Source: Bacilli bacterium
GTDB lineage: Bacteria > Bacillota_I > Bacilli_A > RFN20 > CAG-826
NCBI GenBank assembly: GCA_045114745.1
Contig: JBGULD010000042.1
Coordinates: 1 to 50,928, forward strand
Direction of reading: 5' to 3'
Length of the DNA stretch: 50,928 nucleotides
The notes below the pieces were generated by a model. The model made no database searches, was not told where the DNA came from, and worked only from the letters and a program-made list of their open reading frames with translations. The number at the start of each line of letters is the position of its first letter. The stretch's first letter is position 1. This document shows positions 1 through 50,928 of this stretch, piece by piece. The translations under genes were made by a program, and so were the position numbers.

Positions 1-74
1 ATGCTTGTTATCCAGGTAACCCAAGAGAAGCTACTCACGAACAAGTTGTCGCACTCTTCAAGAAATTGATGTAA
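1..74 (+). CDS. C-terminal fragment of an iron-containing alcohol dehydrogenase (FucO/lactaldehyde reductase-like), truncated by the window edge
   Basis: Frame from nt 3 reads ACYPGNPREATHEQVVALFKKLM*; the C..GNPR motif is typical of Fe-ADH C-termini. A terminator follows. Confidence 0.7.
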   Translation, partial: ACYPGNPREATHEQVVALFKKLM

Positions 75-98
75 TCAATTACTTTTAATAAGTAAATG

Positions 99-129
99 AC
101 CCTGTGGTATTTCTACAGGGTTTTATTTT
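99..129 (+). terminator. Rho-independent terminator
   Basis: accctgtgg-tattt-ctacagggt hairpin followed by a T-rich run. Confidence 0.75.
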
Positions 130-328
130 GCAATAAAGATAATGTAAAAATATGTGCTGTGGCACTATTGTCGCACAGCGTGTTCTATTATATTAGTGGC
201 GTTAATGAAGGAACGATCGTGAGACGTGGACTGACCGGGACTAGCCAGAACGAGTTATATACAAGTATATAAACCGCTTCGACGTCGATGGATTCAATTA
301 GATCCAGGACGAAGGACGGGTGAGCATG

Positions 329-352
329 AAAAAACCGCCCACAAGGGACGGT
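329..352 (-). terminator. Rho-independent terminator (minus strand)
   Basis: Minus strand accgtcc-cttgt-gggcggt followed by a T run. Confidence 0.75.
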
Positions 353-378
353 CTAATCTGTAAGCCTGTTGCGTGTGC

Positions 379-561
379 GTCGGGGAGAATCAACTTCGTC
401 TCAATGAGGAGAATTGCTCTCGTCCTGACACAACAAACGCTGTAATCGTCTAAATCCGTTTTTCCTGATTCGCTTAAATTCCGCTTTCCCCGAAAAGAGC
501 CTCCGCCAGTTGTCCAATTTTGCCACGACTACTTCGACGACGACGCGACTAGCTGCCCGAC
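379..561 (-). ncRNA. Candidate structured RNA (~180-nt irregular rod; family not identified)
   Basis: About 50% GC by hand count over 361-560. Nested minus-strand stems gtcggg/cccgac, agtc/gatt, tcgtc/gacga and gtagtcgt/acgattac; G-U pairs favour the minus strand. Terminator at 329-352. Confidence 0.4.
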
Positions 562-567
562 AAAGCT

Positions 568-1314
568 TTAAGTATTGGAATTTCTTTCCCAAAAATCGAG
601 TGCGGATTCTAGCCAATGCTCAGCACTAGTGCCTTCAGCAAGTCCAACACCATGGGCAACATCTTTATATAGTTTAAATTCACATGGAACATTAATGCTC
701 TTAAGCGCTTCGAATAAAGCTTGGCCATTATGAACTGGATCAACCAATGTATCTAAATCACCAGCCCATATAAATGTTGGAGGATATTCTTTTGTAACAT
801 TTTTATCTACAGATAATTTGTTAACCATCGCTTCTGTTGGGTTATTTCCGAGCAAATTCTTAACAGTGTTTTTTTCCGAGTATTTTCCCATAGTAATAAC
901 TGGGTAAGAAAGGATTAAACATGATGGTTTATTATATTTTTCTAAACAATATGACGCCGCTAAATGTCCGCCTGCAGAACTACCAATCAAAAGCCAATTT
1001 TCTTTTGCTATATTCCACTTATCAGCATTATTTAATATTTCTTCTACCGCCTTTTTTAAATCAAGTTGAGGATTTGGATATTTAGCTTTCTTTTTGACAT
1101 GATAGTAAACAACAAAAGCATGATATCCTCTTATATTTAATTCTTTAGCGATTGGTTTACCCTCAACAAAAGAACACACCATTGAATATGATCCACCAGG
1201 GCAAATGACAACAAATGGATGTTTTTGACCATCATTAATAAGAAAAGGTTTTAAACTATACCTATTTGGTCGCCAAAAATCATATGCTGCTTGTAACATG
1301 CTTGTAAATTTCAT
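568..1314 (-). CDS. Alpha/beta hydrolase (acetyl esterase/lipase-like)
   Basis: CPGGSY oxyanion motif, GSSAGG nucleophile elbow, D (GDLD) and H (AHGVG) triad candidates. Confidence 0.85.
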   Translation of the reverse strand: MKFTSMLQAAYDFWRPNRYSLKPFLINDGQKHPFVVICPGGSYSMVCSFVEGKPIAKELNIRGYHAFVVYYHVKKKAKYPNPQLDLKKAVEEILNNADKWNIAKENWLLIGSSAGGHLAASYCLEKYNKPSCLILSYPVITMGKYSEKNTVKNLLGNNPTEAMVNKLSVDKNVTKEYPPTFIWAGDLDTLVDPVHNGQALFEALKSINVPCEFKLYKDVAHGVGLAEGTSAEHWLESALDFWERNSNT

Positions 1315-1328
1315 GTAGTTATTATAAC

Positions 1329-1355
1329 AAAAAAGCCGCCCTTCATGGACGACTT
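1329..1355 (-). terminator. Terminator of the rpsF-ssb-rpsR operon
   Basis: Minus strand aagtcgtcc-atgaa-gggcggctt followed by a T run. Confidence 0.75.
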
Positions 1356-1476
1356 AATTTACATTGATTTAGCCTCAATTCAGGGCCTTACCATATGCTT
1401 CGACTAACTGCCTTGCGAGGAAAGTCATTTTTAGCCAACTGAGGCAAATCGCGACTGTCCTGCGACATATTATTCA

Positions 1477-1704
1477 TTAATCTTCTACGTATGGGAGAAG
1501 AGCCATGAATCTCGCTCTTTTAATAGCGACTGCTAATTCTCTTTGGTGTTTAGCACATGTACCAGTTGCTCTACGTGGAGAAATTTTTCCGTTTGGAGTA
1601 ATCATGGTTTTCAAAGTATCAATGTCTTTATAGTCAATGAACTTTGATTTATTCTTACAGAATATACACACTTTTTTGTGTGGTCTAACTTTTCTAAATG
1701 CCAT
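1477..1704 (-). CDS. rpsR: 30S ribosomal protein S18 (Zn-binding C+ type)
   Basis: [41 protein letters not shown]. Confidence 0.98.
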
Positions 1705-1721
1705 ATTAATTCCCTTTCTAA

Positions 1722-2153
1722 TTAGAATGGAAGATCATCGTCTGGCAAGTCTAATGAATCTAAGTTATTACCGTTTTCTTGAACCACTGGTGTGTCATCA
1801 AATGTGACAGGAGCACCTTCAGCAATGTTATTTCCTTTTGGTTCTAAAAACGCGACACGATCGGCAATGACTTCAATAACTGAACCTTTTGTACCGTCTT
1901 GACGATCAAATTTACGTTGATTCAAACTTCCTTCGACGCCTACCATAGAACCTTTTCTGGTAAATTTAACAACATTTTCAGCTTGGTTTCCAAAGATGGA
2001 ACAATTCATAAATGTTGTAGCTCTTGAACCGTCTGGATTTTTCATTCTGCTATCAACAGCGATAGAAAATGAAGCGACAGGTAAACCAGAATTGGCTTTT
2101 CTGAGTTCGGGATCACGTGTTAAGCGACCCACTAAAATTACACGATTAATCAT
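1722..2153 (-). CDS. ssb: Single-stranded DNA-binding protein
   Basis: [19 protein letters not shown]-terminus, DDDLPF C-terminus; lies between rpsF and rpsR. Confidence 0.98.
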
Positions 2154-2168
2154 TAATGATTATCCTCC

Positions 2169-2459
2169 TTATTCTTGATCGGCGACGATTAAGAATCTTA
2201 AGACATTTGCATCGTGACGGACTTTACGATTGAATTCGTAGAGTGCAGCTTGCTCGGCCGAGATTTTTGCGACGACATAATAACCTTTGGTTTCGTCATC
2301 GATTGGATAAGCAAGATCACGTAAGCCAATGGATTCATCAACCTTATCAATGGTTGCACCGTTCTTCTTTAAAAGATCGGCTAATTTTTCCATAGCGGCA
2401 GCGCGACCGGCTTCATCTAAGTCGGCTCTTAAAATGTACATTAATTCGTATTTGCGCAT
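2169..2459 (-). CDS. rpsF: 30S ribosomal protein S6
   Basis: MRKYELMYIL, GLRDLAYPI, GYY, VLRFLI; strong SD GGGAGG. Confidence 0.97.
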   Translation of the reverse strand: MRKYELMYILRADLDEAGRAAAMEKLADLLKKNGATIDKVDESIGLRDLAYPIDDETKGYYVVAKISAEQAALYEFNRKVRHDANVLRFLIVADQE

Positions 2460-2466
2460 TTTCGTA

Positions 2467-2506
2467 CCTCCCTTTGGTCTTCTGGCTACTAATGTAGCAG
2501 AGAGTA
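2467..2506 (-). promoter_or_regulatory. S6:S18 autoregulatory leader (probable)
   Basis: Minus strand ctctc-t-gctac-atta-gtagc-cagaagaccaaa-gggagg: inner hairpin, CC-containing internal loop, lower stem pairing with the SD, as in the known rpsF leader. Confidence 0.7.
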
Positions 2507-2526
2507 GTGCTTAAAAAAGCATACAT

Positions 2527-2555
2527 ATTATACCTATGTATATACGTTTTGACAA
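2527..2555 (-). promoter_or_regulatory. Sigma-A promoter of the rpsF operon
   Basis: TTGTCA-17 bp-TATAAT on the minus strand. Confidence 0.85.
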
Positions 2556-2593
2556 GCGCGCGAAAGACTTTTTTGTTCCAAAATATTACAAAG

Positions 2594-2615
2594 AAAAAAG
2601 GAACCATAGGTTCCT
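2594..2615 (-). terminator. Terminator after lysS
   Basis: aggaacc-tat-ggttcct followed by a T run. Confidence 0.7.
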
Positions 2616-2617
2616 AA

Positions 2618-4105
2618 TTATCTATCCCTCATGGTTGGGAAGAGAATAACTTCTCTAATTTGAGGTTGATTAGTTAATAACATAACTAATCTATCAATGC
2701 CCATACCCACACCACCTGTAGGCGCCATGCCGTACTCGAGAGATTCAACAAAGTCGACATCCATTTCGCTGGCTTCATCATCGCCAAGTTCCTTGGCTTT
2801 AAGTTGGTCGAGGAATCTTTGTCTTTGGTCGATTGGGTCATTTAATTCGCTATATGCATTTGCGAGCTCACGTCCGTTCACGAATAATTCAAATCTTTCA
2901 GTGAAACGAGGATCTTTGCCTTTTTTGGTTAATGGAGATACTTCAATTGGATAAGAATAGACAAATGTTGGTTGAATTAATTCGTCTTGGCATAGTTCCT
3001 CAAAGAATTCATTCATAACATAACCTACAGTATTCTTAAATTTATCGAGGTGAATATCGTATTTATCAGCAAGTGATTTGGCTTCTTCAAAAGATTCGAT
3101 TTTTGCGAAGTCAATTCCAGTCTTTTCTTTGATTAAATCATTCATAGAAATCCATCTGAATGGTGATTTGAAATCAATTTCCTTATCTTGATACTTAATG
3201 ATTGCGGATCCAGTAACATTTTTTGCTACTGTTCTAATCATTTTTTCGGTTAAAGCACCAATGCCTCTTAAATCGGAATAGGCTTGATAAATTTCGATTG
3301 AAGTGAATTCAGGATTATGGCTTGCATCCATACCTTCATTTCTGAATAATCTGCCGATTTCATAGACTCTTTCCATACCACCAACGATTAAACGTTTTAG
3401 GTTCAATTCTGTCGCAATTCTTAGGTAAAAGTCCTTATCTAACGTATTATGATGAGTCACAAATGGTCTTGCGGCAGCACCACCGAGGATAGGATTCAAA
3501 ATTGATGTTTCAACTTCCACAAAATCGTTGTTATCAAGGAAATGTTGGATCTCTCTAACAATCTTTGGACGAGCAAAAGCAACCTTTCTAGCCTCATCAT
3601 TAACAATTAAATCGAGGTATCTTCTTCTACTTCTCTCTTCAACATCGGTTAAACCATGGTATTTTTCTGGTAATGGATGTAAACATTTAGTCAAATGAGT
3701 GTATTTTTCAACGCGAATAGTTAATTCACCAGTTCTAGTCATCATAACACGACCTTTTAAACCGACAATATCACCTAAATCAGCAAGTCGAAAAACATCA
3801 TATGATTTTTTACCTACAACATCGATACCAATATAAGCTTGGATATTTCCAGTTTTGTCTTGCAAATTAACAAATGAAGCCTTGCCCATTCTTCTGATGG
3901 CCATAATTCTTCCAGCCACAGAAACGATAAGATTCATTCTATCGAGCGCTCTACTTGATTTTTTATTACAAAGTTTGCGAATATCTGAAACATGATGTGT
4001 AACTTTATAAGCCTTGCCAAAAGGATCGACTCCTAGTTCTCTATACTTGTCGAGTTTTTCTCTTCTAGCTTGTTCTTGATCGTTTAATACAACTTTGTTG
4101 TCCAT
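2618..4105 (-). CDS. lysS: Lysine--tRNA ligase (class II)
   Basis: GGAAARPF, YLRIATEL, FRNEG, ERFELF, GGVGMGIDRL; start set to ATG 4105 behind a GAGGT SD. Confidence 0.98.
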   Translation of the reverse strand: MDNKVVLNDQEQARREKLDKYRELGVDPFGKAYKVTHHVSDIRKLCNKKSSRALDRMNLIVSVAGRIMAIRRMGKASFVNLQDKTGNIQAYIGIDVVGKKSYDVFRLADLGDIVGLKGRVMMTRTGELTIRVEKYTHLTKCLHPLPEKYHGLTDVEERSRRRYLDLIVNDEARKVAFARPKIVREIQHFLDNNDFVEVETSILNPILGGAAARPFVTHHNTLDKDFYLRIATELNLKRLIVGGMERVYEIGRLFRNEGMDASHNPEFTSIEIYQAYSDLRGIGALTEKMIRTVAKNVTGSAIIKYQDKEIDFKSPFRWISMNDLIKEKTGIDFAKIESFEEAKSLADKYDIHLDKFKNTVGYVMNEFFEELCQDELIQPTFVYSYPIEVSPLTKKGKDPRFTERFELFVNGRELANAYSELNDPIDQRQRFLDQLKAKELGDDEASEMDVDFVESLEYGMAPTGGVGMGIDRLVMLLTNQPQIREVILFPTMRDR

Positions 4106-4162
4106 AAAAAATACCTCGTTTGCCTTCAATAGTATACTTTAATTGTTTGAATTTTAATATAG

Positions 4163-5149
4163 TCAAAATTCAATGTTATTATCTTTGGCTATATCTTTTA
4201 ATATCTGATTCAAAGAATCAAGGGTTGTTAATTCAGTGCATAATCTTTGTTTATATTTCTTGGCGTTAGGGATTCCAACAATGAATTTTGGAGCGATAGC
4301 ACGATACACTCTCATACCAGTATATTCACCCTTATCTTCTACAATCATTTCCGCTAATTCTTTACACCAATTTAGTTGTTCTAATAAAGATGAACTTTCT
4401 AATCTTGTTCCATCCTTAAAATATTGATTTATTTGCTTAAGCAAATATGGATTACCCACTCCGCCTCTTGCAACCATGACAGCTTCAGCACCAGTTATCT
4501 CCATAGCATTGATTGCATCATCTAATGAGTAGATATTTCCAGAGATCACTAAAGGAACTCTCATTTGTTTTCTTAAATCTTTTAACATCTCATGATGTGG
4601 TTCGCCAGCATACAATTCTTTTCTTGTTCTAGAATGAATTGCAATCATGTCAACACCAGCATCTTCAAGTTCTTTAATAACTTCGAGATAATTGATAGAA
4701 TTTGCATCCCATCCAAGTCTTATCTTGGCACTGACTGGTTTGTCGGTGATGCTTTTAATAGCACGAATGATATCGCCACATAATTTAGGGTTTTTCATAA
4801 GTGCGGAACCTGCCCCAGTATTGGTCACTTTTGGTACAGGACATCCTATGTTAATATCAAAGAAATCTATGCATTTATTAGAATTTAAGGCGATTTCTGC
4901 GGCTTTTTTAATATTTTCTGGCTCATGACCAAATAATTGAACACCAGTCAAATAATTGCCTTTATCGAAGCTTATATAGGTAGCGGTTTCTTCATTACCA
5001 TAAATTAGTCCCATATCAGAAACCATTTCGGTAATACACATGCCAAAACCAAACCGAGACATGAATTCTCGATAACTCTTAAAAGTAATTCCAGCCATTG
5101 GACCTAAAACTACTCGACTTTCAATTTCGAAATTCTTAAATTTCCACAT
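4163..5149 (-). CDS. dusB: tRNA-dihydrouridine synthase (DusB/NifR3 family)
   Basis: LGPMAGIT, TEMVS, QLFG, DINIGCP, GAGSALM, KIRLGW, HSRT, MVARG; start set to ATG 5149 because the longer track ORF overlaps ftsH. Confidence 0.92.
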   Translation of the reverse strand: MWKFKNFEIESRVVLGPMAGITFKSYREFMSRFGFGMCITEMVSDMGLIYGNEETATYISFDKGNYLTGVQLFGHEPENIKKAAEIALNSNKCIDFFDINIGCPVPKVTNTGAGSALMKNPKLCGDIIRAIKSITDKPVSAKIRLGWDANSINYLEVIKELEDAGVDMIAIHSRTRKELYAGEPHHEMLKDLRKQMRVPLVISGNIYSLDDAINAMEITGAEAVMVARGGVGNPYLLKQINQYFKDGTRLESSSLLEQLNWCKELAEMIVEDKGEYTGMRVYRAIAPKFIVGIPNAKKYKQRLCTELTTLDSLNQILKDIAKDNNIEF

Positions 5150-5151
5150 AG

Positions 5152-5176
5152 AAAAAAGAGAGGATTTAAACCTCTC
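5152..5176 (-). terminator. Terminator after ftsH, abutting the dusB start
   Basis: Minus strand gagagg-tttaaat-cctctc-tttttt. Confidence 0.7.
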
Positions 5177-5177
5177 A

Positions 5178-7292
5178 TTATTCTCCCTTAATCTCTTTTT
5201 CGGGTTCAACACTAGCTTCAGGTTTTGATTCACTAGCATTGTTAGGAACTTCTACAGGTTGTTCCGCTTTCTTTTCATCGCGTTTCAAATGACGATGTTC
5301 TAAGAGATAATCAATCTCTTCAGCAGTAATCTGTTCATGTTCAATTAATGTCTTGGCAATCAAGTCGACATCTTCTTTATTCTCTTTAATAATACGAAGA
5401 GCTTCTTGATGTGCGTGTTCAATAATATTACGAATTTCGGCATCAATCTTAGTCGCAGTTTCAACAGAGAAATTCTTTTGAGAATTAGTATAGTCTCTTC
5501 CTAAGAAGACACTTCCAGTGTCTCTTTCATATTGAATTGGGCCTAGAGGAGACATACCTAATTCACAAACCATCATTCTGGCGATTTGTGTAGCCACTTC
5601 AATATCGTTTGAAGCACCAGTCGAAATATCATCAAAGAACACTTCTTCAGCAGAACGGCCACCTAAGTAACCAATGATACGAGCTTCAAGTTCTTTCTTG
5701 GTTAAGATAAACCTATCATCTTCCGGAGTCATACGAACATGACCACCAGTATTTCCACGAGGAACAATTGTAATCTTTTGGACCTTATCACTATGAGGAC
5801 ATTTTAAACCGATGATAGCGTGGCCTGCTTCGTGATGAGCAACCACATCTCTTTCATGAGCATTAAGTCCACGAGATGATTTAGCAGGACCAGCAACACG
5901 ACGATCAATGGCTTCATCGATTTCATCGATGCCGATAACTTCTTTTCCTCTACGGACTGCCAATATGGCGGCTTCGTTCATGATATTTTCAATATCAGCA
6001 CCAGAGAAACCAACGGTTCTCTTCGCTAATTGAGCATAATCAACTTCTGGGTCGACTTTCTTGTTACGAGCATGGACTTTGAAAATTGCTTCACGACCAA
6101 TTTTATCTGGCAAGGAAACAGTAATCTTTCTATCGAAACGTCCCGCTCTTAATAAAGCTGGATCAAGAACATCATCACGGTTTGTCGCGGCAATAACAAT
6201 GATTCCTGAATTATCAGAGAAACCATCCATTTCAACGAGTAATTGGTTAAGTGTTTGTTCACGTTCATCGTTTCCACCACCTAAGCCAGCACCTCTTTGA
6301 CGACCGACTGCATCGATTTCATCGATGAACACCAAACATGGGGCGTTTTCTTTTGCCACTCTGAACATATCTCTAACACGGCCAGCACCAACACCGACGA
6401 ACATTTCGACAAAGTCAGAACCGGAAATGTAATAGAATGGGACACCTGCTTCACCAGCAACGGCTTTTGCTAATAATGTTTTACCACATCCTGGAGGGCC
6501 TACTAATAAGACACCTTTGGGTAATTTGGCACCAAACTTAGCATATTTACGTGGTTCTTTTAAATAAGAAACGAGTTCTGCCATTTCGGTTTTTTCTTCA
6601 TCAGCACCAGCAACATCATCAAATTTGACTTTAGAATTTGTCATTCTTCTGGCACGGGATCTATTAAATTCGAGAGCTTTGTTATTTGAACCATTAATTG
6701 AAGATGATAATCTTCCAAATAATAGGATGAATATTAATAAACTACCAGCCAACATAATAATTGTTGGGCCCCATTGATCCCACCAAGTGGTAACATATGG
6801 GTCTTTCGCACTATGTAAAACGAAGGATGGTTTTTCGGCAGTTGAAGCTTTTGCGGCTTTTTCTAATAAAAATTTAGAAAGAACAAAAGACTTAGTGCTA
6901 TCTAAGTTATTAACATCTGCAACAGCAGTGTCATCAATTACATAATGTAATGTTTTATCAGAATCAGATACATAGACGTATGTACTTGGTTCTTCATAGT
7001 ATTCCGCGTATCCAATAACAACTTTAAATTTTTTGGTTGTTGGTTTAGATGCATTCGCGGGAATGTAATAGCCTTCAATAGAAACTAAGGTATTTTCTTT
7101 TGGTGTTTCAACAATTTCGGTAACACGATTGTTACCAATCGCATCGATGAATTGCGTCTTTGTTAATGTTGTAGTCTTGTTACCGCCAAAAAGTAAAATG
7201 ATGACTGTAACGATAATTCCAACAATCAAAACAAAGGAAAATAGATAGCTCCAAGAAAAGCGTCTTTGTGGGGTTTGCTGTTCTTCTGCCAT
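5178..7292 (-). CDS. ftsH: ATP-dependent zinc metalloprotease FtsH
   Basis: Two N-terminal TM segments, Walker [33 protein letters not shown]. Confidence 0.98.
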
Positions 7293-7340
7293 AAAACTAC
7301 CTCCTTAAAACGATTGAAAATATTATAAAGAGAAATTACT

Positions 7341-8561
7341 TTAATGAAAAGTAAAACACTCTTTAACGTAGAAATTTGACTCTTTTTCGACTTTGAAATT
7401 ACTTCTATATCTAGGGATGTAAATGATACGTCCCTCTTTATTAACGATGACAGGCCATCTCAGTCTAATGGATAAGGGCATCTTCCAATCAATAAACAAT
7501 CTTCTAACTTGAACTTGATAATCCTTAATAATATAAGTGTCACCTTTTTTAAATGTGCGAATGGTAAGTGGATAGTCATCTATAGATACATTTCTATTTG
7601 AAGTATCGCCTGTAAAGTCAGCATAGAAGAAGTCGTTATCTATAAGTAAAGGTTTATTCATAACAAATTCATATCCTTGAGAAGGGACATTTTCTCTAAA
7701 GATTAACTTTCCATAAGACTTCTCAAAAGCATATTTATTGTAGTGAATAGGGACAACAATATTCGTTGTTTTAGATTCAAGTACTTTTCTTATTTCTTTA
7801 GAATTGTTGTAGGTTACATTAAACTTATAATCTTCTTCGTTAACCATACTATTAAGATAATATGCTAGTTCAACATCATTTAAGGCTAATAAATCATCTA
7901 CTTTTGGAGGTACTTTTTCTAATTTATCAAACATTTTCTCTAATTGTTTGTTTTCATTAGCAATTGTTGCCACGATTTCCGCTCGTTCTTTATCACTCAT
8001 TTTAGATACAACATTAATGCGGATCTTATTTCTAAGGAAGGTGGTTTCCATATTAGAAGCATCGATTGCGTATGGAACATGGTTCTGAATACAGTAACCT
8101 AATAGTTCATTCTTCTTTTGAGTTAAAAGAGGCCGCAACACTAACATGTCCTTAAACACTGATTGACTGCGTAATCCATAGTGTTTTACAAGGTTTTTGC
8201 GTTGTTTTTGCAATAAATATGTCTCAATATGATCATCTTCGTTATGAGCCACAAGCAAGGCATCATATCCATTTTCCTTATACAAAGAATTAAAGAAATC
8301 ATAACGGATTTCACGACATCTAGCTTCAATATTAGAGGTAATAATTTCTTCTACATATTTGACATGAATCTTAATATTTAACTTTTCACAATACTCTCTT
8401 AATCTCTTTTCTTCAAAATTAGATTCTTCTCTGAGGTGATAATTGACATGAGCCACTTCAAAAGGAATGCTTTCTTGAATAAGCATGTCAAAAAGGGCCA
8501 TTGAATCAGGGCCATAAGAACACGCTAATAAATATTTTCCTTTTTTAGATAAATCAAGCAT
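7341..8561 (-). CDS. tilS: tRNA(Ile)-lysidine synthase
   Basis: PP-loop SYGPDS, HVNYHLR, AHNEDD, LRPLL, RNKIR; upstream of ftsH. Confidence 0.95.
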   Translation of the reverse strand: MLDLSKKGKYLLACSYGPDSMALFDMLIQESIPFEVAHVNYHLREESNFEEKRLREYCEKLNIKIHVKYVEEIITSNIEARCREIRYDFFNSLYKENGYDALLVAHNEDDHIETYLLQKQRKNLVKHYGLRSQSVFKDMLVLRPLLTQKKNELLGYCIQNHVPYAIDASNMETTFLRNKIRINVVSKMSDKERAEIVATIANENKQLEKMFDKLEKVPPKVDDLLALNDVELAYYLNSMVNEEDYKFNVTYNNSKEIRKVLESKTTNIVVPIHYNKYAFEKSYGKLIFRENVPSQGYEFVMNKPLLIDNDFFYADFTGDTSNRNVSIDDYPLTIRTFKKGDTYIIKDYQVQVRRLFIDWKMPLSIRLRWPVIVNKEGRIIYIPRYRSNFKVEKESNFYVKECFTFH

Positions 8562-8799
8562 TGTTTTTCTCTATTTCTTCAAAGATTGGGACTTCTCTTT
8601 TGCCTTGCTTTTCATAGGTTATCTTAACAACTAGTAATTTTTGACCTAGTTTTAACTCTAAAATATCTCCGTCATTAACTTCGGTGGATGGTTTTCCGAC
8701 TTTTCCATTAACAGATATTCTACCGGCATCACAAAGTTCTTTTGCAATTGTTCTTCTTTTAATCAAACGGCTTTGTTTTAAAACTAAATCTAATCTCAT
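8554..8799 (-). CDS. S4-domain RNA-binding protein (YabO/RqcP-like)
   Basis: MRLD..LK.SRLIKRRT.AK..CD.GRI.VNG..KP pattern; conserved position after mfd. Confidence 0.88.
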   Translation of the reverse strand: MRLDLVLKQSRLIKRRTIAKELCDAGRISVNGKVGKPSTEVNDGDILELKLGQKLLVVKITYEKQGKREVPIFEEIEKNNA

Positions 8800-11700
8800 T
8801 GTATTTCCTTCACTTTGTTTTTATTAATTATATTAACCAAGCATTTTAAGATGCTCTCTAAATCTTCAACCCAAACCTTCCTTTTAGTCATCAATATTCT
8901 AAATTTATTGTTTGCATAACTGACTTTGATAAAATTGAGATAAGGAATAAGGGCTTCAAATAATATATTACCAATACCTTTTATTTTTATAAAACTTTCT
9001 CCTAAAGTAATTTCTACTCTTTGGGCAACTTCATTAAGGTATTCAATACACGATTCCCTCACTAATAAATCTATACTTCTCTTAGCGAAAAGTTGTTCCA
9101 CTTCTTTAGGTAGTTCGCCATAGATGTCTCGCATCTTAATCTTCAGATTAGCTAAATCATCCAGGCCTGGTGCCATTAAGATTTCTTGATAGAGCCCAAT
9201 CTTATCACTATCATTTGCGTATTCTTTTGGAATATAAGCATCTAAAGATAATGATGGATTAGCTTCAACTTCCTCTTCTTCAATGCCGGTTATCTTTTCT
9301 TTAACTGATTCATTTAATAATTTGATGTACATATCTAAACCAATAGAATCTATAAATCCAGCTTGATCAGGTCCTAAGATATCTCCTGCACCTCTAATCA
9401 TTAAGTCACGTTGAGCAATTTTATATCCACTACCAAGTTCAGTAAAATCTTGAAGGGCTTTCAATCTCTTTCTTGCTTTATCGTTTAACGGCTTATTCCC
9501 GTTATACATTAAATAAGCATAGGCAATCTTATCACTACGACCGACACGACCTTTAATTTGATATAGTTGAGATAAACCATAATTCTCACTATCTTCCACG
9601 ATAATCATATTCGCGTTAGGAACATCTATTCCATTCTCGACGATTGATGTACAAACCAAAACTTTGATTTCCCCATTATAGAAACGTATCATTACATCTT
9701 CGATGTCATCTCTATTCATTTGACCATGCGCCACGCCAATACTAACTCCAGGAAGTAGTTTTTCTAATTTTGACGCTCTTAAATATAAAGAGGAAATATT
9801 GTTGTGTAGGAAGAATACTTGTCCATTTCTTCCAAGTTCTCTTTCAATTAATTCTTTAACTATGTCTAGATTAAATGGGGTGACATATGTCTGAATTGGC
9901 ATTCTATCTTTTGGCGCGGTATTAATAATCGACATTGATCTAACACCTAATAAAGATATTTGCAGAGTTCTTGGAATCGGTGTTGCGGATAATGTTAAAA
10001 CATCAATATTACTCTTTAGCTCTTTAATTCTTTCCTTTTGTTCGACGCCAAATCTTTGTTCTTCGTCGATGATTAGTAATCCTAAATCCTTAAAATGGAT
10101 GTCTTTGCTTAAGATTCTATGGGTACCAATGATAAGATGCGCTTCTCCAGTTTCCACTTCCTTTAGGAATTGTTGTTGTTTTTTATCGGGAATCAAACGA
10201 GAGAACGCGGCGATCTTAACATCAAACTGAGAGAATCTTTCTAATGCTAATTCATAATGTTGTCTTGCTAATAATGTGGTTGGGCATAATATAGCCACTT
10301 GTTTACCAGATAAAATAGCTTTAAACGCTACGGTAAAGGCCACTTCGGTTTTGCCAAAGCCAACATCACCACACAAAAGCCTATCCATAGGATGCGGACT
10401 TTCCATATCTCTTTTAATATCTTCTAAGGCTTTTAATTGATCATCAGTTAATTCGTATTCAAAGCTATTTTCAAATTCTCTTTGGAATTCATCATCTTCT
10501 TGGAAGGCATGGCCTTTGATATTGTTTCTTTCTAAATATAAGTTAAATAGACGATTTGCGAGGTCATTAATTCTTTCTTTGATTCTCTTCTTGGTGTTTT
10601 CCCAATCTTTGCTGTGAAGTCTCGATAAGCGAGGTTTAGCACCTTCTTTACCTAAATACTTTCTTACTAATTGGAACTGTGACAAAGGAACATAGAGAAG
10701 TTCTCCACCATGATAGGCAATTTTTAAATAATCACGATGAACACCATCAACTTCTAATGTCTGTAATTCAAGGAACTGACCAATACCTTGATATTCATGA
10801 ACAACATAATCTCCAGGAGTTAAATCTTCATAACTCTTAAGAATAGTTCCTTCTTTGAAACGAGAATCAAATCTCGCCACTCTGACTTTTTCAGAGAATA
10901 ATTCCTTACTCGTAAGGAAAACAATGTTTTGATCTGGCAAATAAAATCCAGCATTAAGATTTGTTAACGAAATACCAATCTTTGTTTTACTTGGCAATTC
11001 AAACTCTTTAGTAAATTCAAAAGGAATAACAAGTTTGTTGAGTTGTTCCTGAACAGCGTTTATGTGTTCGTGGTTAGATAAACAAATACAAACAAGCGCT
11101 TCTTGATTTAAATAATTATGAATAATATTAATCGTATCTGTGCTTTTACTAGCTTGATAAGGAATGGCCCTAACATTAAATGCTTCATCATCATTTGATT
11201 TAATTAACTCAGAAGTGGTTAAACATTGTTTAAAGTTAATTAAACGATGGATGTCTTGAAACATTTCCAAGTGTGAAATAATCTTTCCATTTTCATGAAG
11301 CTCGTTAAGATAATTGAAAGATTCGTCTTGAAGTAAAGAATTCGAATGCTCAATCGTCGGTTCATCAATTAGGACCTTGTTATAGTCCTTACAATAATCA
11401 AATATCGAGAATCGTTGATTAGATGACAAGCCATAGTATTTATAGATTCGTTCATCAAAACGACCTTCCATAATCTTTGTCATATCTTCCACTGTGGAAT
11501 CTCTTAATCTTTCAAAAGTTCCATAGTCGAGATGCTTTTGGTCATTCTCTAAAATGTCATATATTTTCTTTCCAGATTCAACAACTTCTTCTTCAGATAA
11601 AATGATGTCAGAAGCAGGTAAAATAGTCACATTTTCTATTTTTTTAATAGACATTTGCGTGGAAATTTCAAAAATTCTTATCGATTCGACTTCATCATCA

Positions 11701-12269
11701 AAGAACTCAATTCTAACCGGTTTATCATAGTTAACAGAGAAGATATCAAGTATGTCTCCACGAGAAGCGAATTGTAAAGATTGGTCAACTTTATTGACTA
11801 ACAAATACCCAGCTTGAACTAGTCTTTTCTTAAGGTCGTGAATGTCGTAATGACCACCCACTTTTAAATCAATTGTGTGATCTTTGAATGTTTCTGGATT
11901 TGGAAGGTATCTTGTCGCGGAGGCGATATTAGCAATAACAATTCTTCCACGTCCATTTAATAATTCGTTTAAAACATATAACCGGTGAGCGGTCATCTCT
12001 TTTGTTTGTGCTAAAGTTTCCGCTCGGATAAGTTCATCAGATGGGAATAGCAAAACATCTTCTTTATTAACAAAAGAAGTTATTAGGGAATAAATATTCT
12101 GAGCTTTGTATAAATTGGAAGTTATTAATAAATACTTTCCTTTATTTTCATAATAATTTAATGCGGTTAATAAGGAGATTCCAATGGAATCATCCACGAC
12201 AAAATGTCCCTTTTTGTTCAAAAGGGAGGGGGTAGATTTTAGTTTTTTCAACTTTTCAAATAGGTTCAA
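8796..12269 (-). CDS. mfd: Transcription-repair coupling factor
   Basis: RGDILDIF, GDYVVH..GIG, CGDVGFGKT, DEEQRFGV, SATPIPRT, QIKGRVGR; TTG start behind AGGAGG. Confidence 0.98.
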   Translation of the reverse strand: MNLFEKLKKLKSTPSLLNKKGHFVVDDSIGISLLTALNYYENKGKYLLITSNLYKAQNIYSLITSFVNKEDVLLFPSDELIRAETLAQTKEMTAHRLYVLNELLNGRGRIVIANIASATRYLPNPETFKDHTIDLKVGGHYDIHDLKKRLVQAGYLLVNKVDQSLQFASRGDILDIFSVNYDKPVRIEFFDDEVESIRIFEISTQMSIKKIENVTILPASDIILSEEEVVESGKKIYDILENDQKHLDYGTFERLRDSTVEDMTKIMEGRFDERIYKYYGLSSNQRFSIFDYCKDYNKVLIDEPTIEHSNSLLQDESFNYLNELHENGKIISHLEMFQDIHRLINFKQCLTTSELIKSNDDEAFNVRAIPYQASKSTDTINIIHNYLNQEALVCICLSNHEHINAVQEQLNKLVIPFEFTKEFELPSKTKIGISLTNLNAGFYLPDQNIVFLTSKELFSEKVRVARFDSRFKEGTILKSYEDLTPGDYVVHEYQGIGQFLELQTLEVDGVHRDYLKIAYHGGELLYVPLSQFQLVRKYLGKEGAKPRLSRLHSKDWENTKKRIKERINDLANRLFNLYLERNNIKGHAFQEDDEFQREFENSFEYELTDDQLKALEDIKRDMESPHPMDRLLCGDVGFGKTEVAFTVAFKAILSGKQVAILCPTTLLARQHYELALERFSQFDVKIAAFSRLIPDKKQQQFLKEVETGEAHLIIGTHRILSKDIHFKDLGLLIIDEEQRFGVEQKERIKELKSNIDVLTLSATPIPRTLQISLLGVRSMSIINTAPKDRMPIQTYVTPFNLDIVKELIERELGRNGQVFFLHNNISSLYLRASKLEKLLPGVSIGVAHGQMNRDDIEDVMIRFYNGEIKVLVCTSIVENGIDVPNANMIIVEDSENYGLSQLYQIKGRVGRSDKIAYAYLMYNGNKPLNDKARKRLKALQDFTELGSGYKIAQRDLMIRGAGDILGPDQAGFIDSIGLDMYIKLLNESVKEKITGIEEEEVEANPSLSLDAYIPKEYANDSDKIGLYQEILMAPGLDDLANLKIKMRDIYGELPKEVEQLFAKRSIDLLVRESCIEYLNEVAQRVEITLGESFIKIKGIGNILFEALIPYLNFIKVSYANNKFRILMTKRKVWVEDLESILKCLVNIINKNKVKEIQ

Positions 12270-12278
12270 GCTACCTCC

Positions 12279-12833
12279 TTAGTTGAATCTTGTCATCGCC
12301 CGGTCGAAGTTGGACTTTAATATCTCCTTTAAAGCTTGCACTGCGTCACTAATTGCTTGATCAATTAATTCTCTTTCTTCTTTGCTTGGTTTAGAAAGAA
12401 CATAATCAATATTATCATTTTCCATCGGCTCACCAATACCAATACGAATGCGTTTAATTTGGTCACTACCAAGGTTATCAATAATATTTTGCATGCCTTT
12501 ATGACCACCAGAAGAACCATCCATTCTTAGTCTAATCTTTCCAACTGGAAGTGCCATATCATCAAAGATGATAACGACATCTTCTAATGGGATTTTAAAA
12601 TAGCTAATCACTTCTCTTACTGCGGTTCCAGATAAGTTCATAAAGGTTGTTGGTTTAAATAACATGATATCTTCATCAAATAATTCACCGCGTCCCAATT
12701 CACCATGAAAGACTTCTTTATCAACATCAATTTGTGATAAATCAGCAAATAGATCTATGACATCAAAACCCATATTATGGCGGGTATGTTCATATTTCTT
12801 TCCGGGATTTCCTAAACCAACAAATAATTTCAT
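12279..12833 (-). CDS. pth: Peptidyl-tRNA hydrolase
   Basis: VGLGNPG, TRHNMGF, KPTTFMNLSG, GGHKG, RIRIGIG. Confidence 0.97.
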   Translation of the reverse strand: MKLFVGLGNPGKKYEHTRHNMGFDVIDLFADLSQIDVDKEVFHGELGRGELFDEDIMLFKPTTFMNLSGTAVREVISYFKIPLEDVVIIFDDMALPVGKIRLRMDGSSGGHKGMQNIIDNLGSDQIKRIRIGIGEPMENDNIDYVLSKPSKEERELIDQAISDAVQALKEILKSNFDRAMTRFN

Positions 12834-12889
12834 AACGCTCTTGAAGTATTATACACTTTTCTAAAATACTTTGTTATATTTATAGGCGT

Positions 12890-13864
12890 ATGAAATTCTT
12901 AAAAAGATTCTTAGCAGGTATGGGCATCGGTGTGGGGGCCGCCATACCAGGAGTATCAGGTGCTGCTATTGCAGTAATCTTTAAAGTTTATGAAGACATT
13001 ATTGCGGCAGTAAATAGTTTCCGCAAGAAATTTGGTTTTGCGATATCTGTATTAATTCCTATTTTGTTAGGAATCATGTGTGCTGTTATTCCATGCATCT
13101 ATCTTTTCTCATTAGCGTTTGAACATCTAATGTTCGTCCTTATTTGTATCTTTGCGGGGTTCTTAATTGGTTCTTTACCAAGCATTACTGACAAAGTCAA
13201 AGGTGTCAAACCAAGCAAGCTACAAATCGCTTTATTAATAACGGGATTCTTATTTGTTATAACACTAGGTGTCTTATCAGTTGTTTTTGGAGATAACTTA
13301 AACATCGGTGGTTTATTTGTTAATATCAACAAGAACTGGTGGCTCTATTTAGTTCTTATTCCGGTTGGTGTTTTAGCATCTGTCGCTTTAACAGTTCCTG
13401 GATTATCAGGATCATTGATTTTATTAGTCATCGGATTCTATCGTCCTTTAGTGGATTCAGTTAAAACTTGGGGTAGTAATTGCCTCAAAGGCGACTGGTC
13501 AATGGTCGGTCCACTATTCGGTGTTATCGGCTGCTTTGGAATTGGTTGCGTCATCGGTGTTGTCCTCGTTAGCAAGGTGATGACCTTCTTATTAGCGAAG
13601 TATCGCGATTCCACTTTCTTCACAATTATCGGTTTTATTTCTGGAAGTATTTTTGTCCTCTTCTTTAACTACGATATTTATAACTATTATTTGAACTGGT
13701 CCGGCAAGGAATTTGCTAATATTAACCCAGTTTTGCCGATATATTTAGAAATTCCAATCGGAATATTGGTCTTATTATCATGTGCTTTTGGATCTTACAT
13801 GTTAGTGAGATTAGAAAGAAAAAATAGCAAAGAAAAAGAACAAGAAAAACAGGGCGATGAGTAA
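12890..13864 (+). CDS. DUF368-family polytopic membrane protein
   Basis: Twin motifs IPGVSGAAIA and VPGLSGS with multiple TM segments. Confidence 0.85.
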   Translation: MKFLKRFLAGMGIGVGAAIPGVSGAAIAVIFKVYEDIIAAVNSFRKKFGFAISVLIPILLGIMCAVIPCIYLFSLAFEHLMFVLICIFAGFLIGSLPSITDKVKGVKPSKLQIALLITGFLFVITLGVLSVVFGDNLNIGGLFVNINKNWWLYLVLIPVGVLASVALTVPGLSGSLILLVIGFYRPLVDSVKTWGSNCLKGDWSMVGPLFGVIGCFGIGCVIGVVLVSKVMTFLLAKYRDSTFFTIIGFISGSIFVLFFNYDIYNYYLNWSGKEFANINPVLPIYLEIPIGILVLLSCAFGSYMLVRLERKNSKEKEQEKQGDE

Positions 13865-13879
13865 GCCCTGTTTTCTTTT
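13846..13879. terminator. Bidirectional terminator between convergent genes
   Basis: aaaacagggc-gatgagtaa-gccctgtttt; the left arm lies in the last codons of the DUF368 gene. Confidence 0.75.
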
Positions 13880-13890
13880 GATAATTAATC

Positions 13891-14484
13891 TTATTGTTGT
13901 TGTTCTTCTTCTGGTTTAGCTTTCTTTTCTTTTCCAATGGATAAGGAAGATAAAAGCATATTCGTATAAATGAAATAGATAACAAACGCGATAATGTTGA
14001 AGTTACCTAAGACAATTGGATTGCCCGCTAAATCGAATAATAAATTGAGCAATAATGCTAATACAAATGTCGCAGCAAATAAAATTGTGAAACGTTTGAA
14101 GACTTGAGCTTTGACAAAAGAAGCAATAATAAATGCCACAACGAGCGCTAATGAAGCAATCATACTCAATATGAGTATTACCCAGCCAGTAGGTCCAATC
14201 ACAGAAGCGCCATTAATGGCCACCACTAAGAAATAGACAAACATGAATGTGGGGAAGAAACAAATTGAGATGATATCAAAAATCTTCTTTGCGTTACCGA
14301 GTTTATCTCCTAAGACAACTCCTAAAATGCCAACAGTCAAATAATATGCCGCCATAACAATTGCGATAATACCAATCGCTAATTGAGCATCTTGGCCTGT
14401 TAACCAGTTCATATAGAAAAGTAATAACAAGGCGCCAAGAATAATTGATAAAAATGGTTTTATAAATTCGTGTAATTTTTTCAT
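13891..14484 (-). CDS. Hypothetical membrane protein (about 6 TM)
   Basis: Hydrophobic segments, charged tail, AAGGAG SD. Confidence 0.75.
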   Translation of the reverse strand: MKKLHEFIKPFLSIILGALLLLFYMNWLTGQDAQLAIGIIAIVMAAYYLTVGILGVVLGDKLGNAKKIFDIISICFFPTFMFVYFLVVAINGASVIGPTGWVILILSMIASLALVVAFIIASFVKAQVFKRFTILFAATFVLALLLNLLFDLAGNPIVLGNFNIIAFVIYFIYTNMLLSSLSIGKEKKAKPEEEQQQ

Positions 14485-14555
14485 AATATCTCCTTAACAT
14501 TAGATTATAGCAATCTTTATGAATTATTAAAGATTAAGATATTTGTTTAGCAAGC

Positions 14556-14584
14556 AAAAACACGCACCACAAGGGCACGTGTTT
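14556..14584 (-). terminator. Terminator after the subtilase gene
   Basis: Minus strand aaacacgtgcc-cttgt-ggtgcgtgttt-tt. Confidence 0.7.
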
Positions 14585-14607
14585 AAGTGTTTTGATTATT
14601 TAATCAA

Positions 14608-17600
14608 TTATTGATGTTTTTTCTTTCTTAATAAGAAGTAAACACCAGCAGCGGAAACTACTACCATCAGCGATGTAATTGAAATAAATAATACTGAATT
14701 ATTAACTATGAGTTTTTGATGATTGGAAAGAGGAATTACGGTACGATTAAGGAAGTTTTCATAACTATATTTAGCAACGATATAATCGTATTTAGCAACC
14801 GCTCTTTCAATGCTATTTCCACTTTCGCTAGAAGCTGTAGTTCTTAATGTTTGTTGATCAGCAGAACTGAGTTTTCCATATAAGGTTTTGAATGTTGACC
14901 AAGAATAACCGGTTGCATATGTTGGAGCGTTTCTACCTTGGTCATCACATAGAACATTACCTAAGAATTCTTCGCAGAATGCGGATAATGAATAACCTTT
15001 GGTGATGACTGTAGTTTCAGTTAACGCTAATTGCATTTGGCTATTGTTATAGGAAGTAGCCATGTTGCTGATAGAAATATAATCGCCAACGCTTATTGAA
15101 TTATAAGCACTATTAAGTGAACTCATATTTGATAAGTATTTGCTGCCAAATACATTGATGGTTTGCCCACCGACAGTGATGGAGAATTTGATATCAGTAG
15201 AACCAGAGACACCAGCTTGTGTTTTTGCGGAAACAACACCACTTGATAAGTTAGATAAGATTGATTGTTTAGAATTAGAAATCATGTCATAACTTGTAAC
15301 TTCTTGTGGGACGACATCAATGGAATCAGAACCCACTGTTACTGAAGTAATAGACTTGGTTTCATATAAACCATAATAGTTTTGAAGTGTTGCTACAACA
15401 GTGACAAATTTACCAACATCAGAAGAGGAAATGCGAGGATTATTTCCGCAATAGACATATAAACCATATGAACCATCTTGGACATAGAAGTTATTACTCA
15501 CCATCGCAGTAATATATCCAGTAAATGTATAAGCAGAGCTTGTATAAGAACCGGAACTTAAAGCTTCACATGCTTCATAAGCTTTTTGAAGTGATGATTT
15601 ACCTGCTTGAACAGTAACTGTACAACTAGCAGTAAATCCACCATCAGTGGTTGTGACTGTGATAATTGTGGTTCCAGCAGCAAGAGGACTCACCACACCA
15701 CTGGAGTTAACTGTGGCAACACTAGCATCGCTAGAAGTCCATGAAACTCCTTTATTTGTGGCATTTGTTGGTTGAACAGTGGCGGTTAATGAGAATGAGG
15801 AACCGACATAAGCCGTTTCGCTTGTCTTATTTAATGACACGCCTGTAACAGCAACATTATGAACGCTCACTTCACATGTCGCGGTAAATCCACCATCGGC
15901 TGTAGTAATAGTAATTGTGGCATTACCTTCTTTTAAACCAGTTACTAAACCAGCACTACTGACGGAAGCAACTGCTGATGCGGAACTGGTCCATGTCACG
16001 TTCTTATTAGTAGCGTTACTTGGAGAGATAGTCGCGGTTAATGAGGAAGAACCGCCAACATCAAGGCTTAATGAGGTTGGAGATAATGAAACTCCGGTAA
16101 CTGGATAAACTTTATCAGTAACAGTCACTGAACATGTCGCAGTCTTGCCACCTGATTTTGTCTTTACAGTAATTGTGGCATTTCCGGCACCGACAGCGGT
16201 CACTGTACCACCACTAACTGTGGCAACACTAGTATTATTAGAAGTCCATGTCACTTCTTTATTAGTCGCATTATTTGGAAGGATGGTCGCGGTTAATGTT
16301 TCGCTTTGACCAGTCTCTAATGCTAAAGCATTTTTATTTAAACTGACGGAAGCTACTGGAGTACCATCTTGACCAGCAGTAATTGTTAAACCTCTTAAAT
16401 ATGAACGTTTATTAGCTTCAAAGGAAATTGTGTCAATTGAAGCACCATCAAGTTCATATGTGTAATTGGATAATGATGTTCCGGATAAATTTTTATTTAT
16501 ACCATTGATTGATAATGAAGAAGAATCTGATCCATAACCAGAAGCATTGGCAACGATTTCGGTAATATCTAATTCCTCGACGAATGTTAAGGAACCACTA
16601 CCATTTTTGCTACCGGAAGAGAATTTAAGACCATTCTTTCCCTTAAAAACATTTGCGGCGGTAGAATTATTAACTAAGCTAGCACCAGTTTCAATTTCAC
16701 CGATAAGAGATGTTAAAGCGGTGCTTCCATCCTCAGAATATGTTTTAAATGTAATTTCATATGTTTCGGAATGAGATTCAACGATTTCAATCGCAAAGTT
16801 TTTAACGACTGGTCCTTCAGCAGTCATGGTAATTGTGGCATTACCAATATTGACGCCAGTAACAACACCAGTGTTGCTGACGATAGCGATATTCTCATCG
16901 CTTGATTCATAAACGATTGTTTTATTAGTAGCGTTTGCTGGAAGAACACTAGCACCTAATTTTAAGGATTTGCCTTGGCCTAATGTTGTTCCGCTTGTTG
17001 CGGTTGTGGTAATACCAGTAACGGCAACATATTCTTCAACTTTAACGTTGATTTCTCTATAAGCATAAGCATTATCTGTAACAGTAATTGTGGCTGTACC
17101 TGGACCAACCACGGTGATTGTCGCGGTTGCGGTGGCAACACCTGTTTGGCCAGAAACTGTTACGACACTTGTGTTGCTAGAAGTCCAGTTCTTAATCGTG
17201 GAATTTTTACTTGTCGCTGTCACAGTTTGAGGAGCGCTATGAGTATTTAAAGTAAAGTTATTCGAACTTAATTCAATCCCTTCATGTTCGATATCTAACA
17301 ATGTATAGACATCTAATCTACCGTTGCCATATTTGGCAAAGTTACCCATATCTACACAGGAATCATATAAATCTGCTTCAAATTGAGCAGGAGTTCCGGT
17401 TCTATACTTGCTCTTCCATAATGCCGCTGCACCAGCAACGATTGGAGAAGCAAATGATGTACCTTGAGTTTCACTATAACCAAACTTTGGATATTTGCTA
17501 CTGCTATTGCCAATTTCGGATTCATCTAAGCCAGGGGCCCAAACTACACCAGGAGCCATAACGTCAACATTGTGGTTTCCAAGTTGAGTATCAGAATTTT

Positions 17601-18510
17601 TATTAAAGTTAGAGAATGATGCAGCGCTTGTATTGCTATTCTTTGCTAAAGCACCAGCGCCAATAACATCATCGTTACAAGCAGGATATGATTTCGCGTT
17701 TGTCGATTCGTTTCCGGCTGCCGCCACAACGATAACACCATGATTAACTGCATAAGCAATAGAGTCAGCGTTGCCTTCAGCAACACCATCATAACTGTCT
17801 TGATAATCACCGCTAGAAATATGCGGATCATCAAGGTCATATGCACCTAATGACATGTTGATGACATCAGCACCACAATCGGCCGCGTATTCAATAGCTT
17901 TGTTAATAGATTCATCATAGAAGTCAATTTTACACGCTAAGATCTTCGCTTTTGGAGCGATACCGACTGTACCAACACCATTTAATGATGCGGCAGCACA
18001 ACCAGCGACGTTACTACCATGGGTATCCCATTCATTGTAGTAGTCATCATATTCGTGTTTCATACATTCCCAACCATCGGAAGTGGCGAGTTTCATCTTC
18101 GCGGTTTCGGTACTCATATCGACATAGAAATAGCCAGAACGATCATCAAATACACTATTACCATGTTCATCAATAAAGTCTTCATGACCATAGGTAAACC
18201 CAGAGTCGATAACTGCAATTAAAACATCTTCACCTTGGTAGTATTCCCATGTGGATTCAATATCACCGACATTACTTAAAGAATAAGTCTTTTGTTTGCT
18301 GTAATAAGTATCTGTTGGTGTGACGAATTGTTTGTACTTAATTAATTTGGATGTATCAATATTAGTTTCTAATATCAATGCACCATCTTCGTCGTAATCA
18401 CCAACACGTAACTCTCTTTTTTGTGTAATTGCGTGATTCAAAGTGGCAATCGCTAAAGCAGTACCGAACGCTAGAGTGATGCCCATAAATAATTGTTTTC
18501 TATTTTTCAT
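14608..18510 (-). CDS. Surface-anchored S8 subtilase with Big_2 Ig-like repeats, OB-fold-like region and C-terminal membrane anchor
   Basis: Signal peptide; triad VIDSG / HGSNVAG / GTSFASP; oxyanion AAAGN; repeated L.ATI.P.NATNK.V.W.SS...VATV; TM plus RKKK tail. Confidence 0.92.
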   Translation of the reverse strand: MKNRKQLFMGITLAFGTALAIATLNHAITQKRELRVGDYDEDGALILETNIDTSKLIKYKQFVTPTDTYYSKQKTYSLSNVGDIESTWEYYQGEDVLIAVIDSGFTYGHEDFIDEHGNSVFDDRSGYFYVDMSTETAKMKLATSDGWECMKHEYDDYYNEWDTHGSNVAGCAAASLNGVGTVGIAPKAKILACKIDFYDESINKAIEYAADCGADVINMSLGAYDLDDPHISSGDYQDSYDGVAEGNADSIAYAVNHGVIVVAAAGNESTNAKSYPACNDDVIGAGALAKNSNTSAASFSNFNKNSDTQLGNHNVDVMAPGVVWAPGLDESEIGNSSSKYPKFGYSETQGTSFASPIVAGAAALWKSKYRTGTPAQFEADLYDSCVDMGNFAKYGNGRLDVYTLLDIEHEGIELSSNNFTLNTHSAPQTVTATSKNSTIKNWTSSNTSVVTVSGQTGVATATATITVVGPGTATITVTDNAYAYREINVKVEEYVAVTGITTTATSGTTLGQGKSLKLGASVLPANATNKTIVYESSDENIAIVSNTGVVTGVNIGNATITMTAEGPVVKNFAIEIVESHSETYEITFKTYSEDGSTALTSLIGEIETGASLVNNSTAANVFKGKNGLKFSSGSKNGSGSLTFVEELDITEIVANASGYGSDSSSLSINGINKNLSGTSLSNYTYELDGASIDTISFEANKRSYLRGLTITAGQDGTPVASVSLNKNALALETGQSETLTATILPNNATNKEVTWTSNNTSVATVSGGTVTAVGAGNATITVKTKSGGKTATCSVTVTDKVYPVTGVSLSPTSLSLDVGGSSSLTATISPSNATNKNVTWTSSASAVASVSSAGLVTGLKEGNATITITTADGGFTATCEVSVHNVAVTGVSLNKTSETAYVGSSFSLTATVQPTNATNKGVSWTSSDASVATVNSSGVVSPLAAGTTIITVTTTDGGFTASCTVTVQAGKSSLQKAYEACEALSSGSYTSSAYTFTGYITAMVSNNFYVQDGSYGLYVYCGNNPRISSSDVGKFVTVVATLQNYYGLYETKSITSVTVGSDSIDVVPQEVTSYDMISNSKQSILSNLSSGVVSAKTQAGVSGSTDIKFSITVGGQTINVFGSKYLSNMSSLNSAYNSISVGDYISISNMATSYNNSQMQLALTETTVITKGYSLSAFCEEFLGNVLCDDQGRNAPTYATGYSWSTFKTLYGKLSSADQQTLRTTASSESGNSIERAVAKYDYIVAKYSYENFLNRTVIPLSNHQKLIVNNSVLFISITSLMVVVSAAGVYFLLRKKKHQ
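15605..16362 (-). repeat. Three tandem Big_2 coding repeats (252-255 nt period)
   Basis: gcggttaatg at 15782, 16034, 16289; gtaaatccaccatc at 15632 and 15884. Confidence 0.85.
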
Positions 18511-18588
18511 ATGATTTACCTTGCCTCCATCATATTAACATTCTTTTTATAAATAAAATAAGGACTAAAAGAAATTAGTCCTTTTATA

Positions 18589-19980
18589 CTAATGACTGGT
18601 GTACCAATTGCCGTATTGGGAACACAAATTGTACCAGTTTGTAAAGTTAGTTTGTTGTTGATAATTTGGCTTATATAACCATCCATTAGCAGGACAGGCA
18701 ATGCATAAACCACAACCATATGTGTCACTACCATGAACTTCATGGACAACTAATTCACTAACCGCAGAATTTAATTCATTAATTTGTGTTTTGATTGAAG
18801 AATAGCTGCTGTTAGAAGAAAGTGCGGTTAATAATCCTTTTGTACCTGTAAGGTTGTAGATATCACAAACATAATCATTATTTTCGTAATCATAACCATA
18901 TTTTTGCACACTGTTACCTTTGAGAATATTAGCAAAATTATTCCATTTTGATGAAGAAGCGATGACGCCTGACAAACCAGAAGCAAAGTTTTCAAATGCA
19001 GTTTTATATGCACTCATTTTGCTTAAATCTAAAACGGATTGAGTTTGGTCATATGGCCAATAATCCTCATCGTATTTATCCAAGTGATAATAATCGTTAT
19101 ATTCTTTCGCTGCTGCGTTTTGTTCAGCGATGAATGTATCAGCGATTTTATTACAAATAGTTAATGTACTAACATTGGCTGGATCGTTACATAAAGCCGG
19201 TAACCATTGGTCATAATCATAACCACCAGCATATTCACTTTCTTGAGAACAAACCATGTAATTGAAATGATGGCTATTGATTTCCGCGATTTCTTGAACC
19301 GCCATTAAGCAAGCGTCATAAGCGATGAACTCTAAGTTACCAGAAATACCGCAATTCTTTTTGGCGTTTTTCAATGCAATATTGACTTCATTAGCGAGCA
19401 AGCTGTCGTTTGAATATAATTCATCAAAACAGCACCCATCCATCGCACCACCATGATTCCACATGAAGATACCATATTTCTTCGCTGGATAATTTTTGAA
19501 ACCCCATTCTAAGAATTCTTGGAATGTTGTGGATAAGCCCATGTTCTTTTTAATGGTATTACCATCTTTCACTAATTGTTTGTTTTCGACATGCCATCTT
19601 CCCAATTCATTAGACTTGATTTGGGATTTAGCCCATTTAGAACAACCACCGGTTTCTAAAATGATATTCACATTATCAGGTTTGTTGACTTCTAATAATT
19701 CATCAATATCACGAGAAGCATAACCCGCTAAAGTGGTTCCTGGATAACCATAATCGTAAGCATATGGTTTAGTTTCTGGATCATCGAGATAATCCTTACT
19801 CTCTAAATCCGCACCACAAATATAAAACATGATAGTCCATTCTGCTGAAGCGGAAGGATTACCACTGGTAGTATCTGAATTATTATTTTCACTTGAAGTT
19901 GTATTAAAAATATTTGTTGAACAACCAGCAAGGAGCATCGAAGTTGTTAATAAACTAATAGCAATAAGTTTCTTTTTCAT
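18589..19980 (-). CDS. Clostripain-family (C11) cysteine peptidase lipoprotein
   Basis: Lipobox LAGC, WTIMFYICGADLES, catalytic WNHGG and YDACLM. Confidence 0.9.
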   Translation of the reverse strand: MKKKLIAISLLTTSMLLAGCSTNIFNTTSSENNNSDTTSGNPSASAEWTIMFYICGADLESKDYLDDPETKPYAYDYGYPGTTLAGYASRDIDELLEVNKPDNVNIILETGGCSKWAKSQIKSNELGRWHVENKQLVKDGNTIKKNMGLSTTFQEFLEWGFKNYPAKKYGIFMWNHGGAMDGCCFDELYSNDSLLANEVNIALKNAKKNCGISGNLEFIAYDACLMAVQEIAEINSHHFNYMVCSQESEYAGGYDYDQWLPALCNDPANVSTLTICNKIADTFIAEQNAAAKEYNDYYHLDKYDEDYWPYDQTQSVLDLSKMSAYKTAFENFASGLSGVIASSSKWNNFANILKGNSVQKYGYDYENNDYVCDIYNLTGTKGLLTALSSNSSYSSIKTQINELNSAVSELVVHEVHGSDTYGCGLCIACPANGWLYKPNYQQQTNFTNWYNLCSQYGNWYTSH

Positions 19981-20129
19981 ATCTTTCCCCCTTGTTCGGA
20001 AATAATACTTTACTTTATATAAAATAATAAGTAAACAAAAATATCAATACCCCACAAAGATTTGTCGATGCGGTCAAGTTATTAAATATTTTGTCCATCA
20101 CGCTTTGCATTATTATTTATAAATAACAA

Positions 20130-20158
20130 TTGACAAGTTCGCATACGAACTATATCAT
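20130..20158 (+). promoter_or_regulatory. Sigma-A promoter with a palindromic operator in the spacer (probable MarR site)
   Basis: TTGACA(20130)-17 bp-TATCAT(20153); AGTTCG-cata-CGAACT at 20136-20151. Confidence 0.8.
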
Positions 20159-20168
20159 AATTTAAGTT

Positions 20169-20624
20169 ATGAAAAACGTTAATCAAAAAGAGAACTTCTT
20201 TTACCTTATTAAGTATTTACAAAAACTTATCGAGCAAGATTTAGATTCTCGTTTAGCTTTGTATGACCTAACAGGTCAACAAGGTCGAGTCCTCTTCTTT
20301 ATTATTCGAAAGACGGAACAAGATAAGATGGAAGTTCATCAAAACGACATTGAAAATGAATTCCATTTGTCAAAATCTACAGTCAGTGGTCTAGTCAAAA
20401 GGATGGAAAAGAAAGATATCATTTCTATCGAAAAACAACATCCATATGCCATATTAAAACCTACTGATAAAGCAAGAGATATATTATGTCACTTAGACCA
20501 CCACCGCGAAGATGCAATTAAACAACTACTAAGCGGTGTGGATGAAAAAGATAAAGAAATCACGCTAAAAACAATTAACAAATTCATAGATAACATGGAA
20601 AGGGAGGAGAAAGATGAAGAATAA
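20169..20624 (+). CDS. MarR-family transcriptional regulator
   Basis: LTGQQGRVL, QNDIENEFHLSKSTVSGLVKRMEKK winged HTH; overlaps the start of the ABC exporter. Confidence 0.9.
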   Translation: MKNVNQKENFFYLIKYLQKLIEQDLDSRLALYDLTGQQGRVLFFIIRKTEQDKMEVHQNDIENEFHLSKSTVSGLVKRMEKKDIISIEKQHPYAILKPTDKARDILCHLDHHREDAIKQLLSGVDEKDKEITLKTINKFIDNMEREEKDEE

Positions 20625-22452
20625 AATTAAACTCATTTTGAAAAGTCTGAGACAATACAAAAGAGCAGCTTTAATCACTCCTATTTTCATGGTCATTGAA
20701 GCGGCTTTAGAATGTGCCTTACCATTCGTCATGTCAATGTTCGTGGATACGATTGAATATATCAGTAAACCAGAAGACATTATGACTCCTTTCCCATATC
20801 AAAACCAGAACTTTGGAATGGATTTCAAAATCTCCTTGTTCTGGTTAATCATCATCTTAGTGGGCATGGCCTTAGTATCATTATCATGTGGTATTCTAGG
20901 TGGTGTCTTTGGTTCCAAAGCCAGTGTCGGTTTAGCTTCTAATTTAAGAAGTGATCTATATAAGAAATTAGAATCATTTAGCTTTGCTAACATCGATAAA
21001 TTCTCTGCGTCCAGTTTAGTCACTAGAATGACCACTGATGTATCAAGTGTACAAATGGCCTTTATGATGATGATTCGTATCGTTGTTCGCGCACCGTTAA
21101 TGATGATATTCTCCGCAGTCATGGCCTTTATTGCTGGTGGCCAAATGGCGTGGATATTTATCATCCTCATTCCAGTCATTGGATTCTTCTTGTTCTTAAT
21201 TATTAGATCCGCGATGAAAATCTTTAGAAGATTATTTAAGAGATACGATTTGCTCAATGAATCAGTCCAAGAAAACGTCTCCGGTATGAGAGTTGTTAAA
21301 TCATATGTGAGAGAAGACTATGAAAAGAAGAAATTCAATTCCGCTTCTGATGGCATGACTGGTGAATTCATCCATGCTGAAAAGATTGTGGCTTTGAATA
21401 ACCCAGTGATGAACACCGCGATTCACTTATCCAATGTTTTAATCATCGGTATCGGCGCTTCTATTATCGCTAAGAGTGCTTCCTATGATACTGAAAGTCA
21501 ACAAATCAATTGGGGTGGACAATTATCAATTGGTCAAATGTCATCCCTATTAACATATGGTATTCAAATATTGATGTCCCTCATGATGATATCCATGATT
21601 ATGGTCATGCTTGTCATGTCTCTTGAGGCGATTAGAAGAATTGGTGAGGTCCTTGAAGAAGTACCCACAATCAAGAACTGCAAGGATCCACTTTACGAAG
21701 TTAAAGATGGTTCAGTCGACTTCAACAACGTCATCTTTAAATATTCCAAACACGCTGAGAAAAATACCTTAGAAAATCTCAATATTCACATAAAAAGTGG
21801 CCAATTTGTAGGGATTTTGGGTTCAACCGGTAGCGGAAAGACATCTTTAGTGAATCTCATTTCTCGTCTTTATGATATTGAAGACGGCGAGCTTTTAGTC
21901 GCGGGTGAAGATGTCAAAAAATATGACCTTGAAACCCTTAGAAATAGTGTCGCTGTCGTCTTGCAAAAGAACTTCTTATTCTCCGGAACAATCGCTGAGA
22001 ATTTAAGATGGGGTGATATCAACGCGACCGAAGAAGAAATGAAAGCGGCATGTCAAATTGCGCAAGCTGAAGAGTTCATCGAATCATTCCCTGATGGCTA
22101 TAACACCAGAATTGAACAAGGTGGTTCGAACGTTTCAGGCGGTCAAAAGCAAAGACTATGTATCGCTCGTGCGCTACTAAAGAAACCAAAGATATTAATT
22201 CTCGATGACTCCACTTCCGCGGTAGACACCAAGACCGATAGATTAATTAGAAGAGGACTTAAAAACGATTTACCAGAGACCACAAAGATTGTTATTGCTC
22301 AAAGAATCTCTTCTATTGAAGATGCTGATCAAATCATCATTATGGAAGACGGCCATATCGACGCCATCGGAACTCATGATGAATTATTAAAGAATAATCA
22401 CATCTACCAAGAAATCTACTACACACAAAATAGAGTGGGAGGTGATAAATAA
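20614..22452 (+). CDS. Heterodimeric ABC exporter, TMD-NBD subunit A
   Basis: TM domain; GSTGSGKT, VSGGQKQR, non-canonical Walker B ILDDS and AQR switch. Confidence 0.92.
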   Translation: MKNKIKLILKSLRQYKRAALITPIFMVIEAALECALPFVMSMFVDTIEYISKPEDIMTPFPYQNQNFGMDFKISLFWLIIILVGMALVSLSCGILGGVFGSKASVGLASNLRSDLYKKLESFSFANIDKFSASSLVTRMTTDVSSVQMAFMMMIRIVVRAPLMMIFSAVMAFIAGGQMAWIFIILIPVIGFFLFLIIRSAMKIFRRLFKRYDLLNESVQENVSGMRVVKSYVREDYEKKKFNSASDGMTGEFIHAEKIVALNNPVMNTAIHLSNVLIIGIGASIIAKSASYDTESQQINWGGQLSIGQMSSLLTYGIQILMSLMMISMIMVMLVMSLEAIRRIGEVLEEVPTIKNCKDPLYEVKDGSVDFNNVIFKYSKHAEKNTLENLNIHIKSGQFVGILGSTGSGKTSLVNLISRLYDIEDGELLVAGEDVKKYDLETLRNSVAVVLQKNFLFSGTIAENLRWGDINATEEEMKAACQIAQAEEFIESFPDGYNTRIEQGGSNVSGGQKQRLCIARALLKKPKILILDDSTSAVDTKTDRLIRRGLKNDLPETTKIVIAQRISSIEDADQIIIMEDGHIDAIGTHDELLKNNHIYQEIYYTQNRVGGDK

Positions 22453-24419
22453 TGCCTCCAATTAGAATTAGAGAAAGAAAGAGAGCCAAAAAAGGCACTC
22501 TTAAGAGATTAGTTAAAGAATTATTCAAGAGATATCCTGCTCAATTAATCATCAGTGCTCTTTGTATTGTCTTTAACATTTTCGCGAACTTGAGTTCATC
22601 AATGTTCATGAACTTCGTCACCACTATTTTGACCAAAGCCATTATCGAAGGTGGTAATCCACTTACCGGTTCTTATGAAGCAATGGCAATGGGTATTACA
22701 TTAAGAACTAATGTTACTGTCTTATTATTAACACTTATTGGTATTTACACCTTTGGTGTCTTCGCTTCCTGGTTCTGGAATAGAACTATGGCGATTGTCA
22801 CACAAAAATTCATGAATGTCTTCCGCAAGGCGATGTTCAATCACATGCAAGATTTACCAATTAGATATTTTGACACTCACGCTCATGGTGCGATTATGTC
22901 CATCTACACAAACGACATCGACACCATTAGACAATTTATTTCTCAAGCTATGCCAACATCATTAAGTGCAGGTCTAGCGGTTGTCTTCTCATTTATCGTT
23001 ATGCTCTTGAATAGTGTCTGGATGACTTTAGTGGTTATCTTCTGCGCATTCATGATGTTCTTAAATACCACTCTCATCGGTGGAAGAGCGAGCAAATACT
23101 TCATTAGACAACAAAGACAAGTGGCAACTGTGGAAGGCGACATCGAAGAAACCATACAAGGCTTAAAAGTCATCAAGGTCTTCTCACATGAAGAAAAATC
23201 TGCCGAAGCGTTTGATGAAAAGAATGAACAATTAAGAAAATATGCCACCACCGCTAATATTGCGGGTAATACTATGGGACCAATTAATGGTAATATCGGT
23301 AACTTCATGTATGTCTTAACCGCAATTATGGGTGTCTTAATCTTGGTTATTCCAGGATTTAAAAACTTAACACTCACCTATTACGGCAATATTGAAAAAG
23401 AAACATTCTATGGTGTCATCGTTTCCTTCTTAATGCTTTCAAGAATGTTCTCTAACAACATCAATAACTTCTCACAACAAGTGACATTCATCGTCATGGG
23501 TATGGCGGGTGCTTCTCGTTGCTTTGATTTATTAGATGAGCAAAAAGAAAAGGATGAAGGCTATGTCACTTTAGTGCATATCAAAAAACATCCTGACGGA
23601 ACATTCGTAGAAACAAATGAATGTACCAGAGACTTTGCTTGGAAACATCCACATAAGTCCGATGGTTCAACCACATACACCGAGCTCAAAGGTGATATCG
23701 TCTTAACGGATGTTGACTTTGCTTATAATCCAGATAAAATCGTCTTACATAATGTTTCTATTTATGCTCATCCAGGACAAAAGATTGCCTTTGTCGGTGC
23801 CACAGGTGCTGGTAAGACCACAATTACCAACTTGTTAAATCGTTTTTATGACATTGCAGACGGCAAAATCAGATACGATGGCATAAATATTAATAAAATT
23901 AAGAAAGATGACTTACGTCGTTCATTAGGCATTGTTTTACAAGATACAAACTTATTCACCGGAACCGTTATGGAAAACATTCGTTATGGAAGACTAGACG
24001 CCACTGATGAAGAAGTTTATGAAGCCGCGAAGATTGCTAATGCTTATGATTTCATCACTAGATTGCCAGAAGGTTTCAATACCAAACTCACAGCGAATGG
24101 TTCTAATTTGTCACAAGGACAAAGACAATTATTATCCATCGCTAGAGCGGCGGTTGCGGATGCCCCTGTTATGATTCTTGATGAAGCGACATCTTCTATC
24201 GATACTAGAACGGAAAAATTAGTGCAACAAGGCACTGATAAATTGATGGAAGGAAGAACGGTCTTTGTCATCGCTCATAGATTATCGACAGTTCAAAATA
24301 GCGATGCGATTATGGTTTTGGATCATGGACGCATCATCGAACGCGGTAATCACAAAGAATTAATTGCCCAAAAAGGTGTGTATTATCAGTTATACACCGG
24401 TGCATTCGAATTAGAATAG
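22452..24419 (+). CDS. Heterodimeric ABC exporter, TMD-NBD subunit B
   Basis: GATGAGKT, LSQGQRQ, ILDEAT, AHRLST; TAATG stop/start coupling with subunit A. Confidence 0.92.
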   Translation: MPPIRIRERKRAKKGTLKRLVKELFKRYPAQLIISALCIVFNIFANLSSSMFMNFVTTILTKAIIEGGNPLTGSYEAMAMGITLRTNVTVLLLTLIGIYTFGVFASWFWNRTMAIVTQKFMNVFRKAMFNHMQDLPIRYFDTHAHGAIMSIYTNDIDTIRQFISQAMPTSLSAGLAVVFSFIVMLLNSVWMTLVVIFCAFMMFLNTTLIGGRASKYFIRQQRQVATVEGDIEETIQGLKVIKVFSHEEKSAEAFDEKNEQLRKYATTANIAGNTMGPINGNIGNFMYVLTAIMGVLILVIPGFKNLTLTYYGNIEKETFYGVIVSFLMLSRMFSNNINNFSQQVTFIVMGMAGASRCFDLLDEQKEKDEGYVTLVHIKKHPDGTFVETNECTRDFAWKHPHKSDGSTTYTELKGDIVLTDVDFAYNPDKIVLHNVSIYAHPGQKIAFVGATGAGKTTITNLLNRFYDIADGKIRYDGININKIKKDDLRRSLGIVLQDTNLFTGTVMENIRYGRLDATDEEVYEAAKIANAYDFITRLPEGFNTKLTANGSNLSQGQRQLLSIARAAVADAPVMILDEATSSIDTRTEKLVQQGTDKLMEGRTVFVIAHRLSTVQNSDAIMVLDHGRIIERGNHKELIAQKGVYYQLYTGAFELE

Positions 24420-24468
24420 ACGCTTTTTGCGTCTTTCTTTTTGAATAATAATATTTAGAATTATAGAT

Positions 24469-25326
24469 ATGGAAGAAAAATCCCATTCCCCAACGTTTAA
24501 GGTAATCGCAGTACTCGCCACTATTTTCGCGGTAGTCATTTGTACCACGATTTATTTAGCTATCAGACAAGGTGGAAATTTAAAAACATTGCTTGGTGTA
24601 ACATCTTTTATTGCCGCTGGAATATTTAGCATTATCTTTTTCGTCATTCAACTTCCAATTCTAATTATCACTTTAACGAAATATCCAAAAGAAAAAGGGT
24701 TCCTTAAATCAATGTCAGAAGGAAAACCATTTTTCACCAGCATCATTTCCGCAGATTTAAATTTTGTCTTTGCGGTCATGTATATAGTGATTGCCTTCAT
24801 TAATGACAGCTATTTCTATATTTTGTTAGCCATATTCTATTTTGGAATATTAGTGTTACGCCTTTATATTGCCTCTGCGGTATTTGAAACTAATCAAAAG
24901 AGAATTGCGAATATCTTCATCCTTATTTCTATCGGAATCATGATATTAGGAATATTCATGTCTTGGATTGTTTATTATGCGATTAAAACTGATTTCGTCT
25001 TTATCAAAAGTAGAACCCTCTTCATATTCAACATCAGTATCACTGCGTTTAAATTAGTCACAACACTAATATCTCTTATTAAGAGCAATATTCAAAGATC
25101 GTTCCTTAGAGCGTGTATTTCTTTAATCGGTTTATCATTTATTATCTTTACCGCTTTCACCATCCATATCGCTTTTATCAGTCTTATTGATAGGCCAAAT
25201 AACTTTATGGTGGGTGTAGTTAACTTCTCATTCGCATCACTTATCTTCCTCGTGGGATTAATAAGTCTTATTAGAAGCATAGTTCTTAAAAAGAAAACTC
25301 ATGAACCAAGTCATGAGTCTATGTAA
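24469..25326 (+). CDS. Hypothetical polytopic membrane protein
   Basis: About 8 hydrophobic segments; no recognised motif. Confidence 0.7.
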   Translation: MEEKSHSPTFKVIAVLATIFAVVICTTIYLAIRQGGNLKTLLGVTSFIAAGIFSIIFFVIQLPILIITLTKYPKEKGFLKSMSEGKPFFTSIISADLNFVFAVMYIVIAFINDSYFYILLAIFYFGILVLRLYIASAVFETNQKRIANIFILISIGIMILGIFMSWIVYYAIKTDFVFIKSRTLFIFNISITAFKLVTTLISLIKSNIQRSFLRACISLIGLSFIIFTAFTIHIAFISLIDRPNNFMVGVVNFSFASLIFLVGLISLIRSIVLKKKTHEPSHESM

Positions 25327-27732
25327 TTATTTCTTTGTTAATTGTTTAATTGCTTTGAATATCTTTCCATTTGCTAAATCCACTAAGCCAAGCGCTTTTT
25401 GATATGGAAGCAAGCCGGAAGAAGAGAATGAGAGACTTCTTAAACAATTCACCAAGATCATCTTCTTTAAGAATGTGCCTTCTTTAATCTTTCTGATCTT
25501 TTCAACTTCATCTTTTTCTTTATCAGCTTGTTTAATAATCTTATCGCCTTGTTTGGTCATCTCTTTTTGAATGATTCTTCCAAAGAAAGAATCTAATTCA
25601 CAAATCGGAGTTTCGATTGTAAAAGGCTTTTTGGCTTTTTGATAATCAGGAATCTTTCTTCCAATAAGCATTTCAAATTTTTCTTTATTCCTTTTATCAA
25701 TATTAATGAGATTCAAATATTCATTTTCCATTAAGTCAGGTTCAAGTTCTTCACCTTTAACACGGACATGCACTTTGTCTATAGAGTGTTCAATGCTTTC
25801 TGATAGATAAATGATATATTCACCATCTTCAATCTTATCTAAACCACTGTTTGTTTCATAAACAGCAAGATCTTTCATGTTGATGATGATTTTTCCTTCT
25901 TTTGTCTCATTAGGTTGAAGGTCAATTCTGGCATAACCTTTGAGTTCTTTTTCTGGTCTTCTAATCACGCTGTCGGGCTTGCTGATATATATTTGCGCAA
26001 TCGCGGATAATGGGATTTCGCTACCATTTTTCACCGCAAAAGTGACATCAATTTGCTGTTTTTCCACTTTTGCATGTAAATTCGATAGTTTATATTTCCC
26101 ATATGTTAAACCATAGCCAAACGGGAATAAAACTTCTCTTCTCACGGTGTGGAAGAAACGATATCCAACATAAATAGATTCCTTATATAACTCGTTAGGT
26201 GTAACTGTATATTCTTCCGCGAACGGGATATCTAAATAACTCTTAGCCCAAGTTTGTGTTAATTTGCCGCTTGGTGAAACTTCTCCAAATAGTAATTTAA
26301 ATAAAGCTTGTCCACCACGTTCACCAGGAAGACCCATGAACAACATCGCATCAATTCGATCAACGTGTGGAATTTCAAATGAAGAACCGCCATACATAAT
26401 AAAGACAATCTTTTTATTTAAGGCCACCAATCTTTCAATAAGGTGAATTTGGTTAGCGTCGAGTTTCATATTGTCACGGTCGAAACCTTCAGACTCGGAA
26501 GAATCAGAAAGACCACCGAAGAATAAAACCATATCAGTACCTTCTGCTAATTTGATGGCTTCATCTTCTAATGCTGGATTAACTCTAGTATCTATCTGGC
26601 TATAACCTTGTGCGTATATATATTGAACTTGTCCTTCTTCAAAAGCTTTCTTATTACTGATAACTCCACGAGCATCGATAAATGCAGAACCACCACCTTG
26701 GAATCTGAGATTCTCAAACAAGTCACCGATGATGACATATTTTTTATCTAAAGATAAAGGTAGAATATTTTCGTTATTTTTGAGAAGCACAGCACCTTCA
26801 AGTGCACCTTTTAAGCAAGCTTCTTTGCTCTTATCAAAAATAGTTTTATCTTCTAATTTCTCAATACGAGTCTTATCAATCGCGGTTAATATTCTTCTTA
26901 CTGATTCATCAACAGTTTCCATGCTAATGAGACCACTATTAACACCATCGATAATCTTTTGAATGTTCTCATTAACCATTCCAGGCATTTCTAAATCTTG
27001 ACCAGCATTAAGGGCTAAATCACGATTGACCATTCCACCCCAGTCGCAAACTGTCAAACCATCATATTTAAACTTATTTCTTAATCGATCATTAATCAAA
27101 TATTCATTTTGACTAGCGAATGCTCCATTGATTTGATTATAGGAAGTCATTAACATTCCGGGATTGGATTCTCTAATCGCGATTTCAAAACCTTTAATAT
27201 AGATTTCATTTAATGCACGTAAATCAACAATGGAATCGCCCACATATCTCCACTTTTCAAGATTGTTACAGGCATAATGTTTAATACACGCTAAAACACC
27301 ATTGTCTTGGACACCCTTGATGTAATAAGAAGATAAATATCCCGCTAACAATGGATCTTCACTTAAATATTCAAAGTTTCTTCCACAAAGTGGGTTTCTT
27401 TTAATGTTAATAGCAGGACCTAATATTGCATTGATGTTAAAGTAACGACATTCTAAAGCAATTGATTGACCAATTTCATAGAACAAATTGTTATCCCAAG
27501 AATTAGAAATTGTACTGCCAGAAGGAAAACAAGTTTCAGCAACATCTTGATATGAAGGATCGGTCGCTAAAGTCTTATCGCTCCACTTTCTCACCCCGTT
27601 AGGACCATCACTCATAAGTAAAGATGGAATATCTAAATTCGGGAACGGTTTGGTTCTCATATTAGAGAACCCGACAAGTAGCGAGGCCTTATCTTCTAAG
27701 GTCATTTTGGAAATTAAATCTTTATAGTCCAT
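25327..27732 (-). CDS. GH3 beta-glucosidase-family glycoside hydrolase (no signal peptide)
   Basis: SDGPNGVR, RNPLCGRNFEYLSEDP, KHYACN, nucleophile CDWGG, ESEGFDR, PSGKL, VGYR, FPFGYGL. Confidence 0.93.
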   Translation of the reverse strand: MDYKDLISKMTLEDKASLLVGFSNMRTKPFPNLDIPSLLMSDGPNGVRKWSDKTLATDPSYQDVAETCFPSGSTISNSWDNNLFYEIGQSIALECRYFNINAILGPAINIKRNPLCGRNFEYLSEDPLLAGYLSSYYIKGVQDNGVLACIKHYACNNLEKWRYVGDSIVDLRALNEIYIKGFEIAIRESNPGMLMTSYNQINGAFASQNEYLINDRLRNKFKYDGLTVCDWGGMVNRDLALNAGQDLEMPGMVNENIQKIIDGVNSGLISMETVDESVRRILTAIDKTRIEKLEDKTIFDKSKEACLKGALEGAVLLKNNENILPLSLDKKYVIIGDLFENLRFQGGGSAFIDARGVISNKKAFEEGQVQYIYAQGYSQIDTRVNPALEDEAIKLAEGTDMVLFFGGLSDSSESEGFDRDNMKLDANQIHLIERLVALNKKIVFIMYGGSSFEIPHVDRIDAMLFMGLPGERGGQALFKLLFGEVSPSGKLTQTWAKSYLDIPFAEEYTVTPNELYKESIYVGYRFFHTVRREVLFPFGYGLTYGKYKLSNLHAKVEKQQIDVTFAVKNGSEIPLSAIAQIYISKPDSVIRRPEKELKGYARIDLQPNETKEGKIIINMKDLAVYETNSGLDKIEDGEYIIYLSESIEHSIDKVHVRVKGEELEPDLMENEYLNLINIDKRNKEKFEMLIGRKIPDYQKAKKPFTIETPICELDSFFGRIIQKEMTKQGDKIIKQADKEKDEVEKIRKIKEGTFLKKMILVNCLRSLSFSSSGLLPYQKALGLVDLANGKIFKAIKQLTKK

Positions 27733-27841
27733 ACGGAATAATAATAAGAGAAAACACTATTTATTTCCATAACAATGAAATATATCAAAATAAAAAATAG
27801 TTTGTTCAATTCAGTATTTTTTGCCGAAAAGTAATTAGTTA

Positions 27842-27871
27842 TTGATATATTTCCTGCGTTTGTGCTAGATT
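27842..27871 (+). promoter_or_regulatory. Probable promoter of the ABC importer leader
   Basis: TTGATA-18 bp-TAGATT with extended -10 TG. Confidence 0.55.
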
Positions 27872-27886
27872 AATGGCAAGTAAATT

Positions 27887-27946
27887 ATGAAGAGAAACGC
27901 ATTCTATTACTTTTATAGCTTTTATTTCCCAAGAGACAATCGATAA
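27887..27946 (+). CDS. Putative Phe/Tyr-rich attenuator leader peptide MKRNAFYYFYSFYFPRDNR
   Basis: 8 of 9 consecutive codons are Phe or Tyr; lies upstream of competing hairpins, a terminator and an aromatic-amino-acid-type ABC importer. Confidence 0.75.
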   Translation: MKRNAFYYFYSFYFPRDNR

Positions 27947-28017
27947 TATCTTGGCCTTTTAGCTATAAGGTGTTGTTGATTGAAATAAATACAGCACCGA
28001 ATAAAGATGAGAGAATT

Positions 28018-28049
28018 GTTTGGTGCGAGCAACACCAAACTTTTTATTT
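28018..28049 (+). terminator. Leader (attenuator) terminator
   Basis: gtttggtg-cgagcaa-caccaaac-tttttattt immediately before SD AAGGAG (28052) and ATG 28067. Confidence 0.85.
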
Positions 28050-28066
28050 CAAAGGAGATTAACATT

Positions 28067-29050
28067 ATGAAAAAGAAAATCCTTACTCTCTTACCAATCC
28101 TCTGTATCCCACTAGCGATGTCATTAACAGCATGTGGTAACAAAACCAAAATCGGCATTTTACAGTTCGATGAATTCGATGCTCTAGATGCCGCAAGAAA
28201 AGGTTTTGAAGACGGCCTCAAACAAGGAGGTTTCAAAAACTTCACCATCGATTATAAAAATGGCGGTGGTCAAGATGCTGACTTACAGTTATACGCAAAA
28301 GATTTAGTGGATACTTGCGCATTGACATTAGGTATTGCCACTCCTGCAGCAAAAGCACTTAAAGGTGCTTCCGACAATGCTGGGTATGAAAAACCAATTC
28401 TATATACAGCAGTTACCGATCCTGTTGATGCTGGTTTAATCAGTAGTAAAGATAATCCATCTGGATATATTTGTGGAACAAGTGATGCTAATCCAGTAGA
28501 AGAACAAATTGGTTTAGTTAAAGAATTCAAACCTAGTGCGCAAAAGGTTGGCATTTTGTATACACAAAAAGAAACAAACTCCGAAGTTCAAGCCAAACAA
28601 GCTAAAGCAGCAATTGAAAAAGCTGGTATGACCGCAGTTGTCAAAACATGCTTGAATGAAAGTGATATTAAAACCACGGCTGAAGATTTAATGTCTCAAA
28701 GTATCGATGCGATTTATTTACCAACCGATAATAATATCGCCAAGAACATTAACTCAGTCAAAGAAGCTGCTTCTAGCAAACAAGTTCTCATCGTTTGCGG
28801 TGAAGAAGGTATGCTTAAAAATGGCGGACACGTGACTTTGTCAATCGATTATTATAGCTTAGGTGTCACTACTGGTAAGATGGCGGCACAAATTCTTAAT
28901 AATGAAAAGAAGCCAACCGACTTCCCAGATCAACCAGTTGCCGCCAAAGATTGCTCATACGTTTATAGCAGTGTTAATCTTGCAAGTGCTGGTTTAACGA
29001 TGCCAGAAGCTATGCTTTCTGCTCATAATTGGAAAGATATTAACGCATAA
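28067..29050 (+). CDS. ABC importer substrate-binding lipoprotein, TrpX/tyrosine-binding type
   Basis: Lipobox LTAC, IGILQ..ALD.AR.GF, IATPAA, TAVTDP, GTSD, PTDN, SIDYY.LG..TG.MA; start set to ATG 28067 behind the SD. Confidence 0.9.
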   Translation: MKKKILTLLPILCIPLAMSLTACGNKTKIGILQFDEFDALDAARKGFEDGLKQGGFKNFTIDYKNGGGQDADLQLYAKDLVDTCALTLGIATPAAKALKGASDNAGYEKPILYTAVTDPVDAGLISSKDNPSGYICGTSDANPVEEQIGLVKEFKPSAQKVGILYTQKETNSEVQAKQAKAAIEKAGMTAVVKTCLNESDIKTTAEDLMSQSIDAIYLPTDNNIAKNINSVKEAASSKQVLIVCGEEGMLKNGGHVTLSIDYYSLGVTTGKMAAQILNNEKKPTDFPDQPVAAKDCSYVYSSVNLASAGLTMPEAMLSAHNWKDINA

Positions 29051-29053
29051 TAT

Positions 29054-30025
29054 ATGGATTTTCTAAACATCTTATTCAACATTCTTACAAGCGGACTACC
29101 CTGTTGCTTAATTGCTATCGGGGTTTTCCTCACGTTTAGATTGCTCGACTTTGCGGACATGACTGCGGAGGGAAGTTTCCTTTTATCCGCGTCTTTGACT
29201 GCGGCTTGTATCTATATCGGAATTAATCCATTCCTCGCGACATTTTTAGGAATGCTAATAGGTGCCGCTTGTGGATTTGTAACTGGATGTTTAAATAGAT
29301 TATTAAAAATACCAAAGTTATTAAGTGGAATCATTACATTAACCGCTTCCGCTTCATTAGCTTTATTGGTGATGGGTATTTCTTCATCCAAAGATTTATT
29401 TATTAGTCAAATACCTCTTTCGTTAAATACACATCAAACCATCTATTCAATTTTTTACCCGAAAACTAATCCTCTTTCTCCGTTCCCATTAAATAAACTA
29501 ATTGAATCATTAGTCATGATGGTCGCAGTATCTATTACCATTATTGCTGTCTATTATTTCTTCGGAACAGAATATGGAATGGCTATCAGGGCGACTGGTA
29601 TGAATGAAAAGATGGCGAGAAGCCAAGGCATTAATACAAATGTCGCTTGTGTAACTTGCGTCTCTATTTCTAATGCCTTAATTGGTTTGGGTGGTGCCTT
29701 ATATGTTCAAGATACACTAAGTGTGGGTGCGGGTAATGCTGCTGGATATTTAGTTATCGGATTAGCGTCTATTCTCATTGGCGAAGCCATCTTTGGTAAA
29801 CGATCATTTAAGAACTGGTTAATCTCAGTAGCGTTAGGCGCGATATTATATTTCGCAATCATCACCATCGCTATTAAGTTAGGCTTACCAACTCAATTAA
29901 AGAGCTTGCTATACGCCATTCTCATTACTTTTGCGTTATGTATTCCATTAATTAAAAACGGCATTAGTAATTCCTTCAAACGCATCAAATTATTCTTTGT
30001 TAGTAATATAGGAGGAAGAAACTAA
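29054..30025 (+). CDS. ABC importer permease
   Basis: TFRLLDFADMTAEGSF, GMAIRATG.N, GLASILIGE. Confidence 0.92.
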   Translation: MDFLNILFNILTSGLPCCLIAIGVFLTFRLLDFADMTAEGSFLLSASLTAACIYIGINPFLATFLGMLIGAACGFVTGCLNRLLKIPKLLSGIITLTASASLALLVMGISSSKDLFISQIPLSLNTHQTIYSIFYPKTNPLSPFPLNKLIESLVMMVAVSITIIAVYYFFGTEYGMAIRATGMNEKMARSQGINTNVACVTCVSISNALIGLGGALYVQDTLSVGAGNAAGYLVIGLASILIGEAIFGKRSFKNWLISVALGAILYFAIITIAIKLGLPTQLKSLLYAILITFALCIPLIKNGISNSFKRIKLFFVSNIGGRN

Positions 30026-30026
30026 T

Positions 30027-31037
30027 ATGTTAGAACTTAGAAATGTTACAAAGAGTTTCAACCTCACTGGCAATAAAGAAGACCAAAGAACCGCTTTAGA
30101 CCATATCAATTTACAAATTGAGTCTGGCGAATTTGTCACCATCATCGGTGGTAATGGTTCTGGTAAGAGCACCACTATTAATATTGTTTCGGGTGCCGTA
30201 AAACCAGATTCTGGACAAGTCTTATTAAATGATGTCGATGTCACCAATATGGATGAACACAAAAGAGCGTCCTATTTTGGCCACGTCTTCCAAGATCCTA
30301 TGGTGGGCACTTCTGGAGATATGTCAGTTTTAGAAAATCTTGAGATTGCCTATCGCAGAGGCAGAGTCCATTCCCCTATTGCTTGGGGTTTTAAGAAATC
30401 GCATAAACAAGAATTTATAAAAGAACTCAAAAGATTTGATTTGGGTCTAGAAGATAGATTAAACCAAAAAGTTGGTGTCATGTCTGGTGGGCAAAGACAA
30501 GCCCTCACTCTTTTGATGGCGACGATTAGAAACAAGCCAACTCATAAGATGGTCAAGCGTGACTACATCACATTCTCAGAAAAAGACCACGATGTCGCAA
30601 AGAAAGAATTTGAGGATGTCTATAACCCTGCACTATTAGAATTCAAGCAAAAGAAAAAAGAGATTAAAAAGAATGCAAATTTAAGCCGAAAAGAGAAAAA
30701 AGAGGCCATAAATGCAGCGTATTTGGCCTTTGATAACAAAATTCGACAATTTGATTTAACCAAACAAATTCTTCTCTTAGATGAGCATACAGCGGCCTTA
30801 GATCCAAAGACAGCAAGAAAGGTTTTGGAACTCACTGACAAGATTGTTAAAGAGAACCAAATGACAACCTTAATGGTCACCCATAACATGAAAGATGCGA
30901 TTACTTATGGTAACCGCTTAATCATGTTTCATCTCGGTCACATTATCTATGATGTGAGAGGGGAAGAAAAACAAAAACTGACTGTCGAAGATTTATTAAG
31001 AAAATTTGATGAAGCAGATAAAAAGACGGAAGAATAA
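30027..31037 (+). CDS. ABC importer ATP-binding protein with an internal insertion
   Basis: GGNGSGKS, VFQDP, MSGGQRQAL, LLLDEHTAALDP, VTHN. Confidence 0.92.
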   Translation: MLELRNVTKSFNLTGNKEDQRTALDHINLQIESGEFVTIIGGNGSGKSTTINIVSGAVKPDSGQVLLNDVDVTNMDEHKRASYFGHVFQDPMVGTSGDMSVLENLEIAYRRGRVHSPIAWGFKKSHKQEFIKELKRFDLGLEDRLNQKVGVMSGGQRQALTLLMATIRNKPTHKMVKRDYITFSEKDHDVAKKEFEDVYNPALLEFKQKKKEIKKNANLSRKEKKEAINAAYLAFDNKIRQFDLTKQILLLDEHTAALDPKTARKVLELTDKIVKENQMTTLMVTHNMKDAITYGNRLIMFHLGHIIYDVRGEEKQKLTVEDLLRKFDEADKKTEE

Positions 31038-31058
31038 TTCAACCGTCTTTTTTGTTTG
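31020..31058. terminator. Bidirectional terminator
   Basis: aaaagacgg...ccgtctttt spanning the ATPase stop codon. Confidence 0.7.
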
Positions 31059-34000
31059 TTATGGTTCAGGGGTAATTTTCATAACCCTAATTGTAACGCC
31101 ATGATCTGTTACATATATTTCATAGCGATATTCTGATGTTTGTTTATAGAACAAGGCTGGATCCCATTCTTCATTAGTGTATGTGGAATCGTTTTGTAAG
31201 ATTGTACGTAGATTATCTAATTCAGTTGATTCAACATTATTAAGTTCAATTGTTACATCTTCACTATAGACATAGAAGAAAGCACGTTCATAGGTGAGAG
31301 TAACATCAACCGATAAGAAGTTAACGCCATTATATCCTTTGCTGATCAAGAAAGCTTGGATGTCGGAGAAATTAGCGGTGTAGTTTGTTCTATAAGAATA
31401 GTCATTTACTCTCACATAATAGCAATCAACATTAATACTAATGGAAACCGCTATTTCAGTTGAATCTTTTTGATAATGCAAATAAACACCCTGTTCACTT
31501 TGATCTTGGATTTTGTATCCTAAGGCCACAAATTTAGCTATATAATTTTCTATATTAACGCTCTTCTTGAGATAGAAGTTAAAGTAATCACTACCGCTAT
31601 TGTCATCATAACAGAAGAGATTGCCGCTTTCCTCTGGCATAGGAATTAATTCATGTAGATAGAAGTAAATGTTATCTAAGTTCGCCGCAGGTGTTGGATA
31701 ACTTGTCCAATTAAACTCTTTATAAGAGAATGTGATGCTGTGCTCGCCATCATTATCTCTAACCTGACAATAAACAGAATAGTTATCATCAACATAGACA
31801 TATGAACCATCTTTAAGGGTATAACCCTTGCTCACAAGAGCAGCTTTAAAGTCAGTTAATGAATATCCATCTTTAAAATCAATATAAAGATTTTCAGGAG
31901 ATGAACCACCATTAGCAAATGCAATATCACTACTGCCATAGGTTGGAAGAGCATTAATGAAACTACTTGGTGAAGATATGGCAAATTCACTTACAAGGTC
32001 ACTAAATGTTTTGTAATAGTTCAAATTAACATTGAAACGATAGATTGTATAACCTAAACCACCATAGTATTCATATGGAGAAATGCCATACATATCATCG
32101 ACATAAACGGTATATAAATCATTACCAACGACCTTACGATATGAACGTTCTTCTGGGTGTTCAAATCCATTGGCAATAAGATTTTCGGTAAAGGTCGCAT
32201 TATCAAATTCATCGCTAACAATAACTGTGAAATCATTTGGTTTAACAAATAATGCTTCCTCACCACTATGTGGGAAGTTAGCGAAGTTCGCTTCAAGTCC
32301 ACTCAAGTTAGCCGCGGCATAAGGAACGAAATCGATGAATTGATAATAAGACTCAAAACGATATTCGAATTGATAATATCTAGCACCATAATCATTTGTT
32401 CTTTCAGCATATGTGTTAACAAGAGCATATTCGTCGCCATCAACAACCTTGCTATATTTATTAGCAAATCTGGAATACGCAAATCCATTCGTAGTCAGTG
32501 CACTCTTTAAGGAAGTTGAATATGTATTTCTATTATTTCCATAAATCGAAACACTTAATTCAGATCTATCAACTTTGTAAATCTTTTCACCGTTAGATTC
32601 TGGGAGCAAAACTCTGGAAGCCAAATATGCTGCATATAAATCAGGTTCATCTGTTTCGAGATAATCAAATCTTTCCATGAATCCTTGTCTTAATTCTTCA
32701 TTTGCATCTGTTGAATCCAATAATGCATCGCTTGAATAAATATAAACCACTAAAGGTTCCACTCTCACGCCGCCAGAAACAAGATTTGCTCTAATAGCAA
32801 AATATCCATCGCCTTCGTGTTCTGTTTCAAAGACATAGGCATCATAATAGGCATTATAAACACCATCTTGAAGGAGTTCATCAATATAGCCTTGTCCAAG
32901 ACCACTGATAAAGATGCCGTTGCCTTCTTTATAGCCATATTTCATAATTTTGTATTTATGATCACCAGTTATTGTTGGATAAGTGTGTTCTGTCATTAAA
33001 TGGTCAGAAGCAAAATTAGACAAAGCTTCGTTAAATGATTCATATGAATCACCTTGGCTGCTACTCATAAAATACATTGAGAATTGGCCTTTTGAAGCGA
33101 GATTTTCGTATGAAATATGAAGTGTATATTGCTCAAACACACCGCCGGAAACAAGATATTGATATTCGCCTGATTCGCTAGCGGTAAATCCATTAGCTTC
33201 TAATGTGACAAGATAAGCATCCAAATCAGATTTTGTCGCTTCATAAACATAAACGACGCCATAATCGAAGGAGAATTGTCCAGCACCAGCATAAGGAATA
33301 ACTGATGAACCAGGTTCTAACCCTAGATAATTATTAACTTGTTCAGTTGGGAATGTAGCGCTTAGTATTCTTTCCATTAACATAATGGAAAAGAAACCAA
33401 TATCTTTTGCATAGGAAACACTGATTCTGCGCAAACCATCAGTAACTGAATAGTCAAACTCAGTAATATCGCCACTTACAGGAAGAGGAGTAGGATTTGT
33501 GGTATAGAATGAATACGCCGGATTCTCGCTGACGATTAAACTTAAAGCATTGACTGCGTTTTGACATAGTTCAAGAATGCTGTCTGTATAATCAGATACT
33601 AAAATCGATACTGTTCGATCGTTAGGAGAAGACATTGCACTACAAGCATAAGTGGCATTCGTTCCTTTAATTTGATATTTGCTTTGGTTAACAAATGAAG
33701 CAAAGGAACTAGATAAATTCTCAGCAACATATTCACTCGGCCAATCATTATAAGAATCAATCCAAGCAAGACTGGTAGACACACCTATTTGATAAAGCTT
33801 TAAGTCATCATTTAATAGATTAAGAGCAACTGTCTTTACGGTGTCTTCGACTTTCTTTTGATAGTAAATCATTTCCACATCACCAACAGAAACAACGTAA
33901 TAATGACTAAATCCCGCATTTATAAGGGCTGTTTTATAAGCGTTTTGTTTAGCTTCGGTTAAGAAAGCACCAAAAATAGAAGAATCATACATTGGATAAT

Positions 34001-34715
34001 AACTACCATTACCGACAAATGGAATTACTTCCCCAATCGCGGTAATACAAGCAGCTTTTTCATTGGCTTTCCAATCGTTATAATAACCAATCTCATCCAC
34101 TTCTGCGGCTTGAGCTACACAATAAGTTGAATAAGAGAGTTCTTTAAGTGTTAAGTCTTCGCTGGCATAAAGAACACCTAGAACATAACGACAATTTACT
34201 ATTGCATTAAAATCGTGATCAGTTAATTGAATTACTAAATCATTTGATTGTTCGACTTGTTGAACCGCAGCCACTAAATCTTTATATTTTCCAGCGGCAA
34301 TATCATCAAGATTTAACATGAAATAAGAGAAATATGCCGCCATAGAAACGGAATAATCTGCACCACCTTCGTTTGCAAAATTAAAAGCGATACCAGAAAA
34401 TCCAACATTGATTGGGTCAACAGTTAAGAAGATAGCACGCGTATTCTTTTTAATTGTTAATTTGCCATCAACTTTATCAAAACCAATAAACTTGGTGTTA
34501 ATAGAAACGCCATTATTAGATAATGCTACAGCGTAGTAATCACCGGCATCACTAGTAACAGGAGTGTCCTCATCAATAACAAACGTATTTGATGGGCGGT
34601 CCTCCCTATTAACTGAAAAGTGATTATTTGTTTTGCCTATTGCCGCTATCGCTAAAGAAATGGCAACGGTCACTGTGGCTAATCCACAAAATAATCCTAG
34701 AAATCTTTTTTTCAT
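31059..34715 (-). CDS. Large secreted/surface hypothetical protein with degenerate internal repeats
   Basis: N-terminal signal sequence; recurring (Y/F)..aL..nG(F/Y) motif; acidic and Tyr-rich. Confidence 0.8.
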   Translation of the reverse strand: MKKRFLGLFCGLATVTVAISLAIAAIGKTNNHFSVNREDRPSNTFVIDEDTPVTSDAGDYYAVALSNNGVSINTKFIGFDKVDGKLTIKKNTRAIFLTVDPINVGFSGIAFNFANEGGADYSVSMAAYFSYFMLNLDDIAAGKYKDLVAAVQQVEQSNDLVIQLTDHDFNAIVNCRYVLGVLYASEDLTLKELSYSTYCVAQAAEVDEIGYYNDWKANEKAACITAIGEVIPFVGNGSYYPMYDSSIFGAFLTEAKQNAYKTALINAGFSHYYVVSVGDVEMIYYQKKVEDTVKTVALNLLNDDLKLYQIGVSTSLAWIDSYNDWPSEYVAENLSSSFASFVNQSKYQIKGTNATYACSAMSSPNDRTVSILVSDYTDSILELCQNAVNALSLIVSENPAYSFYTTNPTPLPVSGDITEFDYSVTDGLRRISVSYAKDIGFFSIMLMERILSATFPTEQVNNYLGLEPGSSVIPYAGAGQFSFDYGVVYVYEATKSDLDAYLVTLEANGFTASESGEYQYLVSGGVFEQYTLHISYENLASKGQFSMYFMSSSQGDSYESFNEALSNFASDHLMTEHTYPTITGDHKYKIMKYGYKEGNGIFISGLGQGYIDELLQDGVYNAYYDAYVFETEHEGDGYFAIRANLVSGGVRVEPLVVYIYSSDALLDSTDANEELRQGFMERFDYLETDEPDLYAAYLASRVLLPESNGEKIYKVDRSELSVSIYGNNRNTYSTSLKSALTTNGFAYSRFANKYSKVVDGDEYALVNTYAERTNDYGARYYQFEYRFESYYQFIDFVPYAAANLSGLEANFANFPHSGEEALFVKPNDFTVIVSDEFDNATFTENLIANGFEHPEERSYRKVVGNDLYTVYVDDMYGISPYEYYGGLGYTIYRFNVNLNYYKTFSDLVSEFAISSPSSFINALPTYGSSDIAFANGGSSPENLYIDFKDGYSLTDFKAALVSKGYTLKDGSYVYVDDNYSVYCQVRDNDGEHSITFSYKEFNWTSYPTPAANLDNIYFYLHELIPMPEESGNLFCYDDNSGSDYFNFYLKKSVNIENYIAKFVALGYKIQDQSEQGVYLHYQKDSTEIAVSISINVDCYYVRVNDYSYRTNYTANFSDIQAFLISKGYNGVNFLSVDVTLTYERAFFYVYSEDVTIELNNVESTELDNLRTILQNDSTYTNEEWDPALFYKQTSEYRYEIYVTDHGVTIRVMKITPEP

Positions 34716-34790
34716 AAAACATACCCCTTTATCATTTCCATTATAATTAACATTTTTTCTTTTTTATATAGAAAAGAATGACCGTTATTA

Positions 34791-34946
34791 TTAATCATCC
34801 TTTTTCTTTTCTTTTTTTGTCGGTTTCTTACTAGTAGAACCACTTCTTCCCATAATAAGAACCATGACGAATATACCCACTCCGATTAATAGAGCGAAGC
34901 CCATGACGATATCGATGACTAACCAAATAATTTGTTCAGCAGACAT
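34791..34946 (-). CDS. Small single-pass membrane protein, 51 aa (absent from the ORF track)
   Basis: MSAEQIIWLVIDIVMGFALLIGVGIFVMVLIMGRSGSTSKKPTKKEKKKDD*: one TM helix and a Lys-rich tail, filling the intergenic gap. Confidence 0.75.
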   Translation of the reverse strand: MSAEQIIWLVIDIVMGFALLIGVGIFVMVLIMGRSGSTSKKPTKKEKKKDD

Positions 34947-35026
34947 ATCACTATTATTGTAATCCTTATATAAATTTTTAAAAAAATATATTTTTTATGT
35001 TTTGTGTTTGATATTATATTTTCAAT

Positions 35027-35506
35027 ATGATTAAGAGTAACATTTCCTGGGATGAATATTTCATGGGCATCGCTCTACTCTCCGGCATGCGCAGCAAGGA
35101 TCCCAACACTAAAGTAGGAGCGTGTATTGTTGATGAGAACAACAAAGTTGTTTCTATTGGTTATAATGGTATGCCATCCGGTTGTGATGAAAGCCAATTA
35201 TCATGGAACAAAGGCACAGGTTTAGATAGCAAATATTTATATGTTTGCCATGCTGAATTTAACGCTATTCTCAATACTAGAAATGGAACATCCGCATTAA
35301 AGGGTTGCACATTATATGTGACATTATTCCCATGCAACGAATGTACCAAAGCTATTATCCAAACTGGAATTAAAGAAGTTGTTTATATTTCTAATAAATA
35401 TGAACACACTACTGAAACACAAGCTTCTTTAAGAATGCTTATGCTCGCGGGTATTAAAATCCGTCATTACGAAGGAAGAATTCCGGAAATTAATTATGAT
35501 CGTTAA
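35027..35506 (+). CDS. dCMP deaminase family protein
   Basis: WDEYFM, RSKDP.TKVGA, GYNG, HAE.NA, PC..C. Confidence 0.93.
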   Translation: MIKSNISWDEYFMGIALLSGMRSKDPNTKVGACIVDENNKVVSIGYNGMPSGCDESQLSWNKGTGLDSKYLYVCHAEFNAILNTRNGTSALKGCTLYVTLFPCNECTKAIIQTGIKEVVYISNKYEHTTETQASLRMLMLAGIKIRHYEGRIPEINYDR

Positions 35507-36287
35507 AGAATACGTCAAACAAAGAAAAGAAGAAATCAAAGAACTTGTTTTGAAGATGGAAAGAAAACCATCTATCGCTATCGTGCAAGTTAACGAAGAT
35601 GCTGGTAGTAATGCCTATGTTAAAGGCAAATTAAAAGATGCTGCTGAATTAGGTATTGATGCAGAATTAATCAAATTACCTTTGGATACTTCAGAAGAAG
35701 AATTACTAAAAGTAATCGATAGATTGAATAACGATGACATTCACGATGGTTTCATCGTTCAAATGCCACTTCCTAAACAAATCAACGAAGATAAAATCAA
35801 ACTCGCGGTTTCTCCAAAGAAAGATGTCGATGGTTTCCATCCACTATCACCATTATCTCCATGCACTCCAAAAGGAATTATGAACTATCTCCATTCTGAA
35901 GGTATTCAAATCCTTGGTAGGAACGCTGTAGTCATTGGTAGAAGTAATATTGTTGGAAAGCCAATGGCGAAACTCTTATTAAAAGAAAGCGCTAACGTTA
36001 CTGTTCTTCATAGCAAAACAACATTCGAAGATATGTCGAGATATATCGCTAATGCTGATATCATCGTCATCGCAATCGGAAGACAACATTTCTTGAATAA
36101 CAAATTCACCTATAAACCAAATGCTGTTATCATCGATGTTGGAATATCAAGAGACGAAACCGGTTTACACGGAGACGCCCTTCCAGAATTACCAGTCAAA
36201 CTCCAAACTCCCGTTCCTGGCGGAGTAGGACTATTGACTAGATTAGCACTCTACGAAAATCTCTTAGAAATCGTTAATAATAAGTAA
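35496..36287 (+). CDS. folD: Methylenetetrahydrofolate dehydrogenase/cyclohydrolase
   Basis: YVKGK, VQMPLP, KDVDG, PCTP, GRSNIVGKP, IDVGI, TPVPGGVG. Confidence 0.95.
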   Translation: MIVKEYVKQRKEEIKELVLKMERKPSIAIVQVNEDAGSNAYVKGKLKDAAELGIDAELIKLPLDTSEEELLKVIDRLNNDDIHDGFIVQMPLPKQINEDKIKLAVSPKKDVDGFHPLSPLSPCTPKGIMNYLHSEGIQILGRNAVVIGRSNIVGKPMAKLLLKESANVTVLHSKTTFEDMSRYIANADIIVIAIGRQHFLNNKFTYKPNAVIIDVGISRDETGLHGDALPELPVKLQTPVPGGVGLLTRLALYENLLEIVNNK

Positions 36288-36334
36288 AAATCCGAGCAAA
36301 ACCCGGATTTTTTCTATAATTTAGTGATATTTTG

Positions 36335-37483
36335 TTATTTCTTAACTTCTTCAAACTTTTCCCTCATCGTGGGATTGTTTTTTGTTAAAGACTTGATGGT
36401 AAGGGCTTGGGCTTTATCGTTTGCCAAGCGGAGATTATTCTCACTACCGACAAGGGATTCTCTAACTTTTTGAAGATGGGTGATAGTCTTATCAATTTCT
36501 TCAATCGCAGTTTTGAACTTATCGCTTGCTAAATTGAAGTTACGATCAAACTTCATCTTGAAATCATCAAGGTCTTCTTCGAAATGAGTAATATCAAGAT
36601 TTTGCTCTTTGACCACCATAAGTTCATTTTTATATTCCGCAGATTTAAGCGCGGCATTTCTTAATAACGTAATAATAGGAATGAAGCATTGAGGTCTCAC
36701 GACGTACATCTTTGGATATTTATAAGAAACATCAACGATACCAGCGTTATATAATTCACTCTCTGGTTCAAGCATAGAAACCAAGACTGCATATTCACAA
36801 CCCTTTTCATTTCTATCTTTATCGAGTTCTTTGAAAAAGTCCTCATTCTTGTGTTTGGTTGCGGTTTCATCATTTTCGTTTTTCATCTCAAACATGATGG
36901 AAATGAGCTCCGCACCTTTTTCTGTATTTTCTCTGAAAATAAAGTCACCTTTAGAACCAGTTCTGGCATCATTATCTTTTTCAAAATAAGCAGTTGGGAA
37001 AGCAGTCATTCTGATTTGGTTAAATTGAGTTAAGCAATGTTGTTCTAAAGTTTCACCGACAAGTTTTGTGGACATCCTCGCTTTTAAATCTTTATAAAAA
37101 GCAATTTCAGAATCCTTTTGCTTAATAAGATCTTTTTCCGCATTCTTTTGCGCTAATAAATCATTGTTCAATTTATCAATCTCGCGGTCTTTTTCATTAA
37201 CGGCTTTTTGAATATCGAGTTTCGCTTCCGCTTCTTTGATTTTGAGTTCACCTTTTAAAGAATTGATTTCTTCTTTTAATTTGTGAATCTCTTCAGACTT
37301 AGAGTTATTTGCGTTTTGTACTGCTAGCTGTTTGTCTTTTTCGCTTTTCTCGCGTTCATCAGAAAGGCGTTTTTGTAAAGCTCTTTCAAATTCAGCATCT
37401 CTTACTTGTTGAACGATAGATGCATATTCGCTTTCATCGATTGTAAATACTGATCCACATTTTGGACATTTAATTTCCGCCAT
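36335..37483 (-). CDS. DUF2130 coiled-coil protein
   Basis: [41 protein letters not shown]-like [11 protein letters not shown]. Confidence 0.85.
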
Positions 37484-37494
37484 AAATCCACCTC

Positions 37495-37716
37495 TTATCT
37501 AAAAAAGATATCATCCTCATCTATACCGGTAATAATCGCTGGGCATTCACCACCGATTTGAATATCATAAACGATGTTACTATTATCATCAAAATAGATG
37601 TCATTAATAAAACCGGGGGCAACGTCATCACGGTGTTTAAAATTCACTTTGTCGCCGACTTTAAATTTTCCAGTAGTAATCGTAGCTTTTTTCTTCTTTT
37701 TCTTAAAGAAACACAT
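37495..37716 (-). CDS. Small hypothetical protein (possible SH3-like fold)
   Basis: KFKVGDKV motif; ends 11 nt before the DUF2130 gene on the same strand. Confidence 0.65.
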
Positions 37717-37803
37717 ATCAATATTCCGGTAATTTATTTTAGCATCTTTTATATGTATTTTTTAATGGTTTATGTATAATAATTTTTGAAAGGAGAATTA
37801 CAT

Positions 37804-38439
37804 ATGCAATTTGTTAAAGAACGTTTAGGAAAATGGATTCAAGCCGCGATTATTTTGGTGGTTGGTATTTTATGTATCGTTGCCGGTGCCGCTTTAGGTG
37901 GAAACGATCCACAAACAGCTGCTGATTCTTTAGATGCCATTTCAATGGTCCTCGGAATCATTCTCATAGTTGTCGGTTCATTATCATTGATTCTTGCTAT
38001 TCTTGCCGGTGTCTTAGCCAAAACAGGCTTTGCTGGTATTGCCATTCCTGGTGCCGTCTTATTAGCGTTAGGCATTAGCATGGTTATTTTGAAATATGCT
38101 TATGGTTTCATTGATTTATTATTGAAGGTCATTCCATATTTATTACTTGCTGTTGGTGCAGTGGTTCTTGCTGATGCTATTTTTGTGTTTGTTTTAGCAG
38201 CCAGAAAGAAAGAAGCAAAGAAAGCCCTAGTTGGTTTTATCGTTGCTTTAGTCATCGCGATTGCCGCCATCGTTTTAGGTGCTTTATGTATCGGAAGCGA
38301 ACCAGTTATTAAATATGGCGTTCAATTAATTGTTTTCGGCATCATCGTTTGCTTAATCGCCTGCTTAATGGTTTTATTAACATTCATTAAATTACCAGAC
38401 GCAGTCATTATTGTCAGCGAAGAAAAGAAAGCCGAATAG
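37804..38439 (+). CDS. Hypothetical membrane protein (about 6 TM)
   Basis: Hydrophobic; ATG 37804 behind AAGGAG; terminator at about 38462-38490. Confidence 0.75.
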   Translation: MQFVKERLGKWIQAAIILVVGILCIVAGAALGGNDPQTAADSLDAISMVLGIILIVVGSLSLILAILAGVLAKTGFAGIAIPGAVLLALGISMVILKYAYGFIDLLLKVIPYLLLAVGAVVLADAIFVFVLAARKKEAKKALVGFIVALVIAIAAIVLGALCIGSEPVIKYGVQLIVFGIIVCLIACLMVLLTFIKLPDAVIIVSEEKKAE

Positions 38440-38538
38440 TTGCTTAATAACTATCAAATATAGTCCCATCCAAAAAATGGGACTTTTTTGTTATTTTTTA
38501 TTTGAATCTAAAAAGAAAAATAATTATATTATTTGTAT

Positions 38539-40026
38539 ATGAAAAAGACACCTTTTGATAATGATAAATATTTAAAGATTCAAAGAGAGAAAATTCTCCA
38601 AAGAATCAGTAAGTTTGGTGATAAGCTTTACCTTGAATTTGGTGGCAAACTTTTTGATGACTTACACGCTTCAAGAGTATTGCCGGGATTCCAACCTGAT
38701 AGCAAACTTCAAATGTTATTAGGTATTAAAGATAAAGCGGAGATTGTCATCGTCGTTAACGCAAACGATATTAACTCTAATAAATTAAGAGGAGATATCG
38801 GTATCACCTATCAACAAGATGTTATGCGTCTAATCGATACATATAAAGAAGTTGGTTTATATGTTTCTTCCGTTATTATCTCTTTCTATCAAGATTTCCC
38901 CAATATTTCCGAATTTGAAAAGAGATTAGTTAACAACGATATTAAGGTATATAAATCTTATAAGATTAATGGTTACCCACAAGACATCCCACTTATCGTT
39001 AGCGATGAAGGTTTGGGCAAAAACGAATGGGTTAAAACTACTCGACCACTTGTGGTCGTCACCGCTCCCGGACCAGGAAGTGGTAAGATGGCGGCTTGTT
39101 TATCACAGATTTATCTTGATAACAAAAATGGCATTCGTGCTGGTTATGCGAAATATGAAACATTCCCAGTTTGGAATCTACCACTCAACCATCCAGTCAA
39201 CCTCGCTTATGAAGCTGCAACAATCGATTTAAACGATATCAATATGATTGACCCATACCATTTAGAAAAATATGGTGAAGCAGCGGTTAACTATAATAGA
39301 GACGTTGAAGTCTTCCCATTATTAAAAGCCATCTTTGAAAAGATTTATGGCGAAACACCATATCACTCACCAACCGATATGGGTGTCAATATGGTCGGCT
39401 TAGCCATCAAAGATGAAAAAGCCGTCATGTCGGCTTCTCGTAGAGAAATCGTCAGACGTTATTATGATACGAGATTAAAAATCTATTTAGGTAAGCTTCC
39501 TCCTGAATCATTAGAGAAGATGGAAATCCTTCTTAATAAAGCTGGTGTCTCTCCCAGCGATCGTAAATGCGTTAAAGCGGCGATGGATACACAAGCTAAA
39601 GAAGGTGAACCAAGTGAAGCTATTGAATTACCAAATGGTAAAATCATTACTGGTCATAGAAGTACACTATTAGGTGCTTCCGCAGCGTTACTTCTCAATA
39701 CCTTAAAACATCTCGCTAAGATTGATAAGAATATATTCTTGTTATCACCAAGTGTCATTGGTCCTATGCAAGAATTAAAAGTCACTCATCTCCATCGTAG
39801 TTATGTGAGACTTCGTGCTGAAGAAATTCTGCTCGCCTTATCTATTCAAGCTTTAACTAATCCGCTTGCGGATTTAGCGATTAAACAATTACCAAAATTA
39901 AAAGGTTCAGAATTACATTCCACCACTATGCTTTCCGAGGTTGACTTAAAGACCTTAAAGCTATTAGGTATTAATGTTACTGAAGAGCCAATGAACTATC
40001 AAAGAAAGCTCTATTACAAAGGATAA
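38539..40026 (+). CDS. DUF1846 (UPF0371) family protein
   Basis: YLEFGGKLFDDLHASRVLPGF, TAPGPGSGK, YAKYETFP, SPTDMGVNM. Confidence 0.9.
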   Translation: MKKTPFDNDKYLKIQREKILQRISKFGDKLYLEFGGKLFDDLHASRVLPGFQPDSKLQMLLGIKDKAEIVIVVNANDINSNKLRGDIGITYQQDVMRLIDTYKEVGLYVSSVIISFYQDFPNISEFEKRLVNNDIKVYKSYKINGYPQDIPLIVSDEGLGKNEWVKTTRPLVVVTAPGPGSGKMAACLSQIYLDNKNGIRAGYAKYETFPVWNLPLNHPVNLAYEAATIDLNDINMIDPYHLEKYGEAAVNYNRDVEVFPLLKAIFEKIYGETPYHSPTDMGVNMVGLAIKDEKAVMSASRREIVRRYYDTRLKIYLGKLPPESLEKMEILLNKAGVSPSDRKCVKAAMDTQAKEGEPSEAIELPNGKIITGHRSTLLGASAALLLNTLKHLAKIDKNIFLLSPSVIGPMQELKVTHLHRSYVRLRAEEILLALSIQALTNPLADLAIKQLPKLKGSELHSTTMLSEVDLKTLKLLGINVTEEPMNYQRKLYYKG

Positions 40027-40029
40027 AAG

Positions 40030-40060
40030 AAATCCAGGAAATCTAAGTCCTGGATTTTTC
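40030..40060. terminator. Bidirectional terminator
   Basis: aaatccagga-aatctaag-tcctggattt between convergent stop codons. Confidence 0.75.
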
Positions 40061-40699
40061 TTATTCAACGATATAGGTGATTGTCATCTGATGGATAAAC
40101 ACCCGATGTTTAGCGCCATCATTTGAGATTTTTAATGAGGTGATTGGAGTTTCAAAATCGATAGTTCCATTCACTTCTTCTGGCATTACTGTGGTATCAG
40201 TAACATTGAGATTAAATGCCTTTCCACCAATAGTAATTTCAGATGCAGAATCGACATTTATTTTTTCGCCATTATATTCATATTTGTTGTAATAAGGCTG
40301 CAAAACTACATCAATTTTACTAATTTTATAGTTAAAAGTGATATTTAGCTCTCCACCAGCAGAACCGGTTCCTACACCTAAAGAAACTGGTGTATTAGGG
40401 ATGCCTATCTTTTTAAAATAGGTCTTGCTCGCTGTGAATTCTTTCATGATGTTGACGTGCTCATTCATCACGCCAGTAAACACATTTCTAGCGGCGTCAT
40501 TAGCTAAGTCAGCACCATCTTGAATAGTGTCAATTCCTTTGAAGGACACAGTTAAAGGATCGTTACCTCCCGGAGAAAGAGAAGTTATTGATGGGTCACT
40601 TTCATTCGCACTATTATCAATACTGGAAGTTTCCACCACCTTTTTAGTGCAACCGCAAAGTAAAACAGCAGGTAATAAAACTAATAATATCTTTTTCAT
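40061..40699 (-). CDS. Hypothetical lipoprotein
   Basis: MKK plus hydrophobic stretch plus LCGC lipobox; beta-rich mature part. Confidence 0.75.
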   Translation of the reverse strand: MKKILLVLLPAVLLCGCTKKVVETSSIDNSANESDPSITSLSPGGNDPLTVSFKGIDTIQDGADLANDAARNVFTGVMNEHVNIMKEFTASKTYFKKIGIPNTPVSLGVGTGSAGGELNITFNYKISKIDVVLQPYYNKYEYNGEKINVDSASEITIGGKAFNLNVTDTTVMPEEVNGTIDFETPITSLKISNDGAKHRVFIHQMTITYIVE

Positions 40700-40702
40700 G
40701 GA

Positions 40703-41596
40703 TTATTTCTTAATGCCACAAGCCGCTCTGGTTTGATCGTTTGTGTCGCCCCAAATCTTGCAACCTAATTCTGGATGGTCAATAAATGGATTTCTATTTC
40801 CTTGACCATCTTTATGGGTTTCAATGAGATTGTTTCTACTTAATTCGGTTCTTCTAGCCAAATCATCTTCTTTTCCGTATGTTGTTATAGCAGGATGATA
40901 AGTCATGCACCAAGCAAGCATTTCACTTAAACAACCCATACGATCAGTTAGGCCATCTCTAATACCACTATAGTTGAGTGGATCTTCAATAAGTTTTAAT
41001 GTGGGATCAGCAATCGCGCAATAAAAGATAATACGGGAAGCAGAACCACGATAATATGGAACAAATTGCCCTGGGTCATAGCTCTTAGTGCTATAGCCTT
41101 TACTACCACGGTCTTCATTTATTGATTTAGCAGTTGGTCTCACCATGTGAGCATCGTCTTCAACCTTGCTTCCACCTCTAACGTTTGGCCAAACGTGTTC
41201 TCTGTTCCAAGTAGATCCATTATCCCAAGACGGGCCCACTAATTCATTATTATAGAAACCAACAATTTTGCCACCACCATCAGGGTTAGCATCAAAAATA
41301 GGTAATTTGTATCTCAATTCTTTATAGCCAATTGTCTTTTTCCTCTTTTTGTTGTTCAAAGTTTTAAGAGCATTTAAAAGTTCAGTCCCTCTTAAACTCT
41401 TAGGAATGTCACTGTAGTAACCGTCATAATTACCTTCGTTATCATTTTGCCAATCATAATCAGCGGGACTTCCCCCTCCGTCATTTGATGTTGGGTTACC
41501 ACTTGGGTTACTGTTTGTGCTATCACTTGTAGTTTTTGTACATCCACTTAATAAAGCGATAGCGAGTAATGGCACTAAAAAGATGGTTTTCTTCAT
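40703..41596 (-). CDS. Endonuclease I (His-Me; EndA/Bsn-like) lipoprotein
   Basis: Lipobox LSGC, WNREHVWP, DAHMVRP, RG..SRIIFY, QGNRNPFIDHPE. Confidence 0.88.
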   Translation of the reverse strand: MKKTIFLVPLLAIALLSGCTKTTSDSTNSNPSGNPTSNDGGGSPADYDWQNDNEGNYDGYYSDIPKSLRGTELLNALKTLNNKKRKKTIGYKELRYKLPIFDANPDGGGKIVGFYNNELVGPSWDNGSTWNREHVWPNVRGGSKVEDDAHMVRPTAKSINEDRGSKGYSTKSYDPGQFVPYYRGSASRIIFYCAIADPTLKLIEDPLNYSGIRDGLTDRMGCLSEMLAWCMTYHPAITTYGKEDDLARRTELSRNNLIETHKDGQGNRNPFIDHPELGCKIWGDTNDQTRAACGIKK

Positions 41597-41597
41597 A

Positions 41598-42368
41598 TTA
41601 TCGATTCTCCCTTCTCAACATAAAGAAATAGAAAATTGCTAAATATAATGCTGCTCCCACAAAGAAACAGGTTACGGTAATGTAGTATTTATAACTAGCA
41701 TTACTTAATGAGACTTTATATAACATTTCGTTACAAATGGTAAATATCATACTGAATGTAATTGGAACAATAACATTGTTTGTGTATTCATATAAGAAGC
41801 CAAGAATGACACCGATACCATAGACGAAGATGATGGAAATGAGTTCGACAGGATTAATAATTCCTCTCATGTCATATAACATCGCAAAGAAATACGCTAA
41901 AGCGTATAAAGCGGAAGTGATAAAGATTCTGACGATTTTATGACCAAAGGTAATATTTCTTTGAATTAAGAAACGGAATAATAATTCTTCTTCGACCACC
42001 ATGACAACGATTGAGACGAACTTCAATATTTCTAAAGTATTATTTCCGTTAGAATTAAAAACAGCGTCTAATGGATTTGGAATGGAAGATTTAGTTACTA
42101 CCGCTAGATAGAAGACATTAAAGAAGGCCACAAAGAATAAAGGTAGTAATAAGAAGAGATTTGAGAATCTAGTCCTTCCTGTATATGTCTTAAACATCTT
42201 TGTGAGCAACGAGAAAATGATGATGAAAATAAGGTAGGCAATTCTTAATCCTAATTCCACACCATAAAGAACATATGAGTCGCTAGTAAATAAGTAAGTT
42301 GGGAACGATATAATAGCGAGATAAATAAATAGTATTATGAGAATGTAAATACCTTTTTTATTATTCAT
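41598..42368 (-). CDS. CPBP/Abi (CAAX protease-like) membrane protein with degenerate active site
   Basis: EELLFR motif and G..LG.LY..T.N...PI segment present; both conserved His absent. Confidence 0.7.
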   Translation of the reverse strand: MNNKKGIYILIILFIYLAIISFPTYLFTSDSYVLYGVELGLRIAYLIFIIIFSLLTKMFKTYTGRTRFSNLFLLLPLFFVAFFNVFYLAVVTKSSIPNPLDAVFNSNGNNTLEILKFVSIVVMVVEEELLFRFLIQRNITFGHKIVRIFITSALYALAYFFAMLYDMRGIINPVELISIIFVYGIGVILGFLYEYTNNVIVPITFSMIFTICNEMLYKVSLSNASYKYYITVTCFFVGAALYLAIFYFFMLRRENR

Positions 42369-42492
42369 AGTCTTCTATTATCTCTAATTTTAACAAATTA
42401 GCAACAAGAGAGAAAACCACATTAAAAAAATCGTACAAAGTACGATTCATTTTCAATTTCTCTAATCATTTCCACAAAAATGGAAATGAATA

Positions 42493-42864
42493 TTAATACT
42501 GCGTCTTATTTTTGACGACCTTTCTAATCCCACCTCTTGGGTTATCTTGATCACCACTATAACGAGGAATGACATGCATGTGGCAGTGCATAACACTTTG
42601 GCCCGCACTTAGACCAACATTGAAGCCAACATTATATCCATCTGGATGATATTTCTCATCGAGATATTCTTTAACTTTTTGTGAAAGAGTGAAGATGGAT
42701 TCCATCTCTTCTTTGGTTAAATCGAAATAAGTTTCCACATGTCTTTTAGGAATGATTAAAGTATGGCCATCGCTGACAGGGAAACTATCAAAAAACGCCA
42801 CCGCTAAATCATTTTCAAAAAGAATATCTTTATCTTTGATAATTTTGCAAAATACGCAATCCAT
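42493..42864 (-). CDS. HIT-family nucleotide hydrolase
   Basis: MDCVFC, FPVSDGHTLIIPKRH, AGQSVMHCHMHVIPR; start set to ATG 42864. Confidence 0.92.
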   Translation of the reverse strand: MDCVFCKIIKDKDILFENDLAVAFFDSFPVSDGHTLIIPKRHVETYFDLTKEEMESIFTLSQKVKEYLDEKYHPDGYNVGFNVGLSAGQSVMHCHMHVIPRYSGDQDNPRGGIRKVVKNKTQY

Positions 42865-42865
42865 A

Positions 42866-44539
42866 CTAGTGAGAAATCGCAATATTGGAATTGTAGTAAG
42901 TGTATGTACCACTAGCCAATTCAAGCTTGGCAAATACAGATTTATTAATTGCTTCAGCTGTAGAAATCTTCGTGGTCATAACTGATGTTGCATCAGATTG
43001 AATATTGATTGGTGTATCACTTAAAAGTGATAAGTAGTTACCATATGCTTGTCCACTAGTTGCTGAACCAGAAATGCAATATATAGCCGCACCATTATTG
43101 ATGCCATTTAAGCCAACGGTTTCGGCATTAACATAAGAAACGGTGTTATAGCCTTCAAGAGGTTTAACTTGGCTAATAACGCATTGTCTAGCATCAAAAG
43201 TAATCTTATATAAGACACCATTTCTCATCGCTAATAAGTAATGATCAGTTAAATAGTTTGTGTAAATCTTTTCGTATTCAAATGGAATGGCAATTTTGCC
43301 TTCATGATTGACTGCACCAAAGTTACCATCTTTTTGACAGATGATGAGTTCGGCATTGGTGACAAATTCAGGTTGTAAGCCATCCAAAATGGAGATTTCG
43401 TTAAGGTAACCATCATAGATGGTTTTTGATGCGGTATTGTAATAATTGTTACCAAATCTAACAAAGCTTCCTAAGGCAATACCAGTAACGTTATCATGAA
43501 GTGCACCGGCACCATCGATGATATATGTTTCGGTGGTATTTGAAAGAATCTTTTTGTCAGAAATGGTTCTCAAATTTGCGTAGCTATATGAATAGACACC
43601 TTTATCGTTGAAGAATGGTTTGATATCGTTTTCATTTGTGCCTAAAACATATTTCACATCAATCGCTTCTTTTTTCGCGGTTAAATAATTAATGCGATAT
43701 GTTTCTAAAGAATATCTATCACCAGATGGATCAATGTAGTCATAACTATTATTGTTGTCATCTAATTTAACACTGGTTTGATAAATCAAATAATCACCGA
43801 CAAAGAATTCGGTATCGCATGTTGGATCAGTGAATGATGCCACTTCATTATTAGAGCTATCAAAAATGACATAACGACCACTACTCTTAAATTTCTTATA
43901 GCCTATATGACCATAATTATCGAGTGATTCATAAGTAATACCTTGTAAGGAAGAACCTTGCTCATAGTCGCTATCACCATTAACTAATGTTAATGTTAAT
44001 GAAGCAAGACCATTAGCGTCATAGACAAAATATTGATGTCTTTGATTAATAATGACATGCGCTGCGGCAGTACCACTAGTCGGTTCAATATAATCAAGAG
44101 CTTCTAATGTATCGATGGTTTGTTCGTTATCTTTAACTAATGTGTTTCCTAAAGCATCATAAACACTGGTTCTGCCATCTTCTGTCACACTGATAAATCC
44201 ACCTGCTAAAGAGGATGGGAATGTTCTCACTGTGCCACTTGTTGTGGAGCAGATAACTTCACCTTTAACAATACTGTAATAATGTTTCTTGGCAGCGGTA
44301 TCCACTATTTCTAAAAATCCAGGAGCGCCTAAAACATTAACAATAGAAATGTTTTCTACAGGAAGAACTTTATTCACTAAATCGAAATTAGAGAAAATGT
44401 ATTTTTTATCAACTTTTGTATTCGCTTTTAAAACTAGGTCGTTAATAACGTCACCTTTTTTATTTCCATTTTTCTTTCCTTTACAACCACTTAAGGCCAA
44501 GAGAAGAACTATTGGTAAGATAAATAATTTTTTGTTCAT
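42866..44539 (-). CDS. Hypothetical lipoprotein with a WG-repeat-like segment
   Basis: Lipobox LSGC; KDGNFGAVNHEGKIAIPFEYEKI resembles a WG/KWG repeat. Confidence 0.75.
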   Translation of the reverse strand: MNKKLFILPIVLLLALSGCKGKKNGNKKGDVINDLVLKANTKVDKKYIFSNFDLVNKVLPVENISIVNVLGAPGFLEIVDTAAKKHYYSIVKGEVICSTTSGTVRTFPSSLAGGFISVTEDGRTSVYDALGNTLVKDNEQTIDTLEALDYIEPTSGTAAAHVIINQRHQYFVYDANGLASLTLTLVNGDSDYEQGSSLQGITYESLDNYGHIGYKKFKSSGRYVIFDSSNNEVASFTDPTCDTEFFVGDYLIYQTSVKLDDNNNSYDYIDPSGDRYSLETYRINYLTAKKEAIDVKYVLGTNENDIKPFFNDKGVYSYSYANLRTISDKKILSNTTETYIIDGAGALHDNVTGIALGSFVRFGNNYYNTASKTIYDGYLNEISILDGLQPEFVTNAELIICQKDGNFGAVNHEGKIAIPFEYEKIYTNYLTDHYLLAMRNGVLYKITFDARQCVISQVKPLEGYNTVSYVNAETVGLNGINNGAAIYCISGSATSGQAYGNYLSLLSDTPINIQSDATSVMTTKISTAEAINKSVFAKLELASGTYTYYNSNIAISH

Positions 44540-44592
44540 AATTTATCACCTCGGGTTTTTATTGTACTACGATTCTCATGCGTGTACATAAG

Positions 44593-44621
44593 AAAAAACT
44601 CCACAATATAATGCGGAGTTT
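44593..44621 (-). terminator. Terminator after the MBL-fold gene
   Basis: Minus strand aaactccgca...tggagttt followed by a T run. Confidence 0.6.
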
Positions 44622-44629
44622 GAAAATTA

Positions 44630-46030
44630 TTAGGTTGTTGGCCAGGTTCGATTCGCTTTGAACCAATCGGTATCCTTTAGGATAACTGAGTTATTACTAC
44701 CGGTTACAGTATATTCTGAACCTTTTAATGATTTGAATGTAATATTTCCATTCAAAGATTTGTATTTCTTTTCTTCATCATAGACTGTGGTGACATAAAT
44801 CTTTTCGGTATATTTGCCAAGTCTATTGATTGCGGCTTGCGCTGGGAATGTATTTTCTAAGTTCTTTGTGTATTCAGTAGAACCAGCACAGCAGCAGATA
44901 CAAACTGTTTCTGGTTTGATAATACTTAATAACTCATCAGTGTTCGCGGTATAACTACCATGGTGAGCACCTTTGAATAATTGAACTTGTGGTAAATCGT
45001 TATGGGCCACTAGTGATTTTTCACCATCTTTTTCTAAGTCACCGGTGAATAGATAATTGTTTTCGCCTTGTCTGAATAAAGTACAAACTGAATAATCGTT
45101 TTCATCGCTAGTTTCTTTTTCATAGAATTCTTGATAAAGGATTTCCATCTCAATACCAGGAGCAACATCGAATATTTTAGATGCACCATTTTGTTCTTTG
45201 ACACAATCTAGGGCTGTGTAATGAACCGCACCACTTTTCACTTCGGCATCTCTTTTGGCGACATAGTCGTTATAAACCTTGGAATCAGTATTGTGTAAAT
45301 TGAAGTCAATAATAGTTCCCACTTCATATTTATCAAAGATACCAGGAGCGGAACTAGTTCCCACAAAGCCAGCAATGTGATCTTGGTGAGCATGTGTGGC
45401 AATGACATATTCTAATTTGCCATCATCGCAATATTCATCAATGAATTTACTAATTGTCGCGGCGGAAGCATTTCTACTGCCAGCATCAATTAAGATATCG
45501 GTTTCGCCCGCTTTGATATAGGTGGAGTCGCCTGTATATTCATTTCCTAGTTCTAGGAAATTGATGTTCATCTCCACTGTGTCTCTAACCAAAAGAGTTC
45601 TTCTAATGGATTTATGGAGTCGTTGATAATCAATTGTGTAATCAACATAATAATCATTTTCGGCTTCAGTGTTGATCTTGGTTACGACATTTTCACTTTT
45701 GTCTTTATAAGTGATTTGAGCTTTATCAGAAATATCCTTGCCGTTATATGTAGCTTGAATACCTTTTTCTTTATATTCGGTATTTAATCCAACATAAGTC
45801 TTAGAACCACCAATGCATTTAAACACCACTGTGGGGTTGAAATATTTATAAGCAAAATAACCGCCCACTGCCGCACCAGCGATAACGATAAAGACAATAA
45901 TTAAAATAGCAATTATCTTTGGATTCTTTTTCGCTGCTTTGGCAACTTTCTTGGTGGTTTTCTTCACAATCTTATTTGTGGTTTTATTTGAAGACGATTT
46001 TGAAGACGAACTACTTTTCTTATTAGCCAT
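44630..46030 (-). CDS. Membrane-anchored metallo-beta-lactamase-fold hydrolase (ComEC/Rec2 C-terminal-like) with an Ig-like domain
   Basis: Basic N-terminal tail plus TM; GDS, LIDAG, THAHQDH, NDYS, LFTGD, HHGS. Confidence 0.85.
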   Translation of the reverse strand: MANKKSSSSSKSSSNKTTNKIVKKTTKKVAKAAKKNPKIIAILIIVFIVIAGAAVGGYFAYKYFNPTVVFKCIGGSKTYVGLNTEYKEKGIQATYNGKDISDKAQITYKDKSENVVTKINTEAENDYYVDYTIDYQRLHKSIRRTLLVRDTVEMNINFLELGNEYTGDSTYIKAGETDILIDAGSRNASAATISKFIDEYCDDGKLEYVIATHAHQDHIAGFVGTSSAPGIFDKYEVGTIIDFNLHNTDSKVYNDYVAKRDAEVKSGAVHYTALDCVKEQNGASKIFDVAPGIEMEILYQEFYEKETSDENDYSVCTLFRQGENNYLFTGDLEKDGEKSLVAHNDLPQVQLFKGAHHGSYTANTDELLSIIKPETVCICCCAGSTEYTKNLENTFPAQAAINRLGKYTEKIYVTTVYDEEKKYKSLNGNITFKSLKGSEYTVTGSNNSVILKDTDWFKANRTWPTT

Positions 46031-46033
46031 AGA

Positions 46034-47350
46034 TTACTCCTCCTTTTTTATTATATTCCGATTTACCTTTTCCCATTTAGGTTTTGAAAAAACACCAATG
46101 GTGATTGTCACCACATAAACGATAGAAAAGATTGGGAATAATAAGATGCCAGAAACCAAATCTCTTCTTCTTTTGGCACCTAGTTTTTTATAGTCAGATA
46201 AGACCATTAATGTGGCTTGAAGAATACCACAGAAAACAAATAAAACACTGACCATTGTCACAATTAATGCGGTGGTATATCCAACCCAGTTTAAATCCTT
46301 AAACCATAAAAAATCCCTGACAAAACCCGCATCATTTCCTAAAAAATGGTAAATATAGGCATAAATATAAAAGCCCGGTAACCAAATACAAAGGATAGGA
46401 CAAAGTGGAATAAATAGATACGTTAACCAGTTTTCAATAAAGGAGAAATTAAGGTTTTTAAATGTGTAGAAAAATAACTTTGGAGTATAACGGATTAACA
46501 TCCTTGTGTTACCCGCACCAAGACGTTTGTTTCTCGCTAAAGTATCACGCATTGTGGATGGTAAATCTTCATAGACAATCGCATCTTCCACATAATGACA
46601 TCTATATTTTTCAAACATTCTTTTGAAGTTGAATTCGGTATCTTCACACATTGTCACTGTGTCATATCCACCGATACGTTTGATGATTTGATAATCAGTT
46701 AAACTTCCTGGACCATTAACGTGGGCATCTAAATGTAGTCTTTCTCTTACTCTAGAAGAGCAACGAGAATCAAATGTGTAATATAGACCACAAGCCTTTG
46801 TAAAACCATTTTGTGTCATGTTGAGAGCGGATTCATAAGGACGAGCAATCTTAGCGCCAGCATTATATGCATCATTCATTAGTAAGAGGAATTCATCGTT
46901 GATATGATTATCAGCATCAAGTCTAATGATGAAATCATATTCGATTCCTTCTTTTAATAATTCCGCAAAGCCATATTTAAGAGCATAGCCCACCATATGA
47001 TGTTTTGGATCATCGTCAAAATGTTCATAGACTTTTGTCGCACCTGCTTTCTTAGCAAGTTCCGCGGTGTTATCTGTGCAGTTATCGGCAATGACATAAA
47101 TATCAAACATCTCACGAGGATATTTTTGCTTATCAATAACTGATTTGACTGTATCAAAAATCACATCCGCTTCATTGTGAGCGGGGATCACTATCGCCAC
47201 ACGATTAATCTTATCTGTCTTCTTCCATTTCTTTTTTGGTATCCAGAAAAGAAGCATATAGATTAACTGCAAAAAGAAAGGCACGCCGATGACATACAAA
47301 ATCACGACATTAATAGTGTCTAAAACTTTATATAGTGTTTCGTACCACAT
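46034..47350 (-). CDS. Glycosyltransferase family 2 with C-terminal TM helices
   Basis: IPAHNE, ADNCTD, DAD, CED, RNKR (degenerate QxxRW). Confidence 0.88.
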   Translation of the reverse strand: MWYETLYKVLDTINVVILYVIGVPFFLQLIYMLLFWIPKKKWKKTDKINRVAIVIPAHNEADVIFDTVKSVIDKQKYPREMFDIYVIADNCTDNTAELAKKAGATKVYEHFDDDPKHHMVGYALKYGFAELLKEGIEYDFIIRLDADNHINDEFLLLMNDAYNAGAKIARPYESALNMTQNGFTKACGLYYTFDSRCSSRVRERLHLDAHVNGPGSLTDYQIIKRIGGYDTVTMCEDTEFNFKRMFEKYRCHYVEDAIVYEDLPSTMRDTLARNKRLGAGNTRMLIRYTPKLFFYTFKNLNFSFIENWLTYLFIPLCPILCIWLPGFYIYAYIYHFLGNDAGFVRDFLWFKDLNWVGYTTALIVTMVSVLFVFCGILQATLMVLSDYKKLGAKRRRDLVSGILLFPIFSIVYVVTITIGVFSKPKWEKVNRNIIKKEE

Positions 47351-47365
47351 TATCTATACCTATTA

Positions 47366-48106
47366 TTACTTGTTTAACCAAAATTTAATAGAGGCATCCG
47401 GCCAAATGGAAGCTTCGGTTTTGTCCGCTAAGCCAATGCCGTGAGGAGCTTTTTTAAATTTATATGCTTGATGGTCAATATTATTCTTTTCTAATTGTTC
47501 AATTAGTAAATCGCTATTAATGTGAGGAACGGATCTATCATTATTGCCTCTCCAAATAAATGTGCGAGGATAATCTTTATCAACATGCTGATAGACATTA
47601 CCAACCTTAAAAGCTTCTTCATTACCACGTGTAAACCATTTCGCAGTGCCTTTATGGGTCTTTCCAACTTCTAAAGTGATAACTGGGTAACAAAGAATTA
47701 ATAATTTTGGTTTTGGTAAATTATATTTACCATAGCCATATTCTTTTACTCCAAATAAAGCACACATGTGTCCACCTGCGGAGAAACCACATAGGGCATA
47801 ATTATCTAAAGATAATTTATATTGCTCTTTAATATCATTTAAAGCATGAACAATATCTTCTAATGGATTTGGATATTGAGCTTTTTCCTTGATGCGATAT
47901 CTTAACACAAAAGCGTTAAAACCATTCTTTTGGTAAAACTTAGCAACAGGTATTCCCTCAATAAAAGAGGCCACCATACGATAACCGCCACCGGGGCAAA
48001 TCACTATCACTGGAGCGTTCTTGTCTTTACATAAAAATGGAGTGAGTTCATATTCATTTTCATGTGAACATTCAACGTTATATTTGTGCCACTTTAATAA
48101 ATCCAT
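47366..48106 (-). CDS. Alpha/beta hydrolase (paralogue of 568-1314)
   Basis: CPGGGY, GFSAGG, YPVIT, DRSV, PHGIG. Confidence 0.85.
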   Translation of the reverse strand: MDLLKWHKYNVECSHENEYELTPFLCKDKNAPVIVICPGGGYRMVASFIEGIPVAKFYQKNGFNAFVLRYRIKEKAQYPNPLEDIVHALNDIKEQYKLSLDNYALCGFSAGGHMCALFGVKEYGYGKYNLPKPKLLILCYPVITLEVGKTHKGTAKWFTRGNEEAFKVGNVYQHVDKDYPRTFIWRGNNDRSVPHINSDLLIEQLEKNNIDHQAYKFKKAPHGIGLADKTEASIWPDASIKFWLNK

Positions 48107-48203
48107 AACGCGTATATTCTACATAAAGTAGATATACTATTCAAACACAAAAAGAAAAAGAGAGTTTTTAAGCTCTCTCAATCTAACTTTTTTGTTTGCT
48201 TGA

Positions 48204-48572
48204 TTATGCAGCAGCGCCTTCAGAAGCAGCAATTGCAGCGGCCACAACTGTAACAATTGTGACGATAATGGCGACGATAAACATAATAGCACCGAGAATG
48301 ATATCAACGATACCAAGTGGTTTTGCAACTTTACTAAATGTCTTGAATGGTTGTTGTTCGGTACTTCTATTAAGTGCTAAAGAGACAATGCCTAACACGA
48401 CACCAACAATAGCGACATACCATGCACAAGCAAAACCGAAACCAACGATTGATAAAATGAATGAAATCAATGCTTTTTTGGATTCTGGTCTCATGCCACC
48501 TTCTTGTTGTTCTTGTTGTTCAGGTTGTTCTGGTTCATTAACCACGATTTCTTCTTTTCTTTCTTCTTCCAT
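48204..48572 (-). CDS. Small membrane protein (DUF4190-like)
   Basis: Acidic N-terminus, A..SFILSI / LGIVSL / A..LGI hairpin pattern; AGGAGG SD. Confidence 0.7.
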   Translation of the reverse strand: MEEERKEEIVVNEPEQPEQQEQQEGGMRPESKKALISFILSIVGFGFACAWYVAIVGVVLGIVSLALNRSTEQQPFKTFSKVAKPLGIVDIILGAIMFIVAIIVTIVTVVAAAIAASEGAAA

Positions 48573-48672
48573 GGAAAAATCCTCCTGACAATATGATATA
48601 CCATTTTTAATAACATAAGTATTAGAAAGTAAAAGAAAAAGGGACTAACCCTTCTTCAACTTAATAGTTTTA

Positions 48673-49032
48673 TTATTCGTTGTTTCCGTTGTTTTCTTGG
48701 CTATTAGCAATGATGCCAAATATTCCACCTAATAAATAGAACACGTCACCGGAAAGAGCGCCAAAGACAATCATAACGATATGTGGTCCAGGATTCTTAT
48801 TATCTTCCTCGGTACTTTTAATTGCGTTTGTAGCAAGGACGATAACGACGATAATAAAGGCTAACCAAATGAGTGTTGATATTAAATTGCCAAGGTAATG
48901 TAAACCTTTATCACTAGCTAAATCAACAATCATAAAGACCGTGAAAAGAATAGCGACAATTGCAGCGATACCTAATAAAATAAAGCTGAAGACTCTGCCA
49001 ATTCTATACATTGTTTTAGAAGCGTTTCTCAT
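48673..49032 (-). CDS. Hypothetical membrane protein
   Basis: 3-4 TM segments; AAAGGAG SD. Confidence 0.7.
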   Translation of the reverse strand: MRNASKTMYRIGRVFSFILLGIAAIVAILFTVFMIVDLASDKGLHYLGNLISTLIWLAFIIVVIVLATNAIKSTEEDNKNPGPHIVMIVFGALSGDVFYLLGGIFGIIANSQENNGNNE

Positions 49033-49117
49033 ATCAAATAACTCCTTTCAAAGTGAATAATATACATATTTTTGTAAAAAATAAAAGGGATTTTAATGCA
49101 AATCCCCAATATTTTAT

Positions 49118-49816
49118 CTATTTTTTGTTTTCTAACACTAATTCTGGTTTACCGATCATGACCCTTGTATTGTCTGGAATTGATTCGGTTAAGAAAACGT
49201 TACTACCAATAGTCACATTATTACCAATCACTACATCACCACCCAAGATAGAGACACCAGCATAGATGGTTACATCATCTCCTAAAGTTGGATGTCTTTT
49301 AACATTTTTAAGTTGATGACCTTTAGCTAATGATAAAGCACCTAATGTCACACATTGATAAATCTTAGCTCTTTTACCGATAATGGTTGTTTCACCGATG
49401 ACGATACCAGTTGCGTGGTCTATAAAGAACGGACAGGCAATTTGTGCACCTGGATGAATATCCACACCAGTGATAATGTGAGCTTCTTCAGAAATGATTC
49501 TTGCGAATAGCTTTTCACCCAATAAATATAATTGATGAGCGATACGATAATATCTAATGGCTTTATAGCCAGGATAAGCTAAAACAATTTCATCCTTACT
49601 ATCAGCAGCGGGATCGCTATCAAAGAAGAATTGTAAATCTTCTTCTAATTGTTTTCTAATCATTGGTAAAGAATCGACAAATTTGTTTGCTTCTTCTTCA
49701 TCATTCTTGATAGAGGAAAGATAAAGTTTTTTAACGATTTGTAAGTCATTACTACAGTTAAGAACATAGTTCTCCGCTGAAGAATAAAACTCAATAATTT
49801 CTTTACTGCAAATCAT
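49118..49816 (-). CDS. cysE: Serine O-acetyltransferase
   Basis: DPAA, YPG, RIAH, TGVDIHPGA, FIDHATGIVIGET, KRHPT, hexapeptide repeats. Confidence 0.9.
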   Translation of the reverse strand: MICSKEIIEFYSSAENYVLNCSNDLQIVKKLYLSSIKNDEEEANKFVDSLPMIRKQLEEDLQFFFDSDPAADSKDEIVLAYPGYKAIRYYRIAHQLYLLGEKLFARIISEEAHIITGVDIHPGAQIACPFFIDHATGIVIGETTIIGKRAKIYQCVTLGALSLAKGHQLKNVKRHPTLGDDVTIYAGVSILGGDVVIGNNVTIGSNVFLTESIPDNTRVMIGKPELVLENKK

Positions 49817-49916
49817 ATTTTTTCCCTCCCGACATGTGATTATTTTAAATATTTTTATTTAGTTAGAAAAGAGAAATGATTTTTTCTTTACGAGAAAAAG
49901 AATAAAATAAATTAGT

Positions 49917-50672
49917 ATGTTAAAAATCTCGAAAGATAAATTAAAAAAATATCTTAAGATTGTCATCGTCTTATTAGTGGTTGCTTCCATCAGTGTCGGA
50001 CTCTTTTTCTTACTTAGAGCTTTCGGCTTAACTGATGTCAATTTATTAAAAGCCTGGTTAAAGAAAACTGGTGGTTGGGCAGTTATTGCTTATATTCTCT
50101 TAAGAGTGGTCTGCACCATATTCTTATCATTCATGCCAGCATGTAGCATGATATTTGATTTATTATCATTAGCCGCGTTTGATTATCTTCCACCATTTAT
50201 TATCTTTTTGATTTGTTTTGCTTCCGTTGTTTTAACATCGGTGGTCATGGATTTAATCGGAAGATTTGGTGGTAATAAAGCTATCGTGAAGATTCTTGGA
50301 CAAGAAGAATATGACGAAGCCAAAGATTTAGTGCAAGAAAAAGGGATGGTCTATGTCCCAATTATGTATTTATTACCAATATTCCCTGATGACGCAATTT
50401 GTATGGTCAGTGGTGCCACTAAGATGAATTTCTGGGTTCATTTATTAGAAATCATTCTTTGTAGAGGTATTGGCTGTGCTACCGTAATCTTTGGTGTACA
50501 AATTATTCCTAAGGAAGTTAGTTCATTCACTAGCACAAATGTTATTGATTATTTGCGTGTTGGTTTATTAATTATTGCCTACGTAGGGTTATTACTATAT
50601 CTTGCTAGAAAAGTCGACAAATGGCTTTCTGGATATTTAAAGAAGAAAAAAGAAACAAGGGATCCACATTAG
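49917..50672 (+). CDS. VTT/DedA (SNARE-associated) membrane protein
   Basis: IGRFGG, YLLPIFPDDAICMVSG, multiple TM segments. Confidence 0.85.
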   Translation: MLKISKDKLKKYLKIVIVLLVVASISVGLFFLLRAFGLTDVNLLKAWLKKTGGWAVIAYILLRVVCTIFLSFMPACSMIFDLLSLAAFDYLPPFIIFLICFASVVLTSVVMDLIGRFGGNKAIVKILGQEEYDEAKDLVQEKGMVYVPIMYLLPIFPDDAICMVSGATKMNFWVHLLEIILCRGIGCATVIFGVQIIPKEVSSFTSTNVIDYLRVGLLIIAYVGLLLYLARKVDKWLSGYLKKKKETRDPH

Positions 50673-50701
50673 TAGATCCCAAGTTCAGGAGTTCCCTCCT
50701 A

Positions 50702-50780
50702 TTGATTCTATCCTGAAGACGGACTATAATATTTATGGTGTTTGAGATAACAGGCTAGTCCTAACCTGTTACCTTTTTTT
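50702..50780 (+). ncRNA. Promoter plus ~45-nt small RNA ending in a terminator (candidate antitoxin)
   Basis: TTGATT(50702)-17 bp-TATAAT(50725), then taacagg/cctgtta hairpin (50748-50771) and a T run, with no ORF between. Confidence 0.55.
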
Positions 50781-50786
50781 ATTATC

Positions 50787-50849
50787 CTAAATTCGTCTTA
50801 GGAGTAATAAAAACACCAAGAATACCATGAAAGCCACGAGGGCTTCCAT
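50787..50849 (-). CDS. 20-aa hydrophobic peptide MEALVAFMVFLVFLLLLRRI (candidate type I toxin)
   Basis: Single hydrophobic helix with basic C-terminus; purine-rich RBS AGAAG 8 nt upstream, inside a cttct/agaag hairpin. Confidence 0.55.
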   Translation of the reverse strand: MEALVAFMVFLVFLLLLRRI

Positions 50850-50928
50850 AACATTATCTTCTTTCTAGAAGGGGAGGGAATCCTGAAAGCAAAACAATTT
50901 ACTTTCAAGAGAATTTCTTCCTCCTACT

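What the first reader, a model, noticed from the sequence alone, without database searches (positions are those of the whole stretch)
50659..50928. Candidate novel type I toxin-antitoxin cassette: 20-aa hydrophobic peptide, fold-back mRNA and convergent small RNA
Seen: minus-strand ORF 50787-50849, MEALVAFMVFLVFLLLLRRI, whose RBS sits in a cttct-agaa-agaag hairpin. The 5' UTR (ttcagga-ttccctcc, 50887-50873) is complementary over 15 bp with one bulge to a site about 190 nt downstream (50699-50684), just before a gggatc/gatccc hairpin with a T-rich tail. A third tcctgaa copy (50711-50717) offers a competing pairing. On the opposite strand a near-consensus promoter (TTGATT-17-TATAAT) would give a ~45-nt terminated RNA antisense to the 3' UTR. 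Established: short TM peptides, an occluded RBS, 5'-3' fold-back and a convergent antisense RNA characterise hok/sok, aapA/IsoA, fst/RNAII and txpA/RatA. Inference: a type I TA locus; I do not recognise the peptide family. The toxin promoter is not visible in the window.
Basis: partly seen in the sequence, partly recalled or inferred. Interest (0 to 1): 0.75.

Follow-up and report, generated by a model that had tools for sequence, protein, structure and literature searches.

The report
Duplicated candidate type I toxin-antitoxin cassette
A 326-base cassette, present twice in this uncultured gut bacterium, has the full anatomy of a small membrane-toxin gene kept silent by its own RNA folding and a tiny antisense RNA, but nothing yet shows that it is expressed or toxic.

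Summary
The 284-nt minus-strand RNA folds at -109.3 kcal/mol (z -8.8, 0 of 200 shuffles). The 15-bp 5'-3' pairing was reached by 0 of 500 shuffles.

The window is a whole contig that broke inside a repeat. The cassette is about 326 nt and occurs twice in this 993-kb gut or rumen Bacilli MAG. Its missing upstream 43 nt lie on contigs C24 and C3. The copies differ at 13 of 283 positions, and all 3 ORF differences are synonymous. Copy 2 sits between tRNA-Pro and uvrA, a site without the cassette in all 10 same-genus relatives read.

In the variant contigs that cover the plus-strand promoter, changes fall in its spacer and just downstream, never in its hexamers.

No homologue turned up in Rfam, Pfam, NCBIfam, several hundred related genomes, or the genome, metagenome, viral, phage and plasmid collections. 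No RNA run holds the stretch.

Best reading, at about 0.6: a new, very narrowly distributed type I toxin-antitoxin family, with a 20-aa toxin and a roughly 45-nt antisense RNA nested in the toxin's 3' UTR. Expression, toxicity and the toxin promoter remain unshown.

The parts
50885..50928 (-). Start of the toxin transcript leader (AGUAGGAGGAAG...). These are the last 44 nt of the contig and are identical to the ends of contigs C24 and C3. Those contigs carry 43 further shared bases with the still unidentified toxin promoter.
   Evidence: no consensus promoter found in the shared 43 nt
50873..50887 (-). 5' arm of the long-distance pairing (UUCAGGA-UUCCCUCC). The UUCCCUCC part is the arm used in the minimum-free-energy fold.
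50858..50871 (-). CUUCU-AGAA-AGAAG hairpin holding the Shine-Dalgarno-like AGAAAGAAG, 8 nt before the AUG
50787..50849 (-). 20-codon ORF MEALVAFMVFLVFLLLLRRI plus stop: the candidate membrane toxin. The AUG is paired with codons 6-8.
50737..50781 (+). Predicted antisense small RNA of about 45 nt. It has a free 5' tail (GGUGUUUGAGAU), a terminator hairpin and a U7 run, lies wholly inside the toxin 3' UTR and ends 5 nt short of the stop codon.
   Evidence: start site inferred from the -10 box
50702..50730 (+). Promoter of the small RNA, TTGATT-17-TATAAT. The hexamers are invariant; the spacer varies at 50709, 50711 and 50722.
50711..50717 (-). Second UUCAGGA copy in the 3' UTR, a possible competitor for the 3' UCCUGAA
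   Evidence: role inferred
50684..50699 (-). 3' arm of the long-distance pairing (GGAGGGAA-C-UCCUGAA). It can also fold locally as AGGAG-GGAA-CUCCU. Both changes seen here (A>G at 50693 and at 50692) keep pairing as G-U.
50645..50680 (-). Intrinsic terminator of the toxin transcript (GGGAUC...GAUCCC plus a U-rich tail). It marks the right-hand end of the repeat unit and overlaps the last codons and the stop of the convergent VTT/DedA gene.
49917..50672 (+). Convergent neighbour: a 251-aa VTT/DedA-family membrane protein. It is not part of the cassette, but its last 9 or so codons lie inside the repeat.

Best explanation
This is a chromosomal type I toxin-antitoxin-like cassette of a new family, about 326 nt long and present in two copies.

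The proposed working is as follows.

1. A weak, non-consensus promoter just beyond the window makes a minus-strand mRNA of about 280 nt. This step is inferred.
2. The mRNA encodes a 20-residue peptide: a 15-residue hydrophobic core between Glu2 and Arg18-Arg19. If made, it would insert into the membrane. This step is inferred.
3. The full-length mRNA is translationally inert, which the folding shows computationally. The Shine-Dalgarno-like AGAAG sits in a local hairpin. The AUG is paired with codons 6-8. The 5' leader (AGGAG and UUCCCUCC) is clamped to GGAGGGAA-CUCCU, 175-235 nt downstream next to the terminator, in the manner of hok or aapA1 mRNAs.
4. A near-consensus promoter inside the 3' UTR makes a convergent RNA of about 45 nt. 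This RNA is perfectly complementary to the 3' UTR and stops 5 nt short of the stop codon.
5. By analogy with the Bacillus 3'-overlapping pairs (bsrG/SR4, txpA/RatA), the 45-bp duplex would be cut by RNase III and the mRNA then degraded. RNase III, RNase Y and RNase J genes are present in the genome. A refolding effect on the ORF-3' UTR helix is also possible, because the small RNA's tail GGUGUU is identical to the ORF segment that pairs with the same 3' UTR site.
6. When the short-lived small RNA is lost, the stable folded mRNA would be processed or opened and the peptide made. This step is inferred.
For: Anatomy:
- All parts lie at the stated coordinates.
- The RNA is exceptionally structured, z -8.80, 0 of 200 shuffles as stable.
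- The 15-bp 5'-3' helix was reached by 0 of 500 shuffles, and its core has pair probability about 0.9.
- The Shine-Dalgarno-like AGAAG and the AUG are paired with probability 0.74-1.0.

A unit under selection:
- A second copy on contig C40 is 95.4% identical, with 13 differences in 283 nt. Identity stops exactly after the terminator tail and 43 nt upstream of the leader, so the repeat is one promoter-to-terminator unit.
- All 3 ORF differences are third-position and synonymous, P about 0.014-0.028.
- The 79 nt of leader and the 43 upstream nt show 0 differences between the copies.
- Three changes in predicted stems of the minus-strand RNA, at 50693, 50692 and 50661, turn A-U or G-C into G-U and keep the pair.

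Small RNA:
- The promoter matches the consensus at 10 of 12 positions.
- Six variable sites lie in its spacer or just after the -10 box, and none lie in the 12 hexamer positions.
- The A>G change at 50752 keeps the terminator stem as G-U on the plus strand but would give C-A on the minus strand.

Selfish-module behaviour:
- Copy 2 lies between tRNA-Pro and uvrA, which are about 497 nt apart here.
- Of 10 same-genus relatives, 8 have tRNA-Pro roughly 110 nt upstream of uvrA with no cassette. The other 2 have different upstream DNA, also without the cassette.
- Contigs from 4 DNA runs of 4 studies carry the cassette. The DedA-type flank appears in 2 of the runs and the C40-type flank in 3, and no variant falls in the ORF.

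Rarity:
- A genome-wide scan for intergenic hydrophobic ATG ORFs of 15-45 aa listed 7 entries at 5 loci, two of which are these copies.

Machinery:
- RNase III (gene cut by a contig end), RNase Y and RNase J are encoded.

Precedent, from passages read:
- IbsC is a 19-aa type I toxin (PMC8309996).
- SR4 pairs with the 3' end of bsrG mRNA, giving RNase III decay and Shine-Dalgarno sequestration (PMC8309996).
- Anti-SD elements, 5'-3' long-distance interactions and 3'-side antisense RNAs characterise type I families (PMC8594479).
- Type I loci evolve by lineage-specific duplication (PMC2887945).
Against: - There is no evidence of transcription, translation or toxicity.
- The toxin promoter is not recognisable. 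The consensus scan finds none on the right strand in the shared 43 nt. By eye there is only TTGAGA with poorly spaced -10-like words.
- The ribosome-binding site is weak (AGAAAGAAG, no GGAGG). A much stronger AGGAGG stands 11 nt before a TTG that opens a different 36-codon frame.
- The three synonymous changes are also neutral for the predicted RNA fold, being wobble or unpaired. Coding constraint and structural constraint therefore cannot be cleanly separated with three events.
- Only near-identical sequences are available, so there is no real covariation test.
- The small RNA overlaps neither the ORF nor the ribosome-binding site, and it has no above-chance complementarity to the 5' 110 nt: 60 of 300 shuffles pair as well. 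A direct block of translation is thus not evident.
- The hydrophobic core of 15 residues is short for a membrane span.
- No relative was found anywhere, so the family cannot yet be shown to be more than one species' oddity.
Confidence: 0.6

Rival explanations
1. This is a small membrane protein gene with antisense control, but not a toxin. The 20-aa peptide would be a benign accessory or regulatory membrane peptide, for example a modulator of a transporter. The convergent small RNA and the folded mRNA would merely tune its level.
For: The same anatomy fits this reading. Many small membrane proteins are not toxic; I saw only the search listing of the review PMC12648545. Copy 1 abuts a membrane protein gene of the VTT/DedA family.
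Against: A housekeeping accessory peptide would be expected in congeners. It was found in 0 of 11 same-genus genomes and in 0 of 300 other family genomes by peptide search, and in 0 of 400 other genomes of the order by the degenerate pattern with up to 3 mismatches. The two copies sit in unrelated contexts, one of them as an insertion into a site that lacks it in relatives. Triple occlusion of translation start is typical of products that must not be made.
Confidence: 0.15
2. This is a non-coding structured RNA element, a repeated intergenic RNA or small mobile RNA module, whose 20-codon ORF is incidental. The plus-strand promoter would make an antisense regulator of that RNA.
For: The structure is extreme (z -8.8). 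The three ORF changes are all fold-neutral. The ribosome-binding site is weak. The best Rfam alignment, although far below threshold, is to a non-coding Bacteroides sRNA through three shared hairpins: BTnc231, 24.7 bits against a gathering score of 80.4.
Against: Three of three changes are synonymous in just this frame, P about 0.014-0.028, while the alternative 36-codon frame takes 2 amino-acid changes. The ORF encodes one of the very few strongly hydrophobic intergenic peptides in the genome. It has charged residues at both ends and a Shine-Dalgarno-like word at 8 nt. No Rfam family reaches its threshold.
Confidence: 0.15
3. This is a leader or attenuator of a neighbouring gene: the minus-strand unit for uvrA in copy 2, or the plus-strand promoter and terminator for a gene beyond the window.
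For: In copy 2 the unit lies upstream of uvrA and is co-oriented with it.
Against: In copy 1 the same unit runs into the 3' end of a convergent gene, so it leads nothing. Relatives' uvrA genes lack the unit, and the uvrA-proximal 45 or so nt that they share are still present downstream of it here. The plus-strand RNA ends at a strong terminator. What follows differs between the copies: tRNA-Pro with its own TTATCA-17-TATAAT promoter in one, a convergent PreA-like gene in the other.
Confidence: 0.05

Closest known systems
Bacillus subtilis 3'-overlapping type I pairs (bsrG/SR4; also txpA/RatA, bsrE/SR5, yonT/SR6)
   Same: Both are from Gram-positive hosts. Toxin and antitoxin genes are convergent, and the antisense RNA lies on the 3' side of the toxin mRNA. 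The expected action is RNase III cleavage of the duplex, possibly with refolding around the ribosome-binding site. Sources are passages of PMC8309996 and PMC8594479.
   Different: Here the antisense RNA is only about 45 nt, lies wholly inside the mRNA and does not reach the ORF. In the T1TAdb passage these families overlap the mRNA only partially and overlap the ORF. The toxin is 20 aa against 38 for BsrG. There is no similarity in peptide or RNA. This cassette adds a long 5'-3' clamp.
Enterococcus faecalis par (fst/RNAII) and the Fst/Ldr family
   Same: Both have a short hydrophobic toxin, a short convergent antitoxin RNA and a hairpin shared by both transcription units. That RNAII is about 65 nt is recalled.
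   Different: In par, pairing happens outside the overlap, at 5' repeats. Here the small RNA has no above-chance complementarity to the 5' 110 nt: 60 of 300 shuffles pair as well. The toxin transcript has no U-run after the shared hairpin and must read through to a second terminator. No Pfam or NCBIfam toxin model matched at E up to 10.
hok/sok (plasmid R1) and aapA1/IsoA1 (Helicobacter pylori)
   Same: In both, the full-length toxin mRNA is held inert by a 5'-3' long-distance interaction together with Shine-Dalgarno occlusion. hok refolds after 3' processing (passages).
   Different: Those antisense RNAs act at the 5' side or on the ORF, and their hosts are Gram-negative. Here the antisense RNA targets the 3' UTR. 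There is no sequence relation.
ibs/Sib of Escherichia coli
   Same: The toxin length is comparable: IbsC is 19 aa and stays toxic down to 15 residues (passage). The loci are duplicated in the chromosome.
   Different: Sib spans the whole ibs ORF. IbsC lacks the C-terminal positive charges, whereas this peptide ends in RRI. There is no sequence relation.
Rfam RF04180, Bacteroides sRNA BTnc231
   Same: This is the only Rfam alignment with E below 1. It aligns three hairpins of similar spacing over 50745-50884 (-).
   Different: It scores 24.7 bits against a gathering score of 80.4, with almost no shared sequence and a host from another phylum. BTnc231 is an intergenic sRNA validated by Northern blot with no stated function (passage of PMC7366714). 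I treat this as a chance structural resemblance.

Membership tests
[quoted passage not shown] | Small (70 aa or fewer) hydrophobic peptide with a predicted membrane span and charged residues at the C-terminus | tested here: met
   The peptide is 20 aa with mean Kyte-Doolittle hydropathy 2.16. Its 15-residue apolar core lies between E2 and R18-R19. The criteria come from PMC2887945. The span is short, but IbsC at 19 aa is a precedent.
[quoted passage not shown] | An antisense RNA gene with its own promoter and terminator, complementary to the toxin mRNA | tested here: met
   Met at sequence level only. TTGATT-17-TATAAT at 50702-50730, then a hairpin and U7. The hexamers are invariant while the spacer varies. 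Whether the RNA exists was not testable.
[quoted passage not shown] | Toxin mRNA with cis elements that block translation (anti-SD, 5'-3' long-distance interaction, stable fold) | tested here: met
   z -8.80. The Shine-Dalgarno-like word and the AUG are paired with probability 0.74-1.0, and the clamp core with about 0.9. The 15-bp helix was reached by 0 of 500 shuffles. There is no covariation test, because only near-identical copies exist.
[quoted passage not shown] | Both RNAs are expressed; the peptide is toxic when over-produced; the RNA neutralises it | not testable with these tools
   No run on record as RNA holds the stretch. The organism is uncultured.
[quoted passage not shown] | Autonomous module, often duplicated, with patchy lineage-specific distribution | tested here: met
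   There are two copies. One is inserted in a site that lacks it in all 10 congeners read. It was not found in the relatives searched.
Fst/RNAII (par) family | Fst-type peptide, and an antitoxin that pairs with the toxin 5' region through repeats outside the overlap | tested here: not met
   No Pfam or NCBIfam match at E up to 10; these models have low power on 20 aa. No Rfam antitoxin family matched. Small RNA against the 5' 110 nt: 60 of 300 shuffles pair as well.
TxpA/RatA and BsrE-G-H families | Homologous toxin peptide; a 3' antisense RNA that partially overlaps the mRNA including the ORF | tested here: not met
   No family match. Here the small RNA is fully nested and ends 5 nt short of the stop codon. 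The organisation criteria come from PMC8594479.
Ibs/Sib family | Ibs-type peptide; an antisense RNA spanning the entire ORF | tested here: not met
   No family match. The antisense RNA does not touch the ORF.
Hok/Sok and AapA/IsoA families | Homologous peptide; an antisense RNA at the 5' side or on the ORF; a 5'-3' fold-back | tested here: not met
   The fold-back is present. However, the antisense RNA lies on the 3' side and no peptide or RNA homology was found.

The most novel reading that the evidence does not exclude
This would be a previously unseen, minimal type I toxin-antitoxin family, with a 20-aa toxin and an antitoxin of only about 45 nt. It combines the 3'-side antisense layout of Gram-positive systems with a hok/aapA-style 5'-3' clamp. 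It propagates as a 326-nt promoter-to-terminator cassette in a reduced-genome (about 1 Mb) uncultured gut Bacillus. The hypervariable 5' tail of the small RNA, which holds 7 of the 13 differences between the copies at or next to it (50733-50747), would give each copy its own recognition site.
Probability: 0.3. Interest if true: 0.6.

Novelty: new variant of a known kind. Interest (0 to 1): 0.45.

Why it matters
Type I systems are known from a few dozen families, almost all found in cultured Proteobacteria and Firmicutes, and they are invisible to routine annotation.

If this one is real, it shows that even genomes of about 1 Mb from uncultured gut Bacilli carry and duplicate such modules. It would add a layout not among those listed in the T1TAdb passage I read: an antisense RNA fully nested in the 3' UTR, clear of the ORF, combined with a 5'-3' clamp. 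It would also give one of the smallest toxin and antitoxin pairs, convenient for studying how a 3' UTR duplex can silence a distant start codon.

The cassette also explains why the assembly broke at four contig ends. It allows C24 to be joined to C42 and C3 to C40.

Tried and rejected
Searches for relatives, all negative:
- BLAST of the 279-nt cassette against 60 related genomes found only chance matches of 19-29 nt at E 0.005-0.009. I read those loci and found nothing.
- Peptide search in 300 other family genomes gave one chance hit at E 0.14.
- Covariance model R1, built on the 5' 144 nt, was run on 150 other family genomes. It gave 4 weak hits at E 0.009-0.66, all inside genes or without a small hydrophobic ORF.
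- The degenerate full-peptide pattern with up to 3 mismatches matched 0 of 400 other genomes of the order.
- In genome contigs, the 13-aa pattern gave 0 hits and the 23-nt leader word gave 0. The 10-aa core pattern gave 14 loci, all chance, in unrelated phyla.
- In metagenome contigs, the 8-aa N-terminal pattern gave 24 loci, all chance.
- In viral contigs there were 0 and 2 chance hits.
- Against phages there was 1 chance 37-nt hit, and against plasmids none.
- The exact peptide is not in the 15-billion-protein collection.
- Three peptide words were absent from 8 of the 9 supplementary files of PMC2887945; file 3 was not searched.
- Earlier findings of this scan: nothing by sequence, and one unrelated note for the genome.

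Tools that would not take 20 aa: the search for related loci and the search for homologous proteins.

Expression: no RNA holder is listed for the stretch.

Other lines tried:
- Rfam: only the sub-threshold BTnc231 alignment.
- The orthologous VTT/DedA loci of relatives have no cassette. One of them, G002 (locus L012), has a different orphan small-ORF insert. I do not count it as a homologue.
- The 25-codon TTG frame after the 3' GGAGG diverges between the copies and I rejected it as coding.
- The 16S 3' end is not in the MAG, so the anti-SD sequence could not be read from this organism.
- No target-site duplication or terminal inverted repeat was seen by eye at the unit's ends.

Literature: searches for 'type I toxin-antitoxin' with 'rumen', and for type I toxin or antisense RNA with Tenericutes, Erysipelotrichaceae, Mollicutes or Acholeplasma, listed nothing on such loci in this group.
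Full report
**What is there**

The window is an entire contig (C42) of a 993-kb, 63-contig, 76.8%-complete MAG with 36% G+C. The nearest public relatives of a neighbouring gene are rumen or gut 'Bacilli bacterium' and 'uncultured Erysipelotrichaceae' MAGs.

- the 20-codon minus-strand ORF;
- the CUUCU/AGAAG hairpin over the ribosome-binding word;
- the two 15/16-nt complementary arms, and the third tcctgaa copy;
- the minus-strand terminator and the plus-strand TTGATT-17-TATAAT promoter;
- the plus-strand hairpin with seven T that would end an RNA of about 45 nt.

**Is it more than chance?**

The 284-nt minus-strand RNA (50928..50645) folds at -109.3 kcal/mol, against -66.1 +/- 4.9 for 200 dinucleotide shuffles. 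That is z -8.80, and no shuffle was as stable.

A Watson-Crick helix of 15 bp with at most one bulge, between the first 80 and the last 84 nt, was reached by 0 of 500 shuffles; the maximum was 13. A looser duplex-energy test was less extreme, with 10 of 1000 shuffles at least as good.

In the ensemble:
- the core UUCCCUCC:GGAGGGAA has pair probability about 0.9;
- the AGAAG of the ribosome-binding word has 0.87-1.0;
- the AUG has 0.74-1.0.

The 3' CUCCU pairs with the AGGAG at the very 5' end rather than with UUCAGGA, and UUCAGGA closes a local 13-bp hairpin. Moving the assumed start site from the first base to nine or twelve bases further in keeps the core clamp.

**The window ends inside a repeat**

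The cassette occurs a second time at the start of contig C40, 95.4% identical over 283 nt. The last 44 nt of the window are identical to the ends of contigs C24 and C3. Those two share 43 further bases and are then unrelated.

The repeat is therefore about 326 nt. It begins 43 nt upstream of the leader and ends exactly after the U-rich tail of the minus-strand terminator, so it is one promoter-to-terminator unit. Four contig ends are explained by it.

Synteny resolves the joins.
- Of 10 same-genus relatives, 8 have tRNA-Pro roughly 110 nt upstream of uvrA, and none of the 10 has the cassette there.
- Here tRNA-Pro ends C3 and uvrA starts C40.
- So copy 2 is C3-C40, an insertion that stretches this spacer to about 497 nt. 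Copy 1 is C24-C42, lying between a PreA-like gene (DHO_dh plus 4Fe-4S) and the VTT/DedA gene.

**Signs of selection**

The two copies differ at 13 of 283 positions.
- None lies in the 79-nt leader, and the 43 upstream bases are also identical.
- Three lie in the ORF. All are third-position and synonymous, with P 0.014-0.028 depending on the transition bias.
- The same changes alter two residues of the overlapping 36-codon TTG frame.
- All three are also neutral for the predicted fold, being a wobble, an unpaired base and a loop. Coding and structural constraint are therefore not cleanly separable.
- Seven differences cluster at 50733-50747, the start-proximal bases and 5' tail of the predicted small RNA.

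Contigs of four DNA runs from four studies were laid on the window. One run shares its study with the probable source sample.
- They carry the cassette with both kinds of flank.
- They show no variant in the ORF. In the leader they show three: 50853, 50855 and 50897.
- Their variation is again concentrated at 50733-50755.
- In the promoter the variable sites are 50709, 50711 and 50722 in the spacer and 50733-50735 after the -10 box. None of the 12 hexamer positions varies.
- Changes in predicted minus-strand stems at 50693, 50692 and 50661 all keep the pair as G-U. The change at 50752 keeps the hairpin only on the plus strand.

These are few events among near-identical sequences. They are consistent with function but are not a covariation proof.

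**What it is not**

- No Rfam family comes near its threshold. The best is BTnc231 at 24.7 bits against 80.4.
- Pfam and NCBIfam give nothing for the peptide at E up to 10, though these models have low power on 20 residues.
- The unit is not a leader of a neighbouring gene. In copy 1 it runs into the end of a convergent gene, and in copy 2 the relatives' uvrA lacks it.
- Downstream of the plus-strand terminator the two copies have unrelated DNA.
- The small RNA has no above-chance complementarity to the toxin 5' region, with 60 of 300 shuffles pairing as well. The par-type mode of contact is therefore not met.

**Distribution**

I found no relative beyond strain-level variants. This holds for 60 relatives by BLAST, 300 family genomes by peptide, 150 by covariance model and 400 genomes of the order by degenerate pattern with three mismatches. 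It also holds for the genome, metagenome, viral, phage and plasmid collections. The exact peptide is absent from a collection of 15 billion proteins, and its words are absent from the searchable supplements of the 2010 type I toxin survey.

Searches by short peptide or exact word are weak, so this means 'not found', not 'absent'.

**Most likely mechanism**

I read the cassette as a type I toxin-antitoxin-like module, with confidence about 0.6.

Shown by computation:
- a translationally occluded, clamped mRNA;
- a separate convergent promoter-terminator unit, antisense to its 3' UTR.

Inferred:
- that both RNAs are made;
- that the peptide inserts into the membrane and is harmful;
- that the 45-bp duplex is cut by RNase III and the mRNA then degraded, as passages in PMC8309996 describe for bsrG/SR4.

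RNase III, Y and J genes are present.

There is one suggestive detail. The small RNA's tail GGUGUU is identical to the ORF segment that, in the fold, pairs with the same AACACC of the 3' UTR. Binding of the small RNA would therefore also remodel the ORF-3' UTR helix.

The two small RNAs could still cross-pair with the other copy's mRNA: about -70 against about -81 kcal/mol for the cognate pair.

The weak points are the unrecognised toxin promoter, the weak ribosome-binding word and the lack of any expression data.

**Comparison with known systems**

According to the T1TAdb passage (PMC8594479):
- Gram-positive families place the antisense RNA on the 3' side with partial overlap, usually including the ORF;
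- fully nested antisense RNAs are listed only for Gram-negative families, where they lie at the 5' side or over the ORF.

This cassette combines a 3'-side position, full nesting, no contact with the ORF, and a hok/aapA-like 5'-3' clamp. It works most like bsrG/SR4 or txpA/RatA, but it is a member of none of the families tested. The peptide length has a precedent in IbsC at 19 aa, and duplication of loci is typical of the class (PMC2887945).

I read passages only of these three papers. T1TAdb itself could not be queried.

**Verdict**

It is a candidate new family with a variant layout of a known kind of system, confined so far to one uncultured species and lacking expression or toxicity data. 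Interest is moderate, at 0.45.

Noticed in passing
L012 2218-2470 (genome G002, same genus), minus strand: At the same place, the 3' end of the orthologous VTT/DedA gene, this relative has a different insert of about 330 nt. It carries a convergent 34-36-aa hydrophobic ORF (MLMEIVIIFLTLFLFCLVEIIINKCWLFGSVLFLFL) behind GGAGG, with a CCCTC word just upstream and a plus-strand terminator beyond it. Its fold is only mildly stable (z -2.4). In 300 family genomes the only matches outside G002 itself were weak chance-level ones (39 genomes, E 0.009-0.94). It could be another orphan type I-like locus at a shared hot spot.
   Followed up: partly
window 50645-50672: The last 9 or so codons of the VTT/DedA gene (..KKETRDPH, stop at 50670-50672) lie inside the repeat unit, on the opposite strand of the toxin terminator. 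The cassette therefore supplies this gene's C-terminal tail and stop codon. Relatives end differently (..KKRKEK, ..KKKKQNTTK, ..KLKKK).
   Followed up: partly
contig ends C24:33488-33531, C3:21197-21240, C40:1-283, window 50646-50928: The assembly broke on the 326-nt repeat. Synteny in relatives indicates the joins C3-C40 (tRNA-Pro, cassette, uvrA) and, by elimination, C24-C42.
   Followed up: yes
genome contig C22:873-941 (-): There is another intergenic 22-aa hydrophobic ORF (MRIIKKAIILIMIAALLLAMLS) behind a strong GGAGG. Contigs C25:1722-1784 and C27:3420-3485 hold two weaker candidates. None resembles the cassette.
   Followed up: no
L007 300-1239 (contig C3, upstream of tRNA-Pro): A 164-aa AAA_33 P-loop kinase-like protein, with a weak sub-threshold Zeta_toxin match (E 5e-4, 20.0 bits against a cut-off of 22.3), follows a 116-aa protein that matches no family. 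The kinase-like gene is conserved next to tRNA-Pro in several congeners.
   Followed up: no
L011, L013, L014 about 2180-2590 (downstream of VTT/DedA in relatives): A conserved non-coding stretch of about 300 nt (..ATTCGGTATTTTTGAT.. to ..GGTGCT..CAAACTTTTTATTT) precedes a lipoprotein-like gene. It looks like a structured leader or riboswitch candidate and was not examined.
   Followed up: no
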